This document shows, one piece after another, positions 1 through 64,000 of a stretch of DNA of 64,000 bases. Location: assembly GCA_963700855.1 (NCBI GenBank), contig CAVOYV010000001.1, positions 853,881 to 917,880 on the forward strand. The letters are read 5' to 3'. The number at the start of each line of letters is the position of its first letter. Positions within the stretch are counted from its first letter, which is position 1. This stretch comes from an uncultured Actinomycetes bacterium. GTDB taxonomy: Bacteria > Actinomycetota > UBA4738 > HRBIN12. Position numbers and translations under genes: made by a program. Under the pieces are notes generated by a model. That model was not told the origin of the DNA and made no database searches. It worked only from the letters and a program-made list of their open reading frames with translations.

Positions 1-1169
1 CAGGTCGTCGCCCTCGTCACGCGCGCGTCCACCTAGCGCGCGGATCCGGCGGTGATCGCCGCGAGCCGGTCGCTCTCCTTGACCCTCAGCTCCCCGGCGC
101 CCGAGAGCCTCGACTCGCCGGACGCGTGCGCGGCGAGCAGCGCGAGGATCGGCACCTCGTCGACCACGAGTGGCAGCTCGGCAGCCTCGACCCGGACGGG
201 AGCGAGGCCGTCCACGGCCGCCACGTGGAGCGATCCGACGGGCTCCCCCAGCTCCTCGCGGTCGACCGATCGCGTGACGCGGATACCCATCCTTCCCATC
301 ACGTCGAGGAAGCGCAGACGGGTGGGGTTGAGCCCCACGTCCCGGAGCGTGATCGACGACCCGGTGAGCGCCGCCGCCCCGATCAGGAACGCTGCCGAGG
401 AGGGGTCGCCCGGCACCCGTCCCGCGAAGCCCTCGTGCTGGAAGGGTCCCACGGTGATGCCGTCACCGACCGTCACGGCCGCGCCCAATGCGGCGAGCGC
501 CCGTTCCGTGTGGTCGCGCGTCGGAGCCGGCTCGATCACCGTCGTCGTCCCCTCGGCCGCCAGCCCCGCGAACAGGACCGCGCTCTTCACCTGGGCGGAC
601 GCCACCGGAGCCTCGAAGCGGATCCCGTGGAGGGGTCCGCCCTCGACCGTGATGGGCGCGTGGCCCTCCGTCGTTCGGATGTCGGCGCCCATCGCTCGCA
701 GCGGAGCCGCGACCCGCTCCATCGGACGGACCGACAGGCTCGGGTCGCCCGTGAGCACGCTTCGGAACGGGGCCGAGGCAAGAACGCCGGTCAGGAGTCG
801 CATCGACGTCCCCGAGTTCCCGCAGTCCAGGTCCGCGGCGGGCGAGACGAGGGCGGCGCGACCATCACCCTCGACCTCAAGGGCGGCGTCGGGCGCCGAT
901 CCAGCGGTACCGTTCCACGTGGAACGTCCACCCTCCAGCGCGGGCCGAGCCTCGGAAGCCCAGAGGTCGAGGCCAGGTCGAGCCCTCGGTGAGACGGCCG
1001 CAAGACACGATGCCGTCGACCGCACGTCGAGGGAGATCGGAACCCTCTCCAGACGGCTCGGGCCGTTCGCCGTGGCAGCCAGCAGCAGCCACCGGTGAGC
1101 GATCGACTTGTCGCCCGGCACCCGCAGCTCTCCCGAGAGGTGGGGCCGCGGGACGACGCGAACCTTCAT
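1..1169 (-). CDS. aroA: 3-phosphoshikimate 1-carboxyvinyltransferase (EPSP synthase); 3' partial, with an apparent 1-nt deletion near 45
   Basis: Motifs PGDKSIAHR, DCGNSGTSMRL, SAQVKSA, RDHTER and ELRVKESDRL. The ORF 33..1169 stops early. Restoring one G near 45 gives AGIRALGGRARDEGDDL, which continues off the window edge. Confidence 0.95.
911..926. other. parS-like 16-bp palindrome CGTTCCACGTGGAACG
   Basis: Perfect palindrome matching the GTTnCACGTGnAAC parS core. It lies inside aroA and encodes RSTWN. Confidence 0.65.
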
Positions 1170-1178
1170 CGTCCCCCC

Positions 1179-2309
1179 TCAGGCCAGCCGGATCGGATCG
1201 TAGCCGCCACCGCGCAGGACGGCACTCGCGTCGTTCGCCGCGGGCGCGGCGACCGTGAGGTGCACCGTCCCGCGCCCGCCCTCGGGCGAGTGCACGATCT
1301 GGAGATCCTCGATGTTGACGTCGCCCTCGCCGAGGACGGCGGTGATCCTCGCGAGGGCACCCGGTTGGTCAGGGATCTCCACCTGGAGCACCGCGACGCC
1401 TGCCCGAACCTGAGGCTTCGCCGCGAGACCGAGGCGCGCCTGCTTCGCGCGGGCGAAGTCCTGCTCGACCGCCACGGCATCGCCGCTCGCGACCCGGTCG
1501 CGGAGGACCCCCAACCGCTCCGTGTAGAGGTCGATGGCCCTGACGATCTGCTCCCGGTTCGCCAGCAGGATCTCGCTCCACAGCGCCGGATCCGAGGCCG
1601 CGAGGCGCGTGAGGTCGCGGAACCCGCCGGCCGCCAGGAGCAGGATCTCGGGTTCATCGGCCTCCTCGATCGCGGCCAGACCCATGAGCGTCGTCGACGC
1701 GACCTGCGGGAGATGGCTCACGAACGCCACGAGCCGGTCGTGACGCTCGGGTGTGAGTACCACGGGACGAGCGCCGATCCTGAGGACGAATCCCTCCACC
1801 CGGGCGAGCGCAACGGGGTCGGTCACCGGGGTCGGGGCGAGGACCCAGACCACGCCGTCGACCACCGACGCCGACGCGTGCTCGGGCCCGGAGCGCTCGC
1901 TCCCACCCATCGGGTGGCCGGGGACGAACCGCGACGACGCCTCGACGTTCACAGCCTCGAGCACGGCGTCCGCGACCCGACCCTTGATCGACGCCGCGTC
2001 GGTCACGACAGCGGTCGGGGCGGACCGGAGCGCCGTGACCACCGTCGATGCCACCGCGGCGATCGGCGTGCACACGATGATGAGGTCGGCGCCGTCGACG
2101 GCTTCGACCAGCGAGCCAGCCACCTCGAGGCCACCCGTCTCCCCCGCTCGCGCCGACACTGCCGGGTCGAGGTCCCACCCGCCCACCTTGAAGCCCGCAC
2201 GTCGGGCCGCGAGCGCGATCGACGCGCCGATCAGCCCCGTTCCCAGAACGGCGATCCGAGCCAGGTCACCCGACGACCTTCGCTCGGGTTCACGAGGTGC
2301 CGAGATCAT
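1179..2309 (-). CDS. tyrA: prephenate dehydrogenase with C-terminal ACT domain
   Basis: Rossmann motif IAVLGTGLIG; DAASIK, GHPMGGSE and SHLPQ motifs; C-terminal ACT (IPDQPGALARI). ATG at 2309 chosen over the ORF-track start 2330. Confidence 0.92.
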   Translation of the reverse strand: MISAPREPERRSSGDLARIAVLGTGLIGASIALAARRAGFKVGGWDLDPAVSARAGETGGLEVAGSLVEAVDGADLIIVCTPIAAVASTVVTALRSAPTAVVTDAASIKGRVADAVLEAVNVEASSRFVPGHPMGGSERSGPEHASASVVDGVVWVLAPTPVTDPVALARVEGFVLRIGARPVVLTPERHDRLVAFVSHLPQVASTTLMGLAAIEEADEPEILLLAAGGFRDLTRLAASDPALWSEILLANREQIVRAIDLYTERLGVLRDRVASGDAVAVEQDFARAKQARLGLAAKPQVRAGVAVLQVEIPDQPGALARITAVLGEGDVNIEDLQIVHSPEGGRGTVHLTVAAPAANDASAVLRGGGYDPIRLA

Positions 2310-2655
2310 CCCGCAGCGCCTCCGCCCCATCGAGGTACACGGGGACGACCCCGCTCATGCCCCGGTCCGTGTAGAAGTGGATCAGGATCCGAACGACCTT
2401 CGACATCGACCCGGCGACGGGGATCTCGCGGGCGCACATCAGCGGGACGGTCCCGAGGCCGATGCGCCTCGCCGCCTCAGCCGGGAACGCCGACCGAAGG
2501 TCGTCGGTCACGGTGAACAGGACGCTCACGAGATCATCGGTCTGCACACCGTTGCGGTCCAGCATCTCGTGGAGGAGCCGTTCGGTCGCCCCGAGCACGT
2601 GCTCGGCGTCGTCCTCCGGCACCACGATCGCCCCTCGGACCGCGCGCACCCTCAT
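2290..2655 (-). CDS. aroH: chorismate mutase, AroH class
   Basis: RVRAVRGAI...SAFPAEAAR...PLMCAREIPV...YLDGAEALRDDL. GGAGG SD lies 6 nt before the ATG at 2655. Confidence 0.95.
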   Translation of the reverse strand: MRVRAVRGAIVVPEDDAEHVLGATERLLHEMLDRNGVQTDDLVSVLFTVTDDLRSAFPAEAARRIGLGTVPLMCAREIPVAGSMSKVVRILIHFYTDRGMSGVVPVYLDGAEALRDDLGTS

Positions 2656-3514
2656 CCGGGACCTCCGCTCGTCGACGCGTCCCCCGGCTTCCGCTCGTCC
2701 CCGGAGGAACGTCACGGTACCGCGGGGCGACGCGCTCGGGGGGATACACGCTCGGCGCCGGATCCCCGGCCTCGCGACGTGCTCGCCGTTCGCCCTTCGC
2801 GACGGCCTTCGTGAGGGCGATGACCTCGTCCGGCGTGAGATCGCGGATCGTCCCTGGCGTCAGCCGGCCGAGGGTCACCGGCCCGACGCGCGTGCGGACG
2901 AGGCGGGTCACCGGCAGACCCACAGCGTCCAGCAGCCGACGGACCTCGCGCTTGCGGCCCTCGGTCATGACGAGCCGGAGCTGCCCCTTGTCACCGCGTA
3001 CGTCGACGATCCGGCACGAGACCGCGCGGGCCGGACCGTCTTCGAGCTCGACCCCGGACCGGAGCCGCGCCAGGTGCCGAGGGGTGGGACGACCCTCGAC
3101 CTCGGCGAGGTACTCCTTCTCCACGCCGTACCGGGGATGGGTCAGCCGGTTCGCGAGCTCGCCGTCGTTCGTGACCAGGAGGAGTCCTTCGCTGTCGCGG
3201 TCGAGGCGACCGACGGGAAACACCCTGGGACCTTCGGCCGGCAGGTAGGCCCGCATGTCACGGCGGCCCTGGGGGTCGCGCATCGTCGTCACGACGCCCG
3301 CCGGTTTGTGGAACGCGTAGTACCTGACGTCGGGATCGAGGTTGACGTTGACCCCTCGCAGGTTCACGACGTCCGACGTGGGGTCGACCTTGTCGCCCAG
3401 CGTCGCCACCCTCCCGTTGAGGGTGACCGCGCCGGTGACGATCAGTTCCTCGCAGGATCGCCGAGACCCGAACCCCGCGCGAGCGAGCGCCTTCTGGAGG
3501 CGCTCTTCTGCCAC
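2534..3514 (-). CDS. rluB: 23S rRNA pseudouridine synthase, RluB/RsuA family; C-terminal overlap with aroH probably an indel artefact
   Basis: S4 domain ERLQKALARAGFGSRR; catalytic motif GRLDRDSEGLLL; EGRKREVRR. Confidence 0.9.
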   Translation of the reverse strand: MAEERLQKALARAGFGSRRSCEELIVTGAVTLNGRVATLGDKVDPTSDVVNLRGVNVNLDPDVRYYAFHKPAGVVTTMRDPQGRRDMRAYLPAEGPRVFPVGRLDRDSEGLLLVTNDGELANRLTHPRYGVEKEYLAEVEGRPTPRHLARLRSGVELEDGPARAVSCRIVDVRGDKGQLRLVMTEGRKREVRRLLDAVGLPVTRLVRTRVGPVTLGRLTPGTIRDLTPDEVIALTKAVAKGERRARREAGDPAPSVYPPERVAPRYRDVPPGTSGSRGTRRRAEVPDEGARGPRGDRGAGGRRRARARGDRTAPPRDAGPQRCADR

Positions 3515-3517
3515 CGT

Positions 3518-4186
3518 TCAGCCCTCGTCGCCCGGCTCGTCGGCGGGGAGGGCGTCGGGCACGTCCGCGGGCGGCCCACCGGAGGGTGACTCGACCGTGT
3601 CAGCTTCGGCCTCGACAGCCTCGACGGCCAGGTCCGCGGCGTCCTCGTCGTGGGTATCAGGTCCCAGGAGCGGCGCGAGCGACGGCAGGGCGGCCAGCGA
3701 CGGCAACCCAAGCCGCTCGAGGAACTGCGGCGTGGTGGCGTACAGGAGGGGGCGACCGGGCGCCTCGTCCCGACCGGCCTCCTCGATCAATCCGCGATCG
3801 ACGAGCGCCCGCAGGACGCCGTCGGAGTTCACCCCACGGATCCCGCTCACCTGATGACGGGTCACCGGCTGCTTGTAGGCGACGATGGCCAGCGTCTCGA
3901 GCGCGGCCTTCGTCAGCCGAGCCTGCCGCGACGACAGGACGAACCGCTCGACGATCGCGGCTGCGTCCGGGTGCGTGTAGAGCCGCCACCCGCCGGCGAC
4001 GTTGCGCAACACCAATCCGGATGAGCGGTCTTCGAGGTCTCGCTGCAGCCGGTCGCACATCGCCTCCACCGTCCGGCGATCGAGCTCGAGGGACTGCGCG
4101 AGCACCGACGCGGTCAGCGGCTCGTCGGACACGAAGAACAACGCCTCGAGGGCGCGGGTGTCGTGAGTTTCCACCTGATCCGTCAC
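3518..4186 (-). CDS. scpB: SMC-Scp complex subunit ScpB
   Basis: ALEALFFVSDEPL, VAGGWRLYT, AALETLAIVAYKQPVTR, PGRPLLYATT. Confidence 0.95.
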   Translation of the reverse strand: MTDQVETHDTRALEALFFVSDEPLTASVLAQSLELDRRTVEAMCDRLQRDLEDRSSGLVLRNVAGGWRLYTHPDAAAIVERFVLSSRQARLTKAALETLAIVAYKQPVTRHQVSGIRGVNSDGVLRALVDRGLIEEAGRDEAPGRPLLYATTPQFLERLGLPSLAALPSLAPLLGPDTHDEDAADLAVEAVEAEADTVESPSGGPPADVPDALPADEPGDEG

Positions 4187-4217
4187 TCGAGGCTCACCCC
4201 CAAGTCATCGCGTAGGC

Positions 4218-4973
4218 TCAGCCGTTCCATCCGACCTCGATCTCTCCGAAGGTCGTGCCCTGCTGAAGGTCCACCTTGCCTTCACGGTACAGCTCGAGCA
4301 ACGCGAGGAACCGCACGACCACCTCGATCCGTTCCTCGCAATCCGCCACGAGATCGCGGAACGTCGCTTGACCACCGGAGAATCCCTGGATCCGCGTCTC
4401 GACCGCCTGCATCGCCTCGGCCACCGTGAAGCGCACCGGCGTCACGTGGGACAGGTCGAGGGTGGGCGGCGGTCGGAGCATCCTGGCGGCGACCGCAGCC
4501 ACCTGCTCAGCCGTCACCCTCCCCATCGGATCGGGATAGAGGTGCGAGAACTCGGGTCCTGGACCGATGTCGCGGGCGAAGTACCCCGCCTCGTCCTCGA
4601 GGCGGCGAGCGATCTCGACCGCCACCTTCCGGAACGCCCTGAGCTCGAGGGACCGCGCGTACGCGAGGTCCGGTGAGCCCCCGAGCAGGTCCTCCTCATC
4701 GAGCTCCGCGTGTCTCGGGGTGAGGCGGGCGACCTTCAGCTCGAGCAGGACCGCGCAGATCGCGAGGAACCATGTCGCTTCCTCCAGATCCCATCGCTCG
4801 GGCTCTTTCGCGTAGGCGAGGTAGCCGTCGGTCACCGCAGCCAGCGGCACGTCGCAGACGTCGAGCTTCTGCTCGAGGATCAGATCGGCCAGGAGCCGGA
4901 AGGGTCCAGTGAACCCCGGGAGCTCGACGTCGAACCCGCCGGTCGCTCTGGCATCGGCGTTCGAAGCGCTCAT
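4218..4973 (-). CDS. scpA: segregation and condensation protein ScpA (kleisin)
   Basis: FTGPFRLLADLI, ATWFLAICAVLLELK, VVRFLALLELYREG. The ATG overlaps the trpS stop (ATGA). Confidence 0.93.
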   Translation of the reverse strand: MSASNADARATGGFDVELPGFTGPFRLLADLILEQKLDVCDVPLAAVTDGYLAYAKEPERWDLEEATWFLAICAVLLELKVARLTPRHAELDEEDLLGGSPDLAYARSLELRAFRKVAVEIARRLEDEAGYFARDIGPGPEFSHLYPDPMGRVTAEQVAAVAARMLRPPPTLDLSHVTPVRFTVAEAMQAVETRIQGFSGGQATFRDLVADCEERIEVVVRFLALLELYREGKVDLQQGTTFGEIEVGWNG

Positions 4974-5977
4974 CGGCCGAAGTGCATCGCGTCGCGGACC
5001 GCCTGGACCGTCGCCTGTGCGACCGGGCGCGCCTTGGCCGCGCCTGCGGACAGGACGGCGGCGGCGAGGCCCGGTGTCATCTCGAGCTCCGCTCGCCGCT
5101 CGCGGAACCCGGCGAACGTGTCCACGAGGTGGTCGCCGAGGAGCGTCTTGCAGTCGACGCATCCCAGCTCACCGGTGCGACACGTGGCGTCCACCCGCGC
5201 GACATCGTCCGGTGAGAAGGTCTGGTGCAGCGCGAAGATAGGACAGACCTCGGGGCGGCCGGGGTCCCCACGCCGGAGCTTCTGCGGGTCGGTGATGAAG
5301 CCGCGCACCGTTCGGCGGGTAGCCTCCTCGTCGTCGCGGATCCAGATCGCGTTGTCGAGCGACTTGGACATCTTGCGACCGTCCGAGCCCGGGATCAGCG
5401 GCGACTCGGACAGCAGCGGCTGAGGTTCGACGAGCACATCGCCGTAGAGCCGGTTGAAGCGGCGCACGATCTCGCGGCTGATCTCGAGGTGAGCGACCTG
5501 GTCCTCCCCCACCGGCACCCATTGCCCCGCAACGATCGCGATGTCGACGGTCTGGAGTACGGGGTAACCGAGCAGGCCGTAGTTCGCGATATCGCGCTCC
5601 GCCATGTCCCGGAGCCGCTCCTTGTACGAGGGCACGCGTTCGAGCCATCCCAGCGGGGTGATCATGCCCAGCAGCAGCGACATCTCGGCGACCTCGGGCA
5701 GGTCGGACTGCCGATAGATCACGGCCCGCTCAGGATCGAGCCCGGCGGCCAGCCAGTCGAGGACCAGGCCTTCGATGAAGCCGGGGAGCTCGTCGGTACG
5801 GTCGTAGTGGGTCGTGAGCATGTGCCAGTCGGCGATGAAGAAGAAGCACTCGTAGCCGGGGTCGGCCTGCAGCCGGAGCATGTTCCGGATGTTCCCGGCC
5901 CAGTGGCCCACGTGGAGGGGCCCGGTCGGCCGGTAGCCGGTGAGGACGCGCTGCGTCCGGGTCTCGGGAAGGGTCAC
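4970..5977 (-). CDS. trpS: tryptophan--tRNA ligase
   Basis: LTGYRPTGPLHVGH (HIGH), FIADWH, VPVGEDQ, KMSKS. GTG at 5977. Confidence 0.96.
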   Translation of the reverse strand: MTLPETRTQRVLTGYRPTGPLHVGHWAGNIRNMLRLQADPGYECFFFIADWHMLTTHYDRTDELPGFIEGLVLDWLAAGLDPERAVIYRQSDLPEVAEMSLLLGMITPLGWLERVPSYKERLRDMAERDIANYGLLGYPVLQTVDIAIVAGQWVPVGEDQVAHLEISREIVRRFNRLYGDVLVEPQPLLSESPLIPGSDGRKMSKSLDNAIWIRDDEEATRRTVRGFITDPQKLRRGDPGRPEVCPIFALHQTFSPDDVARVDATCRTGELGCVDCKTLLGDHLVDTFAGFRERRAELEMTPGLAAAVLSAGAAKARPVAQATVQAVRDAMHFGR

Positions 5978-6026
5978 GATGCGCGGGATGATAGCGCGGG
6001 CGTCGGAGCCCTTCGGCGAGCCTGAC

Positions 6027-6692
6027 TCAGACGGGGACGCATCCGGTACCCGAGAACACCCCGCAGAAGGCGTCGACGAGCGAGTACACGATCGCCTGGA
6101 TCGGGCCGGCCAGGAAGAACAGCGCGAGCAGCACGAACAGCGGGAGGTACTGATCCAGGTTGCGGTACGTCTCGCGAGCACGCGGGGGCAGCGCGAGCGC
6201 GACGAGGCGAGCGCCGTCCAGCCCCGGGATCGGCAGCAGGTGGAAGATCGCGAGCGTGAGGTTCGCGAACTCGAACACGAGGAGGAAGACGCCGATCTCC
6301 GAGAGGCCCGCGACACGGACGCCGAGTCCGCCCAAGGCGCCGAGCACGATGTTCGACACAGGCCCGGCGAACCCGACCAGCAAGCTGTCGCGCGGCTGGC
6401 GGTGCAGGTAGTTCGGATCGACCGGGGCCGGCTTCGCGTAGGCGACCGGGGGCGGAAGGAACGAGGAGGCGGCGGCCCACAGAAGCAGGACCAGGGCGGG
6501 CAGGAGTCCGCTTCCGAACGGCTCGAACCACGCCTTCGGGTTCCAGGTCAGTCGTCCCCACAATCGGGGCGTCGGGTCACCGAGCTTCGCCGCCACCGTC
6601 GCCCGGACGAACTCGCGCACGGTCATCCCGATCAGCAGGGAGATCGCCAGGTACGCCGTGAGCCGGAGACTCTCCCCGCTGAACCCGCCCAT
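6027..6692 (-). CDS. site-2 protease (M50) family membrane protein with a degenerate Zn-binding motif
   Basis: Hydrophobic. Contains LGDPTP...GRLTWNP, AGPVSN and FHLLPIPGLDG. The HExxH position reads REFVR. Confidence 0.85.
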   Translation of the reverse strand: MGGFSGESLRLTAYLAISLLIGMTVREFVRATVAAKLGDPTPRLWGRLTWNPKAWFEPFGSGLLPALVLLLWAAASSFLPPPVAYAKPAPVDPNYLHRQPRDSLLVGFAGPVSNIVLGALGGLGVRVAGLSEIGVFLLVFEFANLTLAIFHLLPIPGLDGARLVALALPPRARETYRNLDQYLPLFVLLALFFLAGPIQAIVYSLVDAFCGVFSGTGCVPV

Positions 6693-8015
6693 CAGACCTC
6701 CGGCCCCCACCATGCGTGGACGAGGTCCGGTGCGTCGACGCGTCCATCCGTCAGCTCGAGTGCCGACAGGACACGCCGCCCGGCTTCGACGGCGTCGTCC
6801 TCGGTCCGCGCGTGGATCTCGCCGATCGGCTCGCCCTCGCTCAGACGGTCTCCGATCTTGGGATGGATCACGACGCCGACGGCGGGATCGACCTGGTCGC
6901 CTTTGCGTATCCGGCCGGCCCCGAGGGCGCCGCTCGCGAGCCCGATCTCCGCTGCCTGCACGCGGGCGAGCGTACCCGACCGGTCGGCGAACAGCGGAGC
7001 CACGACCGGGGCATGAGGCAGGACGGCCGCGGGATCGTCGACGACGCGCGGATCTCCCCCCTGCGCCTCGATCATCGCCTGGAACCGCTCCAGAGCCGTG
7101 CCGTCGTTCAGGGCCTCCTCGGCCCGGTCACGGGCGACGTCGGGGGCAACGCCCTCGAGCGCCTCGAGCGCCTTCGCCGCGAACCAGCCCGCCAGCTCTC
7201 GAAGGCGGCCGCGCCGTACCCCGCGAAGGACCTCGATCGCCTCGAGCACGTCGAGGGCGTTGCCGACGGCGTCGCCCAGCGGCTGCGACATGTCGGTGAC
7301 GGCGACCCCGCAGGTGCGTTCGGCGCCGTCCGCGAGGGCCCGACACGCCTCGGCCAGCGTCCGAGCGTCGTCGGCGGTCTGCATGAACGCACCCGATCCG
7401 GCCTTCACGTCGAGCAGGATCAGATCGGTGGTGACCGCGAGCTTCTTCGACATCACGCTCGCAGCGATCAGGGGCACCGACGGGACGGTCGACGTCGCGT
7501 CACGTAGCGCGTACAGAGCGCCATCGGCAGGCACGAGCGTCGATGACTGAGCCGCCACCGCGCAGCCGACCTCGGCCACCTGCCGCCCGATCTCGTCCGG
7601 CTCGAGATCTCGTCCGGAGGCCGGGGATCGCTTCGAGCTTGTCGAGGGTCCCGCCGGTGTGGCCGAGGCCGCGACCTGACAGCTTCGCGACCCCGAGACC
7701 CAGGGCAGCCACGAGCGGGGCGAAGACCAAGGTCACCCCGTCGCCCACCCCACCGGTGGAGTGCTTGTCCACCGTGGGGCGCTCGAGACCGGGGAACGAG
7801 ACGGTGTCGCCCGACTCGATCATCGCGGTGGTCATCGCGAGGGTCTCCTGCGCATCGAACCCGTTCAGCAACGCGGCCATCAGGAACGCGGCGGCGGGAC
7901 CGTCGCCGATCTCGCCTCGGGCGTACGCCAGGACAAAGCGCTCGACCTCAAGTGGAGGTACCGACCTACCGTCACGCTTGGCGGCGATGACCGCCCGCGG
8001 ATCCCAGTGGGTCAT
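6692..8015 (-). CDS. pdp: pyrimidine-nucleoside/thymidine phosphorylase; apparent 1-nt insertion near 7610
   Basis: N part (ORF 7500..8021): DKHSTGGVGD, KLSGRGLGHTGGTLDKLE. C part (ORF 6692..7579): LYALRD, SVMSKK, DVKAGSGAFM. Removing one A joins them as RTDLEPDEIGRQVAEVG. Confidence 0.92.
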
Positions 8016-8040
8016 CCGCACCTTCTCCTCGACATCGAGC

Positions 8041-9237
8041 TCATGTCCTCGAGAATCCGAGACGGTGAGCGAAGCTCTCCCCCACCAGACCCTCGACCTC
8101 GACCTCGACCCCGAAGAGATCGGCCACCGTCGCGCCGAGGTCCCCGAACGTCGAGCGTGTTCCTATCTCGTGCGGTCCTCCGGAGCATCCCGCAGCCAGC
8201 AAGGGCGTCCGCTCCCTCGAGTGGTCGGTCGGTGGTGTGGTCGGGTCGCAGCCGTGATCCCCCGTGATCAGCAGGACGCCGCCGCCCAGCGCGTCGATCA
8301 GGTCCGGCAGCCGGCGGTCGAACGCCTCGACGGCCTTCGCGTAGCCCTCCGGGTCGTTGCGATGCCCGTACTTCGAGTCGAAGTCGACCAGGTTCGAGAA
8401 GACGAACACCGGCCCTTCCCGCGCGAGGTACTCGGTCGTCAGGTCGAGCCCATGGTCGTTCGAGTCGGAGTACCGGGACTCGGTGAGGCCCCGCCGCACG
8501 AAGATGTCCTGGATCTTCCCCACCCCGATCACCGCGACCCCGGCGGTAACGAGGGCGTCGAGGATCGTGGGCCCCGGCGGAAGGACGCTGAGATCTCGCC
8601 GCTCCGGACGTCTGACGAAGGCACCGGGCTCTCCTTCGAACGGCCGGGCGATCACACGCCCGACGGCGTGCTCCCCCACCAAGAGCTCCCGTGCGACGCG
8701 GCACCACGCGTAGAGGGTCTCCAGGGGGACCCGATCGACGTGCGTCGCGATCTGGAACACCGAGTCCCCGCTCGTGTAGACGATCGGGGCCCCGGTGCGC
8801 AGGTGCTCGGGGCCGAGCTCCTCGATGATCTCGGTCCCCGATGCCGGAACGTTGCCCAAGATCGGGAGTCCGATGGCGCGTTCGAACGGCTCGACGATCT
8901 CGGGCGGGAACCCGTGCGGATACAGGGGGAAGGCGTGGTCGAGCCGGATCCCCATCATCTCCCAGTGCCCGGTGGTGGTGTCCTTACCGGCCGACACCTC
9001 GGTCGCGCGTCCGTACGCTGCACCCGGCTCCGCCCGCGGGGCCACTCCGTCGATCTCGGTGAGGTAGCCGAGCCCGAGGGCCTCGAGCGCCGGGACGTCG
9101 AGGCCGCCGACCGCGCGCGCCGTGTTGGCGAGCGTGTTCGACCCCTCGTCACCGTACGCAGCGGCGTCGGGGGCGCCCCCGACACCCCACGAGTCGCAGA
9201 CCAGGACGCAGACCCGTGGGACGAGCGGCGTCCCCAC
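8041..9237 (-). CDS. deoB: phosphopentomutase
   Basis: VCDSWGVGGAPDA, GKDTTTGHWE, NLVDFDSKYGHRND, ITGDHGCDPT, DHSRE. Confidence 0.96.
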   Translation of the reverse strand: MGTPLVPRVCVLVCDSWGVGGAPDAAAYGDEGSNTLANTARAVGGLDVPALEALGLGYLTEIDGVAPRAEPGAAYGRATEVSAGKDTTTGHWEMMGIRLDHAFPLYPHGFPPEIVEPFERAIGLPILGNVPASGTEIIEELGPEHLRTGAPIVYTSGDSVFQIATHVDRVPLETLYAWCRVARELLVGEHAVGRVIARPFEGEPGAFVRRPERRDLSVLPPGPTILDALVTAGVAVIGVGKIQDIFVRRGLTESRYSDSNDHGLDLTTEYLAREGPVFVFSNLVDFDSKYGHRNDPEGYAKAVEAFDRRLPDLIDALGGGVLLITGDHGCDPTTPPTDHSRERTPLLAAGCSGGPHEIGTRSTFGDLGATVADLFGVEVEVEGLVGESFAHRLGFSRT

Positions 9238-9240
9238 CCC

Positions 9241-9591
9241 TCAGCCGGCCTTCCGTTTGCAGTCGATGCACAGCAGCGCCCACGGGATCGCCTCGAGCCG
9301 CTCGGTCCCGATCGGGTTGCCGCACCGCTCGCACGCGCCGTACGTTCCTGCGTCGATCTTCGCGATCGCCAGCTCGACATCGTGCAGGTTCGAACGGAGC
9401 GCCCTGACCACCGAGATCACGCGTGACCGCTCCTCGGTGCTGTGAGAGCGGTCGGAGAACCCCGCGTCTCCCTCGAAGGTCACCTCGTCGGTCTCCGGAT
9501 CTGCCCCGTGCTCTTCGATCTCGCGGCGGAGGTCGTCGCGCTGGCGCACGAGCTCGTCTCGCAGCGCGGCCAGCTTCGTCTCGTCCGTCAC
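9241..9591 (-). CDS. DksA/TraR family C4 zinc-finger protein
   Basis: N-terminal coiled coil followed by GTYGACERCGNPIGTERLEAIPWALLCIDC. Confidence 0.9.
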   Translation of the reverse strand: MTDETKLAALRDELVRQRDDLRREIEEHGADPETDEVTFEGDAGFSDRSHSTEERSRVISVVRALRSNLHDVELAIAKIDAGTYGACERCGNPIGTERLEAIPWALLCIDCKRKAG

Positions 9592-10550
9592 GGCTCCCTC
9601 GCTTTCCCCGCTCCACGGCGCGCCCGCGGATGCGACGTGTAGTACACCTCGCGCAGGTGCTCGCGCGTCACCAGCGTGTAGATCTGTGTCGTCGCGACGC
9701 TCGCGTGTCCCAGCAGCTCTTGGACCACCCGGACGTCCGCACCCCCGTCGAGCAGGTGCGTCGCGAACGAGTGACGAAGATCGTGCGGGCTCACCCGGCG
9801 ATCGATCCCGACACCACGAGCGTACCCCTCCAGGAGGCGTGCGACGCTCTGGCGGGTGAGCCGCCCGCCCCGGGTGTTGAGGAACAGTGCACCCCTCGTC
9901 CGCACCCCGGCGAGGTCGGGGCGTGCGCGGGTCAGGTACGCGGCGACCGCGTCGCGCGCGAAACGTCCCACCGGCACCTCACGCTCCTTGCCGCCCTTGC
10001 CCATGACGCGCACGGCACCTTCCTCCAGGTCCACGTCGTCCACGTCCAGCGACGTGAGCTCCGAGACGCGCAACCCGGCCCCGTACAGCAGCTCGAGGAC
10101 GGCTCGGTCACGCAGGCCGGTGATCGTCCCGTCGTCCGGTGCCGAGAGGATCCGGGTCACGTCGTCCACCGAGAGGGGGTGCGGGAGGGCGCGAGGAACC
10201 CGCGGGCGCACGACCCCGGCGGCGGGATCGTGGCTCACGACCCCCTCACGCGCGAGGAAGCGATGGAAGGACCGAACCGATGAAAGGGCGCGGGCGACCG
10301 AGGTGGCCGCGTACGGTGTCTCGTCCTCGCCGTGGGTCGAGGCCGACAGGGACGCGAGGAAGGCACGGACCGCTGCGTCGTCGACCTCGGCGGCGTCGGT
10401 CACACCGCGTCGCTCCATGAACGCGCAGTATCGGCGGAGATCGCGCCGGTACGCATCGAGCGTGTTGTCGGACAGGCCGCGTTCCACGCGCAGATGATCC
10501 AGGTACCGGCCCGTCTCGCGTGCGAGCGGGGTGGGCGGCGTGTCCGTCAC
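9588..10550 (-). CDS. xerD: site-specific tyrosine recombinase XerD
   Basis: ERGLSDNTLDAYRRDL; intact R-H-R-H-Y set (LYGAGLRVSEL, HDLRHSFATH, LLGHAS, TQIYT). Sits in the usual pyrG-nudF-xerD context. Confidence 0.93.
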   Translation of the reverse strand: MTDTPPTPLARETGRYLDHLRVERGLSDNTLDAYRRDLRRYCAFMERRGVTDAAEVDDAAVRAFLASLSASTHGEDETPYAATSVARALSSVRSFHRFLAREGVVSHDPAAGVVRPRVPRALPHPLSVDDVTRILSAPDDGTITGLRDRAVLELLYGAGLRVSELTSLDVDDVDLEEGAVRVMGKGGKEREVPVGRFARDAVAAYLTRARPDLAGVRTRGALFLNTRGGRLTRQSVARLLEGYARGVGIDRRVSPHDLRHSFATHLLDGGADVRVVQELLGHASVATTQIYTLVTREHLREVYYTSHPRARRGAGKAREP

Positions 10551-11071
10551 GAGGCCGGAACCCGGGCGGCAGCCATCAACAGTGCCAGCGCCGTCGACAC
10601 GTTGCGGACCTTGCCCTCACGGGCGGAGGCGACCGCACGCGCGTAGGGCATCCGTACCAGCTCGATCCCGTCCTCGGGGGCGGTCTCGGGTTCGGAGCGT
10701 GTCCGTGCCCAGAACAGGTGGATGTACTCGTCGGTGAACCCCGGCGACAGGTAGCAGCCCCCCATGAACTCGATCGAGTCGTGCCGGTAGCCCGTCTCTT
10801 CGAACAGTTCCCGGGCGGCACACGTCAGCGCGTCTTCACCCTCCACGTCGAGCAGCCCCGCCGGGATCTCGAGCAGCGAGTCGCGGACCGGGGGTCGGAA
10901 CTGGCGAACCAGCAAGACCTCGTCCGACGGGGTGAGCGGCACGACCCCCACCGCGTGGTGCTTGTGGACGACCTCGTACTCCGCCCGGTCCTCCCACCGC
11001 TCGAGATCGACCGACAGGAACCGACCGGACCAGACGGTGCGCGTCTCGAGGGGTCGGCGCGGCGCCGTCAT
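10547..11071 (-). CDS. nudF: NUDIX hydrolase, ADP-ribose pyrophosphatase-like
   Basis: LLVRQFRPPV, EIPAG...ARELFEETG Nudix box, SPGFTDE. Confidence 0.88.
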   Translation of the reverse strand: MTAPRRPLETRTVWSGRFLSVDLERWEDRAEYEVVHKHHAVGVVPLTPSDEVLLVRQFRPPVRDSLLEIPAGLLDVEGEDALTCAARELFEETGYRHDSIEFMGGCYLSPGFTDEYIHLFWARTRSEPETAPEDGIELVRMPYARAVASAREGKVRNVSTALALLMAAARVPAS

Positions 11072-11077
11072 GGGCCG

Positions 11078-14453
<3,376 letters not shown>

Positions 14454-14459
14454 GGGCGC

Positions 14460-14481
14460 ATCCTAGCCGGAGGGACCGACA
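14460..14481 (-). promoter_or_regulatory. TGTCGG-N10-TAGGAT promoter (PafBC/RecA-NDp-type) for leaderless recN
   Basis: Minus strand reads TGTCGG tccctccggc TAGGAT gcgccc GTG. The TAG is also the nadK stop codon. Confidence 0.72.
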
Positions 14482-15326
14482 TCTCCGGCATCGGGCGGAT
14501 CGTCGTCGGCGTCCGGGTCGCCCGGCAGGCCGAACTTCTCCCGTACGCGGGGCAGGAACGCGGATCCGTCGTCACGGCGGACGAACCTCGCGGGGCGGTT
14601 CGACGCACGGATCCGCACCCTCGTCCCGACCGGCACCTCGACCGTCTCGCGCCCGTCCGCCGACAGCAGCGCAGGCTCCTCCCCCACCACCTCCAACGTC
14701 ACCACCTGGTCCGCGGCGAGCACGAACGACCGATCGAACACCATGTGCGCCGCGATCGGCGTCACCACCAGGCAGGGCACGGTGGGCGACACGATCGGGC
14801 CCCGCGCCGAGAACGAGTACGCCGTCGACCCGGTCGGGGTCGCCACGATCACGCCGTCGGCGGAGAACGTGGTCACGTAGGCCCCGTCGACCTCGACCCG
14901 GAGGCGGACGAGCCGCTGACGGGCGAGCTTCTCGACCATGATCTCGTTCATGCCCCACTGGGGCGGGAACGCGCCGTCCACCTCGGTCTCGCCGACCACG
15001 GCGAGCCGCTCCTCGATCCGGGCCCGTCCCTCGAGGGCGTCGCGGATCAGCGGGAGCGCGTCCGCCGGCTCCACCTCGGTCAGGAACCCCAGCCGCCCGA
15101 CCTTCACACCCAAGACGGGCGCTCGCACCCGCGAGGCGACGAACGCGGCCCGAAGGAACGTCCCGTCGCCACCCACGGCCACGACGAGGTCGACCGGGAT
15201 CGAGGCGTCGTCGGGCGTCAGACGGACCGTGTTCACGCCGTCGTCGCGGAGTCGGCGGGCGAGTTCGTCCCCGGCCCGCACGGCCGCCTCCCGTCGTTCG
15301 TGGACGAGGAATCCGACGACACTCAC
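14463..15326 (-). CDS. nadK: NAD kinase
   Basis: GGDGT, GRLGFL, MNE, ADGVIVATPTGSTAYSFSARGP. Confidence 0.96.
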   Translation of the reverse strand: MSVVGFLVHERREAAVRAGDELARRLRDDGVNTVRLTPDDASIPVDLVVAVGGDGTFLRAAFVASRVRAPVLGVKVGRLGFLTEVEPADALPLIRDALEGRARIEERLAVVGETEVDGAFPPQWGMNEIMVEKLARQRLVRLRVEVDGAYVTTFSADGVIVATPTGSTAYSFSARGPIVSPTVPCLVVTPIAAHMVFDRSFVLAADQVVTLEVVGEEPALLSADGRETVEVPVGTRVRIRASNRPARFVRRDDGSAFLPRVREKFGLPGDPDADDDPPDAGDVGPSG

Positions 15327-16105
15327 CGCGCCACCTCCCGCCCTTCGTCGGCGGCGGCGTCCAGGTCGGCCGTGGAGCCCGAGTCGCGACGCAGGTGGAG
15401 CACGAACTCGACGTTGCCGGCGGAGCCCGGCAGCGGCGAGGCCATCGCCGCGACGACGCCCAGTCCCAAGGTCTCGGCGGCGTCCGCGACCTGCCCCAGG
15501 ACCCGCCGCCAGACCGCGGGGTCACGCACCACGCCGCCTCTGCCCACCTCGGCCCGACCGGCCTCGAACTGCGGCTTCACGAGCACGACCAGCTCTGGAG
15601 CCAGCGCGGCGAGCATCGGCATGACGAGGGTCAGCGAGATGAAGGAGAGATCCGCCACGACCAGCTCCGGCGTCACGGGGAGATCGTCGGGGGTGATCTC
15701 CCGGACGTTCGTTCGCTCCATCACGATCACGCGAGGATCGGAGCGGAGCTCCCACGCGAGCTGCCCGTACCCCACGTCGACCGCCACGACCGTCGCGGCG
15801 CCCGCCTGCAGCAGGCAGTCGGTGAAGCCCCCGGTCGAGGCACCCGCATCGAGACACACCCGCCCCGAGACGGTGACGTCGAAGCGCTCGAGGGCGGCTG
15901 CGAGCTTGCCCCCGGCGCGCGACGCGAAGCGTCTCCCGCCGCCCGAGAGGGCGACGGGGGCATCGGCCGCCACCAAGGTGGCGGCCTTCGTGGCCGGCGC
16001 GCCCCCGACGGTCACGAGCCCTGCCCGCACCGCCTCTTGGGCCTCCGTGCGGCTGGACACGAGTCCCCGCCGCACCAGCTCGGCGTCGAGTCGGCGGCGG
16101 GTCAT
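15323..16105 (-). CDS. tlyA: TlyA family rRNA 2'-O-methyltransferase
   Basis: RRLDAELVRRGL (S4 domain), SRAGGKL, LDAGASTGGFTD, VDVGYGQL, DLSFISL, LVKPQFE. Confidence 0.95.
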   Translation of the reverse strand: MTRRRLDAELVRRGLVSSRTEAQEAVRAGLVTVGGAPATKAATLVAADAPVALSGGGRRFASRAGGKLAAALERFDVTVSGRVCLDAGASTGGFTDCLLQAGAATVVAVDVGYGQLAWELRSDPRVIVMERTNVREITPDDLPVTPELVVADLSFISLTLVMPMLAALAPELVVLVKPQFEAGRAEVGRGGVVRDPAVWRRVLGQVADAAETLGLGVVAAMASPLPGSAGNVEFVLHLRRDSGSTADLDAAADEGREVAR

Positions 16106-16119
16106 CGCGTCGATCCGGG

Positions 16120-16539
16120 TCAGCCGGTCGACGCCGGCGGAGCGATCACGGAGCCCGCGGAACCCGACGGCTTCGACGTCGTCGCCTTCTTGGCGGTGGT
16201 CTTCCTCGCGGTCGTCTTCTTGGCGGTGGTCTTCTTGCGACCTGAGGCGGTCATCCCCGCGGCCCGCTCCAGCTCGCGGACGCGCTTCTTGAGGGCGTCG
16301 ACCTCGTCCTGCGTCGCGAGCCCCATCTGGGAGACCTGGGTCTTGATCTCCTTGCGGATGAAGTCGCTCAGTCGTTCGCGGTTGCGTTGCGACCACTCGA
16401 TCATGTCGGCGGCGGTCTTCGCGATCTGCTCCTTCGCGGCGTTCGGCTCCAGACCCTTGGCCAGCTCCTGCGCTCTGGCAGGGGTCAGGTTCCCGAGAGC
16501 AGCCTCGAAGGTCTTTCGGACGTCGTCGAGCTTGGTCAT
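16120..16539 (-). CDS. phasin-like coiled-coil protein with a Lys/Thr/Ala-rich histone-like tail
   Basis: MGLATQDEVDALKKRVRELE (phasin-like end of the coiled coil) followed by KKTTA repeats. SD AAGGGAG; TAGACT -10 at 16572..16577. Confidence 0.65.
   Translation of the reverse strand: MTKLDDVRKTFEAALGNLTPARAQELAKGLEPNAAKEQIAKTAADMIEWSQRNRERLSDFIRKEIKTQVSQMGLATQDEVDALKKRVRELERAAGMTASGRKKTTAKKTTARKTTAKKATTSKPSGSAGSVIAPPASTG
16186..16236 (-). repeat. three tandem 15-nt repeats encoding KKTTAKKTTARKTTAKK
   Basis: Plus strand: cttcttggcggtggt / cttcctcgcggtcgt / cttcttggcggtggt / cttctt. Confidence 0.9.
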
Positions 16540-16574
16540 CCGTGGCTCCCTTCCTGAAGGGGTTCCCGACCAGT

Positions 16575-17384
16575 CTACGTCCGCACCCCGGCGGGCCGGT
16601 CAGCCCCGCCCGTCGCGACGAGATCGGCGACGCTGTCGAGCACGTACGTCGGTTCGATCCCGGTGGCGGCCACGTCCTCCAGCGTCGAGATCCCGCTGAG
16701 CACGAGGACGGAGTCCCATCCGAGACCCCGGGCGCCCGCGATGTCGGTGTCGAGCCGGTCGCCCACCAGGAGCGGGCGTCCTCCTCCTGCGCGTGCGAGC
16801 GCGGCCTCGAGGACGGGCGCGTGCGGCTTGCCCACGACCTCGGCCGAGACCCCCGTCGTGGTTTGGATCGCCGCGATGAGGGCCCCCGCTCCGGGCCAGA
16901 GCGTCCCGTCGGCGGCCGGGAAGGACGCATCGGCGTTCGACGCCACGAACGCCGCGCCCCGCTGGATCAAGATCGAGGCGGTCCGGAGCTTCGCGTAGTC
17001 CACGGTGCGGTCCCACCCGACGACGACGGCCTGGGCATCGGGCAGCTCACCGTCCACGACGCGCACCCCCGCGTCACTCAGCGCGGTGCGCAGCCCCCCC
17101 TCACCCACGACGAAGGCGGTCGCGACGCCGCGCCCGGCCAGGAGCTGCGCGGTCGCGAGTGCCGAGGTCTGCACCTCCCCCACCGCGGCCTCGATCCCGA
17201 CCGCACCGAGGTGCTCGACGACCGCCTCCGGGGTCCGCGCCGAGTTGTTCGTGACGAAGGCGACCCCCTTGCCCAGCGCACGCAGACACTCGATCGTCGC
17301 CCCGGCTCCCGGGATCGGCTCGGCTCCGCGGTACAGGACCCCGTCGAGGTCGAACAGGACGGCGCGGTAGGGCTCGACGATCAC
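16575..17384 (-). CDS. HAD-IIA family hydrolase (NagD-like)
   Basis: FDLDGVLY, FVTNNS, VGKP, VGDRLDTDI, LVLSG. GTG overlaps the upstream stop (GTGA). Confidence 0.93.
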   Translation of the reverse strand: MIVEPYRAVLFDLDGVLYRGAEPIPGAGATIECLRALGKGVAFVTNNSARTPEAVVEHLGAVGIEAAVGEVQTSALATAQLLAGRGVATAFVVGEGGLRTALSDAGVRVVDGELPDAQAVVVGWDRTVDYAKLRTASILIQRGAAFVASNADASFPAADGTLWPGAGALIAAIQTTTGVSAEVVGKPHAPVLEAALARAGGGRPLLVGDRLDTDIAGARGLGWDSVLVLSGISTLEDVAATGIEPTYVLDSVADLVATGGADRPAGVRT

Positions 17385-17773
17385 GAGGCTCGATCCAGGC
17401 GGGCGAGGGTCCGCTCGTAGTCCTCGACGCCCGGTCGCATCGCGACGGCGAGCTTCGCGTGCCCGCGGGCCCGGTCGCGCTGTCCGGTCCGTTCGCAGGC
17501 GAGCGCGAGCGCGAAGTGCGCGTAGTCGTCGGTCGGCTGCAGCTGGACGGCCTTCGTGAACTCGCGCCGGGCCCGCGCCGTCCTCCCGGCCTCGAACAAC
17601 GCACGGCCCAGCGCCTCGCGGATCGACGCCTTCTCCGGCTCGAGGAGCTTGGCACGTCCCAACAGCATCGCCGCCTGGTGCGGGTGCCCCTCGAGGAGCA
17701 GGGAACATCCCCGCGCGTACAGGTCATAGGCGGTCTCGGGATCGAGCCGCCTGCTATACAGGTCGCGTGCCAC
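17381..17773 (-). CDS. small tetratricopeptide-repeat protein
   Basis: TPR-like repeats LEPEKASIREALGRALF and DDYAHFALALAC. The start is uncertain. Confidence 0.8.
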   Translation of the reverse strand: MARDLYSRRLDPETAYDLYARGCSLLLEGHPHQAAMLLGRAKLLEPEKASIREALGRALFEAGRTARARREFTKAVQLQPTDDYAHFALALACERTGQRDRARGHAKLAVAMRPGVEDYERTLARLDRAS

Positions 17774-18939
17774 GCATCGCTCCGTTCTCCGGGCTCGTCT
17801 ACGACCCCGCGATCGCCGGCCCCCTCGACCGGCTCACGGCGCCGCCGTACGACGTTATCAGCGAGTCCCGCAGACGTTCCTACCTGGACGCGAGCGCGCA
17901 CAACATCGTGCACCTGGACCTCGCCGAAGGGAACGACGACCCCGAGGCTCCCGACAACCGCTACGTCGGCGCCGCCGAGCTACTCCACGGGTGGACCCGC
18001 AGGGGCGTCCTGCGCAGGACCCCTCCGGCGTACTTCGCCTACGAGTTGTCCTTCGAGCTCGACGGCGCCGAGCGGCGGATCCGCGGCGTCTTCTGTGCCA
18101 TGGACCTCGAGCCCTGGGGCGACAGGGTCTTGCCGCACGAACACGTGATGCCCGGACCGATCGAGGACCGACTGTGCCTGCTGCGGGCGACCGCCACCCA
18201 CCTGTCCGCGATCTACGGCACGATCGCGGGCCCTTGCGAGCCCCTGCACGACCTCCTCCGCCGCACCGCGCAGGCTCCTGCCCACTACCAGGTCCGCGAC
18301 AGCGAGGGGGTCACCCACCGGATGTGGTCGGTTGACGGCGATACCCCGATCGACGGCTGGGTGGCCGACGAGCCTCTCCTGATCGCCGACGGCCACCACC
18401 GGTACACCACGGCCATCGCCTACCGCGACGAGCGTCACGCCGCCGATGGCCCCGGCCCCTGGGATCGGATCCTCACGCTGCTCGTGGATGCTGGCAGTCA
18501 GACCGTCCCCGTCCTGCCGTACCATCGCGTGCAGCTCGAGGGGGAGGCTCCGGCCGACGGGGACCCCGTCACGGATCTCGCCGATGCCCTCGCCGCGGTC
18601 GACGACGCCACCGGGGTCTTCGCCACCGTGGTGGCCGGGCGTGACGGTCTCCCCGAGTACCGGCTGCACCGACTCGAGGGGGGGCCGCCCGTCGTCCGGA
18701 CGCTTCATGACGAGATCCTCGACCGCACGGCACCCGGTGGCGCCTTGCGGTTCACTCACGACGCTGAAGACGCCGACGAGATGGTCCGCACCGGCCAGGC
18801 CGTGGCTGCCTACCTGCTGCCCGCAACTCACCCCGATCGGATCATGGCCGCGGTGGCGCTCGGCGACCGACTGCCCCGCAAATCGACGTTCTTCTGGCCG
18901 AAGCCGCGCACGGGCATGATCATGATGCCGCTCGACTGA
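17767..18939 (+). CDS. DUF1015 family protein
   Basis: APPYDVIS, PHEHV, LIADGHHRYTTA, LPRKSTFFWPKPRTG. Confidence 0.9.
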   Translation: MPRIAPFSGLVYDPAIAGPLDRLTAPPYDVISESRRRSYLDASAHNIVHLDLAEGNDDPEAPDNRYVGAAELLHGWTRRGVLRRTPPAYFAYELSFELDGAERRIRGVFCAMDLEPWGDRVLPHEHVMPGPIEDRLCLLRATATHLSAIYGTIAGPCEPLHDLLRRTAQAPAHYQVRDSEGVTHRMWSVDGDTPIDGWVADEPLLIADGHHRYTTAIAYRDERHAADGPGPWDRILTLLVDAGSQTVPVLPYHRVQLEGEAPADGDPVTDLADALAAVDDATGVFATVVAGRDGLPEYRLHRLEGGPPVVRTLHDEILDRTAPGGALRFTHDAEDADEMVRTGQAVAAYLLPATHPDRIMAAVALGDRLPRKSTFFWPKPRTGMIMMPLD

Positions 18940-18945
18940 ACGCCG

Positions 18946-19263
18946 TCACTCCTCCACCGGCGCTTGGAGCTTCTTGATCCCCGTCGCGACCACCTCGGTG
19001 AGGCTCCGCGCTCCGGCCCCGCTCCGGTAGAAGCGGCGGACCAGCTGCCCGTGCACGAGCACGGGATCGCCCTTCACGATCCCGTCGAGCGCACCAGAGC
19101 CGACGGTGGCGTGCCACGCCGCGACCGGGAGGGGAAGCAGGCGCCTGCCCACCTCCGGAACGGACACGCGCAGCTCGGTGACCTCGTCGCCCGACGGCAT
19201 CCGGCGTTGTACCGGCTCGGCGGCGACGGTGCCCGCGAGAACGACGACATTGACCGTGACCAT
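18946..19263 (-). CDS. short single-stranded DNA-binding (OB-fold) protein lacking the acidic C-terminal tail
   Basis: NVVVLAGTVAAEP, KGDPVLVHGQLVRRFY, TEVVA. 105 aa, ending in QAPVEE. Confidence 0.8.
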   Translation of the reverse strand: MVTVNVVVLAGTVAAEPVQRRMPSGDEVTELRVSVPEVGRRLLPLPVAAWHATVGSGALDGIVKGDPVLVHGQLVRRFYRSGAGARSLTEVVATGIKKLQAPVEE

Positions 19264-19328
19264 AGATCCACCACTTCCTGCGGCGTCTCGCGATCGCCGC
19301 GTCTCGCGGGGGAGGTCAGCTCGCTACG

Positions 19329-19350
19329 AGGGTACCGACGACCGCCGACA
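19329..19350 (-). promoter_or_regulatory. TGTCGG-N10-TACCCT promoter (PafBC/RecA-NDp-type) upstream of the short ssb
   Basis: Minus strand reads TGTCGG cggtcgtcgg TACCCT, about 65 nt above the ATG, in the divergent intergenic region. Confidence 0.7.
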
Positions 19351-19449
19351 TCGGAACCGGTCCCGTGCCGATCGGTACGTGGATCCAGGCGCCGGACGAT
19401 CCGTGGGCGGACCCTCCCGTCTGAGGGAGCCTCTGCGAGACTCTCCACG

Positions 19450-20427
19450 ATGGAGCTCCGACACCCCCAACCCCTCTTGAGCGAGGTTGCAGACGGCATC
19501 ACGGCGATCGACACCGGGATGGCCGGTTGCCGCGAGCTCAACGCGGTGTACCTGGTTGCGGCCGCCGAGCCCTGCCTGATCGAGACCGGACCCGGGAGCG
19601 ACGGACCGACGATCGTCGATGGTCTCGGGCGACTCGGGGTCGGTCCCGCCGACCTCGCGCACGTGGTCGTCACGCACGTCCACATGGACCACGCGGGTGG
19701 CGCCGGCGCGCTCCTCGAGCGCCACCCGAACGCCACCGTTTGGGTCCACGAGGTCGGCGCCCGCCACCTGGTCGATCCGACGCGACTGGTCTCGAGCACC
19801 GCCCGCACGTACGGCGAGGAGCGGATGGTGGCTCTCTACGGCGAGATGCGTGCCTGTCCGTCGGACCGGGTGCGGGCGGTGACCGACCGAGACGAGATCC
19901 CGTTGGGCGATCGGTGCCTGCGCGTCCTCCACACGCCTGGACACGCCTCGCATCACGTCGCGCTGCACGACGACGCGACCGGTGCGCTGTTCACGGGTGA
20001 GGCGATCGGCTCGTACCTGCCGTACGGCCCCAGCTTCCGTCCCGCCCTGCCGCCCCCTGAGGTGGATGTGGAGGTCGCGCTCGCGACGATCGAGGAGATG
20101 CGCCAGGTTCACCCGAGCACCCTGCTGACCTCGCACTTCGGCCCGGTGCCCGACCCGGACGAGGGATTCGACGTGGCAGCCGAACGGATCCGTCGGTGGT
20201 CGGATACGGTCCGCGAGGCGCTCACCGAGGATCCTCCGCTCGACGAGGATGCGCTCGTCGCGCGTCTCACCGCGCAGGCGCGCGAGGAGTTCGAGGTCGA
20301 CTCGGGAGGCGCTCCGTTCGACCTGGAGCGGTACGACGCCCTCGGGTCGATCCGGATGAACGCGCAGGGTCTCACGCGCTATTGGCGCAGGCGCCGGGAC
20401 GCCGACGCCGCCCCTCAGGGCAGCTGA
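19450..20427 (+). CDS. MBL-fold metallo-hydrolase
   Basis: THVHMDHAGG, HTPGHASHH, LFTGEA, TSHFG. ATG at 19450. Confidence 0.92.
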   Translation: MELRHPQPLLSEVADGITAIDTGMAGCRELNAVYLVAAAEPCLIETGPGSDGPTIVDGLGRLGVGPADLAHVVVTHVHMDHAGGAGALLERHPNATVWVHEVGARHLVDPTRLVSSTARTYGEERMVALYGEMRACPSDRVRAVTDRDEIPLGDRCLRVLHTPGHASHHVALHDDATGALFTGEAIGSYLPYGPSFRPALPPPEVDVEVALATIEEMRQVHPSTLLTSHFGPVPDPDEGFDVAAERIRRWSDTVREALTEDPPLDEDALVARLTAQAREEFEVDSGGAPFDLERYDALGSIRMNAQGLTRYWRRRRDADAAPQGS

Positions 20428-21107
20428 GACAGCCGCTCGGCCACGTCGAAGGCCGCGGAGTCGTGACGGAGGATCTTCCGGAACTCGGTCGCCGCATCCT
20501 CTGGTCGGCCAGCCTTCTCCAGGATGTCGCCCTTGACGTACCACAGGCGCAGCGTGTACCCCTCAGCGACGTCTTCCCGGGTCCGAGCTCTCCCCAGGTA
20601 GGCGAGCGCCTCCGCGAAGCGACCCTGATCGGCGAGGGCCGATGCCGCCACGATCACCGACTCGGCCTTCACCTCGTTCCCGACCTTCTTCGTCCGCAGT
20701 ACCTCGTCGGCGAGCGGAACGGCATCGGCCGGTTTGCCCACCGCCCGTAGGCAGTCCGCGATCAGATGGTTCTGGTCGACCTCGCCGGTCATCCGCTTGT
20801 ACGCCTTGAGTTCGGCGAGGGCCTCGTTCCAGCGGCCGACGCCGTACAGCGCGAGCCCGTACACCTCGCGAACGCTGCTCGAGCGGCTCGATAGGCGCTT
20901 CGCCTTCTCGGCCTCGACCACCGCGGCGCCAGGGTCGTCGCGCTCGAGCAGCTCGATCGCCCGCGCGAGCCGCGAGACCGTATCGTCGAGCACCGTCGGG
21001 CGGGTCGATCGGCGGACCTCCTCGAGGACGTCGCGGGGTAGCTCCGATGCCTTCGAGGGCGTGCCTCGCGGCTTGCGTCCGGCGCGGGGCTGCAGGGACT
21101 TCGGCAT
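20415..21107 (-). CDS. tetratricopeptide-repeat protein downstream of the rrn operon
   Basis: VREVYGLALYGVGRWNEALAELKAYKRMTG, LIADCLRAVGKP, LWYVKGDILEKAGR. ATG at 21107. Confidence 0.85.
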   Translation of the reverse strand: MPKSLQPRAGRKPRGTPSKASELPRDVLEEVRRSTRPTVLDDTVSRLARAIELLERDDPGAAVVEAEKAKRLSSRSSSVREVYGLALYGVGRWNEALAELKAYKRMTGEVDQNHLIADCLRAVGKPADAVPLADEVLRTKKVGNEVKAESVIVAASALADQGRFAEALAYLGRARTREDVAEGYTLRLWYVKGDILEKAGRPEDAATEFRKILRHDSAAFDVAERLSQLP

Positions 21108-21129
21108 CGTGGCCTCCAGGCTACGGGAA

Positions 21130-21161
21130 ACGAACGGGCCGCCCGAAGGCGGCCCGTTCGT
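21130..21161 (-). terminator. rrn operon terminator hairpin
   Basis: 14-bp perfect stem ACGAACGGGCCGCC with a UUCG loop (minus strand), just 3' of the 5S gene and followed by a short U run. Confidence 0.8.
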
Positions 21162-21166
21162 ACGAT

Positions 21167-21286
21167 GTCTCGGCAGCGACCTACTCTCCCACCCAGTCAC
21201 CCAGGCAGTACCATCGGCGCTGGAGGGCTTAACTTCCGGGTTCGGGATGGGACCGGGTGTTCCCCCTCCGCCATGGCCACCGAAAC
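21167..21286 (-). rRNA. rrf: 5S rRNA
   Basis: Minus strand GGTGGCCATGGCGGAGGGGGAACACCCGGTCCCATCCCGAACCCGGAAGTTAAGCC...GAGAGTAGGTCGCTGCC. Ends approximate. Confidence 0.97.
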
Positions 21287-21345
21287 GCGGTGTCCGATCA
21301 CGGACGATGATGAGGGTGCCGCCCTCGAGCGATCCTCGAGAACAG

Positions 21346-24503
<3,158 letters not shown>

Positions 24504-24539
24504 AGTTCTCAAGGTGCCCGAGGGCTCGCACCCTCAAAG

Positions 24540-26378
<1,839 letters not shown>

Positions 26379-26454
26379 TTCTCAAGGTGCGAGTGGGCAG
26401 GGAACTCCCCGGCAGGCAGGCATGCTGACCGCGGGGAAACCGCGCCGACCGATG

Positions 26455-26482
26455 ATGGTACCAGTCGTGTGCGAGCCGTCAA
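26455..26482 (-). promoter_or_regulatory. rrn promoter TTGACG-16 bp-TACCAT with an extended TG
   Basis: Minus strand TTGACG gctcgcacacgactgg TACCAT, about 275 nt above the 16S gene. A 16-bp spacer is typical of rrn P1 promoters. Confidence 0.8.
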
Positions 26483-26525
26483 CTTCAGCGGCCCGCGTCG
26501 AACCACTGTTCGGATCTGCTTCCCA

Positions 26526-27739
26526 TCATACGACGCCGGCGATGCGCGCGAACCGGCGCTTCCCCACCTGCACGACCTTCCCGATCAGCTGCTCGGGCGA
26601 CAGCTCCACATCGGGGTCCGTCACCTGCTCGCCGTCGATCCGGACGGCACCCTGCGCGATCGAGCGTCGCGCCTCCGCGTTCGAGGACGCCAGGCCAGCG
26701 GTCACCAGCGCCCGCGCCAGCCAGATCGTCCCCTCGCGGACCGCGTCGGACGGTAGCGTCACCTCGGAGATGTCCGGGGGAGCTCGTGGCGCTTGAACAC
26801 CTGGTCGAACCGCGCCTCCGCCTGCACCCCTGCGCCCGGACCGTGGTACAGGTCGACGATCGCCCGCGCCATCCTGCGCTTCTCGACGTTCGGATGGATC
26901 GAGCCGTCCGCCAGGCCGGCGAGGACCCTCACGTGGTCCTCGGGGCCAAGGTCCGTGCAGAGGAGCTCGTACTTCGCGATCAGGCCGTCGGGGATCGACA
27001 TCAGCTTGCCGAACTGATCGTCGGGCGGCTCCGTGAGCCCCACGTAGTTGTCGAGCGATTTCGACATCTTGCGGACGCCGTCGAGCCCCTCGATCAGCGG
27101 GGTCGTGAGCACGACCTGCGGCTCCTGGCCGTATGCGCGTTGGACCTCGCGGCCCATCAACAGGTTGAACGTCTGGTCGGTGCCGCCCAGCTCGACGTCC
27201 GCCTCGATCGCGACCGAGTCGTACCCCTGCAGGAGCGGGTAGAGCAACTCGACGACGCTCAGCGGATGTCCCTGCTGATAGCGGGAGCGGAAGTCCTCCC
27301 GCTCGAGCATCTGGGCGACGGTTGCGGCCGACGCGAGCCGGATCAGTCCGTCGCTGCCGAGGGACCCCAGCCACTCCGAGTTGCGCCGGACCTCCGCTCG
27401 ATCGAGATCGAGGACGAGCCCGGCCTGCTCCAGATAGGTCCGCGCGTTCGCGTCGGCCTCCTCCTCGGTGAGCATCGGGCGGGTGTCCGAACGTCCCGAG
27501 GGGTCCCCGACCCGCCCAGTGAAGTCCCCGACGATCAGGACCGCTGTGTGCCCTGCGTCCTGGAACTGCCGGAGCTTGCGCAGGACGACCGTGTGCCCGA
27601 GCGTCAGGTCGGGGCGGCTGGGATCGATCCCGAGCTTCACCCTGAGCGACCGCCCCAGGGCAAGCTTGTCGCGCAGCCCTCGGTCGGGGATCACGTCGAC
27701 CGCGCCCGCCGTGAAGACCTCGATCGGGACGCTCGTCAT
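26526..27739 (-). CDS. tyrS: tyrosine--tRNA ligase; apparent 1-nt deletion in the G5 run at 26776..26780
   Basis: LRVKLGIDP, YPLLQGYDS, ELGGTDQTFN, KMSKS (ORF 26759..27739). The S4-like C-terminal domain ASSNAEARRSIAQGAVRIDG...QVGKRRF is in the neighbouring frame. Confidence 0.95.
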
Positions 27740-27782
27740 GGCTCGCAGGCTCTCGATCGGAGCAACCGGCAGGGCGCCGTCG

Positions 27783-28529
27783 TCAGCTCCTGACCTTGCC
27801 GATCAGACGGAGCACCTCGAAGTAGATCCAGATCAACGTGGCCATCAGACCGAACGCCGCGTACCACTCCATGTAGCTCGGTGCCTGCCTGGCCGCGCCC
27901 TCCTCGATCACCCGGAAGTCGATGAACAGGAACAGTGCGGCCACGATGCAGATCCCCACGGAGATCGCGATACCGATCGGGTCGGGTGAGTTGATGAAAG
28001 GCATCCGGATCCCGAACGCCGACAGGATCCACGTCGCGAGGTACATGAGCGCGATGCCCGCTCCCGCCACGCTGACCGTGAACACGAACCGGTCGGTGAC
28101 CTTCACGATCCGCGTCACGTAGAGCACCAGGCACGCGAGGAACACCGAGAAGGTCGCGAACACGGCCTGGAGCACGATGCCCGGATAGGCCGCCTCGTAG
28201 AGGGCGGAGATCGCGCCGGCCCACAGCCCCATCACCACCGCGTAGACCGGTCCCGTCACGGGCGCGATCTGCGGACGCCGGGCGGTCATGACGGACAGCG
28301 CCATCAGCCCGAACACACCGATCAGCAAGACGACGTTCGCGGTGGACAGTATCTCGCCGGCGTTGTTCCAGCCGAACGTTGCGCTCGCCACTGCGAGGGC
28401 GAGCAGCACCCCGGCCCGGCCGACGGTGCCCCTGACCGTCATCACCCGAGGCTGGGCGCCCAGGTCGATCGGAGTCGGCGGCGCCGGGAGGGTGGTGAAC
28501 GTCGTCTCGTTGAGCATCTCTCGTGACAT
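27783..28529 (-). CDS. Bax inhibitor-1/YccA family membrane protein
   Basis: VMTVRGTVGR, YAVVMGL, IVLQAV, EWYAAFGLMATLIWIYFEVLRL. About 7 TM segments; SD AAGGAG before the ATG at 28529. Confidence 0.9.
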   Translation of the reverse strand: MSREMLNETTFTTLPAPPTPIDLGAQPRVMTVRGTVGRAGVLLALAVASATFGWNNAGEILSTANVVLLIGVFGLMALSVMTARRPQIAPVTGPVYAVVMGLWAGAISALYEAAYPGIVLQAVFATFSVFLACLVLYVTRIVKVTDRFVFTVSVAGAGIALMYLATWILSAFGIRMPFINSPDPIGIAISVGICIVAALFLFIDFRVIEEGAARQAPSYMEWYAAFGLMATLIWIYFEVLRLIGKVRS

Positions 28530-28628
28530 CGGGTCTCCTTCTCGGACTCGCGACACAGGGTATCCCGTGGTCGGGCGAACGCACAGGAACGTGACCGCTC
28601 GGCTACGAGCCCTCGTGCGGGCCGCCGG

Positions 28629-28634
28629 TACCCT
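28629..28634 (+). promoter_or_regulatory. -10 element TACCCT, 6 nt before the PBP start (leaderless)
   Basis: TACCCT ttgccc ATG, with no SD. Confidence 0.55.
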
Positions 28635-28640
28635 TTGCCC

Positions 28641-30872
28641 ATGCGCCACGCCCGGGGGCCGGTCGCCCTCATCATGCTGCTCGCCGTGGTCGGGACCGCG
28701 TGCGCGCTCCCGGACCTTGACGACTACCGGGAGCGCTCACTCGCCCAGACGTCGTTCCTCTACGCATCGGATGGCTCGCTGATCACGGCGCTGCACGCGA
28801 CCGAGGATCGCGTCGTCCTGCGCTCCCGGGAGATGCCCGATGCGCTCCGCGACGCCACCGTTGCGATCGAGGACCGCCGGTTCTTCCAGCACCACGGGGT
28901 CGACCCCGAAGCGATCGCCCGGGCCGCCTGGGTGAACCTCTCGGGCGGTGAGGTCGTCGAAGGGGGCTCCACGATCACGCAGCAACTCGTGAAGAACCTG
29001 TACGTGGGCGACGAGGAGACCTTCGCGCGCAAGTACGAGGAGGCCGTGCTCGCGTGGCAGATGGAGGATCGCCTCACGAAGGGACAGATCCTGACGCAAT
29101 ACCTCAACACCGTCTATTTCGGGCAGGGAGCGTACGGAGCCCAGGCGGCGGCGCGCACGTTCTTCGGGGTGGACGCCGCGGAGCTCTCCGTCGCGCAGTC
29201 GGCGATGCTCGCCGGGCTCATCACCGCCCCGACGCACTTCGACCCTAACGTCCGACCGGAGTCGGCGCTGGGGCGCCGTGGCGTCGTGCTCAAGCTGATG
29301 CGTCGCGAGCGGATGCTCACGCGCCCGGAGTTCCTGGACGCGATCGCCGAGCCGATCGAACTGCGCCACGACGAGGTCCGCAGCACCTACGCCTACCCCT
29401 ACTTCGTGGATCTGTTCAAGCGATGGTTCCTCGCCAACCGGGCCTTCGGCGAGACCCGAGGCGACCGCGAACGGCTGCTGTTCACGGGAGGATTGCGGAT
29501 CACCACCACCCTGGACCCCGACGTCCAGGCCGCCGCCGAGGACGCGGTGACGTCGGTCCTGTCGTTCCCGGGCGACCCCGACGCGGCGGTCACGGTGCTC
29601 GACCCGCGAACAGGGTACGTTCGCGCGATCGTGGGCGGTCGCGACGCCGACTACTGGGCGAACGACCTTGCCGGGCGCGTCAACCTCGCGACGGGCGCGG
29701 GCGGCTCGGGGCGACAGACCGGATCGGCGTTCAAACCGTTCGCCCTCGTGGCCGCGCTCGAGAACGGGTACTCCCCCGACACGTTGTTCTCCGCCCCCGG
29801 CTCGATCGATATCGCGCTCGACGGCGGCAACGTCTGGCACGTGACGAACGCCGAGGGGGGCGGGTACGGCACGATGACCCTGCGCTCGGCCACCGTGAGC
29901 TCGGTCAACACCGTCTATGCGCAGCTGATCGAGCGTCTCACGCCGCAGACCGTGGTCGAGACCGCGCAGAGGATGGGGATGCGCTGCTGCCCTCGCGTGG
30001 CGGAGCCCGACGAAGCGCTCGACCCCTACCTGTCGGCCGTCCTGGGGTCCAACGAAGCCAACACCCTCGAGATGGCCTCTGCCTACGGGACGCTCGCCAC
30101 AGGCGGGCGACACGTCCACCCGGTGCCGGCGATCAGCGTCGTCGACGCACAGGGCGAGGTCCTGTGGCAGGCAGAGCCGCGGGCCGAGCAGGTCGTGGCG
30201 CCCGAGGTAGCCGCGGCGGCGACCGACATCCTCCAGGAGGCCGTCCAGTATGGGACGGGGACCGCCGCCAACATCGGGCGTCCGCAGATCGGTAAGACGG
30301 GCACCGACGACGATCACGACAACGCGTGGTTCGTGGGCGCGGTGCCGCAGCTCTCGGCGGCGGTATGGGTCGGGTTCCTCGAAGGACAGATCCCGATGGA
30401 GCCGCCCCGGACCCGCATCACGGTGTTCGGCGGGACGTGGCCGGCCCAGATCTGGCGCAACCTGATGCTTGCGGTCACCCAAGACCTCCCCCAGGAGCCG
30501 TTCCCCACCCCCGAGGTCAGCTACGTCGCGGTCGCGATCGATGTCACCCAACAGCCTGCCTGTTTGCCGAACCAGTACACGCTGCCGCAGAACATCGAGA
30601 TCCTGAACTTCATCGAAGGCACCGAACCGACCGCCACCTGCACGAACCCGACCTCCCTGCAGGAGGTCGTGGTCCCATCGGTGGTGGGCGTCGGGCAAGC
30701 CGAGGCGATGGCGACGCTCGAGGAGGCCGGCTTCTACGTCCAGGTGGAGGTCGCGTCGTCGACGCAGCCCGCGGGCGCCGTGATCTACCAGTCCCCCGCG
30801 GGTGGGACGACGGAGTTCCAGACCAGCACCGTCACGATGACGGTGGCGATGGCGTCCGAGCCCGAGGCGTAG
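28641..30872 (+). CDS. class A penicillin-binding protein (transglycosylase-transpeptidase) with C-terminal PASTA domain and possible lipobox
   Basis: GT motifs EDRRFFQHHGVD, GGSTITQQLVKN, RKYEE. TP motifs SAFK, SVN, KTGT. C-terminal VPSVVG...QSPAGG. Confidence 0.93.
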   Translation: MRHARGPVALIMLLAVVGTACALPDLDDYRERSLAQTSFLYASDGSLITALHATEDRVVLRSREMPDALRDATVAIEDRRFFQHHGVDPEAIARAAWVNLSGGEVVEGGSTITQQLVKNLYVGDEETFARKYEEAVLAWQMEDRLTKGQILTQYLNTVYFGQGAYGAQAAARTFFGVDAAELSVAQSAMLAGLITAPTHFDPNVRPESALGRRGVVLKLMRRERMLTRPEFLDAIAEPIELRHDEVRSTYAYPYFVDLFKRWFLANRAFGETRGDRERLLFTGGLRITTTLDPDVQAAAEDAVTSVLSFPGDPDAAVTVLDPRTGYVRAIVGGRDADYWANDLAGRVNLATGAGGSGRQTGSAFKPFALVAALENGYSPDTLFSAPGSIDIALDGGNVWHVTNAEGGGYGTMTLRSATVSSVNTVYAQLIERLTPQTVVETAQRMGMRCCPRVAEPDEALDPYLSAVLGSNEANTLEMASAYGTLATGGRHVHPVPAISVVDAQGEVLWQAEPRAEQVVAPEVAAAATDILQEAVQYGTGTAANIGRPQIGKTGTDDDHDNAWFVGAVPQLSAAVWVGFLEGQIPMEPPRTRITVFGGTWPAQIWRNLMLAVTQDLPQEPFPTPEVSYVAVAIDVTQQPACLPNQYTLPQNIEILNFIEGTEPTATCTNPTSLQEVVVPSVVGVGQAEAMATLEEAGFYVQVEVASSTQPAGAVIYQSPAGGTTEFQTSTVTMTVAMASEPEA

Positions 30873-31443
30873 ACACCCACGGGCTCCCCGCCTCGAGGAA
30901 CCGCCAGCACCGCTCCGTCCCCCGACGGATACCGACGCGCGGACCCGCCACGACCCGCGCGCGTGGTACCGGGGTCCCCAGCTCGAGCCACAGATCCCGC
31001 CCACGGATCAGGTCGGCACCGTCCTCGGCGGCCGACACCCCGAAGGCCTGCGCCCAGCGCGCGGGACCCGCGCACAGGAGACCCACACGGTCCGTCCCAC
31101 GGAGGGCCGCCATCGCGTCGATCCCCTCGAGCGGCTCCCCCGCACGCAGGAGCACCGCGCTGCCGTGGCCGTGCGAGCCGGTCACGACGTTCATGCACCA
31201 GTGCATGCCGTAGGTGAAGTACACGTACAACCGCCCCGGCCCCCCGAACATCGTCGCGTTGCGTTGCGTCGGGCCTCGGAACGAGTGACTCGCCGGGTCG
31301 TCGGCCTCGTAGGCCTCGGTCTCCACGATCCGCGCCCGGAGGATCGTCCCGTCCGTGAGCCTTCGGGCGAGGATCTGGCCGAGCAGGTCGGGGGCGACCT
31401 CCGGCGCGGCTCGCTCGAAGAGGGCTCGCGGGAGCCGCGACAC
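30832..31443 (-). CDS. mpg: 3-methyladenine DNA glycosylase (MPG/AAG family)
   Basis: RIVETEAY, DPASHS, MFGGPGRLYVYFTYGMHWCMNVV, AVLLRAGEP, GPRVGI. Confidence 0.95.
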   Translation of the reverse strand: MSRLPRALFERAAPEVAPDLLGQILARRLTDGTILRARIVETEAYEADDPASHSFRGPTQRNATMFGGPGRLYVYFTYGMHWCMNVVTGSHGHGSAVLLRAGEPLEGIDAMAALRGTDRVGLLCAGPARWAQAFGVSAAEDGADLIRGRDLWLELGTPVPRARVVAGPRVGIRRGTERCWRFLEAGSPWVSTPRARTPSPPSS

Positions 31444-31444
31444 C

Positions 31445-33166
31445 TCAGCGGCCCTTCCGCAGGAACCGTCGCAGCTTCGTGAGCGGCCAGGTGTTGATCA
31501 CATCGCCGGGCGTCAGCCACCCTCGTTGCGCGACGCCGACCCCGTACCGCATGAAGTCGAGGTGACCGATCGCGTGACTATCGGTGTCGATCGCGAACCG
31601 CACCCCGTGGCGCTTCGCTCGCCGGACGTGGTCGTCGCGCAGATCGAGCCGGTCAGGGTAAGCGTCGATCTCGAGCGCGGTGCCGGTGCGGGCCGCGGCC
31701 GCGAAGACCGCATCGAGGTCGAGGTCCACGGGCTCGCGCCTGCCGATCAGTCGCGTGGTGAGATGCCCGATCACGTTGACGTGCGGGTTCTCCATCGCTT
31801 TGATCACCCGCGCGGTCATCTCGTCGCGCGGCTGACGGAAGTGCGAGTGGACCGAGGCCACCGTCACGTCGAACCCGTCCAGGAACTCGGCGCCCCAGTC
31901 GACGCGTCCGTCGGGGCCGATGTTCAGCTCGCTGCCGTGCAGCAGCGTCATCGAGGGGAAGCGGTCCTGGAGGGCGTGGATGCGTTCGCGTTGGGCCAGC
32001 ATCTTCTCGTCGGTCATCCGATGCATCGGGAGGTCGGGTGCGTGGTCGGTCACGGCGTAGTAGTCGTAGCCCCTCGTGGCTGCGGCACCGAGCATCGCCT
32101 CGAGCGACGCCCTCCCGTCGGTCAGATCGGTGTGCGTGTGGAGGTCGCCACGGATCCGCTTCGCGGTGACGAGCGACGGGAGCGACCCGGCCAGGGCCGC
32201 CTCCACCTCGCCGAGGTCCTCCCGGAGCGTGGGTTCGATGTAGGGCAGGCCGAGCCGCTCGTACACCGCGCGCTCGGTCCGGGCGGCCAGCAGGTCGCCA
32301 CCGGTCGCGTCGAACAGCCCGTACTCGTTCAGCTTGAGGCCGGCGCGGACCGCGAGCTCACGGATCCGCACGTTGTGCGCCTTCGAGCCTGTGAAGTAGA
32401 TCATCGCGGCGCCCCACGCCGGCTTCGGGATCACACGGAGGTCCACCTGCAGGCCGTCGCGGGTGACGATCGACGACTTCGTCTCACCCTTCGCAAGGAC
32501 ACGGGCGACCACGCCGTACCCCGTGAAGGCGTCCATGATCGGGCCGGCGTCGTCCGCGGCGACGAGGAGGTCAACGTCACCGATCGTCTCGGCCATCCGT
32601 CGCAGGGACCCCGCGTACGCCGCATCCTTCACGCCGGGCACATCGCGCAGCCGATCGAGCAGGTCCTCCGCGACCGTGAGCGCAACGTCGATCCGAACCC
32701 TTCCCTCGCCTTCGCGGGCACGGGCGGCGCCGGCGAGGATCTGCTGCTCGGTCTTCCCCGAGAAGCCCCTCAGGGTCGAGAGCCGTCCGTCGTGCGCGGC
32801 GGTGACGAGCCCGTCGACGTCCGCGATCCCGAGCTCCTGGTAGACGGCCATCGCCTTCTTGGGTCCGAAGCCCGCGATCCGGGTCATCTCCCGCACCCCG
32901 GACGGGATCTGCCCGCGGAGCTCGTCCAGCTCGGGGAAGGTTCCGGTCCGTAGGATCTCCTCGATCTTCTGCGCGATCGACGCCCCGACGTTGGGGATCG
33001 ACCGGATCCCCACCGCGTCGAGGCCGGCCAGATCCTCGGGATGGGAGCCGACGGAACGGGCCGCCTTCTCGTAGGCGCGCGGCTTGAACGGATCGTCCGC
33101 GACGATCGACAGCAGGTCGGCGAACTCGAGGAGGATCCGCTCGACGTCGTCGTTCGCCCGCGGCAC
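31445..33166 (-). CDS. polX: DNA polymerase/3'-5' exonuclease PolX (PolX core plus PHP domain)
   Basis: RAYEKAA, AGSLRR...GDVDLL, QVDLRV, YFTGSKAHN, GDLHTHT, TDH, DTDSH. Confidence 0.95.
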   Translation of the reverse strand: MPRANDDVERILLEFADLLSIVADDPFKPRAYEKAARSVGSHPEDLAGLDAVGIRSIPNVGASIAQKIEEILRTGTFPELDELRGQIPSGVREMTRIAGFGPKKAMAVYQELGIADVDGLVTAAHDGRLSTLRGFSGKTEQQILAGAARAREGEGRVRIDVALTVAEDLLDRLRDVPGVKDAAYAGSLRRMAETIGDVDLLVAADDAGPIMDAFTGYGVVARVLAKGETKSSIVTRDGLQVDLRVIPKPAWGAAMIYFTGSKAHNVRIRELAVRAGLKLNEYGLFDATGGDLLAARTERAVYERLGLPYIEPTLREDLGEVEAALAGSLPSLVTAKRIRGDLHTHTDLTDGRASLEAMLGAAATRGYDYYAVTDHAPDLPMHRMTDEKMLAQRERIHALQDRFPSMTLLHGSELNIGPDGRVDWGAEFLDGFDVTVASVHSHFRQPRDEMTARVIKAMENPHVNVIGHLTTRLIGRREPVDLDLDAVFAAAARTGTALEIDAYPDRLDLRDDHVRRAKRHGVRFAIDTDSHAIGHLDFMRYGVGVAQRGWLTPGDVINTWPLTKLRRFLRKGR

Positions 33167-33177
33167 GGCTGGACGGC

Positions 33178-34098
33178 TCAGGCGATCCCGAGCAGGAAGA
33201 GCAGCAGGGCCTTCTGGGAGTGCAGGCGATTCTCCGCCTGATCCCAGACCACCGATCGGGGGCCGTCGATCACCTCGTCGGTGATCTCCTGGCCGCGGTG
33301 GGCGGGCAGGCAGTGCATCACCAGCACCTCATCGGTCGCGACGTCGACCAGGGCCTGGTTCAGTTGGTACGCGGGGAACACGAGCGCCCGCTCGTCGGCC
33401 TCGGCCTCCTGCCCCATGCTGGCCCATACGTCGGTGTACAAGACGTGCGCGCCTTCGGAGGCGGCCTTCGGATCGTTGACGACCTCGACGCTGCCGCCCG
33501 TCTCTGCGGCGATCTCGGCCGCCCGGTGCACCACCATCGGGATCGGCTCGAACCCCGGTGGGGTTGCCGCCCGTACGTGCATCCCCGCTTTCGCGCCCGC
33601 GAGCAGGAGCGAGTGGGTCACGTTGTTCCCGTCCCCCAGGTACGTCAGCACACGGCCGGTGAGCTCACCGAGGTGTTCGCGGACGGTCTGCAGATCGGCG
33701 AGTGCCTGGCAGGGATGCTCGAAGTCGGACAGCGAGTTCACCACCGGCACGTCCGTGGCGCCTGCGAGCAGTTCGAGACGCTCCTGCTCGAACGTCCGCA
33801 GGACGATCGCGTCGACGTAGCGCGCGAGCACACGCCCGGTGTCCTCGATCGTCTCCCCCCGCCCGAGCTGCAGATCCGTCGAGGACAGCGCGAGCGGATA
33901 CCCGCCGAGCTGCGCCACACCGACCTCGAACGAGACACGGGTGCGGGTCGAGGACTTCTCGAAGATCAGGGCGACGCAACGCCCGTTGAGCGAGGTCGCA
34001 TGCATCGCACGGTCGGCCTTGAGCGCCGCCGCCATCTCGAGGACGTGGGTGAGCTCATCGAGGGAGAGGTCGTCGACGGAGAGGTAGTCACGTGTCAT
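33178..34098 (-). CDS. argF: ornithine carbamoyltransferase
   Basis: FEKSSTRTRVSFE, HPCQALAD, GDGNN, YTDVWASMG, HCLP. ATG at 34098; TAGACT at 34109..34114. Confidence 0.95.
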   Translation of the reverse strand: MTRDYLSVDDLSLDELTHVLEMAAALKADRAMHATSLNGRCVALIFEKSSTRTRVSFEVGVAQLGGYPLALSSTDLQLGRGETIEDTGRVLARYVDAIVLRTFEQERLELLAGATDVPVVNSLSDFEHPCQALADLQTVREHLGELTGRVLTYLGDGNNVTHSLLLAGAKAGMHVRAATPPGFEPIPMVVHRAAEIAAETGGSVEVVNDPKAASEGAHVLYTDVWASMGQEAEADERALVFPAYQLNQALVDVATDEVLVMHCLPAHRGQEITDEVIDGPRSVVWDQAENRLHSQKALLLFLLGIA

Positions 34099-34160
34099 GG
34101 CGTGGCCGAGTCTAGTCCGGGGGTGCGCCCGGGGGCCAGGGTCGCGTCGGTGGCCGACGA

Positions 34161-36545
34161 TCACCCTGCGCGCAGCGTCGCCGAGAGCTCCGACGCCAAT
34201 CGCTCCACGATCCGGTCCACCGCGATCTGCGCCTCCTCGTCCGTGAGGGTGCGGTCGGGGGCACGGAAATCGACCGCGAAGGCCAGGCTCTTCGTGCCCG
34301 GGGGCAGGGATCCGCCGCGGAACACGTCGAACAGCTCGCAGGCACCGAGCAGCTCTGCACCCGCCTCCTCGAGGGCGCGCTGGACGTCGCCGGCAGGGGT
34401 GTCCTCCGGGAGCACGAACGCGAGGTCGCGCCGAACCGGGGGGAACCGGGGCACATCGCGGAGCGCGACGATGCGCTCGGAGGCGGTGAGCAGCGATCCG
34501 AGGCCGACCACCACGACGGCGACCCGTCCCTCGATGTCGAGACCCTGGGTGACGCGAGGGTGGATCTCGCCCATGACGCCGACCGGACGGTCCTCCACCA
34601 GGACCTGGGCGGAACGCCCGGGATGGAACGGACCCTGCGGCACGTCGCCCAGCGACCAGCCGCTGACGCCGAGGTCGTGGAGCAGGGTCTCCAAGATCGC
34701 CTTCGCGTCGAGAGCGTCGAGGTCTCGGCGATCGGCCGCCCATCCGGTGCCGGCTGGCCCGCAGAGCACCGCACCGGCCTTGCGGAGCTGGACGAAGGGC
34801 TCCTCGTCGACGCCGAGCCGGAAGGTGGCCCCCACCTCGAACAGTGCCACTCGCTCGACCCCTGCGGCTTGGTTACGCGCGACCCCTCTCAGCAGACCGG
34901 GTGTCAGTCGCGTACGCAGGAATCCCTCTTCCGCCCGCAACGGGTTGGCGACCGGCACGGCGTCGGTATCCCCGAACATCGCGAGGTCCTCGGCCGAGAC
35001 GAACGGCGCCGGCCGGATCTCGCGCAGCCCCGCCCGACGCAGCGAGGCCTTCGCGCGCCGGGCGAACGCGTACTCTGGTGGCAGTCCCCCGGCATGGGGC
35101 GCACGCGGGAGGGTCGACCCGACGTGGTCGTATCCCTGGATCCGCACGACCTCCTCGATCAGGTCGACCTCGCGGTCGATGTCGGTGCGGTAGCTGGGAA
35201 CCTCGACCTCGATCACGTCGTCGTCGGTTCGGTGAACCATCCGGAGGGTCTCGAAGACCTCGACCGCCGCCGCCGTGTCGACCGGATAGCCGAGCAGCGC
35301 GCCGGCCCGGGATGCCCGCATCGACACGGAGCGCCGCGCGGGCGCGGCACCGGCCTCGGCGACACCCGCGAGGACGGTTCCGCCGCCCCACTCGACGATC
35401 AGCTTGGCGCACCGTGTCGCCGCGGGAACGACGCCCTCGGGATCGGTGCCGCGCTCGAACCGGTGGGAGGCCTCGGTGTGCAGGTCCAGGCGACGACCGG
35501 TCAGGAGGACCCCGCCACGCGTGAAGTAGGCGCTCTCGAGCAGGACGTTCGCGGTGTGCGAGGAGACCTCGGACGACCGCCCACCCATCACGCCTGCGAT
35601 CGCCACCGGCTTGTCGATGTCGCAGATCAGCAGGTCGTGGTCGGTGAGCACACGCTCGACGTCGTCGAGGGTCGTGAGTCGCTCTCCCTCGGTCGCCTCG
35701 CGGACGACGATGCCCGGTCCTGCCAGGCGGTCCATGTCGAACCCGTGCAGAGGCTGCCCCATCTCGAGCATCACGTAGTTCGTCGCATCGACGATCGCGT
35801 CGATCGGACGCATCCCCGCGGCGGTCAGCCGCGCCTGGACCCACAGCGGCGATGGACGGTGCGACACGCCCCGGATCACCCGAGCGACGTAGCGTGGGCA
35901 CGCCTCGGGGGCGTCGATCCGCACCGTGGCGACGTCGGCGGCGCGTTCGTCCGTCTCTGCGATGCGCAGATCCGGCTCGCCCAGTGGCACCCCGGTGGCG
36001 GCGGCGACCTCGCGGGCCACACCGTAGACGCTCAGGAAATCGGGGCGGTTGGGTTCGACCTCGATGTCGAGGACGGCGTCGCCGAGGCCCAGCGCCGACT
36101 TGAGATCGACCCCCACCCCGAGCCCCGTGTCGTTCAAGATCGCGATCCCGCCGTGATCCTGCGACACGCCGAGCTCACGCGGCGAGCAGAGCATCCCGTT
36201 CGACACGACGCCACGGATCTCGCGCGCCCCCAAGGGATCGGGCAGCGCGGGGACCCGCCCTCCGGGCGGCACCCACGACACGAGGTCTCCCGCGACCATG
36301 TTCCGCACGCCCACGACCAACTCGACCTCGCCGGAGCCGTGCTGGATCCGCGCGACGCACAGGGTGTCGGAGTCCGGGTGGTCGCGGACCTCGAGCACGC
36401 GCACGACGACCACGCCCTCGAGACCGTCCCATGGCCACTCGACCCCTTCGACCTTCACCCCACGCTTCGTCATCAGCTCCGCGAGGTCGTCGGCGCCCAT
36501 GTCGGTGGGCGCGTACTCACGCAGCCAGTGCAGCGGGACCCTCAC
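34161..36545 (-). CDS. pheT: phenylalanine--tRNA ligase beta subunit
   Basis: HPDSDTL, SNGMLCS, PNRPDFLS, VDATNYVMLEMGQPLHGFD, RFERG, RRDLAF. Confidence 0.97.
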   Translation of the reverse strand: MRVPLHWLREYAPTDMGADDLAELMTKRGVKVEGVEWPWDGLEGVVVVRVLEVRDHPDSDTLCVARIQHGSGEVELVVGVRNMVAGDLVSWVPPGGRVPALPDPLGAREIRGVVSNGMLCSPRELGVSQDHGGIAILNDTGLGVGVDLKSALGLGDAVLDIEVEPNRPDFLSVYGVAREVAAATGVPLGEPDLRIAETDERAADVATVRIDAPEACPRYVARVIRGVSHRPSPLWVQARLTAAGMRPIDAIVDATNYVMLEMGQPLHGFDMDRLAGPGIVVREATEGERLTTLDDVERVLTDHDLLICDIDKPVAIAGVMGGRSSEVSSHTANVLLESAYFTRGGVLLTGRRLDLHTEASHRFERGTDPEGVVPAATRCAKLIVEWGGGTVLAGVAEAGAAPARRSVSMRASRAGALLGYPVDTAAAVEVFETLRMVHRTDDDVIEVEVPSYRTDIDREVDLIEEVVRIQGYDHVGSTLPRAPHAGGLPPEYAFARRAKASLRRAGLREIRPAPFVSAEDLAMFGDTDAVPVANPLRAEEGFLRTRLTPGLLRGVARNQAAGVERVALFEVGATFRLGVDEEPFVQLRKAGAVLCGPAGTGWAADRRDLDALDAKAILETLLHDLGVSGWSLGDVPQGPFHPGRSAQVLVEDRPVGVMGEIHPRVTQGLDIEGRVAVVVVGLGSLLTASERIVALRDVPRFPPVRRDLAFVLPEDTPAGDVQRALEEAGAELLGACELFDVFRGGSLPPGTKSLAFAVDFRAPDRTLTDEEAQIAVDRIVERLASELSATLRAG

Positions 36546-37597
36546 GAGGCCGCCCCGAACTGCTCGAGGAACCGCACGTCGGTGTCGACGAGCATCCGCA
36601 TATCGGGGATCGAGTACTTCAGCAGGGCGATCCGCTCGATCCCCACGCCGAACGCGAAGCCCGTGTAACGCTCACTGTCGTACCCGCAGTTCTCCAAGAC
36701 CTGCGGGTGGACCATGCCGGCGCCGAGCAACTCGATCCAGCCGTTGCCGCAGACGCGGCATCCCACCCCGTCGCAGATGAAGCACGACACGCCCACCTCA
36801 GCCCCGGGCTCCACGAACGGGAAGTACGCCGGACCGAGACGGACCTTGCGGGTCTCACCGAACAACCCGCGGGCCATGGCCTCCAGCGTCCCCTTCAGAT
36901 CGGCGAACGTGATGCCCTCGTCGACCACGAGCCCCTCGACCTGATGGAACACGGCGAGGTGCGTGGCGTCGGGGCTCTCGCGCCGATAGACGCGCCCGGG
37001 GGCGATCACGTACACGGGGGGGGGCTGCGACTGCATCGTTCGGATCTGGACCGCGCTGGTCTCGGTCCGGAGCAGCAGCTCCGGGTGGCCGGGGATCGCC
37101 ACGTACAGCGAGTCTTTCATCGTGCGCGCCGGATGATCCGACGGGATGTTGAGCGCCTGGAAGTTGTGCCAGTCGTCCTCGATCTCCGGTCCTTCCGCCA
37201 CCCGGAACCCGAGGCGGGTGAAGACCTCGACCACCTCGTCCTCCACCAAGGTGAGCGGATGGAGCGATCCCTCGGGGAGGCGGCGGCCGGGCAGGCTCAG
37301 ATCGACCCGGTCGGCATCGAGCAGCAGGCCTTCGGCTTGGGCGCGGAGCGCGTCGCGGCGGGCTTCGAAGCCTTCCTGCAGGGTCGCCCGGACCTCGTTC
37401 GCGAGACGGCCCAGCTCACGCCGGTCATCCTCTGGGAGCCCTCCGAGGCTCCGTTGTACCTCGCTGAAGGCCGACTTCCGGCCGATCACCGCCACCTGCG
37501 CGGCCTCGAGATCGTCGAGCGTCGTGGCCGCGGCGGCGAGGGCCAGGCCCCGATCCCGTTCGGCATCGAGGGTGTGGCGCATCTCGGCGGCGTCCAT
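36542..37597 (-). CDS. pheS: phenylalanine--tRNA ligase alpha subunit
   Basis: GSLHP, NFQALN...HPAR, LRTETS, GRVYR, FHQVEG, YFPFVEP, GFAFGVGIER. ATG at 37597; TAGACT at 37606..37611. Confidence 0.97.
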   Translation of the reverse strand: MDAAEMRHTLDAERDRGLALAAAATTLDDLEAAQVAVIGRKSAFSEVQRSLGGLPEDDRRELGRLANEVRATLQEGFEARRDALRAQAEGLLLDADRVDLSLPGRRLPEGSLHPLTLVEDEVVEVFTRLGFRVAEGPEIEDDWHNFQALNIPSDHPARTMKDSLYVAIPGHPELLLRTETSAVQIRTMQSQPPPVYVIAPGRVYRRESPDATHLAVFHQVEGLVVDEGITFADLKGTLEAMARGLFGETRKVRLGPAYFPFVEPGAEVGVSCFICDGVGCRVCGNGWIELLGAGMVHPQVLENCGYDSERYTGFAFGVGIERIALLKYSIPDMRMLVDTDVRFLEQFGAAS

Positions 37598-37639
37598 GGT
37601 GGGCGAGTCTAGCAACCGGGTTTCGGCGCCCCTGCGCGC

Positions 37640-39061
37640 TCAGGCTGGCAAGGGCAGCTCGACGTGGAGCGATAGCTCGCCCCCGTGGACCTCGGCCCAC
37701 GCGCGCCCTCCCTGGGCTTCGGCGACGCCGCGTGCGACGTACAGACCGATCTTGCTCCCGCCCCCCTGACCGGGTCGGCGGGGACGGAAGAGACCCTCGG
37801 CCGCCTCGTCGTCGAGGTCGACGCCCGCCCGCGTGGCCACCAGGTGCACGGTGTCGTCCCGGCGTTCGGTGCGCACCTTGATCGAGCCCTCGGATCCCCA
37901 CCACACGAGGGTCTCAGCGAAGGACAGCACCATGGTCTTCATCCGTGTGGGGTCGAGGAAGAACGGCCCCGGATCTCCCTCCCACTCGATCGGAGGATGC
38001 TCCGGGTCGCGAGCCTGCATCTGCGCCAGCCCGGTCACCAGGTCGCCCAGGTCGGTCTGGTCGGGGAACAGGTCCAGCGCACCGGCCGCCACGCGCGCGG
38101 CGTCGACGAGCAGGCGGACGATCTGATCCATCCGATCGGCGTCGTGGACGATCCCACGGAGCATCAGTTCGCGCTGGTCGTCGGACATCTGCTCCCAGCG
38201 TCGTTCGAGCGCGTACCCGAACCCCTTCATCGCGGTGAGCGGCGATCGGATGTCGTGGGCGGCCGCGGCGATGAGATCCTCCAGCTCCGCGCCCCGACCG
38301 ACCCGGCGCCGCGCATGATCGAACAGGCAGACGGTGGCGGCGGCGGCTAGGTTCAACGATTCGGCGGCACCTTCGTGCGGCACACGCACGGTCACGTCGG
38401 CGAGCGACGCCACGTCCTGCGGGAGCCCGTGGGCCTCGTTCCCGAACACGAACGCCACGGGTCCGGACAGGTCGGTCGAGTACAGGCTCTCGGCGCCGTG
38501 CGCGTCCATGGCGAGGACCCGGTATCCGAGACCCCGCGCGTGCTCGATCGCTCCGGCGGCGTCGGCGTCCCGGACGATGGGCAGGTGGAACACGGACCCG
38601 GCAGACGCTCGCACCGTCTTCGTGTTGTAGACGTCGACCGAGGTCGCCGTGAAGACGACCCCGCTGCCTCCCGCGGCGTCCGACGACCTGAGCACGGTCC
38701 CGGCGTTCCCCGGGTCGCGGACCTCGTGCAGGATCGTCAGGCACCCCTCCGCGGGGAGCGCATCGAGCCCCACGTCGACGAACGGTGCGATCCCCAGCAG
38801 CCCTTGCGGGGTGACCGTGGAGGTCAGCTTCCGCATCAGGTCCTCGCCGACGTGGTGGACCTCCACGCCCGCCTGCGAGGCGCGGATCGCCCACTCGTCG
38901 AGCGGATCGACCACGAACAGGGTCTCGAGCCGCTCGGCGGCGAGCGCCTCGCCGACGCCCTGCGCTCCTTCGACCAAGAACCGACGGTCCCCCTCGCGGA
39001 AGGCTCGCTTCTTGAGACGGATGGCCGCGGCGACCCGCGGGTTCTTGAGGCTGGTCAGCAC
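37640..39061 (-). CDS. TrmH/SpoU RNA methyltransferase fused to a HisKA plus degenerate HATPase_c module
   Basis: SPOUT motifs RDPGNAGTVLR, FGNEAHGL and ESLNLA (about 38310..39061). These continue without a stop into AHDIRSPLTAMKG...LFRP...SKIGLYVARGVAEAQGG. Confidence 0.88.
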   Translation of the reverse strand: MLTSLKNPRVAAAIRLKKRAFREGDRRFLVEGAQGVGEALAAERLETLFVVDPLDEWAIRASQAGVEVHHVGEDLMRKLTSTVTPQGLLGIAPFVDVGLDALPAEGCLTILHEVRDPGNAGTVLRSSDAAGGSGVVFTATSVDVYNTKTVRASAGSVFHLPIVRDADAAGAIEHARGLGYRVLAMDAHGAESLYSTDLSGPVAFVFGNEAHGLPQDVASLADVTVRVPHEGAAESLNLAAAATVCLFDHARRRVGRGAELEDLIAAAAHDIRSPLTAMKGFGYALERRWEQMSDDQRELMLRGIVHDADRMDQIVRLLVDAARVAAGALDLFPDQTDLGDLVTGLAQMQARDPEHPPIEWEGDPGPFFLDPTRMKTMVLSFAETLVWWGSEGSIKVRTERRDDTVHLVATRAGVDLDDEAAEGLFRPRRPGQGGGSKIGLYVARGVAEAQGGRAWAEVHGGELSLHVELPLPA

Positions 39062-39100
39062 GCGGACCCCCCGGAGCTCCGGGCGTTCGGAGCTACGGGC

Positions 39101-39106
39101 GAGTCT
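39101..39106 (-). promoter_or_regulatory. -10 element TAGACT for the TrmH-kinase fusion gene; leader hairpin at 39074..39093
   Basis: agtcta on the plus strand, in the rplT/trmH intergenic gap. Same hexamer as before argF, pheS and metK. Confidence 0.5.
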
Positions 39107-39134
39107 ACGGGCGCGGGAGGTCGCGGCGTGGGAT

Positions 39135-39497
39135 TCAGGCCGCAGCCGAGGCGGACTTCACCGTCTCAACGAGCGATGCGAAGGCCTTTGGGTCGTTCAC
39201 GGCGAGGTCGGCGAGGATCTTGCGGTCGACCTCGATGCCGGACGTCTTGAGGCCGTTGATGAACCGCGAGTACGAGATGCCGTTCGTCCGGCATGCGGCG
39301 TTGATCCGGGCGATCCACAGCCGGCGGAACTGCGCCTTGCGGTCTCGCCGATCGCGGTAGGCATAGACGCCGGAGTGCTGGACCTGCTCCTTCGCGGCGC
39401 GGTACCGGATCCGGCGGGAGCCGGTGTAGCCCTTCGCCGCCTCGAGCACCTCGCGGCGCTTCTTCTTCGCGTGGACGGAACGCTTCACTCGGGCCAT
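39135..39497 (-). CDS. rplT: 50S ribosomal protein L20
   Basis: MARVKRSV...AKGY...YAYRDRR...[12 protein letters not shown]...YSRFI. Confidence 0.98.
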
Positions 39498-39501
39498 CGG
39501 G

Positions 39502-39699
39502 TCACCTCGCCAACAATCGCTTGATCTTCTTCTGCTCACCCGTCGAGGCGACCTCGGCCATGCCCTCGACACGACGGCGGCGGCTCCCGCTCTTCTTCGT
39601 GAGCATGTGGTTGCCGGTGGCCTTCCGGTGGATCACCTTCCCACGACGCGTCACGCGGAAGCGCTTGGCGGAGGAGCTGTGGGTCTTCATCTTGGGCAT
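39502..39699 (-). CDS. rpmI: 50S ribosomal protein L35
   Basis: [17 protein letters not shown]...HMLTKK. Confidence 0.97.
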
Positions 39700-39709
39700 G
39701 GGTTCGTTC

Positions 39710-40423
39710 CTAACTTCCGTCGGATGCGGGGTCCGCGTCCGCCATCGCAGGTGCGTCCTCGGGAGCGTCGGGTGTCTGCGAGGCGTCGGTCATCTCCGCC
39801 ACGGCGGAGGGCTCTGCCTCGTCGACGGGCTCCGGCGCTGCGGGCTCGACGTTGGCGGCTGCGGCGGCGAGCCGCGCCTCTTTCGCCTGCTGCTTCGCCA
39901 GCTCCTCGAGGTAGCGCTTGTTGGGCGAGATCACCATGATCATGTTCCGCCCTTCCTGCTTGGGCATCGACTCCACCACGACCAGTTCGCCCAGATCCAC
40001 GACCAGCCGGTCCAAGATCTTGCGGCCCAGGTCCGTGTGCGCCATCTCGCGCCCCCGGAACATGATCGTGACCTTGACCTTGTTGCCGGCCCGCACGAAC
40101 CGCTCGACGTGGCCCTTCTTCGTGCCGTAGTCGTGCGGGTCGATCTTCGGGCGGAATTTGATCTCTTTCAGGCCGGTGCGCGATTGCTTCTTGCGCGCTT
40201 CCTTGAGCTTGACGTCTCGCTCGTACTTGAACTTCCCGTAGTCCATGATGCGGGCCACGGGGGGATCGGCCTGTGGGGCGACCTCGACGAGGTCCAGATC
40301 CAGTTCGCGGGCCTGACGGAGCGCATCGCGGGTGTCGACCACCCCGATCTGCTGGCCGTCGGCGCCCACCAGGCGAACCTGGCCGGACCGGATCCGGTCG
40401 TTGATACGCGGATCGGTGGAGAC
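39710..40423 (-). CDS. infC: translation initiation factor IF-3, probably with a non-canonical start
   Basis: RINDRI...VRLVG, LDLVEVAP, ARIMDYGKFKY, KEIKFRPKI, FRGRE. The SD AGGAGG is followed by an in-frame TGA and then GTC at 40423; the ORF-track start 40369 would cut the conserved N-terminus. Confidence 0.93.
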   Translation of the reverse strand, partial: VSTDPRINDRIRSGQVRLVGADGQQIGVVDTRDALRQARELDLDLVEVAPQADPPVARIMDYGKFKYERDVKLKEARKKQSRTGLKEIKFRPKIDPHDYGTKKGHVERFVRAGNKVKVTIMFRGREMAHTDLGRKILDRLVVDLGELVVVESMPKQEGRNMIMVISPNKRYLEELAKQQAKEARLAAAAANVEPAAPEPVDEAEPSAVAEMTDASQTPDAPEDAPAMADADPASDGS

Positions 40424-40500
40424 CCCGCATCACCTCCTACATGAACGAGCACCGGCTGCGCCGGTGCATGGTGGACACATCACAACGACACGACCTGCGA

Positions 40501-40506
40501 AGTATA
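40501..40506 (-). promoter_or_regulatory. -10 element TATACT of the infC-rpmI-rplT operon; 8-bp leader hairpin at 40449..40467
   Basis: agtata on the plus strand; hairpin gcaccggc-tgc-gccggtgc just above the SD. Confidence 0.55.
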
Positions 40507-40551
40507 GGGGCCGGGTCGGACGCACGACCATGCGGTGATCCCGATCCGAGC

Positions 40552-40902
40552 CTACCAATCCGGCTCCAGGGGCCGCCCGTACGGGTCCTCGAGCCGCAGG
40601 CTGTCGTCCTCGCTCGTGTAGCCGTAGGCGATCTCGAGGATCCGCCCCGGAGCGTCGCCGACGCACCGGATCCGGTGGGTCTGCTCCGCCGGGATCATGA
40701 ACTCGTCACCGGGCGCCGGCTCGGCGAGGGCATCGCCAACCTCGATCTGGAGCCCGGGGTCGAGCACGACCCAGGTCTCGTCCCGCATCCGGTGGTAGTG
40801 GACGCTGGTCTCGGCACCCGGCTGGACCGTCACGACCCTGACGGACGACGGCTGGTTCAGGGCATAGGTGGCGACCGTGCCCCACGGCTTCTCGATGATC
40901 AT
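40552..40902 (-). CDS. cupin protein (type II mannose-6-phosphate isomerase C-terminal-like)
   Basis: EKPWG, SVHYHRMRDETW, THRI, EDDSLRLEDPYGR. The ATG overlaps the ribH stop. Confidence 0.85.
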   Translation of the reverse strand: MIIEKPWGTVATYALNQPSSVRVVTVQPGAETSVHYHRMRDETWVVLDPGLQIEVGDALAEPAPGDEFMIPAEQTHRIRCVGDAPGRILEIAYGYTSEDDSLRLEDPYGRPLEPDW

Positions 40903-41372
40903 CGTGGATCCTCCAACTGGCGCAGGACCGAGACCGTCTCGAGGCCGGCCACGGCCGCTTCCCAGCCCTTGTTGCCGTGCGTGCCACCTGCGCGGGCCTG
41001 CGCCTGCGCGAGGTCGTCGGTCGCGAGCACCTCGAAGATCACAGGCACGCCGGTGGTCCGGGACACCTCCGCGATCCCGCGCGCCGCCTCGTTCGCGACC
41101 AGCTCGAAGTGCGCCGTGTCGCCCCGGATCACCGCGCCGAGGCACAGGATCGCGTCGTGCGACCCCGACGCGGCGAGCTTCGCGGCGACGACCGGGATCT
41201 CGAAGGCGCCAGGCACCCAAACGACGACGATATCGTCGCTCGACACGCCGTGATGCGCGAGACCGTCGAGGCACCCGTCGACCAGCGCAGACGTCACGGT
41301 CTCGTTGAAGCGCGCCGCGATCACAGCGACGCGCCGGCCGGCGCCGACGGGCTCGCCGCGGACGACCCTCAT
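40899..41372 (-). CDS. ribH: 6,7-dimethyl-8-ribityllumazine synthase
   Basis: ARFNETVT, VPGAFEIP, LGAVIRGDTAHFE, GNKGWEAA. Confidence 0.96.
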   Translation of the reverse strand: MRVVRGEPVGAGRRVAVIAARFNETVTSALVDGCLDGLAHHGVSSDDIVVVWVPGAFEIPVVAAKLAASGSHDAILCLGAVIRGDTAHFELVANEAARGIAEVSRTTGVPVIFEVLATDDLAQAQARAGGTHGNKGWEAAVAGLETVSVLRQLEDPR

Positions 41373-41382
41373 CTGCCCGCCC

Positions 41383-42648
41383 TCACCCGTTGGCCTCCGG
41401 GAGCTCGAGGAGGTGGCCGAGCTTCTCACGCTTCGCACGTAGGTAGTCGACGTTGTGAGGGTTCGGCTCGATCTCCAGGGCGATCCGTTCATCGATCGCG
41501 AGCCCATAGCCCTCGAGGCCTGCGCGCTTGTCGGGATTGTTCGTGAGGAGCCGCATCGTGACGACGCCCAGGTCCGTCAGGATCTGGGCACCGATGCCGT
41601 AGTCGCGCTGGTCGGCGCCGAAACCCAACTCGAGGTTCGCCTCGACCGTGTCGCGGCCCTGGTCCTGGAGCTCGTAGGCGCGGAGCTTGTGGGTCAGGCC
41701 GATCGCGCGGCCCTCGTGGCCACGCACGTAGAGCACGACCCCGCGACCCTCCTTCCCCACCATCGCGAGAGCCTGCTCGAGCTGGTGGCCGCAGTCGCAG
41801 CGCAGCGACCCGAAGACGTCACCGGTCAGGCACTCGGAGTGGACGCGCGTGAGGACGCTCATCCCGTCGCCGATCTCTCCGAGGACGAGCGCGATGTGGG
41901 TCCGGCCGTCGATCAGGCTCTCGTACCCCACGGCTCGGAAGTCGCCCCACTCGGTCGGGATCGCGGCCTCAGCGACGCGCGCCACCAGCACCTCGCGGTG
42001 GCGTCGATACTCGATCAGGTCCGCGATCGAGATCAGCTTGAGGTCGTGCTCGCGGGCGACCCGGATCAGCTCCGGCAAGCGCGCCATCGTCCCGTCCTCG
42101 TTCATGACCTCGCAGATCACCCCTGCGGGGAACAGCCCGGCGAGGGTGGACAGGTCGACCGCCGCCTCGGTGTGCCCGGCACGGCGGAGCACGCCGCCTT
42201 CCTTGGCCCGCAACGGGAACACATGGCCGGGCTTGAGGAAGTCGGCCGGCTTCGCCCCGAGGTCGGCGATCGCCCGGGCGGTCGCGGCTCGGTCCTGCGC
42301 ACTCGTGCCCGTCGTGATCTCGGGGCCGTAGTCGATCGAGACGGTGAACGCCGTTTCGTCCCCGCCGTTCGCACTCACCATCTGCGGGATCTGGAGCTCG
42401 TCGAGCCGCCACGCCGCGACCGGCAGACACACGATGCCCCGCCCATGGGTGACCATGAAGTTCACGTCTTCTTGGGTGCACTTCTCGGCCGCGATGATGA
42501 AATCGCCTTCGTTCTCGCGGTCGGCGTCGTCGACGACCAGGATCATGTTGCCCTCGCGGATGTCGTCGAGGGCTTCCTCGATCGTCGAGAAGACGGTTCG
42601 GTCGACGCCGCTCGCGTCGTCGGCCTGCTCCAGCTGGTCACTCATCAC
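41383..42648 (-). CDS. ribBA: bifunctional DHBP synthase / GTP cyclohydrolase II
   Basis: [59 protein letters not shown]. Confidence 0.97.
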
Positions 42649-43232
42649 TCGGCCCTTTCCATCAGGCGTTCCACGTACTTCGCGATCACGTCCACCTCCA
42701 GGTTCACCGGGTCGCCGGCACGAGCAACGCCTAGGGTGGTCACGTCCAAGGTGTGTGGGATCAGCGCCACCCCGATCCGGTCGCCTTCCTCGGAGGCCAC
42801 GGTGAGGCTGATGCCGTCGATCGAGATCGAGCCCTTGTGCACGACGTATCGGAGGAGGTCGTCGGGCAGGCGCACGTACAACCAGGCGCCGCCGTCGTCC
42901 GGCTGCGGCTCGAGGCCGACGACCTCGCCCACACCGTCGACATGACCCTGCACCATGTGTCCGCCCAGACGGGCTGCGAGGCTCACGGGGCGCTCCAGGT
43001 TCACCGGGTCGCCGGGAGCCAGGCGCCGAAGGCTCGTACGCGCGAAGGTCTCCTCAGATACGTCGAAGGCGAGCGAGGAGTCGGTGCGCTCGACCACGGT
43101 CAGGCAGGTGCCGTTCACCGCGATCGACGCCCCGATGCCGCTGTCGGCGGTGACGACCGAGCAACCAACCGTCAGCCGGTGGTCCGTCAGGGCGAGCACC
43201 TCGCCTCGCTCCTCAATGATCCCCGTGAACAC
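42645..43232 (-). CDS. ribE: riboflavin synthase alpha chain
   Basis: [44 protein letters not shown]. Confidence 0.97.
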
Positions 43233-44322
43233 GCGCCTCCACCTTCAGGTCGGGGCCGATCCGTTCGACCCGTTCGAACTCGAGCGGCAAGGCCGCATCG
43301 ACCGGGGAGAACCCGCCGCCGGTGATCACGCCCGTCGCCGCCGCCCCGCCCAGGATCTTGGGGGCGAGGTACAGCACCACCCGGTCCACGAGCCGGTCGC
43401 GCACGAAGCTCCATGCGAGCGTCGCGCCCCCTTCCACCAGCACCCCTTGAACGTCGCGCTTACCGAGCGCGCGCATCAAGGCGTCGAGATCGACGCTCCC
43501 CGACGCATCCCGGTCGAGCACGAGGACGTCGGCCGCGGCCTGCACCCACGACTCGATCCGGTCCTCGGGTGCTCGCTCGGTCGTCGCCACCAGCGTCGGC
43601 GCCGCGTCGTCGAAGACGCCGGCGGTCGCCGGCACACGCCCCGCGGAGTCCACGACGACGCGGAGCGCCGCGCGCGCGTCCGCCCAGCGCTCGTCGCGCA
43701 CGGTGAGCGCCGGGTCGTCCTCCAGCACGGTGCGGGAACCGATCACGATCGCGTCGGCCCATGCGCGGAGCCGATGAGCATCCGCGCGCGCCTCCTCCGA
43801 GGTGATCCACTTGGATGAGCCGTCGACCGCGGCCGTCTTCCCGTCGAGGGTGGCCGCCGACTTCAAGATCACGAACGGCCGGCCGCTGGTCACGTGGCGC
43901 TCGAACGCGGCGTTCTGCCGGCGCGCCTCGTCCTCGAGCAGGCCGGCCTCGACCTCGATCCCCGCGGCGCGCAGCTCGGCGAGGCCCGGTGCGTCGCCGT
44001 CCAGGTTCGGGTCGGTCGCTGCCACGATCACGCGCGCCACCAGGGCTTCAACGAGGGCCTTCGTGCAGGGCGGGGTGCGGCCGTACCGGTTGCAGGGCTC
44101 GAGGGTGCACACGACCGTCGCGCCGCGAGCCGCGTCGCCGGCGGCCGCGAGCGCCATGACCTCGGCGTGAGCGGTGCCGGGTCCCTCGTGCCACCCCTCG
44201 CCCACGACGTCGCCCGAGGGCGACACGACGACCGCCCCCACGAGCGGGTTCGGAGAGACGCGCCCCCAGCCTCGCTCGGCCAGGTCCAGGGCCCGTCGCA
44301 TGTGCGGTTCGTATCCGTCCAC
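43213..44322 (-). CDS. ribD: bifunctional diaminohydroxyphosphoribosylaminopyrimidine deaminase / reductase
   Basis: SPNPLVGAVV, HAEV, TLEPCNRYGRTPPC, KSAATLDGK, VEGGATL. Confidence 0.96.
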   Translation of the reverse strand: MDGYEPHMRRALDLAERGWGRVSPNPLVGAVVVSPSGDVVGEGWHEGPGTAHAEVMALAAAGDAARGATVVCTLEPCNRYGRTPPCTKALVEALVARVIVAATDPNLDGDAPGLAELRAAGIEVEAGLLEDEARRQNAAFERHVTSGRPFVILKSAATLDGKTAAVDGSSKWITSEEARADAHRLRAWADAIVIGSRTVLEDDPALTVRDERWADARAALRVVVDSAGRVPATAGVFDDAAPTLVATTERAPEDRIESWVQAAADVLVLDRDASGSVDLDALMRALGKRDVQGVLVEGGATLAWSFVRDRLVDRVVLYLAPKILGGAAATGVITGGGFSPVDAALPLEFERVERIGPDLKVEARVHGDH

Positions 44323-44392
44323 GGTTCCCCCTCACCGGGGCGTGGACGACACGACGACCCCCGCTACGCAGTGCGCAGCGGCGCTCGAACGC

Positions 44393-44520
44393 GCCTGCTC
44401 CTCCCATCCCGACTTTCACGGTCGGTCCCGGGATCTCACCGGGTCAACCCGTACGTGGTTCGCACGGGCTCGCGGACTGTCACCGCCGGTGGGGACTTGC
44501 ACCCCGCCCCGGAAACAGGC
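44393..44520 (-). ncRNA. FMN riboswitch (RFN element)
   Basis: Minus strand TTCCGGGGCGGGGTGCAAGTCCCCACCGGCGGTGACAGTCCGCGAG...TGACCCGGTGAGATCCCGGGACCGACCGTGAAAGTCGGGATGGGAGG. The P1 ends pair. It lies above ribD, with a TATACT -10 at 44528..44533. Confidence 0.95.
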
Positions 44521-44648
44521 TCCACCCAGTATAGGGAGGTTCACAGGCGGATGGTCCGTTTGAGATCTACGCGCTCAAGGAGCGGCCGGTCGTCCGTGAC
44601 GAAGGAGGGTGGCGCCCACCATGCCTGGTGCGACGCGGCGCCGTACCG

Positions 44649-45578
44649 CTACTCGGCGCGACGGTCGACGGCGAAACTCGAGCCGGGCTCGCGCTTCGCG
44701 AAGGACTTCATCTCGGTCGCGACGGCGACCGCCTCGCCGTAGTGGGCGAACCGGCGCTTCGAGGTCATCGCGATGCCGACCGAGATGGCGACGAGGGGAA
44801 CATCCTGCAGGACGCCCTTGCGGTCCTCGACACGGACGAAGCCGCGCTCGAGGTCCTCGGCCTCGTAGAAGTCCACGCGGCCCTCGTCGAAACGCTCGCA
44901 GATCCGCTTCGCGACGTCCTCGGCGACGTCGGGGCCAACCACCGCGACGAAGTCGTCGCCGCCGACGTGGCCGATGAAGCCCTCGCTGCCGGCTCCCTCG
45001 ATCACCGCGTCCTGGATGATCCGCGCGGTGGCCTGGATCAAGCGGTCCCCGCGGACGAACCCCTTCTGGTCGTTGTAGGCCTTGAAGTTGTCGAGGTCGG
45101 CATAGAGGACGGCGAACTCGTGCTGCTCTCGGACCTGGCGCTCGATCTCCTCCTGGATCCGGATGTTGCCGGGCAGGCCCGTAAGCGGCGAGAGGTTCCG
45201 CATCTCCTTCGCGCGCCGCAACGTGCCCTTCACCCGTGCGAGCAGCTCGATCGGATCGAACGGCTTGATGATGTAGTCGTCGGCGCCGGACTGCAGGCCC
45301 GTCACCTTGTCGGCCGACAGGGCCTTCGCGGTCAGCATGATGATGCTCGTGTTCGCGGTGGTCGGGTTCTTCCGCAGGCGTTGGGCGACCTCGAAGCCAT
45401 CGATGCGCGGCATCATCACGTCGAGCAGGACCAGGTCGGGGCGAAGCTCGCCAGCCCTGTCGAGCGCCTCCTGTCCGTCGCCGGCGACCGCGACGTCGTA
45501 CCCGGCCGAGCGGAGGTTGACCTCGACGAAGCGAGCGATGTCCGGATCGTCGTCGACGACGAGGATCGTCTCGGGCAT
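44649..45578 (-). CDS. response regulator receiver plus GGDEF-family (GGDDF) diguanylate cyclase-like protein
   Basis: REC: ILVVDDD, DVMMP, MLTA, KPF. Then SPLTGLPGN, DLDNFKAYND and GHVGGDDF. The ATG overlaps the rpe stop. Confidence 0.92.
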   Translation of the reverse strand: MPETILVVDDDPDIARFVEVNLRSAGYDVAVAGDGQEALDRAGELRPDLVLLDVMMPRIDGFEVAQRLRKNPTTANTSIIMLTAKALSADKVTGLQSGADDYIIKPFDPIELLARVKGTLRRAKEMRNLSPLTGLPGNIRIQEEIERQVREQHEFAVLYADLDNFKAYNDQKGFVRGDRLIQATARIIQDAVIEGAGSEGFIGHVGGDDFVAVVGPDVAEDVAKRICERFDEGRVDFYEAEDLERGFVRVEDRKGVLQDVPLVAISVGIAMTSKRRFAHYGEAVAVATEMKSFAKREPGSSFAVDRRAE

Positions 45579-46237
45579 CAGCGAGCCTCCGCCGCGACCG
45601 CGGCGATCGCCCGTGCCGCGCCCACGGGGTCGGGCTGACGGAAGACGCCGCTGCCCGAGATCAGGATCGTGGCACCGGCATCGACCGCGCGTTTCGCGTT
45701 GTCGATCTTGATGCCCCCGTCGATCTCGACGTCCACCGAGAGACCGCGTCGATCGATCTCCGCGCGGATCACCTCGGTACGTCCCCAGACCTCCGGGTTC
45801 AGGACCTGGCCGCCCCATCCCGGGGGGATGCTCATCAGCATCACGTCGTCGATCTCCTCGAGGTACGGGACGACGTCCTCGATCGGCGTCTCCATGTTGA
45901 GGGTGAGCCCGACCCCCAAGCCAACGCCCCGCGCCTTCCGGATCGCCGGCTCCGGCTCGGGGACCGCCTCCAGGTGGAACGAGATCATGTCGAGACCGGC
46001 GTCACGGAGCTGCTCGAACTGCTGCTCGGGCGCGTCGACCATGAGGTGACCGTGGAGCGTCCGCTCGGTCACGGGGCGCAACGATCCCACGACGACGGCC
46101 CCGAAGGAGATCGGGGGTGCGAAGTGCCCGTCCATGACGTCCACATGGAAGACTTCGGCGAAGGGCTCGACGAGCTTGACCTGCTCGCCCAGCCTGGCGA
46201 AGTCGGCGGCGAGGATCGAGGCGGACAGCTTCCCCAT
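45578..46237 (-). CDS. rpe: ribulose-phosphate 3-epimerase
   Basis: SILAADF, HVDVMDGHF, HLM, MSIPPGWGGQ, EIDGGI. Confidence 0.95.
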   Translation of the reverse strand: MGKLSASILAADFARLGEQVKLVEPFAEVFHVDVMDGHFAPPISFGAVVVGSLRPVTERTLHGHLMVDAPEQQFEQLRDAGLDMISFHLEAVPEPEPAIRKARGVGLGVGLTLNMETPIEDVVPYLEEIDDVMLMSIPPGWGGQVLNPEVWGRTEVIRAEIDRRGLSVDVEIDGGIKIDNAKRAVDAGATILISGSGVFRQPDPVGAARAIAAVAAEAR

Positions 46238-46276
46238 GTCGCCGCGTATGGTACCCGGCTGGTCCGACCGCCCCGT

Positions 46277-47566
46277 TCAGGCCTTCCGTTCGAACGCGGC
46301 CACGAACATCCCATCGGTGCCATGCCGGTGCGGCCACAGACGATGCCGCAGCGCCGGACCGTCAGGTCCGCCCGTCCGGACCGGAACGAGGTCGGGGCGA
46401 TGACGCACGATCGCGTCGCAGGCCGCTTCGGTCTCGGCCCTGGGGAACGTGCAGACCGAGTAGACGAGGCGTCCGCCGGGCTTGAGGAGGTCGGCGGCAG
46501 CCGTGACGATCGCCACCTGGCGTCGCGCCAGTTGGGACAGCCGGTCCTTCGGCACCCGCCACAAGAGCTCGGGACGTCCCCGCGCTGCGCCGATCCCGCT
46601 GCAGGGCGCGTCGACGAGGACCCGGTCGAACAGCCCTCGGAGCGCGGGGGCGGTGGCGTCTTGGGCCACCAGCAGGGGATCGAGTCCGAGCCGATCCGCA
46701 GACCTCCGGACCAGACCGAGCCGGCGAGGTGCGACATCCGAGGCAACGACGAGTCCGCCCGGCTCGACGAGACAGGCTGCGGCGAGCGCCTTCCCGCCTG
46801 GCGCCGCGCAGACATCGGCGACCCGCTCCCCCGGCTGCGGGTCGAGCGCCTCAACCACGAATGCCGACGCCTGGTCCTGGATCGTGAACCAGCCCTCCCC
46901 GAATCCCGGGAGCGACGTCGGGTCCCCGCGCTCGAGGGTGACCGTGTCGCGAGCGATCGAGCCGGGGATCGGATCGTGGCCCGCGGCCCGGAGCGCTCGC
47001 TCGAGATCTGCGGACGACGTGCGACTCGTGTTCGTCCGCAGCGTGAGGCAACCACGCTCGGCCAGAGCGGCGGCAGCGGTCTCCGCCCCGTCGCCGATGA
47101 GGGCCCGGAGCTCTCGAACGGCCCATGGTGCGAGGCCCGTCCTGGCAGACACGGCCGCGTCGTCGCTGCCCAGGGCCGGTGACGGCGGGCTCGTGGCGAG
47201 CGTGCGCAGGACCGCGTTCACGAACCCCCGCTCGCGACCACCCACGAGTTCGACGGTCTCTCCGACCGCCGCGTGCGCCGGGACATGCATCTCCAACAGT
47301 TGGTACGCGCCGAGGCGAAGGGCATGGCGGGCCGCGACGCTGATCCTGTCCACCGGTCGGTTCGCGACCTCGCCGATCGCCCGGTCGAGGATCAGGAGGC
47401 GGCGCAGCGTCCCGTACGCCATCTCGGAGGCGAATGCCCGGTCTCGTTGGTCGAGCCCCGAACGGCCGAGCAGCGACGGGATCAGGAGGTTCGAGTAGGC
47501 ACCCTCGTCGATCACGCGCCTGATCGCCTCGAGGGCGACGGCGCGGGCGCCGCGTGGAGGGGTCAT
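46277..47566 (-). CDS. rsmB: 16S rRNA m5C967 methyltransferase RsmB/Sun
   Basis: NusB-like N-terminus (ELAYGTLRR-type EMAYGTLRR), QDQAS, DVCAAPGGK, DAPCSG, YSVCT. Confidence 0.93.
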   Translation of the reverse strand: MTPPRGARAVALEAIRRVIDEGAYSNLLIPSLLGRSGLDQRDRAFASEMAYGTLRRLLILDRAIGEVANRPVDRISVAARHALRLGAYQLLEMHVPAHAAVGETVELVGGRERGFVNAVLRTLATSPPSPALGSDDAAVSARTGLAPWAVRELRALIGDGAETAAAALAERGCLTLRTNTSRTSSADLERALRAAGHDPIPGSIARDTVTLERGDPTSLPGFGEGWFTIQDQASAFVVEALDPQPGERVADVCAAPGGKALAAACLVEPGGLVVASDVAPRRLGLVRRSADRLGLDPLLVAQDATAPALRGLFDRVLVDAPCSGIGAARGRPELLWRVPKDRLSQLARRQVAIVTAAADLLKPGGRLVYSVCTFPRAETEAACDAIVRHRPDLVPVRTGGPDGPALRHRLWPHRHGTDGMFVAAFERKA

Positions 47567-48507
47567 CCCAGCGACTCGCCGGGCGAGAACCGGGCGCCGC
47601 GCGCCCAGTCGGCCGCACGCATCCGCTTGCGTCCCGCCGGCGCGACCTCGACGAGGCGGAGGCCGCCGCTCCCCGTGGCCACGAGCACACCCCGATCGTC
47701 GGCCGCCTCGATCGTCCCGGGGGTCCCTGGGACGGGGCGGAGGTCGTGCGCGACACCGGCCGAGAGCACCTTGAGGGTCTCGGCTCGGAACGACGTCACG
47801 GCGCCTGGTTGCGGCGCGAGCGCCCGTACCCTTCGGACCAGTTCGTCGGCAGCGGCGGTCCAGTCCAGGCGACGTTCGTCCGGTCCGATGCGGGGAGCCC
47901 ACGTGACCCCGCGCTCGTCCTGCACACGCGCGGGAAGGTGCTCCTCAGGGAGCCGCCGCAGGACCCCGACCAGCAGCATCCCGCCCAGGTGCGCTAGACG
48001 AGCACCGAGCGTCCCGGCGTCGTCCTCCGGCCGGATGTCCGCCTCGAGCTGGTTCAGGATGGGGCCGGTGTCGAGCCCCTCGTCCATCCGCATGATCGTG
48101 ACACCGGTGCGCTCGTCACCGGCGATCAGGGCGTGCTGCACGGGCGCGGCGCCCCGCCAGCGCGGTAGGAGCGAGAAGTGGACGTTGAGCGCACCGTGCG
48201 GTGCCAGCTCGAGGACCTCGCGAGTCAGGAGCTCCCCATACGCGACCACGACCACCACATCGGGGTCCGCGTCGTGCAAGGCGTCAAGGCCGGCGCCCGC
48301 ACGGACCCCATCGGCCTCCATCAGGAGCAGGCCCAGACGGGTCGCCGCGTCGGCCACCGCGGTGGGGCGCAGCGAGGAGCCCCGGCCAGCAGGCATCGGA
48401 GGGTTCGTCACGACCAGATCCACATCGAGGTCGGGGTCTCCGGCGATCGCTTCGAGCGAGGCGACCGACCACGGGTCGTTCCCGAGGAAGGCGACCGACA
48501 ACGTCAT
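47563..48507 (-). CDS. fmt: methionyl-tRNA formyltransferase
   Basis: VVAYG, NVHFSLLPRWRGAAP, MDEGLDTG. Confidence 0.96.
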   Translation of the reverse strand: MTLSVAFLGNDPWSVASLEAIAGDPDLDVDLVVTNPPMPAGRGSSLRPTAVADAATRLGLLLMEADGVRAGAGLDALHDADPDVVVVVAYGELLTREVLELAPHGALNVHFSLLPRWRGAAPVQHALIAGDERTGVTIMRMDEGLDTGPILNQLEADIRPEDDAGTLGARLAHLGGMLLVGVLRRLPEEHLPARVQDERGVTWAPRIGPDERRLDWTAAADELVRRVRALAPQPGAVTSFRAETLKVLSAGVAHDLRPVPGTPGTIEAADDRGVLVATGSGGLRLVEVAPAGRKRMRAADWARGARFSPGESLG

Positions 48508-49022
48508 CTGCTCTCCCGGGCGCGAGGCTCCTGGAGTCCCAGCTCGATCCGGCGGAGCTCCGCGAGGACGGCCTTGCGCCCCACGTCGTCGAGCCGGTCG
48601 ATGTAGAGCATGCCGTTCAAGTGGTCGGTCTCATGCTGGAAGATCCTCGCCAGCAGGCCCTCCCCCACCACGTCGAGGGGGTGTCCCTCCACGTCCTGCC
48701 CGCGACAGCGGATCCGCCGGTACCGGGTGGTCTCGTGGTACGGACCGGGGATCGACAGACAACCCTCCTCCTCCACGATCTCGCCCTCGGCGTCGAGCAG
48801 TTCCGGGTTGCACATCACGAGCGGGCCGGTCTGACCGTCGTCGAAGGTGAAGACGCGGAGCGAGACGCCGACCTGCGGTCCGGCGAGCCCGACCCCCGGG
48901 GCCGCGTACATCGTCTCGGTCATGTCGGCCGCGAGCACCCTCAGCGCGCGGTCGAACCCGGTCACCGGTCGCGCGGGTGCGCGGAGGACCGGATCGCCGA
49001 GCGTGCGGATCGGAAGGATCAT
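48504..49022 (-). CDS. def: peptide deformylase
   Basis: GVGLAGPQVG, EGCLSIPG, QHETDHLNG. ATG at 49022. Confidence 0.96.
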   Translation of the reverse strand: MILPIRTLGDPVLRAPARPVTGFDRALRVLAADMTETMYAAPGVGLAGPQVGVSLRVFTFDDGQTGPLVMCNPELLDAEGEIVEEEGCLSIPGPYHETTRYRRIRCRGQDVEGHPLDVVGEGLLARIFQHETDHLNGMLYIDRLDDVGRKAVLAELRRIELGLQEPRARESR

Positions 49023-49035
49023 CGACGGGCCTCGT

Positions 49036-50829
49036 TCACAGATGGGGCTCGGCCTCGACGCGTTCCACGACGCCTCGGGCGGCCATCTCACGCACCGCCG
49101 CGCCGAACGCCGGAACGCGCCCCGGCTCGAGCGCGAGCAAGCATACCGTCCGGCCCCCCAGCCCCGTGACGAGCGCGGTGATGACATCGAACCCCCCCAC
49201 CTCGGAACCGAGGCGTTCGTCCCCGATCACGCGGTAGGTCGGCGCACCGACGGGGAACCCCGCCTCTGCGCGCCGTCGTCGCTCCCGTTCATGGAACCGA
49301 CCCGGGTTGCCACGCACCAGGGCTTGCACCGCCGGCTCTGCGGGGTGCGACGTCTGGACGATCACGCGGCCGCTGGGGATCGCCCACGCTGCCGCCTCCA
49401 TCCAGGTGGCGAGCGCGCGCTCGACCGCGGTGAGGCCGGGACGCCGCGCCGCGCGATCGACATCGAGGATCGCAACGAGGTCGAGCCCACCTGGCCCGAG
49501 GTCTCGTACGTCCTCCGATCCTCCGACGAGGATCTCCCCCGACGCCGCGGGGAGACGAGGGCTCGACGGCCGGCTCACCGGTACCGGAGCTACCGCCGAG
49601 ACCCACTCTTCGACGCGTTCGGCGCCCCCTCGGCGGATCCCGAAGTCGAGACCGCTACAGACCGCGCACGTCCCGAGCGCCTCGCAGACGACGCACCGAA
49701 CCTCGCCTTCGGCCTGCCGGAGGACCCCACCGCACGAGGCGCACGCCGCCGGCGAGGCACAGTTGCGACAGACCTGTGCCACCCCGTACCCGGGGAGGGG
49801 GGCGAACACGAACGCACGGCGGGTCTGGCGGAGCGCCTGCACCACGCGGGGGGCGCGCCCCTCGAGACCGGGCTTGACGACCTCGACCTTGGCCCATCGC
49901 CGTCCCCGGGGAGCGACCTCGGGGAGCCCGTGCGCCGCGGTCTCGGTCGATGGGCACAGGGCCGCGAGCACGCAGACGGCGTCTTCGCGACGGCCGCGCT
50001 CGAGCGCGACCTCACGGACGTGGTAGTAGGGCGCACGATCCTCTCGGAGCGCAGGGTGGGACTCGCGCGACACGTAGATCAGGCCGAGGTCGGCGAGCGG
50101 TGCGAAGACCGCTGGTCGCGTCCCGACCACGACGTCGTACCCGCCGGCGGCGATGTCGAGCCACATCCGGTAGCGCGCCCGCTTGTCTCCGCCGACGAAC
50201 ATCGCGACCAGATCACCGAAGGCATCGCGGATCGCCCGGGCCGTGTACGGCATCGGGGTCGCCTCGGGAACCAGGACGATCGCTCGCCGCCCGGCCGCGA
50301 CGCACGCGCTCACGGCATCGACCGCCGCCCCCGCCTCGTCGTCCGGGATCGGGCGCAGCACGAACGCACCGGCGCTGGCGGAGCGGATCGCGCGAGCGAG
50401 CGCGGACCCGCCCTCGTACTCACCCCACCGGGCAGGTCGCGGAGCCTCCCGTCGGCCCTCCGATCTTCCGGCCGACCGGCCGGCCGAGGCGGCGCCCTCC
50501 GATTCCTCGGAGGCCACCCGCGGAGGCACGATACGGTCGATCACCGTCGCCAACGGCGCCACGTAGCGTTCCGAGAGCCATCGCGCGAGATCGAGCATCC
50601 GTGCATCGAAGGAGGGGATCGGCGACACCAGCCCCTGCACGGCCAGCATGCTCGGGGGGATGTCATCGGTAGGCCCGAGTACCCAGCCACGGGTCAACTT
50701 CCCGTGGAAGCGGACGCGCACGAGGGAGCCGACGCCGGCGCCGAGCTCGGCCGGCAGGTCGTAGGTGAACGGCTTGTCGAGGGCGAGGAGCGGCCGGTCG
50801 ACGCAGACCGAGACCGGCCCTGCGAGGAC
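49036..50829 (-). CDS. priA: primosomal protein N' (PriA), helicase motifs degenerate; start uncertain
   Basis: The N-terminal VDRP..LDKPFTY..G..VRVRF frame is open above the ORF-track start 50721. Four CxxC pairs; VVGTRPAVFAPL; GRVIVQT. Confidence 0.88.
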   Translation of the reverse strand, partial: VLAGPVSVCVDRPLLALDKPFTYDLPAELGAGVGSLVRVRFHGKLTRGWVLGPTDDIPPSMLAVQGLVSPIPSFDARMLDLARWLSERYVAPLATVIDRIVPPRVASEESEGAASAGRSAGRSEGRREAPRPARWGEYEGGSALARAIRSASAGAFVLRPIPDDEAGAAVDAVSACVAAGRRAIVLVPEATPMPYTARAIRDAFGDLVAMFVGGDKRARYRMWLDIAAGGYDVVVGTRPAVFAPLADLGLIYVSRESHPALREDRAPYYHVREVALERGRREDAVCVLAALCPSTETAAHGLPEVAPRGRRWAKVEVVKPGLEGRAPRVVQALRQTRRAFVFAPLPGYGVAQVCRNCASPAACASCGGVLRQAEGEVRCVVCEALGTCAVCSGLDFGIRRGGAERVEEWVSAVAPVPVSRPSSPRLPAASGEILVGGSEDVRDLGPGGLDLVAILDVDRAARRPGLTAVERALATWMEAAAWAIPSGRVIVQTSHPAEPAVQALVRGNPGRFHERERRRRAEAGFPVGAPTYRVIGDERLGSEVGGFDVITALVTGLGGRTVCLLALEPGRVPAFGAAVREMAARGVVERVEAEPHL

Positions 50830-50830
50830 C

Positions 50831-52027
50831 TCAGGCGCCGACCGCGCTCCGGAGTTCGTCGACGCGATCGGTGACCTCCCAGGGGAACTCCTTGCGCCCG
50901 AAGTGTCCGTAGGCCGCCGTCTCCGCGTAGATCGGCCGGCGCAGGTCCAGATCCCGGATGATCGCGGCGGGCCGGAAGTCGAAGACGTCCCAGATCGCCT
51001 GGGTGAGTCTCGTGACGTCGACCTGCTCGGTCCCGGACGTGTCGAGCATCATCGACACGGGGTGCGCGGTCCCGATCGCGTACGCGACCTGGAGCAGGCA
51101 CCTGTCCGCCAGGCCCGCAGCCACGACGTTCTTGGCCACGTACCGGGCCATGTAGGCGGCCGAGCGGTCGACCTTCGTGGGGTCCTTGCCGCTGAACGCC
51201 CCGCCTCCGTGCGGGGCCATCCCTCCGTAGGTGTCGACGATGATCTTCCGCCCGGTCAGGCCGGTGTCGGCCTTCGGGCCGCCGATCTCGAAGCGACCGG
51301 TCGGGTTCACGAGGACCCGAACGCCCTCGGCCTCGAGGTCCGGGAACTCGCGCAGCACCGGGTCGATCACCTCGGCCTCGATGTCGGGGCGAAGCAGGGT
51401 CTCGACGTCGACCTCCTCGCGGTGCTGTGCGCTGATCAGCACGGTGTCCACCCGCGCGGGCTTCCCGTCGCGGTACTCGACCGAGACCTGCGACTTGCCG
51501 TCGGGGCGCAGGTACGGCACCACGCCCGCCTTGCGCACGTCGGAGAGGCGACGCGACAGCCGGTGCGCCATCGCGATCGGCAGCGGCATCAGCTCTTCGG
51601 TCTCCCGGCAGGCGAAGCCGAACATCATGCCCTGGTCGCCCGCGCCGAGCGTGTCGAGCTCGTCGTGGGAGTGCTCCTGGCGCTCCTCGAGCGCGTGGTC
51701 TACGCCCATCGCGATGTCGGGCGACTGCTCCTGGATCGCGGTGATGACCCCGCACGTGTAGCCATCGAGCCCGAACTTCGCGTCCGTATAGCCGACCTCC
51801 ACGATCGTGTCGCGCACGATCGAAGGGATGTCGACGTACCCCCTGTTGAGCGTGATCTCACCCGAGACGAAGACGACCCCCGTGGTCACGAGGGTCTCGC
51901 AGGCGACGCGGCTGTTCGCGTCGAGCCCCAGCATCGCGTCGAGGACGGCGTCGCTGATCTGGTCGGCGAGCTTGTCCGGGTGGCCCTCGGTGACCGATTC
52001 CGACGAGAACAGGTGGGGCGTGGTCAT
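50831..52027 (-). CDS. metK: S-adenosylmethionine synthetase
   Basis: [51 protein letters not shown] at 52037..52042. Confidence 0.98.
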
Positions 52028-52068
52028 GTCCGGCCGAGTCTAGTCGGGCCCGCCGACGGCCGTCAGGG

Positions 52069-53293
52069 TCAGCGTCGGGGCAGCAGGGCGGCGAGGCGAT
52101 CGCACAGCGCGGTCGCGAGCTCACGCTTCGTCCACGTGCGCATCGCGATATCGTCGCCGGTCGCGCTGAGGATCGCGGCCTCGTTCGTGTCCGAGCCGAA
52201 CCCCGTCCCTTCCCTGCCGACGATGTTCGCCACCAGGAGATCGGCGCCCTTGCGACGGAGCTTCTCGCGGCCGGCCCACTCGACGTCCTCCGTTTCCGCC
52301 GCGAAGCCGACGAGGATCTGGCCGGCCCGCCGCGCCTCCCCGAGCTCGGCGAGGACGTCCGGCGTGGGTTCCAGCACGAGCTCGGGAACGCCCCGATCCT
52401 TCTTGAGCTTCTCCTCCGAGGCGACTCTCGGCCGGAAGTCGGCGACGGCCGCCGCCATCACGATCGCGTCGGCATCGGGCGCCCGCCCGAGGACCGCGTC
52501 GCGGAGCTGGTCTGCGGTCTCGATCCGCACGACCTCGACCCCGACGGGCGCCTCGACCGTGCCCGGGCCGAGCACGAGGGTCACATGCGCGCCCCGCGCG
52601 TGAGCCTCGGCGGCGATCGCGACCCCCATCTTGCCGCTCGAGCGGTTGCCGACGAAGCGAACGGGGTCGATCGGTTCGTGGGTGGGGCCGGCGGTGACGA
52701 GGACACGGTGTCCCGCGAGGTCGTCCCAGGCCCGGGTGGTCGTCTGGAGGTCGATCCCGTCGACGGCATCGAGGACACCCGCGAGGATCTCCTCGGGTTC
52801 GCTCATCCGCCCGACCCCGGTGTCTCCGTGAGCGAGCGGCCCCTCCACCGGTCCCACCAGGCGCACCCCGCGCTCCCGGAGCGTGGCGACGTTCGTCCGT
52901 GTCGCGGGGTTCGACCACATCCCTGTGTGCATCGCGGGAGCGATCACGAGCGGGCCTGCGAACTCCAGCAGGGTCGAGGTCAGCAGGTCGTCGGCGAGAC
53001 CGAGCGCGAGCTTCGCGAGCACGTTCGCGGTCGCAGGTGCGACCACCGCCAGGTCGGTCTCGTGGGCGAGGCGGACGTGCAACACCTCGCCCGGGCGCTG
53101 CCAGAGCGACGTGAACGCGTCGCGCCCGGTGAGAGCCGCGAACGTGTCGACACCGACGAACCGGGTCGCCGCCTCCGTGAGGACGGCCGTGACCTGGGCG
53201 CCGGCGCCGGTGAGCAGGCGTGCGAGGATCGCGCTCTTGTAGGCCGCGATACCACCGGTCACGCCGAGCAGGACCCGGCGGCCGGCCAGGACG
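52069..53293 (-). CDS. coaBC: bifunctional phosphopantothenoylcysteine decarboxylase / synthetase; start codon non-canonical or miscalled
   Basis: LLGVTGGIAAYK, APATAN, PAMHTGMW, TAGPTHEPIDPVRFVGNRSSGKMG, AAAVADFRP, VGFAAET. Confidence 0.95.
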
Positions 53294-53539
53294 TCAGTCC
53301 TCGACGGGCTCCTCGGGGCGCTCGTAGTCGATCTTCCCCTCGGCGATCTCCTCGAGGGCGATCGAGAGCGGCTTGTTGCGCAGTCCGGTCTCGACGAGCG
53401 GTGGCACGAACTCGCCACGACCCTCGCCCAACTGGCTGTAGTACGCGTTGATCTCGCGGGCGCGCTTCGCGGACAGCACGACGAGCGTGTACTTCGAGTC
53501 CACGGCCGCGAGCAGATCGTCGATCTTGGGTTCGATCAT
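53294..53539 (-). CDS. rpoZ: RNA polymerase omega subunit (actinobacterial type)
   Basis: [35 protein letters not shown]...[10 protein letters not shown]. Confidence 0.96.
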
Positions 53540-53562
53540 GGAAGAGAGCACTCCTGTCGAGG

Positions 53563-54129
53563 TCAGGGGGTGCGGGACCGTTCGATGATAGCAGCGACCT
53601 CGTCGGTGGCGCGTTCCAGGTCGTCGTTCACGACCACGTGATCGAACCAGGACGCCTGCTGGAGCTCGCGCTCAGCACCCTCGAGCCGCTCGGCGATGCT
53701 CGCGTCGTCCTCGGTCCCCCGGCCACGGAGTCGAGACTCGAGGTCTCCGAGCGAGGGCGGCGCGATCAGGATCAGCACGGCGTCGGGGGCACGCTCCTTC
53801 ACCTGCGCCGCCCCCTGCACGTCGATCTCGAGCAGCACGTCGAGCCCGGCGTCGCGCCGTTCGTCGACCCAGCCCGCAGGTGTCCCGTACCGGTTACCGT
53901 GGAACACTTCCGCCCACTCCAGCAGTTCCCCGCCGGCGACCATCTCCTCGAAGTCGACGTCGTCCACGAAGAAGTAGTCGACCCGATCGGTCTCGATCGG
54001 GCGGGGCGGGCGGGTCGTGGCGGAGATCGACCGGGCGAGCCGGTGATCGCGGACCAGCAGCGCCTGGACGAGGCTTCCCTTGCCGACGCCAGAGGGGCCC
54101 GCGACGACGATCAGACGGCCCCGGCCCAC
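53563..54129 (-). CDS. gmk: guanylate kinase
   Basis: [35 protein letters not shown]. Confidence 0.97.
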
Positions 54130-54144
54130 GAGGCGGCCGGGTTC

Positions 54145-54462
54145 CTACTTCTTCCCGAAGCGCGCGAGCAGCTCGGCCCGCTGCTTGGAGCCGAGCCCAC
54201 GCACCCGTCGCGTGGCCGAGATGTCGAGCTCCTCCATGATCTTCTGCGCTCGAACCTTGCCCACCCCGGGCAGCGACTCCAAGACGTTCGAGACCTTCAT
54301 CTTCCCGAGCGTCTCGTCGCTCTCGGCCCTCTTCAGGAGGTCGCCGAGGGAACGCGTCCCAGCCTTGAGCTCTGCCTTCACCTCGGCTCGCTTCTTCCTC
54401 GCCTCGGCTGCCTTCGCGAGGGCGTCGGCGCGTTGCTCCGGGGTGAGGGTCGGGAGGGTCAT
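54145..54462 (-). CDS. mihF: actinobacterial integration host factor (mIHF/sIHF)
   Basis: LTPEQRADALAKAAEARKKRAE...KMKVSNVLESLPGVGKVRA...RRVRGLG. SD AAGGAG; TATACT at 54509..54514. Confidence 0.95.
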   Translation of the reverse strand: MTLPTLTPEQRADALAKAAEARKKRAEVKAELKAGTRSLGDLLKRAESDETLGKMKVSNVLESLPGVGKVRAQKIMEELDISATRRVRGLGSKQRAELLARFGKK

Positions 54463-54568
54463 GGACGAACTCCTTCGGGTCGACGGAAGAGGCGTGCGGA
54501 ACGCGGGGAGTATACGCACCCCTCCGACGCCGGACAACGCAGGAAACCGCCTCCAACCTGCGGATCTT

Positions 54569-55252
54569 CTAGCGGATCGAGCGCGCGATCGAGCGCGCGA
54601 CGCCGGCCGGATCGTCGGCACCGGTGATCGGTCGACCGACCACGAGGAAGTCCGCCCCCCGCTCGATCGCGTCGGACGGGGTGAGCACACGGACCTGGTC
54701 GTCGCCGTTCGACCCCTGGGGACGGATGCCGGGCACCACGAGGCAGAACGCGTCGCCGCACACGTCGCGGACGTCCCGGACGTCCTCGCCGCTCACGACG
54801 ACGCCGTCGAGACCGGCCTCCTTCGCCTCCCACGCGAGCGAGGCCGGCGACGCGAGATCCTCGCCGGTCTGCGAAGAGAGCACGGTCACCGCGATGACGA
54901 GCGGGGTCGGCGCGCCGGCCTCCGCCGCTCCGCGCCGCGCGCCCGCCACGGCGGCCCGCATCATGTCGAGCCCACCGAGCGCGTGCACGTTCATCATCGC
55001 CGGCCCGAGGCGGGCGATGTTCGCGCTCGCCCGCTCGACCGTGGTCGGGATGTCGTGGAGCTTCGCATCGACGAACACCGGGCCGCGTTCGGCGATCCGA
55101 CGCACCGCATCGGGGCCGTGCGCCCAGAACAGCTCGAACCCGACCTTGAGCATCCCGACCTCCGGGGCCAGCACCTCCGCGAGGGAGCTCGCGTGTGCGA
55201 GGTCGCTCGTATCGAGCGCGACGACCAGAGGGTTCTCCGGTGGCGGGATCAC
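54569..55252 (-). CDS. pyrF: orotidine-5'-phosphate decarboxylase
   Basis: VVALD, LKVG, FVDAKLHDIPTTV, PGIRP, VVGRPI. Confidence 0.95.
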   Translation of the reverse strand: MIPPPENPLVVALDTSDLAHASSLAEVLAPEVGMLKVGFELFWAHGPDAVRRIAERGPVFVDAKLHDIPTTVERASANIARLGPAMMNVHALGGLDMMRAAVAGARRGAAEAGAPTPLVIAVTVLSSQTGEDLASPASLAWEAKEAGLDGVVVSGEDVRDVRDVCGDAFCLVVPGIRPQGSNGDDQVRVLTPSDAIERGADFLVVGRPITGADDPAGVARSIARSIR

Positions 55253-56211
55253 GGGACCGATCCGTCGGGTGGGCCGAACCCCGCCGGCACGCGGAGGCGG
55301 GCCCGAACGTCGGCGGGCGAGCCGAGGTTCTTCGCCTTGAGGTACCGAGCGATCCCCTGCGCCACGGTCACGGGTGCCGCCGGGTCGATCATCGTGGCGG
55401 TCCCCACCTGTACCGCCCACGCGCCGGCGAGCAGGCACTCGACCGCGTCGGCGGCGGTCCGGACGCCCCCGCTCGCGATCACCGGCACCCCGGGGACCGC
55501 CCGGGAGACCTCGAACACGGCGCGGAGGGTCATCGGCTTGAGCGCAGGGCCGGACACCCATCCGGTCACGGCACCGAGTTCGGGGGCGAGCCGGTCGGCA
55601 TCGGCCGCGAGACCCGGCGGCGAGCCCGCCACGGTGACCCCGGACGCACCCGCACGGACCGACGCGCGGGCGAGCGACGCCACGTCGTCGACACCGCCCG
55701 GAAGCTTCGCGAACACCGGCACGAGGGACATGCGGGCCACCGCACCGGCGATCTCGGACACACGGTCGACGTGGGCGCCGAGGACCGGGCGCGAGAGCTC
55801 GTCGTCCGGCCCGGAGAGGTAGATCTCGATCGCGGCCACCTGTGGACGCCCCTGAAGGGAGGTCGTGAGCCGCACGAACTCCTCGAGCGTGCCTCCGCCG
55901 ATCGACACGATCACCGGGACCCCCGTCCGTGCGAGTCGATCGAGCTCCTCGCCCACGAAGCCGTCGATGCCCGGGTTCTGCAGGCCCGTATCCCAGACGA
56001 TCCCGGACGGGGACTCGACGATCCGAGGCGTGGGCGCTCCCTTGCGGGGCTCGATCGTGATCGTGCGCGAGACGATCGCCCCCACCTTGTGGAGATCCAC
56101 CAGACCCGTCAGCTCGCGGCCGGAGCCCCCGCACCCGGCGGCGATCATCACGGGGGTGGCCAGGGAGAGCCCCTCCAACTCGACCGACAGCGTCCGTTTC
56201 ACGCCCGCCAT
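55249..56211 (-). CDS. pyrD: dihydroorotate dehydrogenase family 1B catalytic-subunit homolog with a degenerate active site (alternative start GTG 56202)
   Basis: Collinear with PyrD-1B: PTPRIVE, GLQNPG, SGPALKP, IASGGV, VQVGTA. ELNISCPN is replaced by EIYLSGPD. Confidence 0.85.
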   Translation of the reverse strand: MAGVKRTLSVELEGLSLATPVMIAAGCGGSGRELTGLVDLHKVGAIVSRTITIEPRKGAPTPRIVESPSGIVWDTGLQNPGIDGFVGEELDRLARTGVPVIVSIGGGTLEEFVRLTTSLQGRPQVAAIEIYLSGPDDELSRPVLGAHVDRVSEIAGAVARMSLVPVFAKLPGGVDDVASLARASVRAGASGVTVAGSPPGLAADADRLAPELGAVTGWVSGPALKPMTLRAVFEVSRAVPGVPVIASGGVRTAADAVECLLAGAWAVQVGTATMIDPAAPVTVAQGIARYLKAKNLGSPADVRARLRVPAGFGPPDGSVP

Positions 56212-57095
56212 GCCGACTCCCCGGCCCCCGGCCACCGCGTGACCGCCTCGATCCCGCCGGGGGGCGTCGGCAGCATCTTCGGCTCCTCGGACAGCCATCG
56301 ATCCCACAGGATCCTCGCTGGGTTGAACACCGGTCCCTCGGTGCAGGCGCGCAGATGGTCGTAGCCGCTCCCGTCCTTGCGGGCGACCGGCACGACGCAG
56401 GTGTTGCACAGACCGAACCCACAGCCCATACGCTCCTCGATGGCGACCTGGGCGGGGATCCGCAGGTCCCGGCAGACGTCGGCGATCCGGCGGAGCACCA
56501 CCGCCGGCGCGGCCGCGTACAGCACCTCGGTCTTCGTCCGCTCGATCGCTTCGGGCAACGCGTCGACGATCGTCCCCCGATCGCCCAGCGACCCGTCAGA
56601 GGTCACGACCGACACCGTCGATGAGAGCCGCTTCGCCTCGATCGGCTTGAAGACCGATCCGAGCGTGGACCCCCCGATCACCATGTCGACGCGCTTGTGA
56701 CGGGCGAGCAGCTCCTGCGCCAGGAAGTAGAGGGAGGCGGCGTGGCGCCCCTCCGCCACCAGCAGGCAGTTCGTGAGCTTCCTCGGGTACGCGAAGGGCT
56801 TGCCGAGCGGTCCGATCACGTCGAGGAACTCGTGCGCCTTCGCCTGGGCGAGCCAGCGTGATCCCGGTCCCGCGTCGTCGATCGCGAACTCGAGCGTGCC
56901 CGCCCAACCGCCGCGGCGCGACGCTTGGTGGATCGCGTGATGCCGCCGGAGCAGGAACTCGCGGTCCTCGGGCATCGCGATCGCGACGAACTGCCCTGGG
57001 CGCGCGCGGTCGGCGATCTCCGGCGCGACGAGGGTGAGTTGGTGGAAGGCACCGAGCCGGCGGGTCGACAGGATCTCCGCCCGGACACGCTTCAC
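56199..57095 (-). CDS. pyrK: dihydroorotate dehydrogenase electron-transfer subunit homolog (2Fe-2S), FAD/NAD motifs degenerate
   Basis: [31 protein letters not shown]...CTEGPVF. Confidence 0.87.
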
Positions 57096-60000
57096 GCGCC
57101 AGCCTCCGTGGCCGCCACGGCCTCATCGAACGTGAGACGGGCCTGCAGCGGCTCCTGCCTCGCCGCCGCATGATGCTCCTGCACGCTCCGGGGCTCGGTG
57201 GGATCGCCCCGCAACGCCTCGATCCCGCGCACCGCGGCGAAGACCCCGGGCAGCGTGGTGATGCAGGGCACGCCGGCCGACGCGCTCGCGGTCCGGATGT
57301 AGGAGCCGTCCGTGCGCGGCGCACGGCCGAACGGCGTGTTGACGACCAGGTCGATCCGACCGCCGCGGATCAACTCGGCGACGTTGTCGGGGCCCTCGCT
57401 CACCTTCGCGACCCGCTCGACGGGGATCCCCGCCCGTTCGAGCACCCCAGCCGTCCCGCCGGTCGCCAGCAACCGGAACCCCATGTCGGCCAGCCGCTTC
57501 ACCGCGAACACGATCGCCCGCTTGTCACGGTTCGCGACGCTGACGAACACCGTGCCCTCCGTGGGCAGCGCATGCCCCGCGGCCACCATCGCCTTCGCGA
57601 GCGCCATCCCCGAATCCGCGTCGACGCCCATGACCTCACCGGTGGACTTCATCTCCGGGCCGAGGACGGTGTCGACGCCGGGGAACCGCCCGAACGGCAG
57701 CACCGCGGCCTTCACGCTCGTGTACGGGAGGTGCCGGTAGTGGTGCGGGTCGCCCGGCAGCACCCCGGTGGCGACCAGGTCCGCGAGCCGCTGACCGGTG
57801 AGCACCAGGGTCGCGACCCGCGCGAGGGAGACACCCGTGACCTTCGACACGAACGGCACGGTCCGCGAGGCCCGGGGGTTCGCCTCCAGCACCCAGATCC
57901 GCTCGTCCTTGACCGCGAGCTGCAGGTTCAGCAGGCCGACCACCCCGAGCCGCCGTGCCAGACGCCGGGTGATGTCCTCGATCACGTCGAGCTCGTCGTC
58001 GGACAGGGTCGCCGGGGGGATCTGGCACGACGAGTCCCCCGAGTGCACCCCCGCCTCTTCGATGTGCTCCATCACGGCGCCGATGAAAACACCGCCCTCC
58101 TCGTCGGCGACCGCGTCGACATCGACCTCGATCGCCCCCTCCAGGAACCGGTCGATCAGGACCGGGTGATCGGGCGAGGCCGCGGCGGCGGTCCGGACGA
58201 ATCCCTCGAGCTCCTCGTCGTCGTAGACGATCTCCATGGCGCGCCCACCCAGGACGTACGACGGGCGCACGACGACCGGGTAGCCGACCTGCTGCGCGAT
58301 CGCCCGCGCCTCCTCCATCGTGCGCGCCTCCCCGTGCGGCGGCGCGGGGATCTCGAGCTCGTGCAAGATCTCGGCGAACTTGCCCCGATCTTCGGCCAGG
58401 TCGATCGCGTCCGGCGAGGTCCCGAGGATCGCGAACCCCTCCTCCTGCAAGATCCGGGCGAGCCGGAGCGGTGTTTGCCCGCCGAACTGCGCGATCACGC
58501 CGGTGGGCCGCTCGGCGCGGCAGACCGCCAGGACGTCCTCGGCCGCCAGCGGCTCGAAGTACAACCGGCTCGACGTGTCATAGTCGGTCGAGACCGTCTC
58601 GGGGTTCGAGTTGATCATCACCGATTCGTAGCCCGCTTCCTCGAGCGCGAACGCCGCGTGCACGCACGCGTAGTCGAACTCGATCCCCTGGCCGATCCGG
58701 TTCGGGCCGGCACCCAGGATCACGACACGGGGCCGGTCGGCGGGACGGACCTCGGTCTCCTCCTCGTAGGTGGAGTAGTGGTACGGCGTGCGAGCCGGGA
58801 ACTCCCCCGCGCAGGTGTCGACCGTCTTGAACACGGGCTCGACCCCGAGCGCCTCGCGGTGGCGACGGACCGCGCCCTCGGTGGCCCCGGTGAGCGAGGC
58901 GAGCCGCGCGTCGGACACACCCAGCCGCTTCGCCTGCCACAACTCGGCTGCACCCAGCATGTGCAGCGGACGTCCGTCGATCCCCGCGATCTCGTCGACG
59001 ACCTGCGCGATCTGGTCGACGAACCACGGATCGATGCCCGACGCCGCCGAGATGTCGTCGACCGGCTGCCCCCCGAGCAACGCACGCTCCACCAGGTGGA
59101 GCCGATCCTCCGTCGGCGTGCCGAGGGCCTCCAGCACGTCCCCCTCGAAGCCCATCACGTGCTCTGCCCCCAGGTCGAACCCGCCCTTCTCGAGACCCCG
59201 CCACGCCTTGCCGAGCGCCTCCTTGAAGGTGCGGCCGATCGCCATCACCTCGCCGACGGACTTCATCGTCGACGACAGGACCGGCGAGGCCTCGGGGAAC
59301 TTCTCGAACGCGAACCGGGGGATCTTCACGACCACGTAGTCGAGGGTCGGCTCGAACGCCACCGGGGTCTCCCCCGTGATGTCGTTCACGATCTCGTCGA
59401 GGAGGTAGCCCACGGCGAGCAGCGCGGCGATCTTCGCGATCGGGAACCCGGTGGCCTTCGAGGCCAAGGCGCTCGAACGCGACACGCGCGGGTTCATCTC
59501 GATCAGGACCTGACGGCCCGTCCGAGGGTCGACGGCGAACTGGACGTTCGAGCCCCCCGTCTCGACCCCGATCACCCGAAGCACCTTGATCGCGTCATCG
59601 CGCATCCGCTGGTACTCGCGGTCGGTGAGGGTCTGTTGCGGCGCCACGGTGATGGAGTCGCCGGTGTGGACCCCCATCGGGTCCACGTTCTCGATCGAGC
59701 ACACGATCACGGCGTTGTCGGCGCCGTCGCGCATCACCTCGAGCTCGAACTCCTTCCACCCGGCGATCGACTCCTCGACGAGGATCTCGCCCACCGGGCT
59801 GGCGGCGAGCCCGCGAGCGGCGAGCGTCGCGAGCTCCTGGCGGTTGTGCGCGAACCCGCTCCCGCCGCCGCCCAGCGTGAAGGACGCCCGCACGATCAGC
59901 GGGTAGCCGATCGTCTCACCGAGCGCGAGCGCCTCGTCGAGCGTGTGCGCGACGCCTGCGCGCGGGACCTCGAGCCCGGCCTCCTGCATCGCCCGCTGGA

Positions 60001-60394
60001 AACCGCTGCGGTCCTCGGCCTTGTGGATCGCCTCGAGCGAGGCGCCGATCAGGGCGATCCCCAGCCTGTCGAGCTCCCCCGATTCGGCGAGCGCGACGCT
60101 GACGTTGAGCCCGGTCTGTCCCCCGAGGGTCGGCAGGATCGCGTCGGGCTTCTCGCGCTCGAGCACCGCCAGGACGGACTCCGGTGTGAGCGGCTCGATG
60201 TACGTACGGTCGGCGAACTGCGGGTCCGTCATGATCGTCGCCGGGTTCGAGTTGACCAGCGAGACCTCGAATCCCTCGGCGCGCAGCACCTTGCACGCCT
60301 GCGTCCCCGAGTAGTCGAACTCGCACGCCTGACCGATCACGATCGGACCCGAGCCGATCACCATGATCCGCTGGACGTCGGTGCGCTTCGGCAC
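57092..60394 (-). CDS. carB: carbamoyl-phosphate synthase large subunit
   Basis: MPKRTD...[68 protein letters not shown]-terminal MGS domain. The GTG overlaps the carA stop. Confidence 0.97.
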
Positions 60395-61539
60395 TACGCG
60401 CCACCGCCCATCAGGTGGCGGAACTCCTGGAACAGGTACCGGGAGTCGTGCGGTCCCGGGGCCGATTCCGGGTGGTACTGGACGCTGAAGGCCGGCACAT
60501 CGAGGCACCGCATCCCCTCGAGGGTCCCATCGTTCAGGTTCCAGTGGCTGAGCGCCACCCGGCCGTAGTCTGAGAGAGCCTCGCCGTGCGGGTCCTTCAC
60601 CCACCCCTCCGGATCCACCGCGAATCCGTGGTTGTGCTCGTGATCTCGACACGCCCGCTGCGAGGTCCTTCACCGGCTGGTTCACGCCGCGGTGGCCGAA
60701 CTTCATCTTGTAGGTGCGCCCGCCGAGCGCCAGGCCCAGGAGTTGGTTGCCCAGACATACTCGAAGACTTCGGCACCTTGCCGAGCAGTTCGCGCGTCGC
60801 CGCGATCCCGTAGGCGGTGGCGGCGGGGTCGCCGGGTCCGTTCGACAGGAACACCCCGTCGAACCCGCCGTGCGCGACGGCCGCCGCCGGCGACTCGGCC
60901 GGGTAGACGGTCGTCTCGATCCCGTGCGCGGCCAGAAGGCGCAGGATGTTCCGCTTCATCCCGAAGTCGAACGCGGCCACCCGGAAGACCCGTCCGTGCT
61001 CCGTCGCCGCCGTCCCGACGAGGTCCGCCGCCGCCCACGGCTCGGTCGAGGTGACCGTGCGGGCTAGGTCGGCTCCCGCATCCCCGGCGAGGCCTGGACC
61101 CGGCCGACGAGCGACCGAGGCTCCAGGTCGACCGTCGAGGAATCGCGGCTCGCATCGCGCCGTGCTCGCGCAGCCGCAGCGTCAACCGACGCGTGTCGAT
61201 CCCCTCGATCCCGACGACACCGTCCGCCTGCAGGTGCTCCCCGAGCGGAGCTTCGGTATCGCCACGAAGACGGCCTCCGCGTAGCTTCACGGACGACGAA
61301 GCCCGCCACCTGCACGCGCCACGACTCGGGGTCCTCGCCGTTCACGCCGTAGTTGCCCTGCTGCGGCGCGGTCATCGTCACGATCTGCCCCGCGTAGACG
61401 ACGGGTCCGTCAGGACCTCCTGATACCCGGCCATCCCTGTTGAAGACGGCCTCCCCGAAGGTCTCGCCCTCGGCCGCGAACGCCGACCCATGGAACACCG
61501 TCCCGTCCTCGAGCGCCAGCAGCGCGGAGTCCCGCTCAC
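60394..61539 (-). CDS. carA: carbamoyl-phosphate synthase small subunit; several indels and miscalls in this sequence
   Basis: Fragments in several frames: [89 protein letters not shown]. Confidence 0.92.
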
Positions 61540-62826
61540 CGCGTCGCCTCGCGTGGCGACCGTCAGCGTCCCGCGGAGCATCGTGAACCGGACACGACCG
61601 GTGAGGCGCCGTCCGAGGAACGCGCGTTGCGGGCCCTCGACACGAACGGCGTCTTCATCACCCATCCCTGCGGGGTCGAACGCGACGAGGTTCGCCGGAC
61701 GACCCACCTCGATCGGTCCACCGTGGTCGGCCGCCCCGAGGATCCGCGCCGGAGCGACCGTCATCGTCTCCAGGGCACGCATCAGGGACACACGCCCCGG
61801 GTGGACGAGCTCCGTCAGCACGACGCCGAGCGCGGTCTCCAGGCCGATCGTCCCCGGCAGCGACAGGTCGAACTCCGACTCCTTCTCCTCGATCGCGTGC
61901 GGAGCGTGATCGGTCGCGATCACGTCGATCGTCCCGTCGGCGACCGCCTCCCGCAGGGCCTCGCGATCATCCGCCGTCCGAAGGGGAGGGTTCATCTTGA
62001 GGTTCGTGTCGTAGGTGGCGACGTCGTCGTCGGTGAACGTCAGGTGATGCGGCGTGACCTCCGCGGTCACGCGGAGCCCCTCGGCCTTCGCCGCCCGGAC
62101 GAGCTCGACCGCCCTCGCCGACGAGAGGTGGCACAGGTGCAGCCGCCCCCCCCGTGGCGCGCGCCACGGCGAGGTCCCGGGCCACCGCGATCTCTTCCGC
62201 CGCGGCCGGGCGACCCGCGACGCCCATCGCGTACGAGTTGGAGCCTTCGTGCATATGGCCGCCCTCGACGAGCGAGGCGTCCTCGGCATGATCGGCGAGG
62301 ACGATCTCCACCGGGAACGCCTTGGCGTACATCAGGGCGTTGCGGAGCAGCCGTGCGTTCGACACCGTGTCGCCGTCGTCGGAGAAGACCCGGACCCCGG
62401 CGTCGACCATCTCGCCCATCTCCGCCAGCGACTCACCGGCACGACCCTTCGTGATCGCGCCGACCGGGAACACGTCGGCAAGACCGGCGGCCGCGGCGAG
62501 GTCGCGCACCTCGTGCACGATCGCCGCGTGGTCGGTGACGGGGTCCGTGTTCGCCATCGAGGCCACCGCCGTGAATCCACCGGTCGCCGCGGCGCGGGTT
62601 CCGGTCTCGACGGTCTCCTTGTGCTCGAAGCCGGGTTCGCGCAGGTGCGTGTGGAGGTCGACCAAGCCCGGAGCGATGACCAGGCCTCGAGCGTCGATCC
62701 GTTCCGCGCCTTCCGTCGCTTCGGGCCCTGCGATCACGCCGTCGGCGACGACCACGTCGCGCACCTCATCGGTCCTGTTCGCCGGGTCGACGACCCGACC
62801 GCCCTCGAAGACGATCCGCTCGCCCG

Positions 62827-62830
<4 letters not shown>
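61536..62830 (-). CDS. pyrC: dihydroorotase; indels near 62150, 61680 and 61550
   Basis: [53 protein letters not shown]. Confidence 0.94.

Positions 62831-64000
<1,170 letters not shown>

Follow-up and report, generated by a model that had tools for sequence, protein, structure and literature searches.

The DNA examined here is a 64,000-nucleotide window of contig CAVOYV010000001.1 (hereafter C1) of the assembly GCA_963700855.1, a metagenome-assembled genome (MAG) of an uncultured Actinomycetota bacterium. The assembly consists of 8 contigs totaling 2,522,976 bp, has a G+C content of 70%, and is 82% complete. One end of the window carries a string of minus-strand genes that includes aroA, scpB, and scpA, and a short palindrome that resembles a ParB-binding (parS) sequence lies within aroA. 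The features relevant to this palindrome are as follows.

33..1169, minus strand: aroA (EPSP synthase, class II type) as assembled; the frame breaks near window 33-60, and the C-terminal roughly 70 residues continue in another frame beyond the window start.
885..989, minus strand: coding region of the AroA insertion (about residues 61-95).
911..926: 16-bp perfect palindrome CGTTCCACGTGGAACG.
912..925: 14-bp parS core GTTCCACGTGGAAC.
3518..4186, minus strand: scpB (SMC-ScpAB subunit).
4218..5162, minus strand: scpA (kleisin of SMC-ScpAB).
9588..10550, minus strand: XerC/XerD-type tyrosine recombinase (Phage_integrase plus SAM_1 domains).

The genes belong to a conserved actinobacterial block, all on the minus strand, with the order nadK-recN-pyrG-nudix-xerD-...-trpS-scpA-scpB-rluB-aroH-tyrA-aroA-cmk-der. 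The identity of aroA is supported by a profile match to the EPSP_synthase family (PF00275, E 1.4e-79), by matches to solved AroA structures (E 4e-73), and by the presence of the GDKS, GNSGT, RPM, and KESDR motifs. scpB (SMC_ScpB, E 6e-54) and scpA (SMC_ScpA, E 5e-31) lie 2.6 and 3.3 kb from the palindrome on the same strand. The nearness to scpB, which had been pointed out in a first-pass annotation, reflects the conserved gene block, and a functional link to scpAB is not shown.

The first-pass annotation had described CGTTCCACGTGGAACG as a perfect 16-bp palindrome and the only one of its form in the window, and this was confirmed. Its 14-bp core is the only exact match to GTTNCACGTGNAAC in the window, and none of 100 dinucleotide-preserving shuffles gave a match. 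It is also the only exact match in the whole assembly, whereas about 0.05 chance matches per genome are expected from base composition and the reversed control pattern gave 0 hits in 41 genomes. The core matches the palindromic parS consensus TGTTNCACGTGNAACA at 14 of 14 positions. However, only the 14-15 bp core is conserved. The canonical outer T/A pair is replaced by C/G or G/G, and the outer C/G pair that makes a 16-bp palindrome occurs in this genome and a minority of others. This pair is C-G in 1 of 21 aligned sequences, and among 116 sites the first base was G in 102, C in 13, and A in 1.

The palindrome is read in the aroA frame as CGT TCC ACG TGG AAC G, which encodes R82 S83 T84 W85 N86 G87. 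These residues lie in an insertion. Query residues 40-94 align to residues 42-70 of the solved AroA 5bs5, giving 26 extra residues where the first-pass annotation had estimated 27, and the Pfam match is interrupted here. An AlphaFold2 model built on 43 sequences is confident overall (pLDDT 89.5, pTM 0.89) and predicts that the insertion forms a short extra helix at residues 64-72 followed by a loop of very low confidence at 73-95. The pLDDT is below 50 at residues 76-79 and 81-93, suggesting that the site-coding part is disordered. A blastn-short search of the genome with the 171-bp insert found no other copy, arguing against an inserted repeat or MITE.

Is the site conserved as DNA or as peptide? 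aroA was recovered from 38 of 41 related genomes. All 22 congener loci that cover this part of aroA carry GTTCCACGTGGAAC at the same place, although AroA is only 62-67% identical. In a codon alignment of 21 congeners, GGT was used in 20 of 20 sequences that have Gly at that position, and TCC, ACG, and AAC were used in 21 of 21 each. Other strictly conserved Gly, Ser, and Thr residues of the same gene use three or four codons, with an entropy of 1.2-1.9 bits. Of 129 conserved columns of four-fold or higher degeneracy, only 6 have a single codon, and 3 of those 6 are the adjacent parS codons. Furthermore, the 15-nt GTTCCACGTGGAACG is the only run of six or more invariant nucleotides in the whole gene. 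Codon identity at identical residues averages 0.46, indicating that synonymous sites are close to saturation. Thus, the palindrome is invariant at synonymous positions, as the parS reading predicts.

A search of the order with an aroA-specific pattern (GAGGGTNNNGGTTCCACGTGGAAC, up to 2 mismatches) found the motif in 115 of 294 genomes. These genomes fall in 15 of 78 genera, all in the window's own family. Of 116 hits counted, 112 have a perfect 14-mer, and the mismatches fall 86 times in the 7 flanking positions and 5 times in the 14 core positions, although the limit of 2 mismatches biases this count. Several genera of the same family gave no hit to the motif, and a few genomes (G104, G109, G143, and G150 in our numbering) carry decayed copies. 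The site is therefore dispensable in some lineages.

Outside the family, the loop persists but the peptide drifts (RLTWN, SFTWD, IHMKH) while the DNA stays parS-like. One family has CGT CTC ACG TGG AAC and CGT CAC ACG TGG AAC. Another has AGT/GGT TTC ACG TGG GAC, in which Ser changes to Phe exactly at the position where parS allows any base. A third family has a two-mismatch GATTCACATGAAAC that is shifted within the loop, and two others have nothing. The variants of the families that we designated f2/f3 are GTCTCACGTGGAAC and GTTTCACGTGGGAC. One 60%-identical relative reads STAN and has no site, while a 61%-identical relative keeps the perfect site. The first-pass annotation had proposed that the loop may be kept in order to carry a centromere site. 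This is only partly supported, because other families keep an insertion here with a one- or two-mismatch site or none, so the site constrains about five codons of a loop that exists anyway.

In most of the roughly 40 family genomes scanned, there is exactly one other perfect site; a few genomes have one, three, or five perfect sites. In congeners the other site reads GTTTCACGTGAAAC and lies 2.1-2.5 kb from the ParB N-terminal domain and 3.1-5.5 kb from dnaA. In one genome, G006, it is the full 16-mer TGTTTCACGTGAAACA overlapping the start codon of rsmG, in the usual jag-rsmG-parA-parB order. The same pattern of two perfect sites holds in 14 of 16 further genomes from 7 genera of the family. 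In the window's own MAG, the expected rsmG stretch falls at the break between the end of contig C5 and the start of contig C6, which starts with radical-SAM/glycosyltransferase and sulfotransferase genes that abut a truncated parA. The single perfect site in this MAG is therefore an assembly limitation. Allowing one mismatch revealed a third conserved site, TGTTTCACGTGAAGC (tatD site, TGTTTCACGTGAAGCT), in the intergenic region upstream of tatD. In this genome it reads TGTTTCACGTGAATCA at C3:168,907, and it is present in all nine congeners checked and in five other genera.

The proteins expected to act on a parS site are encoded in the genome. There is one ParB_N hit, at C6:5368, and the 298-aa protein is a canonical ParB that carries the CTP motif (GERRLRAA) and has Spo0J 1vz0 and 6sdk and ParB 6t1f as its best PDB matches (E down to 6e-54). 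Twelve of 13 relatives checked have one ParB, and one (G005) has two. A parA is present but split in this assembly. An SMC hinge hit was found at C8:146273 and also in G016, G074, and G223, and ScpA and ScpB are encoded in the window.

The location of the aroA site was determined from GC skew and from a dif-like sequence. On C1, the skew is positive from 0 to about 838 kb and negative afterwards, with the cumulative maximum at 835-840 kb. The end of C5, which carries dnaA, and the start of C6, which carries parB, show the opposite switch, which fixes the polarity: the switch on C1 is the terminus. Exactly there, in an intergenic gap outside the window at C1:838,522-838,547, lies the only dif-like sequence of the assembly, GATGCCCATAA-TGCACA-TTATGGAATGT. 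This 28-mer has the 11-6-11 arrangement and appears to resemble the CATAA-N6-TTATG form of dif, and it is the likely target of the XerC/XerD-type recombinase encoded in the window. It lies 16.3 kb from the aroA site. The same dif-like site lies on the same contig as the aroA site in seven relatives, at distances of 14.0 kb (G001), 14.4 kb (G004), 14.4 kb (G014), 17.9 kb (G021), 18.5 kb (G024), 18.3 kb (G074), and 14.5 kb (G223). The skew switch coincides with the dif-like site in G014 and G024 and lies within about 10 kb of it in G074 and G223.

Two genomes have nearly the whole chromosome in one contig. In G074, a congener, the aroA site is 1,484,055 bp of 3,133,461 bp (47.4%) from the origin site, and in G223, from another genus, it is 1,317,506 bp of 2,663,370 bp (49.5%). 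In both genomes, the tatD site lies 24.5% of the chromosome from the origin site on the same replichore as aroA. In other assemblies the partial distances are 528-767 kb, so mid-replichore is the safe description of this site. An origin-proximal position of the aroA site is rejected on these data, in agreement with one of the two possibilities raised in the first-pass annotation, a distal parS or a different chromosome layout, namely the first.

The best explanation is that the 14-bp core inside aroA (aroA site, GGTTCCACGTGGAACG) is a genuine chromosomal parS site, that is, a nucleation site for the single canonical ParB of these bacteria, kept intact by selection acting on the DNA itself inside a floppy surface loop of an essential enzyme. 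We consider this reading likely, although binding by ParB is inferred, in the absence of binding data from these uncultured organisms, from identity with experimentally bound sites and from conservation. It would be the terminus-side member of a small dispersed set, comprising the perfect site at the rsmG start codon beside parAB and dnaA, the one-mismatch site upstream of tatD, and this perfect site 14-18.5 kb before dif on the same replichore. The GERRxRA motif and general ParB biology suggest that ParB closes as a CTP clamp and spreads over neighboring DNA. What the site does near the terminus is speculative. A second ParB focus there could load SMC-ScpAB or give ParA a handle on the last-replicated DNA, helping to fold or separate termini near the XerCD/dif site.

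Other explanations of the conservation are less likely. The palindrome could be kept as an RNA (or single-stranded DNA) hairpin in the aroA message, for example a processing, stability, or translation-pausing signal in the long scpA...der transcript, with its identity to parS being coincidental. The 14-mer folds as a 5-6 bp hairpin in every sequence, the whole 131-nt insert of this genome folds into one long hairpin (z = -3.8 on the sense strand and -3.4 on the antisense strand), and some out-of-family variants, such as GUUUCACGUGGGAC in the sequences L028 and L031, keep pairing through G-U wobble. However, the extended hairpin is not conserved. RNAalifold on 21 congeners kept only the parS hairpin, and an explicit test of the outer 10-bp stem showed no covariation, with 84% of cells paired against 83.5% in shuffles. 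For the 14-mer itself, covariation cannot separate the two readings because nothing varies, but the four unpaired loop bases are as invariant as the stem. By our estimate, a random conserved 14-nt palindrome would match the parS consensus with a probability of about 1e-4, and the only other perfect match in most genomes scanned is the bona fide origin site. No Rfam family and no terminator-like feature was found here. An RNA role is thus improbable. Conservation at the protein level is more doubtful still. The peptide GSTWN is conserved in the family, and T-W-N/D persists in two other families, but GGT (20% of Gly codons), TCC (24% of Ser codons), and ACG (49% of Thr codons) are each fixed in 20-21 of 21 congeners, the residues sit in the low-confidence loop, and close relatives carry STAN, IHMKH, or no such segment and keep an otherwise normal AroA.

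It also remains possible, though unlikely, that ParB, or another regulator that recognizes CACGTG, binds the site mainly to regulate transcription of the scpA-scpB-rluB-aroH-tyrA-aroA-cmk-der gene string, and that closeness to the terminus is incidental to where this conserved block lies. The site does lie inside a long co-directional gene string that includes scpAB, ParB of P. aeruginosa affects transcription through parS-like sites (PMC5961200), and the tatD site abuts what we read as a promoter-like TTGAGA...TATCGT. On the other hand, the aroA site is in the middle of a gene, downstream of scpAB, with no promoter-like sequence nearby, although synteny alone could also produce the observed constancy.

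The chromosomal parS sites of B. subtilis Spo0J, T. thermophilus, and C. crescentus (consensus TGTTNCACGTGAAACA) share the 14-bp core, and here, too, a canonical ParB, ParA, and SMC-ScpAB are encoded. The location differs. Caulobacter tolerates a second parS only within about 500 kb of the native one (PMC5815017), and P. aeruginosa needs parS within about 650 kb of oriC (PMC5098823). In model bacteria a parS far from the origin is harmful or non-functional for segregation, so a terminus-side site is unexpected and its role may differ from classical partition. The core in aroA is identical to that of P. aeruginosa parS2/3 (TGTTCCACGTGGAACA), the highest-affinity sites of that species, which lie near oriC. 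P. aeruginosa also has a parS-like sequence opposite oriC, parS7, but its distal sites carry two mismatches and are weakly bound (PMC4368675), and only the four origin-proximal sites were seen bound in vivo (PMC5098823). Here, the terminus-side site is perfect and under strong purifying selection across 15 genera. Bacilli such as B. subtilis also have several parS sites spread over a large part of a replichore (Breier and Grossman 2007, as discussed in bioRxiv 10.1101/2020.12.04.411900). According to the latter work, scattering is restricted to a few lineages including Bacilli and is counterproductive for avoiding SMC collisions, whereas here it is seen in uncultured Actinomycetota with only three sites, one of which adjoins dif. 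MatP/matS of enterobacteria offers a functional analogy only, as a sequence-specific protein marks the terminus region near dif. The protein and motif are unrelated, and matS sites are many and spread over about 800 kb, whereas here there is one site. A literature search for parS in connection with aroA found nothing relevant.

On the parS reading, the aroA site is an unusually clean case of a protein-coding gene whose sequence is frozen by a DNA-binding site, which is useful as a benchmark for methods that detect overlapping functional constraints. A bolder possibility, which we hold only tentatively, is that this family runs a three-point centromere layout with one ParB, with sites at the origin, at the quarter position, and beside dif, all on a single replichore. 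The terminus-side site would load ParB-CTP clamps, and through them SMC-ScpAB or ParA, onto the last-replicated DNA, which would actively fold or pull apart sister termini next to the XerCD/dif site. On this view, the site is so important that five codons of an essential enzyme gene have been frozen for it across at least 15 genera, and such a use of ParABS contradicts the origin competence-zone rule derived from model bacteria. Work in Caulobacter, Pseudomonas, Corynebacterium, and Bacillus has led to the view that parS must lie close to oriC and that scattered loading sites are risky because SMC complexes loaded at different places collide. On the parS reading, this case is a natural counter-example that has been stable over evolution, as most genomes scanned in the family have exactly two perfect sites at opposite poles of the chromosome, plus a weaker one half-way along the same arm. 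If ParB binds these sites, the organisms offer a ready-made test of what a terminus-side centromere does, of how SMC traffic from opposite ends is reconciled, and of whether ParB can cooperate with XerCD/dif.

In this assembly, aroA is out of frame after residue about 374 (window 33-60 and upstream of the window start; C1:853,700-853,940, where C1 is the contig carrying the window). The sequence ...RLAAITAG is followed by a stop, while the conserved C-terminus (IRALGGRARDEGDDLVVAGGG...HRMAMSFAV...) continues in another frame. A one-base loss in GCCGGATCC would explain this. Further likely single-base indels of the assembly are found in the same window. A gene that resembles thymidine phosphorylase, judging from motifs read by eye, is split into two overlapping ORFs (6692-7579 and 7500-8021; 6692-8021 together), and recN also seems to be split (12816-13535 and 13554-14453; 12816-14453 together). 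The origin region of this MAG is broken as well (C5:349,000-355,318 and C6:1-5,300, on two other contigs of the assembly). C5 ends about 2 kb beyond dnaA, and C6 begins with radical-SAM/glycosyltransferase and sulfotransferase genes that abut a truncated, frame-split parA. The jag-rsmG stretch that carries the origin parS in relatives is missing.

Outside the window, a dif-like XerCD site, GATGCCCATAA-TGCACA-TTATGGAATGT, is present at C1:838,522-838,547, which is 15.4 kb before the window start. It lies in an intergenic gap between an Lnt/glycosyltransferase fusion gene and a DUF11-repeat gene, and it sits exactly at the cumulative GC-skew maximum. The site is conserved in relatives at or within about 10 kb of their skew switch. 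A third conserved parS-like site lies upstream of tatD on another contig (C3:168,907-168,922; positions 4907-4922 of the locus extracted around it, L138), reading TGTTTCACGTGAATCA here and TGTTTCACGTGAAGC in relatives. It is directly followed by a conserved block, CCCCTGTTCACCC..TTGAGA..TATCGT, that looks like a promoter. In the two genomes that have nearly the whole chromosome in one contig, G074 (a congener) and G223 (from another genus), this site sits about a quarter of the chromosome from the origin site.

Within the window, pyrG (CTP synthase; 11078-12979) lies 10 kb from the parS site in the same gene string, upstream of xerD and scpAB. Its position is curious next to a loading site for a CTP-dependent clamp, although no link between the two is shown and this arrangement is the ordinary actinobacterial synteny.

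In this genome only, the whole AroA insert is a long imperfect inverted repeat centered on the parS (window 855-985). A 10-bp arm, CCTCGACCTC, pairs with GAGGTCGAGG, and the RNA fold has an energy of -77 kcal/mol with a z of -3.8. However, the fold is not conserved in congeners. Beside the parS, rare codons are almost fixed in congeners (window 880-985; aroA codons 62-66 and 97-101). Examples are AAG GCT CGA CCT, in which CGA is found in 19 of 19 and CCT in 17 of 19, and CTT GAG GTT GAG GGT, in which GGT is found in 21 of 21. The motif (V)E-G also occurs twice (VEGG...LEVEG), as if the loop arose by a partial duplication. The near fixation of these rare codons suggests further, unexplained DNA- or RNA-level constraint in the insert.

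Follow-up and report, generated by a model that had tools for sequence, protein, structure and literature searches.

In Streptomyces, the orphan kinase OhkA controls development and antibiotic production; the highly conserved regulator OrrA governs both of these processes and wblA as well. In S. coelicolor the partner regulator of OhkA is OrrA (SCO3008), and SCO1597, the gene by ohkA, encodes the TrmH-family methyltransferase. The orphan kinase OhkA is SCO1596 (PMC9739842), and pheS and pheT are SCO1595 and SCO1594 (PMC10771440). The evidence that pairs OhkA with OrrA, as cited in PMC9739842, comes only from genetics and two-hybrid experiments in Streptomyces. Our literature search found no report of the signal sensed by OhkA, and SCO1597 gave no match in the searchable literature. 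Two further groups of proteins are relevant here. RlmR of T. thermophilus (Um2552), RlmP/YsgA of B. subtilis (Gm2553) and the mitochondrial MRM3 are SPOUT 2'-O-methyltransferases of the 23S rRNA A-loop, and SPOUT enzymes are obligate dimers (PMC9380741). ChpT of Caulobacter and Spo0B of Bacillus are histidine phosphotransferases that combine a DHp-like bundle with a CA-like domain unable to bind ATP.

We analysed a stretch of 64,000 nucleotides (the window) from an uncultured member of the Actinomycetota, whose genome assembly is 82% complete and comprises 8 contigs. Between rplT and pheS, as the initial annotation had placed it, lies a single frame that joins a TrmH-family methyltransferase to a histidine kinase-like module. 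The initial annotation knew of no description of such a protein, and our literature search likewise found no published account of a SpoU methyltransferase-histidine kinase fusion. The locus reads as follows.

39135..39500, minus strand: rplT, the upstream neighbour, of the infC-rpmI-rplT operon
39102..39107, minus strand: TAGACT, a hexamer resembling a −10 element, 41-46 nt before the GTG
37640..39061, minus strand: the fused gene, GTG start, 473 aa plus stop codon, no internal stops
36542..37615, minus strand: pheS, the downstream neighbour
34161..36545: pheT, next after pheS

The order infC-rpmI-rplT-fused gene-pheS-pheT is constant in the class. The gene had been credited with a TAGACT −10 of its own. 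The hexamer is indeed present, and TAGACT or TACACT was found at a similar distance from the start in 12 of 19 close relatives, but a strict, generic sigma-70 scan upstream of the fused gene called no full promoter; the conserved upstream element is a TANNNT-type hexamer only. No response regulator gene is encoded at the locus. A REC-GGDEF regulator gene (44649..45818) is found 6 kb away, outside the locus that is conserved in relatives.

The features within the fused gene are listed here in the order of the protein.

38792..39043, minus strand: L30e-like/MRM3-like RNA substrate-binding domain, residues 7-90 (Pfam PF22435, 3e-13)
38300..38764, minus strand: SPOUT (SpoU/TrmH) 2'-O-methyltransferase catalytic domain, residues 100-254 (Pfam PF00588, 1e-34)
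38285..38308, minus strand: short Gly-rich junction RVGRGAEL, residues 252-259, from the last SPOUT helix to the DHp, variable in length among orthologues
38084..38293, minus strand: DHp (HisKA) hairpin, residues 257-326, with AAHDIRSPLT as its H-box and RWeqMsDdQR as its OhkA-type motif (PF00512, 4e-10)
38255..38257, minus strand: CAC codon of His269, the phospho-acceptor position
37652..38062, minus strand: pseudo-CA domain of GHKL fold, residues 334-470, with substituted ATP-binding residues

Pfam thus ordered the 473-aa protein as an L30e-like RNA-binding domain (MRM3-like_sub_bind, 7-90), a SpoU/TrmH methyltransferase (SpoU_methylase, 110-247; 119.9 bits for a cut-off of 29.7), HisKA (260-326; 39.9 bits for a cut-off of 26.9) and a weak HATPase_c (383-472, 9e-6), the latter at 26.6 bits for a cut-off of 26.4. 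The same search reported neither a PAS nor a GAF family. In the AlphaFold model (mean pLDDT 88) the last SPOUT helix covers residues 237-254 and the first DHp helix residues 257-291, and the linker is therefore of a few residues only, His269 following 12 residues along the DHp helix. Among the 32 fused proteins aligned, the length of this linker varies between about 9 and about 35 residues and its sequence is Gly/Pro/Ala-rich; both features speak against a rigid helical coupling of the kind usual between a sensor and a DHp.

The fused 473-aa frame is a genuine gene and no artefact, and the fusion is far beyond chance. The initial annotation had proposed to look for SpoU_methylase plus HisKA proteins in related genomes, and had considered that all relatives might encode two proteins. 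Of the 151 genomes sampled from the class, 150 contain a match to the fused gene (43-100% identity), mostly as a single uninterrupted full-length frame; among the class matches shown, an internal stop (one TGA) occurs only in G107, whose match is to TrmH alone. The reading of a genuine, sensor-less fusion without internal stop holds. Database matches number about 8000, the top 120 being 468-488 aa long with a query coverage of 98-100%, and the unbroken frame is seen in well over 100 independent genomes of 8 families and in thousands of metagenomic proteins. Purifying selection, measured as dN/dS, spans the SPOUT-kinase junction. In a search of 1.84 billion proteins, the short representatives were considered as possible stand-alone modules and rejected, since all those inspected were fragments of fused proteins, either beginning within motif 3 or the C-terminal helix of SPOUT or carrying frameshifts; no stand-alone copy of the module was found among them. 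The kinase module was lost in the genera g22, g50 and g56. In three genera of the class, and all through the remainder of the phylum, TrmH is found without the module.

By its fold and motifs, the methyltransferase half is a TrmH-family 23S rRNA 2'-O-methyltransferase of the RlmR/RlmP/MRM3 type, and its predicted rRNA target is probably the A-loop. Foldseek matched the fold of the N-terminal domain to RlmR, RlmP and SmMTase; TM values were 0.83-0.87 for the catalytic domain against RlmR and SmMTase, and 0.81-0.87 overall against RlmR, SmMTase and RlmP. The nearest proteins in both fold and sequence were SmMTase, RlmR, RrmA and RlmP. RlmR and RlmP are closer than RlmB, of which a bona fide equivalog is encoded separately in the source genome. 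When the placement of the motifs was tested, the Asn and Arg of motif 1, the Glu of motif 2 and the Ser/Asn of motif 3 were all present, and on this alignment the catalytic motifs are all kept: N119, R125 and E209 are invariant in the 32 orthologues, and S235 and N237 are found in at least 90% of them. The three invariant residues correspond to N117, R123 and E206 of YsgA, which belong to the residues that were selected for mutation because they are critical in SPOUT enzymes other than YsgA (PMC9380741).

According to the initial annotation, trmH lies next to the gene of a separate sensor kinase at this position in some actinomycetes, and this was confirmed. Outside the class, adjacent separate TrmH and histidine kinase genes occupy the same place in 17 of 18 sampled loci, the remaining locus having the kinase and no TrmH, and the separate pair is also present in named Streptomyces, Nonomuraea, Streptosporangium and Nocardioides genomes. 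The locus kinases L055 and L071 carry a PAS domain; those of the sister-group family f9 have none and keep their ATP boxes. In the tree, the fused modules form a single clade (support 100/99) whose sister is the group of sensor-less f9 kinases (99/90), and all locus kinases stand apart from 12 other kinases of the source genome and from HK853 (100/99). Judged from the sequences compared, the fused gene is the joined form of a pair that is adjacent across the Actinomycetota, a TrmH-family methyltransferase and an OhkA-type kinase, and among the sampled sequences the fusion arose once, before the members of a single uncultured class diverged. In the sister group the kinase start overlaps the TrmH stop (ATGA or TGATG) and the kinase begins 13 residues before the His, and therefore a one-base shift would create the fusion. 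Its most likely origin is a translationally coupled, sensor-less kinase gene to which TrmH was joined by loss of the TrmH stop codon. The fusion of a conserved gene pair provides good evidence of joint action by the methyltransferase and the kinase. Profile scores fail to separate OhkA orthologues from paralogous kinases, and the paralogues outscore the fused module. A canonical OhkA paralogue elsewhere in the source genome, acting in trans as the phosphorylating kinase, was ruled out, the fused gene being the only OhkA-type module there.

The initial annotation described the C-terminal half as a histidine-kinase module, but its residues do not support a working kinase. In the pseudo-CA domain the Mg-ATP-binding Asn of the N-box is changed into S/T, the K/Y pair into W386-W387, the adenine-binding Asp of G1 into R411 and the central G2 Gly into K437. 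Using HK853 numbering, N376/N380 are absent in 32 of 32 fused proteins (S/T/A and similar residues instead), D411 is an Arg in all 32, and G443 is a Lys or Arg in 31. All 18 separate locus kinases retain the N-box, G1 and G2 residues, as do the 12 paralogue kinases of the source genome save for one Thr at N376. The ATP lid of the fused proteins is 4-6 residues shorter in the alignment to HK853, and HATPase_c scores 26.6 bits in the fused protein compared with 87-108 bits in the separate kinases. The C-terminal half nevertheless keeps the DHp plus CA fold of HK853 (Foldseek TM about 0.77), and a G2 remnant, GGGSKIGL, and the F-box are still present; W387, R411 and K437 are newly conserved in the former pocket. 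On these alignments the canonical ATP-binding residues of the CA domain are all lost, and the C-terminal half is predicted to be no active kinase. Because the ATP-site residues are lost, autophosphorylation by ATP is predicted to be absent from the fused protein, and the earlier proposal that the state of the methyltransferase controls autophosphorylation cannot apply as written.

The DHp domain was conserved in a different manner. H269, D270, R272 and P274 of the H-box are invariant among the 32 aligned fused proteins, the mean pairwise DHp identity across the class being 51%, and the dN/dS of the DHp (0.01-0.15) is the lowest of the four domains, that of the pseudo-CA being 0.11-0.29. The DHp interface positions S264, G271, F272, T275, M291 and D298 (HK853 numbering) are largely of the OhkA type, unlike those of the paralogues. 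The H+4 residue is Ser, compared with the canonical Thr/Asn of HisKA phosphatases, and Leu in three members of family f8.

An OrrA orthologue is present in every fused genome tested. That of the source genome is 73% identical (G000 C1:226764-227417). Read by eye, its surroundings run comF-like, HPF-like, orrA, one other gene, SecA-like, similar to the arrangement in Streptomyces. Genus g22 is without OrrA; its kinase module and almost all of its receiver domains are gone as well. The genera g50 and g56 lost the module yet kept OrrA and 37-41 receiver domains; the module and the regulator are therefore not strictly co-inherited.

The explanation that we favour as a whole, with a probability of about 0.55, is that the gene encodes a TrmH-OhkA fusion whose ATP-dead module would exchange phosphoryl groups with OrrA through His269, in connection with the ribosome. 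We infer a likely role for it as a phospho-acceptor or phosphatase that would act on OrrA independently of ATP while attached to an rRNA methyltransferase. The DHp of the fused protein would still dock OrrA, and His269 would take phosphoryl groups from the phosphorylated receiver, either by reverse phosphotransfer or as a phosphate sink or phosphatase, and might pass them on as ChpT or Spo0B do. Since the fusion would hold the DHp dimer to the SPOUT dimer, binding of the methyltransferase to immature 50S subunits or to SAM/SAH could plausibly modulate access to the DHp, and ribosome maturation would thereby be linked to OrrA signalling. Against this explanation stand the residue at H+4, a locus without response regulator and the incomplete co-inheritance of the module and OrrA. 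Allosteric coupling is weakened by the variable length and flexibility of the linker; in a weaker form of the idea, the methyltransferase may gate the action of the DHp on a response regulator. A wider version, in which across the Actinomycetota the TrmH-family (probably A-loop) methyltransferase would be the input or co-sensor of OhkA-OrrA, 50S engagement or SAM/SAH would set the phospho-state of OrrA and the fusion would hard-wire this coupling, the kinase having become an RNA-gated ATP-independent phosphatase or phosphotransferase, seems to us unlikely.

The same conservation pattern has to be weighed against a purely structural or RNA-binding appendage, in which the DHp would be an extra dimeriser for SPOUT, the basic CA-like domain (R411, K437, R373) would bind rRNA or the pre-50S, and phosphoryl chemistry would be gone. 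The loss of the ATP site in all members, the Trp, Arg and Lys newly conserved in the pocket, the flexible linker and a locus without response regulator would all fit such an appendage, as would the obligate dimerisation of SPOUT enzymes (PMC9380741). A coiled-coil dimeriser, however, would not need the H-box residues, which are invariant despite the 51% mean identity of a DHp under the strongest constraint of the four domains; its interface positions remain OhkA-type, and TrmH functions without the module in three genera and in the rest of the phylum. We thus regard the appendage as possible but doubtful. An active sensor kinase, for which the methyltransferase would be the input and autophosphorylation by ATP would report SAM/SAH or RNA status, is far less probable: if the layout does resemble an input domain followed by DHp and CA, with an intact H-box, the GHKL fold, the G2 remnant and the F-box, the N-box Asn and the G1 Asp are replaced in 32 of 32 proteins and the central G2 Gly in 31, the 30 control kinases keep all of them apart from the single paralogue Thr at N376, the lid is shortened by 4-6 residues and HATPase_c is at the noise threshold. 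The chance that a lost stop or an indel joined two genes in the source MAG is negligible; apart from the incomplete assembly in 8 contigs nothing speaks for it, and the same open frame in independent genomes of 8 families and in metagenomic proteins, with purifying selection across the junction, speaks against it.

For the TrmH-OhkA fusion as we favour it, the retention of a phosphorylatable His by a kinase core that has lost its ATP pocket suggests an undescribed link from ribosome modification to two-component signalling. The ohkA gene adjoins the same rRNA methyltransferase gene across the phylum, is coupled to it translationally in one lineage and is fused to it in a whole class, and this phylum-wide adjacency and class-wide fusion nominate the methyltransferase (SCO1597) as the functional partner of OhkA. 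A concrete, genetically testable hypothesis follows, in which ribosome modification or maturation would be tied to two-component signalling. The fused form is also a natural, class-wide case of a histidine kinase apparently turned into an ATP-independent DHp/pseudo-CA module, of interest for pseudokinase evolution.

Compared with the described systems, the methyltransferase half resembles RlmR, RlmP and MRM3 in its L30e-like and SpoU domains and in the same catalytic motif residues (30-36% identity, TM 0.81-0.87), but these are stand-alone proteins of 250-290 aa without a C-terminal DHp-CA, MRM3 adding a targeting extension only. The best solved-structure match of the C-terminal half is HK853 of T. 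maritima (E = 1e-12, TM about 0.77, DHp and CA end to end), whose N376, N380, K383, Y384, D411 and G443 are replaced in the fused protein, with a shorter ATP lid. With ChpT and Spo0B the module shares a kept His and a degenerate CA, and by analogy we propose that it could carry out phosphotransfer between receivers without ATP; there is no specific homology, however, the nearest relatives of the module being true kinases, and a phosphorelay context is not evident. Membership of the ChpT family was rejected (Pfam HPTransfase E = 0.069, 13.3 bits for a cut-off of 22.9), and no ChpT structure was among the top 50 Foldseek matches. The distribution of classical Hpt domains in the class is patchy: 11 of 21 relatives have them, and in the source genome they form part of a hybrid kinase, a pattern that is uninformative on the fused protein as a stand-in for a missing Hpt. 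A further close system is OhkA (SCO1596)/OrrA (SCO3008) of S. coelicolor, with which the fused gene shares the TrmH-pheS position, the HisKA subfamily, the DHp interface residues and the motif SH(E/D)(I/L)RSPLT..KGF..L..W..(F/M).D.Q(K/R); the fused modules cluster with OhkA-type locus kinases in the tree, and the 73% OrrA orthologue has a similar gene order. All the OhkA-type kinases sampled stand alone and keep their N, G1 and G2 boxes intact, and most of them begin with a PAS domain, whereas the fused module has no PAS, a destroyed ATP site and a covalent connection to the methyltransferase.

The fused gene (37640..39061 of the window, minus strand) is an open frame of 473 codons with a GTG start, lying between rplT upstream and pheS/pheT downstream. 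Pfam recognised the following domains in its product:

Residues 7-90: MRM3-like/L30e-like substrate-binding domain
Residues 110-247: SpoU_methylase (1e-34)
Residues 260-326: HisKA (4e-10)
Residues 383-472: HATPase_c (26.6 bits for a threshold of 26.4, barely reached)

No PAS or GAF domain was reported by Pfam. The open frame and the domain order thus uphold the single 473-aa ORF without PAS or GAF described in the initial annotation, and the flanking genes its position between rplT and pheS. In an AlphaFold2 model built from an alignment of 32 orthologues (mean pLDDT 88, confident), the last helix of the methyltransferase half (SPOUT, 237-254) leads almost directly into the long HisKA hairpin (DHp, 257-291 and 294-326), which is followed by an alpha/beta domain resembling the HATPase_c-type domain (CA). 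Other elements of the window were as follows:

39071..39082: perfect 12-nt palindrome CCGGAGCTCCGG, downstream of the conserved TAGACT hexamer and upstream of the fused gene's start codon
44649..45818, minus strand: response regulator with GGDEF output (open-frame positions: REC 85-197, GGDEF 211-310), some 6 kb away from the fused gene, past the riboflavin operon

A 'ccggag' element resembling the palindrome recurs in the leaders of several relatives; the palindrome might form a hairpin or serve as an operator.

A word-indexed search with the fused protein gave about 8000 protein matches, the best 120 of which were all 468-488 aa long, covered 98-100% of the query, had a common architecture and came from Actinomycetota MAGs, where their sole annotation is 'TrmH family RNA methyltransferase'. 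In whole genomes, a match to the fused gene was found in 31/31 relatives and in 150 of the 151 genomes (one order, 8 families, 56 genera) sampled from the uncultured class of the source genome, so that the association of SpoU_methylase with HisKA does occur in related MAGs. Most of these matches formed one unbroken frame, starting at residue 1 and ending near residue 471, with identities of 43-100%, the shorter ones being mostly truncated at contig ends, and the order infC-rpmI-rplT-[fusion]-pheS-pheT was kept in most loci examined (a few had extra DNA on one side). The fusion is real: the frame is kept in assemblies made independently of one another and is under purifying selection, for which an indel artefact offers no explanation, and we consider an artefact extremely improbable. 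At one locus (G160:C1:469609-480798), infC, the TrmH-kinase gene, pheS and pheT are all split into several frames over about 6 kb; an assembly stretch with many errors seems a better description than pseudogenisation of just the fused gene. In two orthologues (L024:4167 and L038:4998), the conserved N-terminus (LITS.. / RISS..) has neither ATG nor GTG nor TTG where the start aligns, and a canonical start codon occurs only 35-46 codons further downstream; this suggests a non-canonical start codon.

The fused C-terminal half was aligned to the Thermotoga maritima kinase HK853, and the diagnostic positions were tabulated for 32 fused proteins, 18 separate kinases encoded at the equivalent locus and 12 paralogues from this genome. 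N376 and N380 were absent and D411 was changed to Arg in 32/32 fused proteins; the central glycine of the G2 box was Lys or Arg in 31/32, K383 was Trp in 31/32, Y384 was replaced by Trp, Phe or His, and the ATP lid was shorter by 4-6 residues. The separate locus kinases, in contrast, retained the ATP-site residues (18/18), as did the paralogues except for one Thr at N376; the separate kinases scored 87-108 bits for HATPase_c, compared with 26.6 bits for the fused protein. The active histidine-kinase module initially proposed was therefore not borne out: since the ATP-box residues are replaced in the fused proteins and kept in the separate kinases, we consider an active kinase very improbable. 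Judged from these residues, the C-terminal half is not a kinase and its ATP site is destroyed. The H-box residues H269, at the phospho-acceptor position, D270, R272 and P274 are invariant, the motif that follows the H-box in kinases of the OhkA type (RW..M.D.QR) is kept, and the DHp positions involved in partner choice in HK853 are largely common with OhkA-type kinases, unlike those of the paralogues. Among close relatives, dN/dS was 0.01-0.15 for the DHp, 0.06-0.24 for the SPOUT domain, 0.15-0.26 for the N-terminal domain and 0.11-0.29 for the pseudo-CA. These values indicate that neither DHp nor pseudo-CA is decaying and that the DHp, with its invariant H-box, is maintained by selection. The replacement residues W387, R411 and K437 (fused-protein numbering) are conserved, which points to a new function of the former ATP pocket.

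When the C-terminal half alone was searched against 400 genomes of the phylum, only ordinary kinases of 27-38% identity were found outside the class. We retrieved 18 loci from the best of these matches; all 18 had a kinase gene at the equivalent locus, in 17 of them flanked by pheS and a stand-alone TrmH gene, the remaining one being a kinase without TrmH. A scan of named genomes gave 18 fused MAG loci and, in Streptomyces, Nonomuraea, Streptosporangium, Planomonospora, Microtetraspora and a Nocardioides MAG, separate, collinear and adjacent TrmH and kinase genes. The initial annotation was thus correct that some actinomycetes have trmH beside a separate sensor kinase. The S. coelicolor genes are SCO1594 (pheT) and SCO1595 (pheS; PMC10771440) and SCO1596 (the orphan kinase OhkA; PMC9739842), so that position identifies the locus kinase as the orthologue of OhkA. 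The separate kinases exist either as PAS, HisKA and HATPase_c proteins (open frames of roughly 350-390 aa) or, in the sister group outside the class (family f9), as bare DHp-CA proteins (about 231-281 aa).

A maximum-likelihood tree was built from the DHp-CA modules of the 32 fused proteins, the locus kinases, the 12 other kinases of this genome and HK853. All 32 fused modules fell in one clade (support 100/99) on a long stem (0.83 substitutions per site), with the sensor-less f9 kinases as sister (99/90), and all locus kinases stood apart (100/99) from the 12 other kinases and HK853. The tree shows a single origin, among the sampled sequences, for the fusion of the TrmH-OhkA gene pair, and loss of PAS followed by fusion is the most parsimonious order. 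Two f9 loci, L069:5977-6669 (G432) and L061 (G372), carry sensor-less kinases with intact ATP boxes in open frames of 231 and 345 aa, respectively. Here the two genes overlap, the kinase start with the TrmH stop (ATGA and TGATG, respectively), and are translationally coupled; as the kinase starts only 13 residues before the phospho-His, a single-base shift would give the exact fused junction. TrmH stands alone at the locus in three genera, g22 (inside family f1), g50 and g56 (inside f7); as the sister genera carry the fusion, secondary loss is the best reading.

In Streptomyces, OhkA acts with the orphan regulator OrrA (SCO3008), an activator of wblA (PMC9739842; bioRxiv 10.64898/2026.01.30.702861). 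The OrrA orthologue of Streptomyces sp. NBC_00988 lies downstream of mtrAB-lpqB, beside hpf. This genome has one outside the window (C1:226764-227417, plus strand; 73% identity over 218 aa), in which the acidic pair, phospho-acceptor Asp, Thr and Lys motifs of the receiver are recognisable by eye; ORFs assigned by eye in its vicinity are, in this order, comF-like, HPF-like, orrA, one TPP-enzyme-like gene and SecA-like. All fused genomes tested, and f9 too, had orthologues (74-98% identity); at 66-98% identity within the class and 59-77% among other classes, OrrA is an unusually conserved response regulator. The g22 genomes (G046, G107 and G112; loci L047-L049) are reduced (1.3-1.6 Mb) and lie inside a fused family. 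The best OrrA match was 40-43% in two of them, with none at threshold in the third, and they have 2-4 receiver domains, compared with 22-34 in equally small fused genomes. This joint loss of the module, OrrA and nearly all two-component signalling fits a signalling role of the module. However, g50 and g56 lost the module and yet keep OrrA and 37-41 receiver domains, so the association is not strict.

On the methyltransferase side, the class shows no variation at N119, R125 and E209, and at least 90% of orthologues have S235 and N237. The former three are the counterparts of N117, R123 and E206 of B. subtilis YsgA/RlmP, which were selected for mutagenesis there because other SPOUT enzymes depend critically on them (PMC9380741). 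The claim of a complete SPOUT enzyme holds, and by its motif residues this half is intact. Its nearest solved structures (an S. meliloti rRNA methyltransferase, RlmR, RrmA, RlmP, AviRb and mitochondrial MRM3) are all well ahead of E. coli RlmB, and the genome has a separate RlmB equivalog (C6:158764-159810, plus strand; TIGR00186, 190 bits for a cut-off of 160) and a third SpoU paralogue, TsnR/RlmB-like but unassigned (C7:84584-85384, plus strand). As the nearest structures are not RlmB and RlmB is encoded separately, the fused enzyme is likely a 23S rRNA 2'-O-methyltransferase for a site other than G2251, our best guess for the target region being the A loop.

We propose that the fused module, predicted to be unable to autophosphorylate, would dock OrrA, and that its His269 would most likely accept the phosphoryl group of the phosphorylated receiver, so that the module serves as a sink or a phosphatase; alternatively, by likeness to ChpT and Spo0B, it may be a phosphoryl shuttle. 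Access to the DHp may be affected by the tethered SPOUT dimer when this binds RNA or its cofactor. Taken jointly (fusion origin, intact methyltransferase, dead ATP site, OrrA docking, His269 as acceptor and SPOUT gating), we give this reading a probability of about 0.55. Against the proposed mechanism count the residue at H+4, which is Ser and not Thr or Asn (Leu in three f8 members), the linker, variable in length and flexible, and the g50 and g56 exceptions. Classical Hpt domains are patchy in the class, so that a relay is neither supported nor excluded. A purely structural or RNA-binding role of the C-terminal half is a tentative alternative, roughly half as credible to us.

The finding is of value mainly for offering a testable hypothesis on the signal of the orphan kinase OhkA and as a natural, class-wide example of a kinase turned pseudokinase. 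Both halves belong to known families; a literature search found no publication on the TrmH-kinase fusion or the TrmH-OhkA gene pair. The N-terminal half belongs with the RlmR/RlmP-type SPOUT enzymes, and T. thermophilus RlmR (target Um2552) and B. subtilis RlmP (Gm2553) are among its nearest structures. The C-terminal half derives from the OhkA-type HisKA kinases but fails the ATP-box test for a functional kinase, and it is like ChpT and Spo0B in logic only, with no homology between them by the Pfam test.

Follow-up and report, generated by a model that had tools for sequence, protein, structure and literature searches.

A methyltransferase–histidine kinase fusion with replaced ATP-binding residues in a class of uncultured soil actinobacteria

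What could a histidine kinase relative do that keeps its phosphorylatable histidine and has none of the residues normally used to hold ATP, and how did it come to be joined to an RNA methyltransferase? The question is raised by a single ORF in the window analyzed here (the whole 64,000-nt stretch of DNA, from an uncultured actinobacterium whose genome is designated G000 below). The ORF and its parts are listed in Table 1. A preliminary description had proposed that the kinase-like half is a phosphotransfer, phosphatase or pseudokinase module of ChpT-like design, and not an autokinase.

Table 1. Positions in the window of the fusion gene, its domains and motifs, and its neighbors.
Feature	Position	Strand	Remarks
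Fusion ORF	37640..39061	-	473 aa + stop; L30e-like RNA-binding domain, SPOUT methyltransferase, DHp, CA-like domain
rplT	39135..39572	-	flanks fusion ORF
pheS	36542..37615	-	flanks fusion ORF on the side opposite rplT
pheT	34161..36545	-	paired with pheS
MRM3-like / SpoU_sub_bind (L30e-like) RNA-binding N-terminal domain, residues 7-90	38792..39043	-	Pfam PF22435 50.3 bits, PF08032 25.7 bits
SPOUT (SpoU/TrmH) 2'-O-methyltransferase catalytic domain, residues 110-247	38321..38734	-	PF00588 119.9 bits
Hinge VGRG, residues 254-257	38291..38302	-	short, Gly-containing; fusion junction; DSSP and pLDDT dip 61-75
DHp (HisKA) helical hairpin, residues 257-327	38081..38293	-	PF00512 39.9 bits
Phospho-acceptor His269 codon	38255..38257	-	within AAAAHDIRSPLT
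CA-like (Bergerat-fold) domain, residues 334-473	37643..38062	-	without canonical ATP-binding residues; HATPase_c 26.6 bits (cut-off 26.4); fold matches HK853
RDPEHP motif, residues 351-356	37994..38011	-	start of CA-like domain; conserved among degenerate members
N-box remnant MVLSFAETLVWW, residues 377-388	37898..37933	-	both Asn gone; E383, W387, W388 conserved
G1-box remnant VATRAGVD, residues 408-415	37817..37840	-	R411 in place of adenine-binding Asp
F-box, shortened lid and G2 remnant LFRPRRPGQGGGSKIGL, residues 424-440	37742..37792	-	K437 in place of central G2 Gly

Architecture and the missing ATP-binding residues

The motif readings of the preliminary description were borne out by the translated ORF. 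The H-box (HDIRSP, His codon at 38255-38257) is intact, with H269 in AAAAHDIRSPLT; residues 377-388 read MVLSFAETLVWW, with no N-box Asn (aligned positions S380 and T384); VATRAGVD at residues 408-415 has no DxGxG; and G2 reads GSKIGL (residues 435-440). Aligned residue by residue to HK853 and to syntenic OhkA orthologues, the first N-box Asn corresponds to S380, the Mg-binding Asn to T384 (S, A, or T across the family, with Ala in 37 of 108 homologs), the basic and aromatic pair following the N-box Asn to W387 W388, and the central Gly of G2 to K437 (GTGLGL to GSKIGL). The G1 Asp is R411 (T410-R411-A-G-V), and the Arg is conserved among all degenerate members whose motifs were read. Throughout the GHKL ATPases, an Asn at the first of these two sites binds Mg and an Asp at the second binds adenine. 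All of the residues with which canonical GHKL kinases hold ATP-Mg are replaced in the fusion, which is alone in this among the HisKA kinases of its genome; the 13 others all keep the N-box Asn, the G1 DxGxG, and the G2 GxGxGL. The HATPase_c score, barely above the cut-off here, reaches 105 bits in Streptomyces OhkA, 102 in a sensor-less OhkA, and 90 in a relative that is fused but intact; in the degenerate proteins it has come down from about 100 bits to 23-27.

It had also been suggested that the F-box and the overall fold are all that remain. The F-box (LF, residues 424-425) is indeed present, but the shortened lid/G2 loop survives as well. The ATP lid is about six residues shorter than in HK853 and OhkA and strongly conserved within the family, where the loop R428-x-P-G-x-G-x-G-S-K-x-G-L is nearly invariant. 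Five of the seven families with motif states read (f1, f2, f3, f6, f7) have this loop nearly invariant; in f5 and f8 it has decayed. Across 108 close homologs E383, W387, W388, R411, K437, and the PGxGxGSKxGL loop are conserved (the last nearly invariant), and the degenerate clade keeps the RDPEHP motif, which OhkA orthologues lack. His269 is invariant in all 108, H269-D270 form a kinase-type H-box, and the DHp domain carries invariant AAAAHDIRSPLTAMKGFG and DADRMD..LVDAAR stretches. Estimates of dN/dS are lowest for the DHp domain (0.04-0.17), with 0.11-0.33 for the CA-like domain and 0.10-0.28 for the SpoU domain. The CA-like domain is thus under purifying selection; because the replacement residues are conserved and its dN/dS equals that of the methyltransferase domain, loss of the ATP boxes is not a matter of decay. 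Since these substitutes are both conserved and under such selection, the domain is not simply dead and should have some retained or new role. The Gly-rich loop, with K437 and R428, could for example be a re-tooled site for phosphate or another ligand.

Structure prediction, proposed earlier as a check, agrees with this picture: the AF2 model of the fusion protein (mean pLDDT 90.2), read through its secondary structure (DSSP), pLDDT, and Foldseek matches, has an HK853-like fold in its C-terminal half. The VGRG hinge lies between the last SPOUT helix (residues 236-253) and DHp helix 1 (257-291), and its G257 is kept in 88% of homologs.

The methyltransferase half has the SPOUT motif residues intact (RDPGNAG, GNE..G, SLN), with R115, D116, P117, G118, N119, G121, R125, G207, N208, E209, G212, S235, L236, and N237 invariant in 115 sequences. 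Its closest structures are 5kzk, RlmR (9h1k/4x3m), RrmA (1ipa), YsgA/RlmP (7qiu), and MRM3, with TM scores of 0.82-0.87 for the modeled half against 9h1k, 4x3m, 5kzk, and 7qiu, and phmmer E-values to characterized methyltransferases range from 5e-33 to 6e-27. It is accordingly predicted to be an L30e-domain/SPOUT 23S rRNA 2'-O-methyltransferase of the A-loop group (RlmR/RlmP/MRM3-like).

Origin from trmH and ohkA, and distribution in the class

The gene order rplT - trmH - PAS-HisKA-HATPase kinase - pheS recurs in Streptomyces, in Streptosporangium, and at some 60 further loci, and the fusion occupies the same place, after rplT and before pheS-pheT, that the trmH-ohkA pair has elsewhere. The kinase of this pair in Streptomyces coelicolor, SCO1596, is the orphan histidine kinase OhkA (PMC9739842). 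In a maximum likelihood (ML) tree one clade (support 100/99) holds the syntenic OhkA orthologues together with the sensor-less forms and the fused proteins. Inside it the degenerate fused proteins are a clade of their own (100/100), whose branch is 1.07 substitutions per site long. Each of the 12 further G000 kinases in the tree falls outside the OhkA clade, and no other OhkA-clade kinase was found among the kinases of this genome. Reciprocal best BLAST fails, the best G000 match of Streptomyces OhkA being C6:106902-107579 (141 bits), ahead of the fusion (88 bits). This is attributed to the long branch of the fusion; the case for OhkA orthology is therefore made by synteny and phylogeny.

Intermediate forms can be found at the same locus. 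Sensor-less OhkA with intact boxes begins 15-30 nt past the trmH stop codon in three cases (L026, L068, L110), and the fused form with intact boxes has so far been documented by one protein, P0172/L106, in the same infC-rpmI-rplT-X-pheS locus. Family f14 was considered as a further fused and intact lineage and rejected: its long open frames proved to be an artefact of GC content, and trmH and the PAS-kinase gene are separate in L107-L109. By phylogeny and synteny, then, the gene is a fusion of two neighbors, a SpoU/TrmH methyltransferase gene and ohkA minus its PAS sensor. The ATP-Mg contacts of the CA domain would have been lost in one event in the common ancestor of a class-level lineage, and the resulting pseudo-CA domain would have been kept under purifying selection since.

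Of 151 genomes in the class (uncultured soil actinobacteria), 138 have the fusion in single copy, and sampling of six further families of the class gave 16 genes, every one of them fused. The motif alignment covered ten of these 16, its H-box pattern having dropped the six from f8; all ten have lost the N-box Asn and have Arg at G1. These ten also have the His, and the six f8 genes read VHD(L/M/V)R(L/V)PLT, bar one whose read stretch stops before the H-box. Replacement of the ATP boxes thus appears to be class-wide and of single origin. A literature search for SpoU-histidine kinase fusions found nothing relevant.

Possible roles of the fused DHp domain

The reported partner of OhkA is the response regulator OrrA (SCO3008), a pairing that comes from genetics and two-hybrid data, according to a review (PMC9739842). 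G000 has an orthologue at C1:226764-227417, 73% identical to the Streptomyces protein and in a context (comF-hpf-orrA...secA) common to both, and OrrA is single-copy in 143 of 151 genomes of the class. It counts against such a partnership that, of the DHp positions that determine partner specificity in HK853, only some are as in OhkA (S to A, G, F, and T to A in helix 1; T to G and A to H in helix 2); helix alpha-1 of OrrA is unchanged. The modeled C-terminal half is closer to HK853 in its RR468 complexes (TM 0.74-0.76) than to free HK853 (0.60). Both the fusion and OrrA have been lost from the reduced genomes of genus g25; this was rejected as specific evidence for their association, because nearly all two-component genes are gone from those genomes.

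The source of phosphoryl groups was also considered. Neither acetate kinase (AckA) nor Pta was found in G000, and AckA was not found in 27 of 31 relatives, which weakens the idea that the fusion is a mere phosphatase of OrrA charged by acetyl-phosphate; with this pathway absent, another kinase must be postulated as the phosphoryl source. The only hybrid kinase in G000 has two receivers and an Hpt domain of its own, so that an Hpt-less phosphorelay in need of a ChpT-like shuttle is not supported.

The reading judged moderately probable is that the gene encodes a methyltransferase fused to an OhkA derivative with a pseudo-CA domain, whose non-autokinase DHp domain acts on OrrA as a phosphatase and/or in phosphotransfer or as a phospho-sink. 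With the canonical ATP-Mg contacts lost, autophosphorylation by the normal GHKL mechanism should not be possible for this module, and the His269-Asp270 DHp domain most likely still exchanges phosphoryl groups with OrrA, so that the protein would serve as a phosphatase and/or a His phosphotransfer or phospho-sink protein. The earlier proposal that it is no autokinase is supported to this extent, by the class-wide replacement of the ATP-Mg residues and by the strong constraint on H269-D270 and the DHp domain, the highest in the protein. The dimeric methyltransferase occupies exactly the position of a kinase sensor domain, so binding of rRNA or a 50S precursor, or occupancy by SAM or SAH, might, speculatively, set the state of the DHp domain and in this way couple ribosome maturation to OrrA-dependent transcription.

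The DHp/CA-like half could instead be a pure scaffold that has no phosphoryl chemistry at all and only binds the ribosome or rRNA, or dimerizes, positions, or stabilizes the methyltransferase. SPOUT enzymes are active as dimers, a DHp domain serves dimerization, and there is a precedent in the CA domains of PhyK-type proteins, whose roles are thought to be scaffolding or allosteric (PMC5964349). Such a scaffold would need no invariant H-D-x-R-S-P-L-T box, yet this is kept in every degenerate member read, those with decayed lids included; the DHp domain is the slowest-evolving part of the protein; and unfused TrmH orthologues function without a DHp/CA half. This makes the scaffold a rather improbable explanation. 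It is also improbable, and if anything slightly more so, that the protein is a non-canonical kinase, in which H269 still autophosphorylates, with ATP or another phosphodonor held in a new pose by a re-tooled pocket (E383, R411, R428, K437, and the PGxGxGSKxGL loop). The near invariance of the lid/G2 loop and the substitutes in five of the seven families read would fit this, as would the conservation of a phosphorylatable OrrA in a genome with no other OhkA-clade kinase and no acetyl-phosphate pathway. However, the Asn and Asp universal to GHKL proteins are missing, and the Asn position is variable, as described above; in f5 and f8 the GSK loop is gone too, yet the His and the fusion are retained; and the fall in HATPase_c score points the same way.

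Much less probable still is a RetS-like inhibitor, a pseudo-kinase that heterodimerizes with another histidine kinase, or drains phosphate from it, instead of acting on a response regulator. RetS-GacS is a precedent for a pseudo-kinase acting on a kinase, and the 13 other HisKA kinases of G000 offer candidates, but there is no OhkA-clade paralogue to pair with, and throughout the class OrrA and the fusion are conserved one-to-one. There is next to no probability that the fusion is an assembly chimera, or a frameshifted gene pair, in one metagenome-assembled genome (MAG). Frame breaks do occur in the fusion gene of some long-read MAGs (L002/G014, G011, G021, G163), but such an artefact is already refuted by an uninterrupted frame of 480-540 aa in independent genomes numbering well over 100, and in metagenome proteins numbering hundreds.

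A wider reading is tentative and less likely than not. By the Rosetta stone argument, the methyltransferase beside ohkA might be the physiological input to OhkA-OrrA throughout the Actinomycetota, Streptomyces included, the pathway reporting 50S maturation and A-loop methylation, or SAM status, to OrrA and on to wblA, with its regulon of development and antibiotics. Here, in the class with the fusion, a kinase-dead, methyltransferase-gated DHp domain would then control OrrA~P, and the re-tooled CA pocket (W387/W388, R411, K437, RDPEHP) may bind a new ligand. The neighbor and covalent partner of OhkA is a predicted 23S rRNA methyltransferase, and orrA adjoins the gene for a ribosome hibernation factor; both point to the ribosome. 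The fusion may, speculatively, link a known developmental signaling pathway to it, and is a testable lead on what OhkA senses in Streptomyces.

Comparison with known systems

The N-terminal half shares its L30e-NTD and SPOUT architecture with RlmR (T. thermophilus, Um2552), RlmP/YsgA (B. subtilis, Gm2553), and MRM3, and is 29-36% identical to enzymes of these types. Target nucleotides in the RlmR/RlmP/RlmB/MRM3 group are U2552, G2553, or G2251; the fusion is assigned to the group by sequence and model. A DHp/CA extension at the C-terminus is found in no characterized RlmR, RlmP, or MRM3 member. The C-terminal half is closest to OhkA, in the same clade and the same chromosomal slot after trmH and before pheS, and with a shared H-box/DHp signature, H[DE][IL]RSPLT..KGF...W....D[DE]Q. 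It differs in having no PAS sensor, in being covalently joined to the upstream methyltransferase, in its replaced N, G1, and G2 boxes, and in its long branch.

In design, the fusion also resembles ChpT (Caulobacter and Brucella) and Spo0B, each with a dimerizing helical hairpin that bears the phospho-His and a CA-like domain without ATP-binding determinants; ChpT neither autophosphorylates nor binds ATP (PMC3433190). The "ChpT-like" label of the preliminary description holds for this combination of a DHp His with an ATP-blind Bergerat-fold domain, but not for family membership, which is rejected by a PF10090 score of 13.3 bits (cut-off 22.9) and by descent from the HisKA kinase OhkA. The lid of ChpT consists of helical turns, that of the fusion of a short, conserved Gly-rich loop; the fusion is joined to an RNA methyltransferase, and no Hpt-less hybrid kinase is evident in G000. 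The likeness is one of analogy, a design reached independently. PhyK, PhyP, and LovK of the Alphaproteobacteria use a histidine-kinase architecture as a phosphotransferase or phosphatase without autokinase activity, as proposed for the fusion, but belong to another kinase family and lineage, keep membrane or PAS inputs, and are not known to be fused to an RNA-acting enzyme. Among the known kinase relatives that have abandoned ATP (ChpT, Spo0B, PhyK/PhyP), none is known to be joined to an RNA-modifying enzyme or to have an equally clear stepwise origin. Here the series runs from PAS-OhkA beside trmH to sensor-less OhkA, then to fused and intact, fused with the ATP boxes replaced, and fused with the lid decayed too, a natural experiment in which a bifunctional kinase has become a pseudo-kinase with its DHp domain under the strongest constraint.

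Domain architecture and state of the ATP boxes

The fusion ORF, with infC-rpmI upstream, joins an L30e-like domain and a SPOUT methyltransferase to a DHp (HisKA) and a CA-like (HATPase_c) domain. The HATPase_c match begins at profile position 15, i.e., past the N-box.

Features of the fusion ORF (nucleotide positions are those of the window, residues those of the protein)
Feature	Position	Strand	Basis or remark
Fusion ORF	37640..39061	minus	GTG start, 473 aa; flanked by rplT and pheS-pheT
MRM3-like substrate-binding domain	residues 7-90		Pfam, 50.3 bits
SpoU_methylase domain	residues 110-247		Pfam, 119.9 bits
HisKA domain	residues 260-326		Pfam, 39.9 bits
HATPase_c domain	residues 383-472		Pfam, 26.6 bits (cut-off 26.4)
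H-box AAAAHDIRSPLT	His269 codon, 38255-38257	minus	translation
N-box remnant MVLSFAETLVWW	residues 377-388	minus	translation
G1 remnant VATRAGVD	residues 408-415	minus	translation
F-box LF	residues 424-425	minus	translation
G2 remnant GSKIGL	residues 435-440	minus	translation

GHKL kinases hold ATP-Mg through the N-box Asn, the G1 Asp, the G2 Gly and the neighboring residues compared here. In a residue-by-residue alignment to HK853 (the kinase of the structurally known HK853/RR468 pair) and canonical relatives, the first N-box Asn is replaced by S380, the Mg-binding Asn by T384, the Lys/Arg and Tyr/His that follow it by W387 and W388, the G1 Asp by R411 and the central G2 Gly by K437, and the ATP lid is about 6 residues shorter. 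By this alignment, all of the canonical ATP-Mg ligands are lost. As an internal control, each of the 13 further HisKA kinases in the window's own genome (G000) keeps the Asn, DxGxG and GxGxGL. The preliminary description had reported an intact H-box, an N-box without Asn, a G1 box without DxGxG and GSKIGL as G2, and the His codon and each quoted string were found in the translation.

The structure prediction it had proposed as a check gave a confident AF2 model of the monomer (115-sequence alignment, mean pLDDT 90.2). An L30e-like domain is followed by a SPOUT domain, whose final helix spans 236-253, and then, past a Gly hinge of 3 residues, by the DHp hairpin (helices 257-291 and 294-326) and an alpha/beta CA-like domain; residues 424-438 of the latter form a loop. 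In Foldseek comparisons, the N-terminal half matched known structures at TM 0.82-0.87 and 29-36% identity, including a S. meliloti TrmH-family enzyme, T. thermophilus RlmR (Um2552), RrmA, B. subtilis YsgA/RlmP (Gm2553), AviRb and MRM3. The C-terminal half resembles HK853, with TM 0.74-0.76 to the RR468-complexed form versus 0.60 to the free form. Judged by sequence and predicted fold, the N-terminal half is a genuine L30e plus SPOUT rRNA 2'-O-methyltransferase of the RlmR/RlmP/MRM3 group (PMC12123411, PMC9380741). The fusion puts a dimeric methyltransferase in the sensor position of a kinase; a literature search found no description of a SpoU-histidine kinase fusion.

The only receiver gene in this neighborhood, some 6 kb away from the fusion and between ribD and rpe, encodes a response regulator whose receiver is fused to a GGDEF-type domain with the motif GGDDF (window 44649-45818, minus strand).

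Relationship to the orphan kinase OhkA

A locus scan over one genome per species gave 80 loci, 16 with the fused gene as in the window. About 60 have a separate trmH (270-285 aa), a gap of tens to hundreds of bases, a PAS-HisKA-HATPase_c kinase (360-375 aa) and then pheS-pheT; these are from Streptomyces, Nonomuraea, Streptosporangium, Actinomadura, Nocardiopsis, a Mycobacteriales MAG and others, and one (L072) shows the methylase gene-PAS kinase-pheS arrangement directly. SCO1596 is, we presume from genome order, the S. coelicolor kinase flanked by the methylase gene and pheS. SCO1596 is OhkA, an orphan kinase that regulates development and antibiotic production; its partner is reported to be OrrA (SCO3008), an orphan regulator (PMC9739842). 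The boxes of the unfused syntenic kinases are perfect in alignment (NLxENAxRHG, DxGxGI, GGTGLGL).

In a maximum-likelihood tree of 59 transmitter domains, fused proteins, syntenic OhkA orthologues and sensor-less forms make up one clade (support 100/99), outside which all 12 other G000 kinases included are placed. The 25 fused sequences with degenerate boxes group together in a single clade (100/100) whose stem is very long (1.07 substitutions per site), which indicates that the ATP boxes were lost a single time, followed by a burst of change. The motif RDPEHP (residues 351-356; window 37994-38011, minus strand), which opens the CA-like domain, is conserved in this degenerate clade only; sequence comparison found no equivalent in OhkA orthologues or HK853.

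Intermediates are sensor-less but intact OhkA forms of about 225-240 aa that start 15-30 nt past the trmH stop (L026, L068 from a Nocardioides MAG, and L110), and P0172, a fused 505-aa protein whose N and G2 boxes are intact (HATPase_c 90 bits), encoded on a 66-kb metagenome contig in the same infC-rpmI-rplT-X-pheS-pheT order as the fusion. At three of the four loci where a sensor-less OhkA adjoins trmH, the two genes share a frame with one stop codon between them (L026:3931-3948; L068:6664-6700; L110, G224:C14, 883-885), which is not significant (p about 0.11) and may be left over from a recent fusion or fission event, or reflect read-through of the stop codon. In family f16, OhkA-like kinases that lack a sensor are about 240-250 aa long (L111, G173:C6; L113, G294:C1); since no trmH was found in the approximately 1.7 kb fetched upstream of them, the sensor-less form seems to occur away from trmH too.

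BLAST reciprocity between Streptomyces OhkA and the fusion fails in G000, where the best match of OhkA is C6:106143-107597 (plus strand, 39% identity). This is an ordinary paired kinase with a receiver gene at C6:107603-107929, and its lead over the fusion illustrates the extent of divergence in the fused module.

Distribution and selection

Exactly one fusion copy (E <= 1e-25) was found in 138 of 151 genomes; the sample spans eight families and 56 genera of the window's class. All 16 genes fetched from families f2, f3, f5, f6, f7 and f8 are single fused frames. The motif alignment took ten of them, all of which have lost the Asn and have Arg in place of the G1 Asp; the remaining six, all from f8, were left out, ATP boxes included, because their VHD.R(L/V)PLT box did not match the H-box pattern used. 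Among the members read from f5 and f8, the GSK loop is gone as well and the His kept. In several few-contig MAGs, probably long-read, the gene is broken into two or three frames (L002 in G014:C1; G011:C1:509479-510130; G021:C9:92592-93240; G163:C1:474380-475016), probably by indel error rather than pseudogenisation.

A search with the C-terminal 219 residues against a 5.8-billion-protein collection gave >1000 matches. Nearly all of the best 120 are 471-488 aa long with the same SpoU+HisKA architecture and 64-100% identity, and most are from "Actinomycetota bacterium" MAGs, annotated only as "TrmH family RNA methyltransferase". Among 108 aligned full-length members, no variation occurs in the H-box, in much of the DHp or at W387, R411, R428, G431, G433, G435, K437 and G439; P430 and S436 are at 99%, E383 and W388 at 97-98%, and the lost Mg-Asn position varies (S, A or T). 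Pairwise dN/dS from codon alignments is 0.04-0.17 for the DHp, 0.10-0.28 for the methyltransferase and 0.11-0.33 for the CA-like domain (0.58 in one distant pair). No other part of the protein is as constrained as the phospho-His hairpin. With dN/dS close to that of the methyltransferase and conserved substitute residues, the pseudo-CA is a maintained domain, not a decaying one.

OrrA, possible mechanisms and known systems

Streptomyces OrrA was located as the sole receiver gene in the 13 kb that follow mtrB-lpqB, in agreement with bioRxiv 10.64898/2026.01.30.702861. Its clear-cut G000 orthologue, outside the window at C1:226764-227417, is of NarL/GerE type and 73% identical (327 bits, versus 163 for the next regulator), in the same comF-hpf-orrA...secA neighborhood. 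The gene comes immediately after comF-like and hpf (ribosome hibernation factor) genes and precedes secA; hpf makes a second link between the OhkA-OrrA pathway and ribosome genes. In alignment, alpha-1 is essentially unchanged and all phospho-acceptor residues are kept; a phosphorylatable OrrA is retained in G000. OrrA is single-copy in 143 of the 151 genomes (66-98% identity). Three reduced genomes of the same family (G057, G112, G117; genus g25, 1.3-1.6 Mb) have neither fusion nor OrrA, and are almost without two-component genes (2-8 kinase candidates).

The kinase survey and tree found no member of the OhkA clade in G000 besides the fusion. Its DHp helix-2 specificity positions differ from those of OhkA; given this and the failed BLAST reciprocity, continued pairing with OrrA is plausible.

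The functional inferences draw on sequence, phylogeny and the predicted monomer. Most likely the fusion is not a canonical autokinase, and would be unable to autophosphorylate by that route. The reading favored here, with some reserve, is a phosphatase/phosphotransfer module acting with OrrA, with the methyltransferase in the sensor's place: His-Asp chemistry with OrrA would continue (as phosphatase and/or phosphotransfer or phospho-sink protein), gated by the methyltransferase through rRNA or SAM/SAH, bound or free. G000 lacks AckA and Pta, and 27 of 31 relatives lack AckA, so acetyl phosphate is an unlikely phosphoryl source; the single hybrid kinase of G000 carries its own Hpt domain. Either another kinase charges OrrA, or a re-tooled pocket uses its donor in a new way. 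The latter would allow a non-canonical kinase still autophosphorylating through a new pose, which is improbable. A pure scaffold, its DHp/CA-like half without phosphoryl chemistry, is scarcely more probable, set beside the constraint on the phospho-His hairpin, and a RetS-like inhibitor of another kinase is very improbable. Artefact was excluded as an explanation of the fusion.

By descent, the C-terminal half of the fusion is an orthologue of OhkA that lacks two of its features, having neither a PAS sensor nor an intact CA. By design it is like ChpT/Spo0B and PhyK/PhyP (PMC3433190, PMC5964349). The earlier label "ChpT-like" thus holds for the design; it does not extend to membership of the ChpT family, whose Pfam model scores below cut-off. 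ChpT has an extra helix at the lid, where the fusion has a conserved short loop.

Follow-up and report, generated by a model that had tools for sequence, protein, structure and literature searches.

What does a dihydroorotate dehydrogenase do once the residues that define its substrate site are gone and its gene stays in the pyrimidine operon? The question is raised by a stretch of 64,000 nucleotides from an uncultured Actinomycetes bacterium (the window), in which homologues of the catalytic and electron-transfer subunits of class-1B dihydroorotate dehydrogenase (DHODB) are encoded by two adjacent genes, here called pyrD' and pyrK' (Table 1). A preliminary description, made from the DNA alone, held that PyrD' cannot be a normal dihydroorotate dehydrogenase (DHODH), which leaves a pseudoenzyme or a flavoprotein acting on a new substrate; a second pyrD in the genome, purifying selection and conserved new residues all support that view. 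With a probability of roughly 0.7, we judge from the sequences that pyrK'-pyrD' is a maintained, catalytically dead DHODB whose role lies outside dihydroorotate oxidation, either in cofactor-bearing electron transfer or as a structural pseudoenzyme.

Table 1. Features of the operon and of the second pyrD (window positions unless a contig is given).
Feature	Position	Strand	Description
pyrB	62827..63753	minus	NF002032 404.5 bits, above cut-off 263
pyrC	61378..62830	minus	Two ORFs in this assembly; frameshift near 62146
carA	60391..61381 (approximate)	minus	Frame-broken in this assembly, three reading frames
carB	57092..60394	minus	Stop overlaps pyrK' start (GTGA)
pyrK'	56199..57095	minus	Electron-transfer subunit homologue, 298 aa; PF10418 1.2e-12
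pyrD'	55249..56211	minus	Class-1B PyrD homologue, 320 aa; dihydroorotate site predicted dead
Trp73	55993..55995	minus	DHODB Asn72, orotate- and FMN-binding; MLNAIGL to IVWDTGL
Loop EIYLSGPD	55804..55827	minus	Canonical ELNISCPN; PyrD' residues 129-136; N132Y, C135G, N137D
Lys169	55705..55707	minus	DHODB Lys170, FMN-binding Lys kept; AKL motif
Trp218	55558..55560	minus	DHODB Gly219, second Gly of GGLSG; GGLSG to GWVSG
pyrF	54569..55252	minus	GTG start overlaps pyrD' stop (GTGA)
mihF-like small gene	54144..54462 (approximate)	minus	Between pyrF and gmk; translation
gmk	53563..54129	minus	TIGR03263 220.1 bits, above cut-off 160
Class-2-type pyrD paralogue	G000:C7:183724-184701		Same genome, outside the pyrimidine operon

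A class-1B homologue within the pyrimidine operon

The order carB-pyrK'-pyrD'-pyrF is fixed in about 35 species, and pyrK'-pyrD' is translationally coupled between carB and pyrF; the coupling to pyrF, already noted in the preliminary description, is seen in the GTGA start/stop overlap. Full-length matches to carB across family-level loci are 79-93% identical, and pyrF exceeds the cut-off of its family model (NF001273, 217.9 bits against 193). The preliminary description gave the motifs of pyrB, carB and pyrF as intact; it overlooked that the reading frames of carA and pyrC are broken in this assembly. The CarA proteins of relatives align by tblastn in frames -1, -3, -1 and -2, with many 1-2 nt indels relative to locus L008, and the pyrC frameshift falls at a G8 run that is G7 in L008. 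The small gene downstream of pyrF is a putative actinobacterial mIHF gene.

Reading from ATG at 56211 to TGA at 55249, pyrD' matches PF01180 (1.9e-48; DHO_dh profile score 165.6 against a cut-off of 27) and scores below both class-1B PyrD models (NF005574, 260.7 bits against 269; TIGR01037, 227.3 against 270). Residues 7-279 align with the PyrD of Lactococcus lactis DHODB (1EP1_A; phmmer against the PDB, E 1.9e-49) with two small indels, so that the reported absence of indels was nearly right. An AF2 model (pLDDT 94.3) superimposes on DHODB PyrD (1EP3/5UE9) with TM 0.89-0.94 and an rmsd of 1.4 A to 5UE9; in this model, whose active-site loop is of high confidence, the TIM-barrel DHOD fold is intact. 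Many proteins of the clade appear in IMG as 'dihydroorotate dehydrogenase (NAD+) catalytic subunit', and some in NCBI as 'dihydroorotate dehydrogenase'.

Position in a pyrimidine operon, translational coupling to pyrF and a best family match to class-1B PyrD, 8 bits under the cut-off, would all suit a protein that is still the cell's dihydroorotate dehydrogenase, or a second one, and that uses atypical residues to bind its substrate and abstract the proton. The residues themselves and the rest of the genome make this highly improbable.

Loss of the substrate site and retention of the flavin site in PyrD'

Residue numbers are those of L. lactis DHODB unless a window residue is given. Two sets were compared: 121 clade homologues of pyrD' and 85 canonical 1B enzymes (50%-cluster representatives). 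Because K48, N72, N132, C135, N137, N197 and G219 are each invariant (85/85) in the canonical set, the substitutions at these sites in PyrD' are not chance, and because they are shared across the 121 homologues they are features of the lineage. Sequencing error was considered as their source and ruled out, these homologues coming from independent assemblies.

The alignment with 1EP1_A upholds the earlier observation that the catalytic Cys and the orotate-binding Asn residues are gone (C135G, N72W, N132Y, N137D, N197G), and the motif EIYLSGPD had been placed correctly on the minus strand. Catalytic Cys135 of the loop NxSCPN is Gly in PyrD', and across the clade the position is unconserved (G91/A9/L6/E4/S3/Q3/V3/T1), with Cys in none of the 121 homologues and no preference for Ser either. 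Asn132, here Tyr, is Y/H/N/F/C/Q in the clade, and Asn197, here Gly (MINT to VAGS), is G/A/S/D. Other replacements are fixed: the preliminary description had raised the possibility of constraint on the new residues, and Arg at position 48 (window Arg49; VKAT to VSRT), Trp at 72 and Asp at 137 each occur in 121/121, with Trp at 219 in 114/121 (94%). The counterpart of Asn72 in IVWDTGL is the Trp, not the neighbouring Asp. A further proposed loss of Asn, N104S (ANVAG to VSIGG), was rejected because canonical enzymes have Ser as often as Asn there (43/85 and 42/85).

The orotate-contacting residue set has been given for class 1A (PMC12060061), and yeast complementation experiments have used a class-1A DHODH with its Cys changed to Ala as the inactive control (PMC10395836). 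A PyrD' without the base and all four orotate-binding Asn, at sites that canonical enzymes never vary, is thus difficult to regard as a working dihydroorotate dehydrogenase.

The flavin site has fared differently. As first reported, the FMN-phosphate motifs SGG and VGT and the lysine of AKL are kept, as is S221-G222; K170 is present in 121/121 clade and 85/85 canonical proteins, and G25, G218, S221, G222, G248, G249 and G270 are likewise FMN residues conserved in both sets. To judge from these residues, PyrD' probably still binds FMN. In genuine DHODs, as the L. lactis structures show, Asn72, Asn132 and Asn197 also touch the FMN ring, so binding could be weakened or lost, and the Trp that replaces the GGLSG glycine might clash with FMN.

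Could the pocket instead have been rebuilt for a different substrate? In such a neofunctionalized flavoenzyme, Arg49, Trp73, Asp136 and Trp218 would line the new pocket, Asp136 or another residue would act as acid/base, and electrons would travel via the 2Fe-2S cluster and FAD to some acceptor that is not NAD+. The fixed R48, W72, D137 and W219 fit a new ligand pocket too. Sites conserved on both sides but different (type II divergence) include K48R, N72W and N137D, each in 100% of the clade, and G219W, in 94%; about 30 further positions, variable in canonical enzymes, hold one residue in 95% or more of the clade; and both the confident loop model and the strong selection described below agree with a directed change. 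However, positions 132, 135 (eight residue types) and 197 vary freely within the family, and sister families replace other pocket sites in their own ways (S/H/T/W at 72, N/D/S at 137), a pattern that looks relaxed rather than directed. The pyridine-nucleotide loop of PyrK' was lost simultaneously, and no new neighbouring genes at family-level loci hint at a new pathway. We therefore regard neofunctionalization as unlikely.

PyrK' has lost its NAD loop

PyrK' scores 117.7 bits with the PyrK model NF000799, far below its cut-off of 314, and its top PDB matches are NfnA (4YLF) and PyrK (5KSW_B). Motifs were tallied over 31 orthologues, with loci aligned via tblastn. All four 2Fe-2S cysteines (CGFGLCNTC...C) are present in PyrK' and in 31/31 orthologues, from which PyrK' probably still carries the Fe-S cluster, and the FAD pyrophosphate motif GxG[ST]xW[LV] is likewise retained in 31/31. 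The FAD motif RPFS has become RHHA, the last position of RxxS/T across the clade being Ala in 18, Ser in nine and Thr in four. The glycine-rich NAD loop has degenerated ([11 protein letters not shown]): GGGYG is replaced by AEGRH, with AEGRHAAS where the NAD(H) loop GGGxGxxP is expected, and [AGS][EQ][GR][RH] occupies the former loop in 31/31 orthologues. The PyrK of canonical sister families reads RRPFSI and LLVGGGYGAAP. This loss, which had gone unnoticed, parallels that of the substrate site in PyrD'.

A class-2-type PyrD elsewhere in the genome

A search for a class 2 pyrD, suggested in the preliminary description, turned up an intact class-2-type gene elsewhere in the genome. Over its whole length the product can be aligned with class-2 DHODHs (M. 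tuberculosis 8OFW/4XQ6, E 6e-39), residues 8-322 covering 8OFW with the N-terminal domain included. With AAGFDK, LVNAMGL, LNASCPN, GNT, GGLSG and VKLPP, it has the full set of catalytic and orotate-binding residues and a predicted active site that is intact. The base is Cys (LNASCPN), not Ser, and orthologues alternate between the two. Because of this Cys for Ser, and because the protein scores below the class-2 cut-offs (NF003652, 221 against 267; TIGR01036, 171.5 against 200), we call it class-2-type rather than a filed member of class 2. Its residues make it very probably the enzyme that actually oxidizes dihydroorotate, and the role of the operon pair would then be other than this step.

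The gene is present in all 50 genomes searched of the window's family (f1), which weighs further against PyrD' as the cell's dihydroorotate dehydrogenase, and also in families f2, f3 and f6. Searches of f5 and f8 did not find it, and the sole match in f7 is a contig-end fragment in one genome (G049, 5% contamination). Each of f5, f7 and f8 has one 1B PyrD, in which every catalytic and orotate-binding residue is kept (site string KNSNCNKNTG in five of six sampled; KNSNSNKNTG, with Ser at the base position, in the sixth). The class-2-type gene was not found in G003 and G010, two genomes (81-83% complete) whose 1B PyrD is degenerate.

In families carrying the class-2-type gene the 1B pair is found in graded states of decay, a trend that the preliminary description had missed. 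Dead and decaying forms make up one clade (SH-aLRT 99), and its sister group is formed by the canonical enzymes of this order. Dead pairs of the Nocardioides type stand apart from this clade in the free tree, and a single clade of the two is not rejected by the AU test (p 0.286).

The pair is retained under purifying selection

Decay that is graded across families once the class-2-type gene appears might point to a relic without function that is being lost but is not yet disrupted. We consider this very improbable, given how the genes are kept. The dN/dS values of pyrD' (0.065-0.17) and pyrK' (0.035-0.21), around 0.1, equal those of pyrF (0.05-0.21) and gmk (0.09-0.22), and pyrD' has about 70% amino-acid identity, as does pyrF. 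It is retained in 187 of the family's 201 genomes, in 84/85 of those of high quality and in 32/33 genera, with an intact frame in 184 of the 187 matches and a single in-frame TGA in the other three. The pair is maintained under purifying selection, as the preliminary description had suggested might be found among syntenic orthologues. With its catalytic residues lost, an intact gene and purifying selection across species, PyrD' has the features of a maintained pseudoenzyme.

A proposed history and role

Dead sites, purifying selection and translational coupling together imply a function other than dihydroorotate:NAD+ oxidoreduction; with both substrate sites gone and selection as strong as on pyrF, another role for this flavo-iron-sulfur pair is implied. 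For the maintained, dead DHODB that we favour, we envisage the following history. An ancestor of part of the order would have gained a class-2-type PyrD, which would have taken over dihydroorotate oxidation. The electron path of the operon pair would next have been cut at either end, PyrD' no longer having a site for dihydroorotate and PyrK' no longer having one for NAD+; the sequences show loss of the catalytic Cys and four Asn in the one and of the glycine-rich loop in the other. The middle of the path is still constrained in sequence through Lys170, the FMN-phosphate/ribityl residues, GxG[ST]xWL and the 2Fe-2S cysteines, with cofactors presumably bound. Trp73, Trp218, Asp136 and Arg49 would shut or stabilize the former orotate pocket above the flavin, and the pair would most likely serve as a cofactor-bearing electron-transfer or structural partner inside pyrimidine synthesis.

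More tentatively, the pair may be a 'wire without ends' and an obligatory partner of another enzyme. It might take electrons from the class-2-type PyrD or activate it as a prozyme does, and in Nocardioides the genes of the two are neighbours; or its Trp/Trp/Asp/Arg pocket above the flavin might bind a new redox substrate or acceptor. This is possible, if doubtful. Because the class-2-type gene does not adjoin pyrK'-pyrD' in the window's family, physical partnership of the two is something we purely infer.

The role of the pair is apparently undescribed. A dead PyrD/PyrK pair was not described in the full-text literature searched, an absence that is weak evidence since most subscription journals lie outside it. 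Mislabelled pairs lead metabolic reconstructions of abundant soil Actinomycetota to the wrong enzyme and electron acceptor for the fourth pyrimidine step. Families of the order also fall into a natural series that begins with the canonical enzyme, continues with gain of a class-2-type paralogue and loss of both substrate sites step by step, and ends in long retention; it illustrates the fate of a displaced multi-cofactor enzyme. If the partner or new-ligand reading is true, DHODB-derived FMN/2Fe-2S/FAD modules would make up a class of redox proteins that has not been described, mislabelled as DHODH by databases in Actinomycetota and Chloroflexota.

Comparison with known systems

The closest reference is the PyrDB/PyrK heterotetramer of L. 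lactis (1EP1-1EP3, 5UE9, 5KSW), whose PyrD fold PyrD' shares and whose pyrK-pyrD genes, as in the window, lie between carB and pyrF. The pair keeps its Lys170, FMN-phosphate residues and four 2Fe-2S cysteines but lacks Cys135 and Asn72/132/137/197, has Arg for Lys48 and Trp for Gly219, and lacks the NAD loop of PyrK, with the serine of the FAD motif RxxS often Ala; both proteins fall below the NCBIfam equivalog cut-offs for class-1B DHODH. Nearer in descent are the canonical PyrD-1B and PyrK of f5, f7 and f8, direct orthologues at 45-48% identity in a common operon, their PyrK sharing with the window's group a lineage-specific insert, RRGGWAGT. Unlike the window, these families have the substrate-site residues, RRPFSI and GGGYG, and lack a class-2-type PyrD apart from the G049 fragment.

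Degenerate active sites recur in the Nocardioides-type PyrK/PyrD-B pairs (L041-L044), one of which (L041; site string RNSNADKNAG) lies directly 3' of an intact class-2 pyrD; unlike PyrD', these retain Asn72/132/197. A PyrK-like and PyrD-1B-like pair of Anaerolineae has other replacements (K48N, N72L, N132G). PyrK' matches NfnA slightly above PyrK (E 2.3e-23 against 1.2e-19), and PyrK homologues of the NfnA/sulfide-dehydrogenase type (T. maritima NfnA, 4YLF; P. furiosus NfnI, 5JCA) are FAD and 2Fe-2S subunits with non-PyrD partners. NfnA, unlike PyrK', has the nucleotide loop GGGVG, and its partner is of the glutamate-synthase type, whereas that of PyrK' has the PyrD fold.

The inactive dihydroorotase PyrC' of the Pseudomonas ATCase is a maintained pseudoenzyme partner. 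Dead partners are likewise kept as the trypanosomatid prozymes of AdoMetDC and deoxyhypusine synthase (PMC6221367, PMC3663545). The pair described here differs in being a whole two-subunit redox enzyme dead, as predicted, at both substrate sites, and in that partner activation is only proposed; it resembles PyrC' and the prozymes in being a dead version, paralogous or orthologous, of a pathway enzyme that is selected beside or with an active one.

Results

PyrD′ has lost the dihydroorotate site and retained its fold

PyrD′, the window's degenerate homologue of the PyrD subunit of class-1B dihydroorotate dehydrogenase (DHODB), belongs to Pfam DHO_dh (1.9e-48), and its residues 7-279 match L. 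lactis DHODB PyrD (phmmer against the PDB; 1EP1_A, E 1.9e-49). Among NCBIfam models, the class-1B equivalog NF005574 fits it best, with a score (260.7 bits) short of the 269-bit cut-off; with TIGR01037 it again falls below the threshold (227.3 versus 270). The preliminary description had proposed that the catalytic Cys and the orotate-binding Asn residues are missing, and the alignment to 1EP1_A confirms this: the changes, in L. lactis numbering, are K48R, N72W, N132Y, C135G, N137D, N197G and G219W. EIYLSGPD was also correctly placed (55827..55804), and the MLNAIGL motif is indeed altered with loss of its Asn, although the residue replacing it is Trp and not the adjoining Asp. Two further points did not hold. 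N104S (in ANVAG) is no loss, because canonical enzymes (85 class-1B representatives of 50%-identity clusters) carry Ser there as often as Asn (43/85 and 42/85), and the alignment contains two small indels where none had been claimed. Class-1 enzymes contact orotate through Lys43, Asn67, Met69-Leu71, Asn127, Asn132 and Asn194 (T. cruzi numbering; PMC12060061), and a class-1A Cys-to-Ala mutant served as an inactive control in yeast complementation (PMC10395836). K170, S221-G222, SGG, VGT and the ASG/AAG loop are all retained. An AlphaFold2 model from 63 sequences has a mean pLDDT of 94.3, active-site loop included, and superimposes on DHODB PyrD with a TM-score of 0.89-0.94 (rmsd 1.4 A).

The altered site is conserved in a coupled operon

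Coordinates of the features discussed
Feature	Location	Strand	Remarks
carB	60394..57092	minus	first of four translationally coupled genes
pyrK′	57095..56199	minus	second; PyrK homologue
pyrD′	56211 (ATG)..55249 (TGA)	minus	third; 320 aa (P0002)
pyrF	55252..54569	minus	fourth
mihF-like gene	54144-54462	minus	~105 aa, MTLPTLTPEQRADALAKAAEARKKRAEVKAEL..., between pyrF and gmk
carA and 3′ half of pyrC	60630-62150	minus	1.5 kb, indel-rich
class-2-type gene	C7:183724-184701 (L005 1477..2457)		326 aa
third DHO_dh-fold gene	L003 1333..2370 (contig C7, ~191 kb)	minus	345 aa
Nocardioides MAG locus (L041)	NZ_CADCUP010000070, 4100..6834		intact class-2 pyrD and dead 1B pair, adjacent

GTGA start/stop overlaps join carB to pyrK′ and pyrD′ to pyrF; between pyrK′ and pyrD′ the overlap is 13 nt. 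The four coupled genes are preceded by carA, pyrC and pyrB and followed by gmk and a small gene that we take to resemble actinobacterial mIHF, which would make the order the mycobacterium-like pyrF-mihF-gmk. The arrangement carB-pyrK′-pyrD′-pyrF-x-gmk is retained in ~35 species-level genomes, at amino-acid identities to the window of ~70% (pyrD′), ~72% (pyrK′), ~74% (pyrF) and ~63% (gmk).

Querying 5.8 billion proteins gave over 120 PyrD′ homologues (68-96% identity), all from uncultured Actinomycetota. When 50%-identity representatives were searched exhaustively, the canonical signature KN[NS]NCNKN[TS]G was present in ~105 of the top 150. Both the 121 window-type sequences and the canonical set share, among others, G25, K170, G218, S221, G222, G248, G249 and G270, which in the L. 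lactis structures make up the ribityl-phosphate portion of the FMN site.

Active-site residues in the window-type clade and in canonical enzymes
Position	Clade (n = 121)	Canonical (n = 85)
48	R 121	K 85
72	W 121	N 85
132	Y57/H46/N7/F6/C4/Q1	N 85
135	G91/A9/L6/E4/S3/Q3/V3/T1, no Cys	C 85
137	D 121	N 85
170	K 121	K 85
197	G106/A10/S3/D2	N 85
219	W 114	G 85

That the pair is an unusual but real DHODH is very improbable: Cys occupies the base position in 0/121 clade members and in all 85 canonical enzymes. A functionless relic is just as hard to credit. Syntenic orthologues show purifying selection, with pairwise Nei-Gojobori dN/dS for pyrD′ (0.065-0.17) close in range to pyrF (0.05-0.21) and gmk (0.09-0.22); values for pyrK′ and carB are 0.035-0.21 and 0.05-0.11. 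Within f1, the window's family, pyrD′ occurs in 187/201 genomes, 84/85 high-quality genomes and 32/33 genera, and only three orthologues carry a single in-frame TGA. The altered site is a lineage character under selection, neither error nor decay.

The neighbouring carA and pyrC are less clean. Compared with a related locus (L008, 81% identical), the stretch covering them shows ~16 indels of one or two bases (for example, a G8 run versus G7 near 62146), which split carA among three frames and pyrC between two ORFs, with carB, pyrK′, pyrD′, pyrF and pyrB open on either side. This is probably a long-read polishing artefact; real decay is the less favoured explanation. All relatives compared are MAGs.

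PyrK′ has lost the other substrate end

PyrK′ lies much further below its family cut-off (117.7 bits versus 314) than PyrD′; its PDB matches are NfnA (4YLF) and PyrK (5KSW_B, 1EP3_B). Across 31 orthologues the four cluster cysteines (C-x4-C-x2-C...C) and the FAD pyrophosphate motif GxG[ST]xW[LV] are invariant, the nucleotide loop GGGxGxxP has become [AGS][EQ][GR][RH] (AEGRHAAS in the window), and 18/31 have Ala in place of the Ser/Thr that ends the FAD motif RxxS. By contrast, PyrK of sister families with canonical PyrD reads RRPFSI and LLVGGGYGAAP. With the dihydroorotate (DHO) site of PyrD′ and the NAD loop of PyrK′ both lost, both substrate ends of the DHO-FMN-2Fe-2S-FAD-NAD+ path are therefore gone; judging from the motifs, its cofactor-holding middle appears conserved.

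Canonical and dead PyrK proteins of the order alike carry a conserved RRGGWAGT insert just after RxxS (window 56199-57095; L068-L079), and in many of them the C-terminal tail, ...LPTPPEGLPVVRSWPG, is conserved and overlaps the start of pyrD.

A class-2-type gene accompanies graded decay

The window's assembly (2.52 Mb, 8 contigs, 82% complete) holds an intact second DHO_dh gene, answering the proposal to look for a class 2 pyrD. From end to end, N-terminal domain included, its product matches class-2 DHODHs (M. tuberculosis 8OFW/4XQ6, E 6e-39; human, rat), and it has the motifs AAGFDK, LVNAMGL, LELNASCPN, CGNT and GGLSG. We call it class-2-type and do not file it as a member because it scores below the equivalog cut-offs (221 versus 267; 171.5 versus 200) and its base is Cys, versus Ser in class-2 enzymes; orthologues in the order alternate between Ser (G001, G009, G034) and Cys (G000, G002, G013, G018, G030). 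A third, remote gene (PF01180, 3e-9), directly downstream of a pyruvate:ferredoxin-oxidoreductase-like gene, we read as a putative 'dihydroorotate dehydrogenase-like protein' (NF005741).

Class-2-type gene (121 genomes of the order searched) and class-1B PyrD signature (ten positions, sampled sequences) by family
Family	Class-2-type gene	Signature
f5, f7, f8 (single PyrD)	not found in f5, f8; f7, only a fragment at a contig end, one genome (5% contamination)	KNSNCNKNTG 5/6; KNSNSNKNTG 1/6 (G008, Ser at base position)
f2	3/3	TSSNCNKNSG, IHSNCNKGAF
f6	9/10	PSSNCNKNTG, RSSNCDKNAG, RTSNCSKHSG
f4		QWSNCDKGPW
f3	1/2	RSSYSDKDGA
f1 (window)	50/50	RWS[YH]GDKGSW

PyrK decay occurs in the same families as PyrD decay. 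Decaying and dead PyrD form one clade in a maximum-likelihood tree (SH-aLRT 99), sister to canonical enzymes of the same order (joint clade support 99). On the simplest history, the class-2-type gene would have been acquired once; constraint on both substrate sites of the operon-encoded enzyme would then have relaxed, and the sites would have decayed differently family by family, with the remainder of PyrD′ and PyrK′ staying under selection.

Discussion

Our preferred reading, to which we give a probability of about 70%, is that the pair is a dead enzyme with a retained role. The co-occurring class-2-type enzyme would carry out DHO oxidation, and the pair, intact, translationally coupled and selected, may act as an electron-transfer or structural partner. 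Its conserved motifs suggest that it still binds FMN and 2Fe-2S, and probably FAD. In f1, Arg49, Trp73 and Asp136 (window numbering) are invariant and Trp218 nearly so (114/121), with positions 131, 134 and 196 free. Flavodoxins sandwich their flavin between aromatic residues; by analogy, the fixed residues could plug the old pocket and stabilize the flavin. They could also form a new ligand site; that the pair is an enzyme with a new substrate is a minority reading, which we consider unlikely.

We found no description of dead PyrK/PyrD pairs in the literature searched; of the systems already described, L. lactis DHODB itself comes closest. Similar pairs do occur elsewhere. In a Nocardioides MAG (L041), one directly follows an intact class-2 pyrD (NVSSPNTPGLR) in the order carB, pyrD, pyrK-like, pyrD-1B-like, pyrF; in the pyrD-1B-like product Cys is changed to Ala, Asn137 to Asp and Lys48 to Arg. 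The Nocardioides-type group stands apart from the window's clade in a free tree, and a single clade is not rejected by the AU test (p 0.286). Anaerolineae and Caldilineaceae MAGs (L042-L044) encode pairs in which the changes are K48N, N72L and N132G and the active-site loop is shortened; a match to carB, pyrF or gmk was not found in their flanks. There are precedents for dead paralogues that are maintained, such as the trypanosomatid prozymes (PMC6221367, PMC3663545).

Follow-up and report, generated by a model that had tools for sequence, protein, structure and literature searches.

A degenerate PyrK/PyrD pair between carB and pyrF of Actinomycetota, probably a retired dihydroorotate dehydrogenase kept as a folded iron-sulfur/flavin complex

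The analysed window, a stretch of DNA of 64,000 nucleotides, carries a pyr operon in which homologues of the two subunits of class-1B dihydroorotate dehydrogenase (DHODH) lie between carB and pyrF. The four genes are:

57092..60706, minus strand: carB, the upstream gene, whose stop overlaps the pyrK' start
56199..57095, minus strand: pyrK', an open reading frame with GTG start encoding a PyrK homologue of 298 amino acids
55249..56211, minus strand: pyrD', encoding a class-1B PyrD homologue of 320 amino acids (PF01180, 165.6 bits)
54569..55252, minus strand: pyrF, encoding OMP decarboxylase (PF00215, 171 bits)

The gene order carB-pyrK'-pyrD'-pyrF is translationally coupled, with overlapping start/stop pairs at all four junctions. 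The carB stop and the pyrK' start overlap as GTGA, as do the pyrD' stop and the GTG start of pyrF. Using the NCBIfam PyrK models (NF000796-NF000799), PyrK' was found below the equivalog threshold, the best model (NF000799) giving 117.7 bits versus a cut-off of 314. The Fe-S domain PF10418 was its sole Pfam match (47.8 bits, cut-off 23.9). Phmmer matched PyrK' to NfnA (4YLF_A, 2e-23) and to PyrK (5KSW_B, 1e-19), and its AF2 model (pLDDT 86.7) gave TM values of 0.75-0.84 to PyrK/NfnI-S, indicating a preserved fold. Scanning genome contigs with PyrK' alone mostly retrieved Firmicutes PyrK, via the word EERMGCGF. PyrD' clearly belongs to the DHO_dh family (PF01180, cut-off 27 bits) and matched Lactococcus lactis PyrDb (5KSW_A) with 7e-52. 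It fell narrowly under the curated equivalog models NF005574 (260.7 versus 269 bits) and TIGR01037 (227.3 versus 270 bits). The pyrK' gene was found in 148 of the 151 genomes of the class, nearly all copies being uninterrupted; a split match was obtained in a few exceptions (G014, G024, G026).

For the motif comparison, 42 sequences of family f1 were set against 118-120 canonical sequences, using the residue numbering of L. lactis. All strings quoted in the original prediction (RRHHA, AAAP, GPLGKPF, the variant NAD loop and CGFGLCNTC...C) are present in the open reading frame of pyrK'. By alignment, and for the tail by pLDDT, the following features were placed:

56934..56948, minus strand: RRHHA (residues 50-54), the FAD motif RRPxS with its Arg pair retained (family alignment)
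56859..56870, minus strand: GPGS (residues 76-79), the second FAD (pyrophosphate) motif GxG(T/S), retained (family alignment)
56733..56759, minus strand: VAEGRHAAS (residues 113-121), a degenerate NAD(P)-binding loop, canonically VGGGxGxxP (family alignment)
56505..56519, minus strand: YAAAP (residues 193-197), replacing the nicotinamide-site motif Y(A/T)CGP (family alignment)
56331..56423, minus strand: the [2Fe-2S] motif C225-x4-C230-x2-C233...C251 with flanking G/P (alignment)
56226..56273, minus strand: a conserved C-terminal tail, predicted disordered (pLDDT below 50-55)

The loss of the NAD motifs, as claimed originally, was borne out. Where an NAD(H) site shows GGGxGxxP and CG(P/A), PyrK' reads AEGRHAAS and AAAP. 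G118 was replaced by Glu in 41 of the 42 f1 sequences, while 99% of 118 canonical PyrK carry Gly. C197 was found as Ala in 37 of 42 and G198 as Ala/Gly (canonical set: Cys 98%, Gly 100%). The Rossmann-like domain around the loop is still predicted (AF2, pLDDT 95-98). The FAD motifs had been called lost as well, and this held in part. P54 was changed to His in 40 of 42 sequences and S56 was relaxed (A 25, S 13, T 3), but the Arg pair R52/R53 was retained in 41-42 of 42, and G77, G79 and T/S80 of the GPGS motif were present in 41 of 42 f1 sequences and in all 119 of the Nocardioides type. GPLGKPF (residues 95-101) was wrongly counted as a loss, as canonical actinobacterial PyrK reads GPLGRPF. 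Judged from the sequence, the true losses of PyrK' are thus three: the NAD loop, the CGP motif and the Pro/Ser of RRPxS. The four cluster cysteines, within the string CGFGLCNTC...C at 56343-56423, were kept as proposed and were invariant in 42 of 42 f1 sequences, 119 of 119 of the Nocardioides type and every intermediate lineage. A tail of the form LPTPPEGLPVVRxWPG was common to most f1 sequences, and a related TPPxGF...W tail was found in the canonical family f8. All 120 close database homologues compared carry the substitutions, and nearly the whole class has the gene, so that chance or sequencing noise does not account for them. None of the substitutions occurs in the characterised PyrK structures 1EP1-3, 5KSW and 5UE9.

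PyrD', the partner adjoining PyrK', has neither the catalytic base nor the asparagines that bind orotate. It reads EIYLSGPD at 55804-55827 where the canonical protein has ELNISCPN. The catalytic Cys135 is changed to Gly, N72 to Trp, N132 to Tyr, N137 to Asp and N197 to Gly, while 120 canonical PyrD sequences show Cys135 in 98% and all four Asn in 100%. The FMN-phosphate motifs, K170 and the GxPTPR loop, which presumably touches PyrK, were all invariant. K48 was Arg and N137 was Asp in 42 of 42 f1 sequences each. Within f1 the Cys ligands, FMN-phosphate residues, K170, R48 and D137 did not vary. The pocket positions 72 (W/S/T/Y), 132 (Y/H/R/N), 135 (G/E/A/L), 197 (G/D/A) and 198 were variable, the rest being 65-85% identical. 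The ex-catalytic positions 132 and 135 ranked at the 90th-92nd percentile of variability within f1, and no acid/base residue was conserved at the ex-catalytic position.

Selection was assessed by dN/dS for close f1 pairs with dS up to about 0.6, distant pairs being inflated by dS saturation at 70% GC. Omega values of 0.03-0.07 for PyrK', 0.08-0.15 for PyrD' and 0.05-0.09 for the C-terminus of CarB were obtained. Purifying selection on the pair therefore matches that on CarB in strength. Two marks of a pseudoenzyme were observed, namely the loss of substrate and catalytic residues in a conserved homologue and purifying selection over the whole protein. The pair was kept across at least 40 genera. 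Selection on both genes and on the iron-sulfur site, here and in cultured Nocardioides, points to a second function.

The own genome carries, on another contig, a second, class-2-like DHODH gene (pyrD2) adjoining pyrE. This intact enzyme is the key context of the pair and was missed by the original prediction. All catalytic and binding residues of pyrD2 are intact, and all 12 relatives checked kept both these residues and the pyrE neighbour. Within the class sample, pyrD2 was found in 111 of 116 genomes of family f1, 3 of 3 of f2, 1 of 2 of f3 and 6 of 6 of f6; none of the 24 genomes from f5, f7 and f8 had it. PyrK and PyrD were degenerate in every examined locus of f1, f2, f3, f4 and f6. They were canonical in every f5, f7 and f8 locus. 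Of 46 genomes from other Actinomycetota families, 45 likewise had a canonical pair, and no class-2 DHODH was found in those 45. The presence of pyrD2 predicts degeneration of the pair. Two degenerate genomes (G027, G033), both only 81-83% complete, showed no pyrD2. The families belong to an uncultured order of Actinomycetota, and in all 8 of them PyrK and PyrD were either both degenerate or both canonical, in agreement with the proposed co-variation. In a tree of concatenated PyrK and PyrD the order formed a clade (100), split into canonical and degenerate branches (100 SH-aLRT), with longer stems for the degenerate than for the canonical clades. The order shows stages, from canonical to loss of the NAD site to loss of the catalytic site.

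A further degenerate lineage was found in Nocardioides, with the arrangement carB-pyrD(class 2)-pyrK'-pyrD'-pyrF. Such sequences were absent from the 300-genome phylum sample and were obtained by searching for homologous proteins and then the contigs encoding the matches. The Nocardioides pair shows the same changes G118E/D, K48R and N137D, with invariant Cys. Maximum likelihood trees placed it outside the order (100), beside a canonical sequence (SH-aLRT 95-97). A single clade of all degenerate rows was not formally rejected by the AU test (p = 0.32 for all columns, p = 0.077 with the trait columns removed). An independent origin of the Nocardioides lineage is probable, and retirement probably took place more than once. 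A true class-2 enzyme (432 bits) was found in only one other genome, G357, whose PyrK is at an early stage of degeneration (VGQGYGAAP, YASGPM, RRPFAI); G199, of the same family, has neither a class-2 enzyme nor a degenerate PyrK. A PyrK without NAD site next to an intact-looking PyrD was found in L128, the Streptosporangiaceae locus L214, G357 and the Nanopelagicales locus L213. In the last, from a Nanopelagicales MAG, the NAD loop of PyrK is dead, but PyrD keeps a Ser base and three Asn and is the only detectable DHODH; loss of the NAD site alone is therefore no proof of retirement. Part of f6 and some Nocardioides have lost the FAD motif, and a uniform FAD-FeS-FMN relay can therefore not be the shared function.

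Taking these results together, we consider it probable, at roughly 0.6, that the pair represents a retired class-1B DHODH, kept as a folded Fe-S/flavin complex in a role that would need neither dihydroorotate nor NAD. A repurposed complex with matched loss of the PyrD substrate end and the PyrK NAD end around a retained Fe-S/FMN core, as originally suggested, is supported by the co-variation, the purifying selection and the invariant Cys and FMN-phosphate motifs. In the proposed course of events, the ancestor of f1, f2, f3, f4 and f6 would have acquired pyrD2 beside pyrE, and this enzyme would have taken over dihydroorotate oxidation. The NAD(H) site of the resident PyrK may then have been lost, along with the catalytic base and the asparagines for orotate binding in PyrD, because the second enzyme now did the job. 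The pair would persist as an interacting complex, translated together with CarB and PyrF and held by selection, with the PyrK' [2Fe-2S] cluster and the PyrD' FMN-phosphate site, K170, R48 and D137 as conserved core. Most likely it would act via protein contacts, either as a partner that supports or regulates pyrimidine synthesis or as an insulated module for redox sensing or electron relay. The sensor, the different acceptor and the scaffold put forward originally would be candidate roles. From the sequences we infer cofactor binding, complex formation and the absence of activity for both proteins.

Other explanations have to be weighed against this retired complex. The pair might still be an enzyme, neofunctionalised so that either PyrD' converts another small molecule at its remodelled FMN site or PyrK' hands electrons to some acceptor in place of NAD+, for example quinone, ferredoxin or O2. 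Two new residues next to the FMN site, R48 and D137, do not vary and recur in the separately branching Nocardioides, and their conservation by the flavin could mean new chemistry rather than none. The strict retention of the Fe-S ligands and flavin-phosphate motifs fits such an enzyme, the loci L128, L214, G357 and L213 suggest that NAD-independent DHODB variants exist, and the fungal 'class 1A-like DHODH' proteins, which are dihydrouracil oxidases, provide a precedent (PMC10395836). However, that precedent retained its catalytic residues, whereas no conserved acid/base is left at the ex-catalytic position here, and the unchanged operon context offers no new neighbour gene hinting at another pathway. 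A new substrate pocket in PyrD' was ranked lower because the pocket positions vary within f1, which argues against a defined pocket. We regard neofunctionalisation as rather unlikely.

Far less credible is a decaying relic, whose genes would persist only since they are wedged between carB and pyrF and their deletion would disturb pyrF expression. The overlaps at all four junctions, the dead-site substitutions that differ between families, as relaxed constraint would give, and the longer stems of the degenerate clades would fit such decay. Translational coupling, however, binds a few end codons and not the amino-acid sequence throughout, and omega values of 0.03-0.15, equal to CarB, were found across the entire 298- and 320-residue proteins. 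Nearly all of the 148 class genomes with the gene hold an uninterrupted copy, the four Cys were invariant in more than 160 sequences, and the pair is kept across its many genera and in the separately branching Nocardioides. That the pair goes on serving the cell as NAD-linked DHODB despite its divergent sequence, with pyrD2 as redundant isozyme, we hold to be extremely improbable. It would agree with the place kept between carB and pyrF, with the preserved overall fold and full-length DHODB homology, and with a PyrD' score just below the NF005574 cut-off. Against it stand the catalytic Cys/Ser, which is Gly here and variable in the family, the loss of N72, N132 and N197 with N137 turned into Asp, the Glu in the NAD loop and the missing CGP motif. 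These states were found in none of the 118-120 canonical sequences, which include every structurally characterised enzyme.

DHODH is well known from textbooks and serves as a drug target. A degenerate PyrK/PyrD was not found described in our literature searches. The pair would be a rare case of a heteromeric redox enzyme in which both subunits gave up their substrate sites in parallel, with the cofactor core still strongly selected. The matched loss with retained core, probably repeated, implies that class-1B DHODH may have, or readily gain, a second function unrelated to orotate synthesis. As the same arrangement occurs in cultured Nocardioides species, this function is open to direct genetics and biochemistry. 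Current annotation labels such proteins 'dihydroorotate dehydrogenase electron transfer subunit', 'iron-sulfur cluster-binding protein' or 'hypothetical'. Metabolic reconstructions of many Actinomycetota may therefore give the DHODH step to the wrong genes. A wider reading is tentative, and we would not yet bet on it: throughout Actinomycetota each takeover by a quinone-type DHODH might convert the old DHODB repeatedly and convergently (PyrK G118 to Glu/Asp; PyrD K48 to Arg, N137 to Asp) into an FMN-[2Fe-2S](-FAD) module that is blind to substrate and has taken on a new role, sensing redox state or iron or acting as a regulator, in the carB-pyrF section of the pyrimidine pathway. Such pairs would then make up a class of two-subunit Fe-S flavoprotein pseudoenzymes not described before, spread over thousands of actinobacteria of soil and freshwater, cultured Nocardioides among them.

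Among the known systems, the DHODB of L. lactis (PyrK and PyrDb heterotetramer; 1EP1/1EP2/1EP3, 5KSW, 5UE9) is likewise a two-gene unit in a pyr operon. PyrK' aligns with it over the full length (1e-19, TM 0.75-0.84) and PyrD' over residues 8-280 of 320 (7e-52). Common to both are the four-Cys [2Fe-2S] site, the FAD GxGT and FMN-phosphate motifs, K170 and the GxPTPR loop. Unlike L. lactis PyrK, PyrK' has a destroyed GGGxGxxP loop, AAP at the CGP site and RRHHA for RRPxS; unlike PyrDb, PyrD' has Gly for Cys135, Asp for N137 and Arg for K48 and has lost N72, N132 and N197. The DHODH step itself, in contrast to L. lactis, would be assigned to another enzyme in the genome. The small subunit of NADH-dependent ferredoxin:NADP oxidoreductase (NfnA/NfnI; 4YLF_A, 5JCA_S) is a PyrK-like FAD/[2Fe-2S] subunit and the best match of PyrK' by sequence (2e-23) and by structure (Foldseek 3e-24, TM 0.78-0.82), the three-domain fold and the cluster motif being shared. 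In NfnA the NAD(H) site is still functional and the partner is the GltD-like NfnB, whereas PyrK', with its destroyed NAD loop, has a PyrD homologue in the pyr operon as partner. PyrC' of Pseudomonas aspartate transcarbamoylase is an inactive dihydroorotase-like subunit, which lost catalysis after takeover by another enzyme and was retained for a structural role in a pathway complex, with PyrB as demonstrated partner. In contrast to PyrC', two subunits appear to have been retired together here, both with cofactor-binding motifs. The fungal class-1A-like DHODH paralogues are, like our pair, a second DHODH-family protein beside a class 2 enzyme, which is the real DHODH of these genomes; the paralogues act as dihydrouracil oxidases and do not complement pyrimidine auxotrophy (PMC10395836). 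They stay active enzymes, whereas in PyrD' the catalytic base and the Asn are lost and these positions vary within the family.

The two genes under study lie on the reverse strand within a conserved actinobacterial block, pyrR-pyrB-pyrC-carA-carB-pyrK'-pyrD'-pyrF-mihF-gmk-rpoZ-coaBC-metK-priA, and a second DHODH gene is found elsewhere in the window's genome (G000; 2.5 Mb, 82% complete):

Window 56199..57095, reverse strand: pyrK', 298 aa
Window 55249..56211, reverse strand: pyrD', 320 aa
G000:C7:183724-184701 (= L001 1363..2343), forward strand: pyrD2, encoding a PF01180 protein, on another contig, divergently adjacent to pyrE

The carB stop and the GTG start of pyrK' overlap (GTGA), with a GGAGG box upstream of that start; the pyrK' stop lies 13 nt inside pyrD', and the pyrD' stop overlaps the pyrF start (GTGA). 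At about 22000-26000 of the window the G+C content is 0.59-0.61, compared with about 0.70 in the rest; an rRNA operon or foreign DNA could explain this stretch.

PyrK' is a full-length PyrK homologue (phmmer: NfnA, 4YLF_A, 2e-23; L. lactis PyrK, 5KSW_B, 1e-19), with the Fe-S domain PF10418 as its only Pfam match and 117.7 bits for the best NCBIfam PyrK equivalog (cut-off 314). Its AlphaFold2 model (mean pLDDT 86.7, disorder confined to the last ~25 residues) was predicted best in the former NAD domain (pLDDT 95-98), and Foldseek matched it to NfnI-S and PyrK with TM 0.75-0.84. Using L. lactis numbering, we compared 118 canonical PyrK sequences with 42 from f1, the family to which the window belongs. 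G118 was replaced by Glu in 41/42 and C197 by Ala in 37/42 f1 sequences, with Ala or Gly at position 198. P54 had become His in 40/42 and S56 was relaxed (Ala/Ser/Thr); R52/R53 (the Arg pair) and G77-x-G79-T/S80 (the second FAD motif) were retained. The four [2Fe-2S] cysteines and their flanking Gly/Pro were invariant. Judged by these states, the NAD site is gone, the FAD site altered in part only and the cluster site intact; the window's PyrK' lacks the NAD site by which functional PyrK membership is defined. The original prediction, whose quoted strings were all found in PyrK', correctly described lost NAD motifs and four kept cysteines. Its lost FAD motifs apply to P54 and S56, but not to the Arg pair and the second motif, and GPLGKPF, claimed as a loss, is normal, since canonical actinobacterial PyrK reads GPLGRPF. 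Conservation within f1 is strong in the C-terminal tail of PyrK' (window 56226-56273, reverse strand; last ~25-35 residues), LPTPPxG(L/I)xxV(R/T)xWPG, for which disorder is predicted (pLDDT below 55); f8, a canonical family, has a related tail, TPPxGF...W. The PyrK' tail resembles a short linear motif for partner binding, possibly to PyrD.

PyrD' is a class-1B PyrD homologue (PF01180, 165.6 bits; L. lactis PyrDb, 7e-52). In 120 canonical PyrD sequences, Cys135 was 98% and N72, N132, N137 and N197 were 100% conserved. Among 42 f1 members compared with these, four of five catalytic or binding positions varied, namely Cys135 (G/E/A/L), N72 (mostly W), N132 (Y/H/R/N) and N197 (G/D/A), positions 132 and 135 ranking at the 90th-92nd percentile for variability among the protein's sites. 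K48 to Arg and N137 to Asp were fixed in 42/42. The FMN-phosphate glycines, K170 and the loop G57-P61-R62-E65, which we infer to contact PyrK, were invariant. The catalytic residues defining functional PyrD membership are missing from the window's PyrD'.

The pyrD2 product carries class-2-type N-terminal helices and keeps the Lys, the catalytic position (NASCPN) and all four Asn; it scored 221 bits with a quinone-dependent DHODH model (cut-off 267), and reached none of the NCBIfam quinone-DHODH cut-offs. The residues named, and pyrE as neighbour, were conserved in 12 relatives (SCPN in f1, f3 and f6; SSPN in f2). Plausibly, this protein and not the operon pair would be the DHODH of these organisms. 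It is unusual in having a class-2 N-terminal helical domain, yet Cys for the class-2 Ser as catalytic base; the divergent pyrE neighbour is constant. A third PF01180 protein of the genome, "dihydroorotate dehydrogenase-like" (345 aa; G000:C7:191104-191721, L003 1333..2370, reverse strand), has a weak PF01180 match and a PRK07565-type look, its gene lying directly downstream of and overlapping a pyruvate:ferredoxin-oxidoreductase-like gene. A second PyrK-family paralogue (G000:C2:6598-7329, reverse strand) is 26% identical to PyrK'.

Of 151 genomes from the class (a single order), 148 carried PyrK'; the genomes were mostly MAGs, and absences may come from incompleteness.

Genomes with pyrD2 in families of the window's order
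f1: 111/116
f2: 3/3
f3: 1/2
f6: 6/6
f5, f7 and f8: 0/24

One f5 "hit" was discounted, as it was the PyrD of that genome itself. The motif states of both subunits sorted across families exactly like pyrD2 presence. At all loci of f5, f7 and f8, PyrK (RRPFSI, VGGGYGAAP, YACGPN) and PyrD (TKSV, MLNAIGLQN, EANIS(C/S)PN, LINT) were canonical; at all loci of f1, f2, f3, f4 and f6 both were degenerate, in agreement with the matched loss originally proposed. Intermediate stages were seen, as at an f6 locus (L128), where PyrK had lost the NAD loop and CGP motif and PyrD kept its Cys and most Asn. As a degenerate PyrD beside a canonical PyrK occurred in no lineage compared, the NAD site seems to have been lost first. 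In an f6 sub-lineage (L183-L186; genomes G039, G090, G091, G136) the FAD GxGT motif of PyrK' was also lost (SNAAM, GNASA, ENTSE) and all four cluster Cys were retained, so that FAD, unlike the cluster, seems dispensable there; PyrD' there reads EVNACCPS, with two adjacent Cys. In the concatenated PyrK+PyrD tree (SH-aLRT supports from quick searches) the order formed a clade (100), divided into a canonical (f5+f7+f8) and a degenerate branch (f1+f2+f4+f6, 100), indicating one origin of degeneration within the order.

In 45 genomes of other Actinomycetota families both subunits were canonical and no class-2 DHODH was found. The only genome of the other-family set with a true class-2 enzyme (G357, 432 bits) had an early-stage degenerate PyrK (VGQGYGAAP, YASGPM, RRPFAI); its family mate G199 had neither. 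Further degenerate PyrK lineages, Nocardioides among them, surfaced in a 50%-identity representative search. N. euryhalodurans (CP038267) carries carA-carB-pyrD(class 2, NVSSPNT)-pyrK'-pyrD'-pyrF-...-mihF-gmk-rpoZ-coaBC-metK-priA with overlapping genes, its PyrK' reading RRAFWI, VGEGYAAAP and YAAGST. Among 119 relatives of this PyrK' type, W56 and the four Cys were found in 119/119, E/D118 in 105/119 and A197 in 103/119. In the PyrD' of N. euryhalodurans, K48 had become Arg, C135 Ala and N137 Asp. The three "switched" residues of the window's pair, at position 118 of PyrK' and positions 48 and 137 of PyrD', therefore recur. In the maximum likelihood tree, also without the trait columns, the Nocardioides pair fell outside the window's order, beside a canonical sequence (SH-aLRT 95-97), and its displacing DHODH differs from that of the order in type and locus. 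A single clade of all degenerate rows was not rejected by the AU test (p = 0.32; 0.077 without trait columns); an independent origin of the Nocardioides pair is probable. A Candidatus Nanopelagicales MAG (GCA_030700225.1; L213, 6001-7759) showed a destroyed PyrK NAD loop (IGIETSAAA, RRAMWI) and a PyrD that had lost one of the four Asn and kept a Ser base, no other DHODH-like gene above 60 bits being detected in this assembly; the pair may be an NAD-independent DHODB variant with another electron acceptor. Together with a Streptosporangiaceae-type contig, on which PyrK is degenerate in part and PyrD near-canonical, this shows that NAD-site loss alone may fit an active enzyme with another acceptor.

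Comparing close f1 pairs (dS 0.1-0.6), omega was 0.03-0.07 for PyrK', 0.08-0.15 for PyrD' and, in the same pairs, 0.05-0.09 for the CarB C-terminus. In-frame stops in class-wide matches were limited to the natural stop of a shorter 290-aa form, split matches in G014, G024 and G026 aside. The window's pair has been retained by selection, and judged by sequence pyrK' and pyrD' are functional genes rather than pseudogenes. A decaying relic, kept by translational coupling alone, is contradicted by the omega values and highly improbable. At the level of sequence, the motif states rule out a DHO:NAD+ oxidoreductase of known kind, and we give next to no credence to a divergent DHODB that is still active.

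In every lineage the [2Fe-2S] site, the FMN-phosphate site, K170 and R48/D137 of PyrD' were retained; the FAD motif was kept in most, and lost in part of f6 and some Nocardioides. A pair predicted to lack DHO:NAD+ activity, held by selection and with its Fe-S/FMN core retained, favours a retired DHODB surviving as an Fe-S/flavin complex that would act through protein contacts (probability roughly 0.6). Such a retired pair could be tied to carB-pyrF expression as a partner with a structural or regulatory role, or as a relay that senses redox state. An enzyme that gained another substrate or acceptor by neofunctionalisation has a model in fungi, where class-1A-like DHODH paralogues proved to be dihydrouracil oxidases (PMC10395836); it is weakened by the variability of the pocket, and we regard it as unlikely.

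Degenerate PyrK/PyrD pairs were not described in the literature searched, and database names for these proteins are inconsistent. Among characterised systems, L. lactis DHODB and the NfnA subunit come closest to the window's pair. By analogy, the nearest conceptual precedent for a retired pair would be PyrC' of Pseudomonas ATCase, an inactive protein that resembles dihydroorotase.
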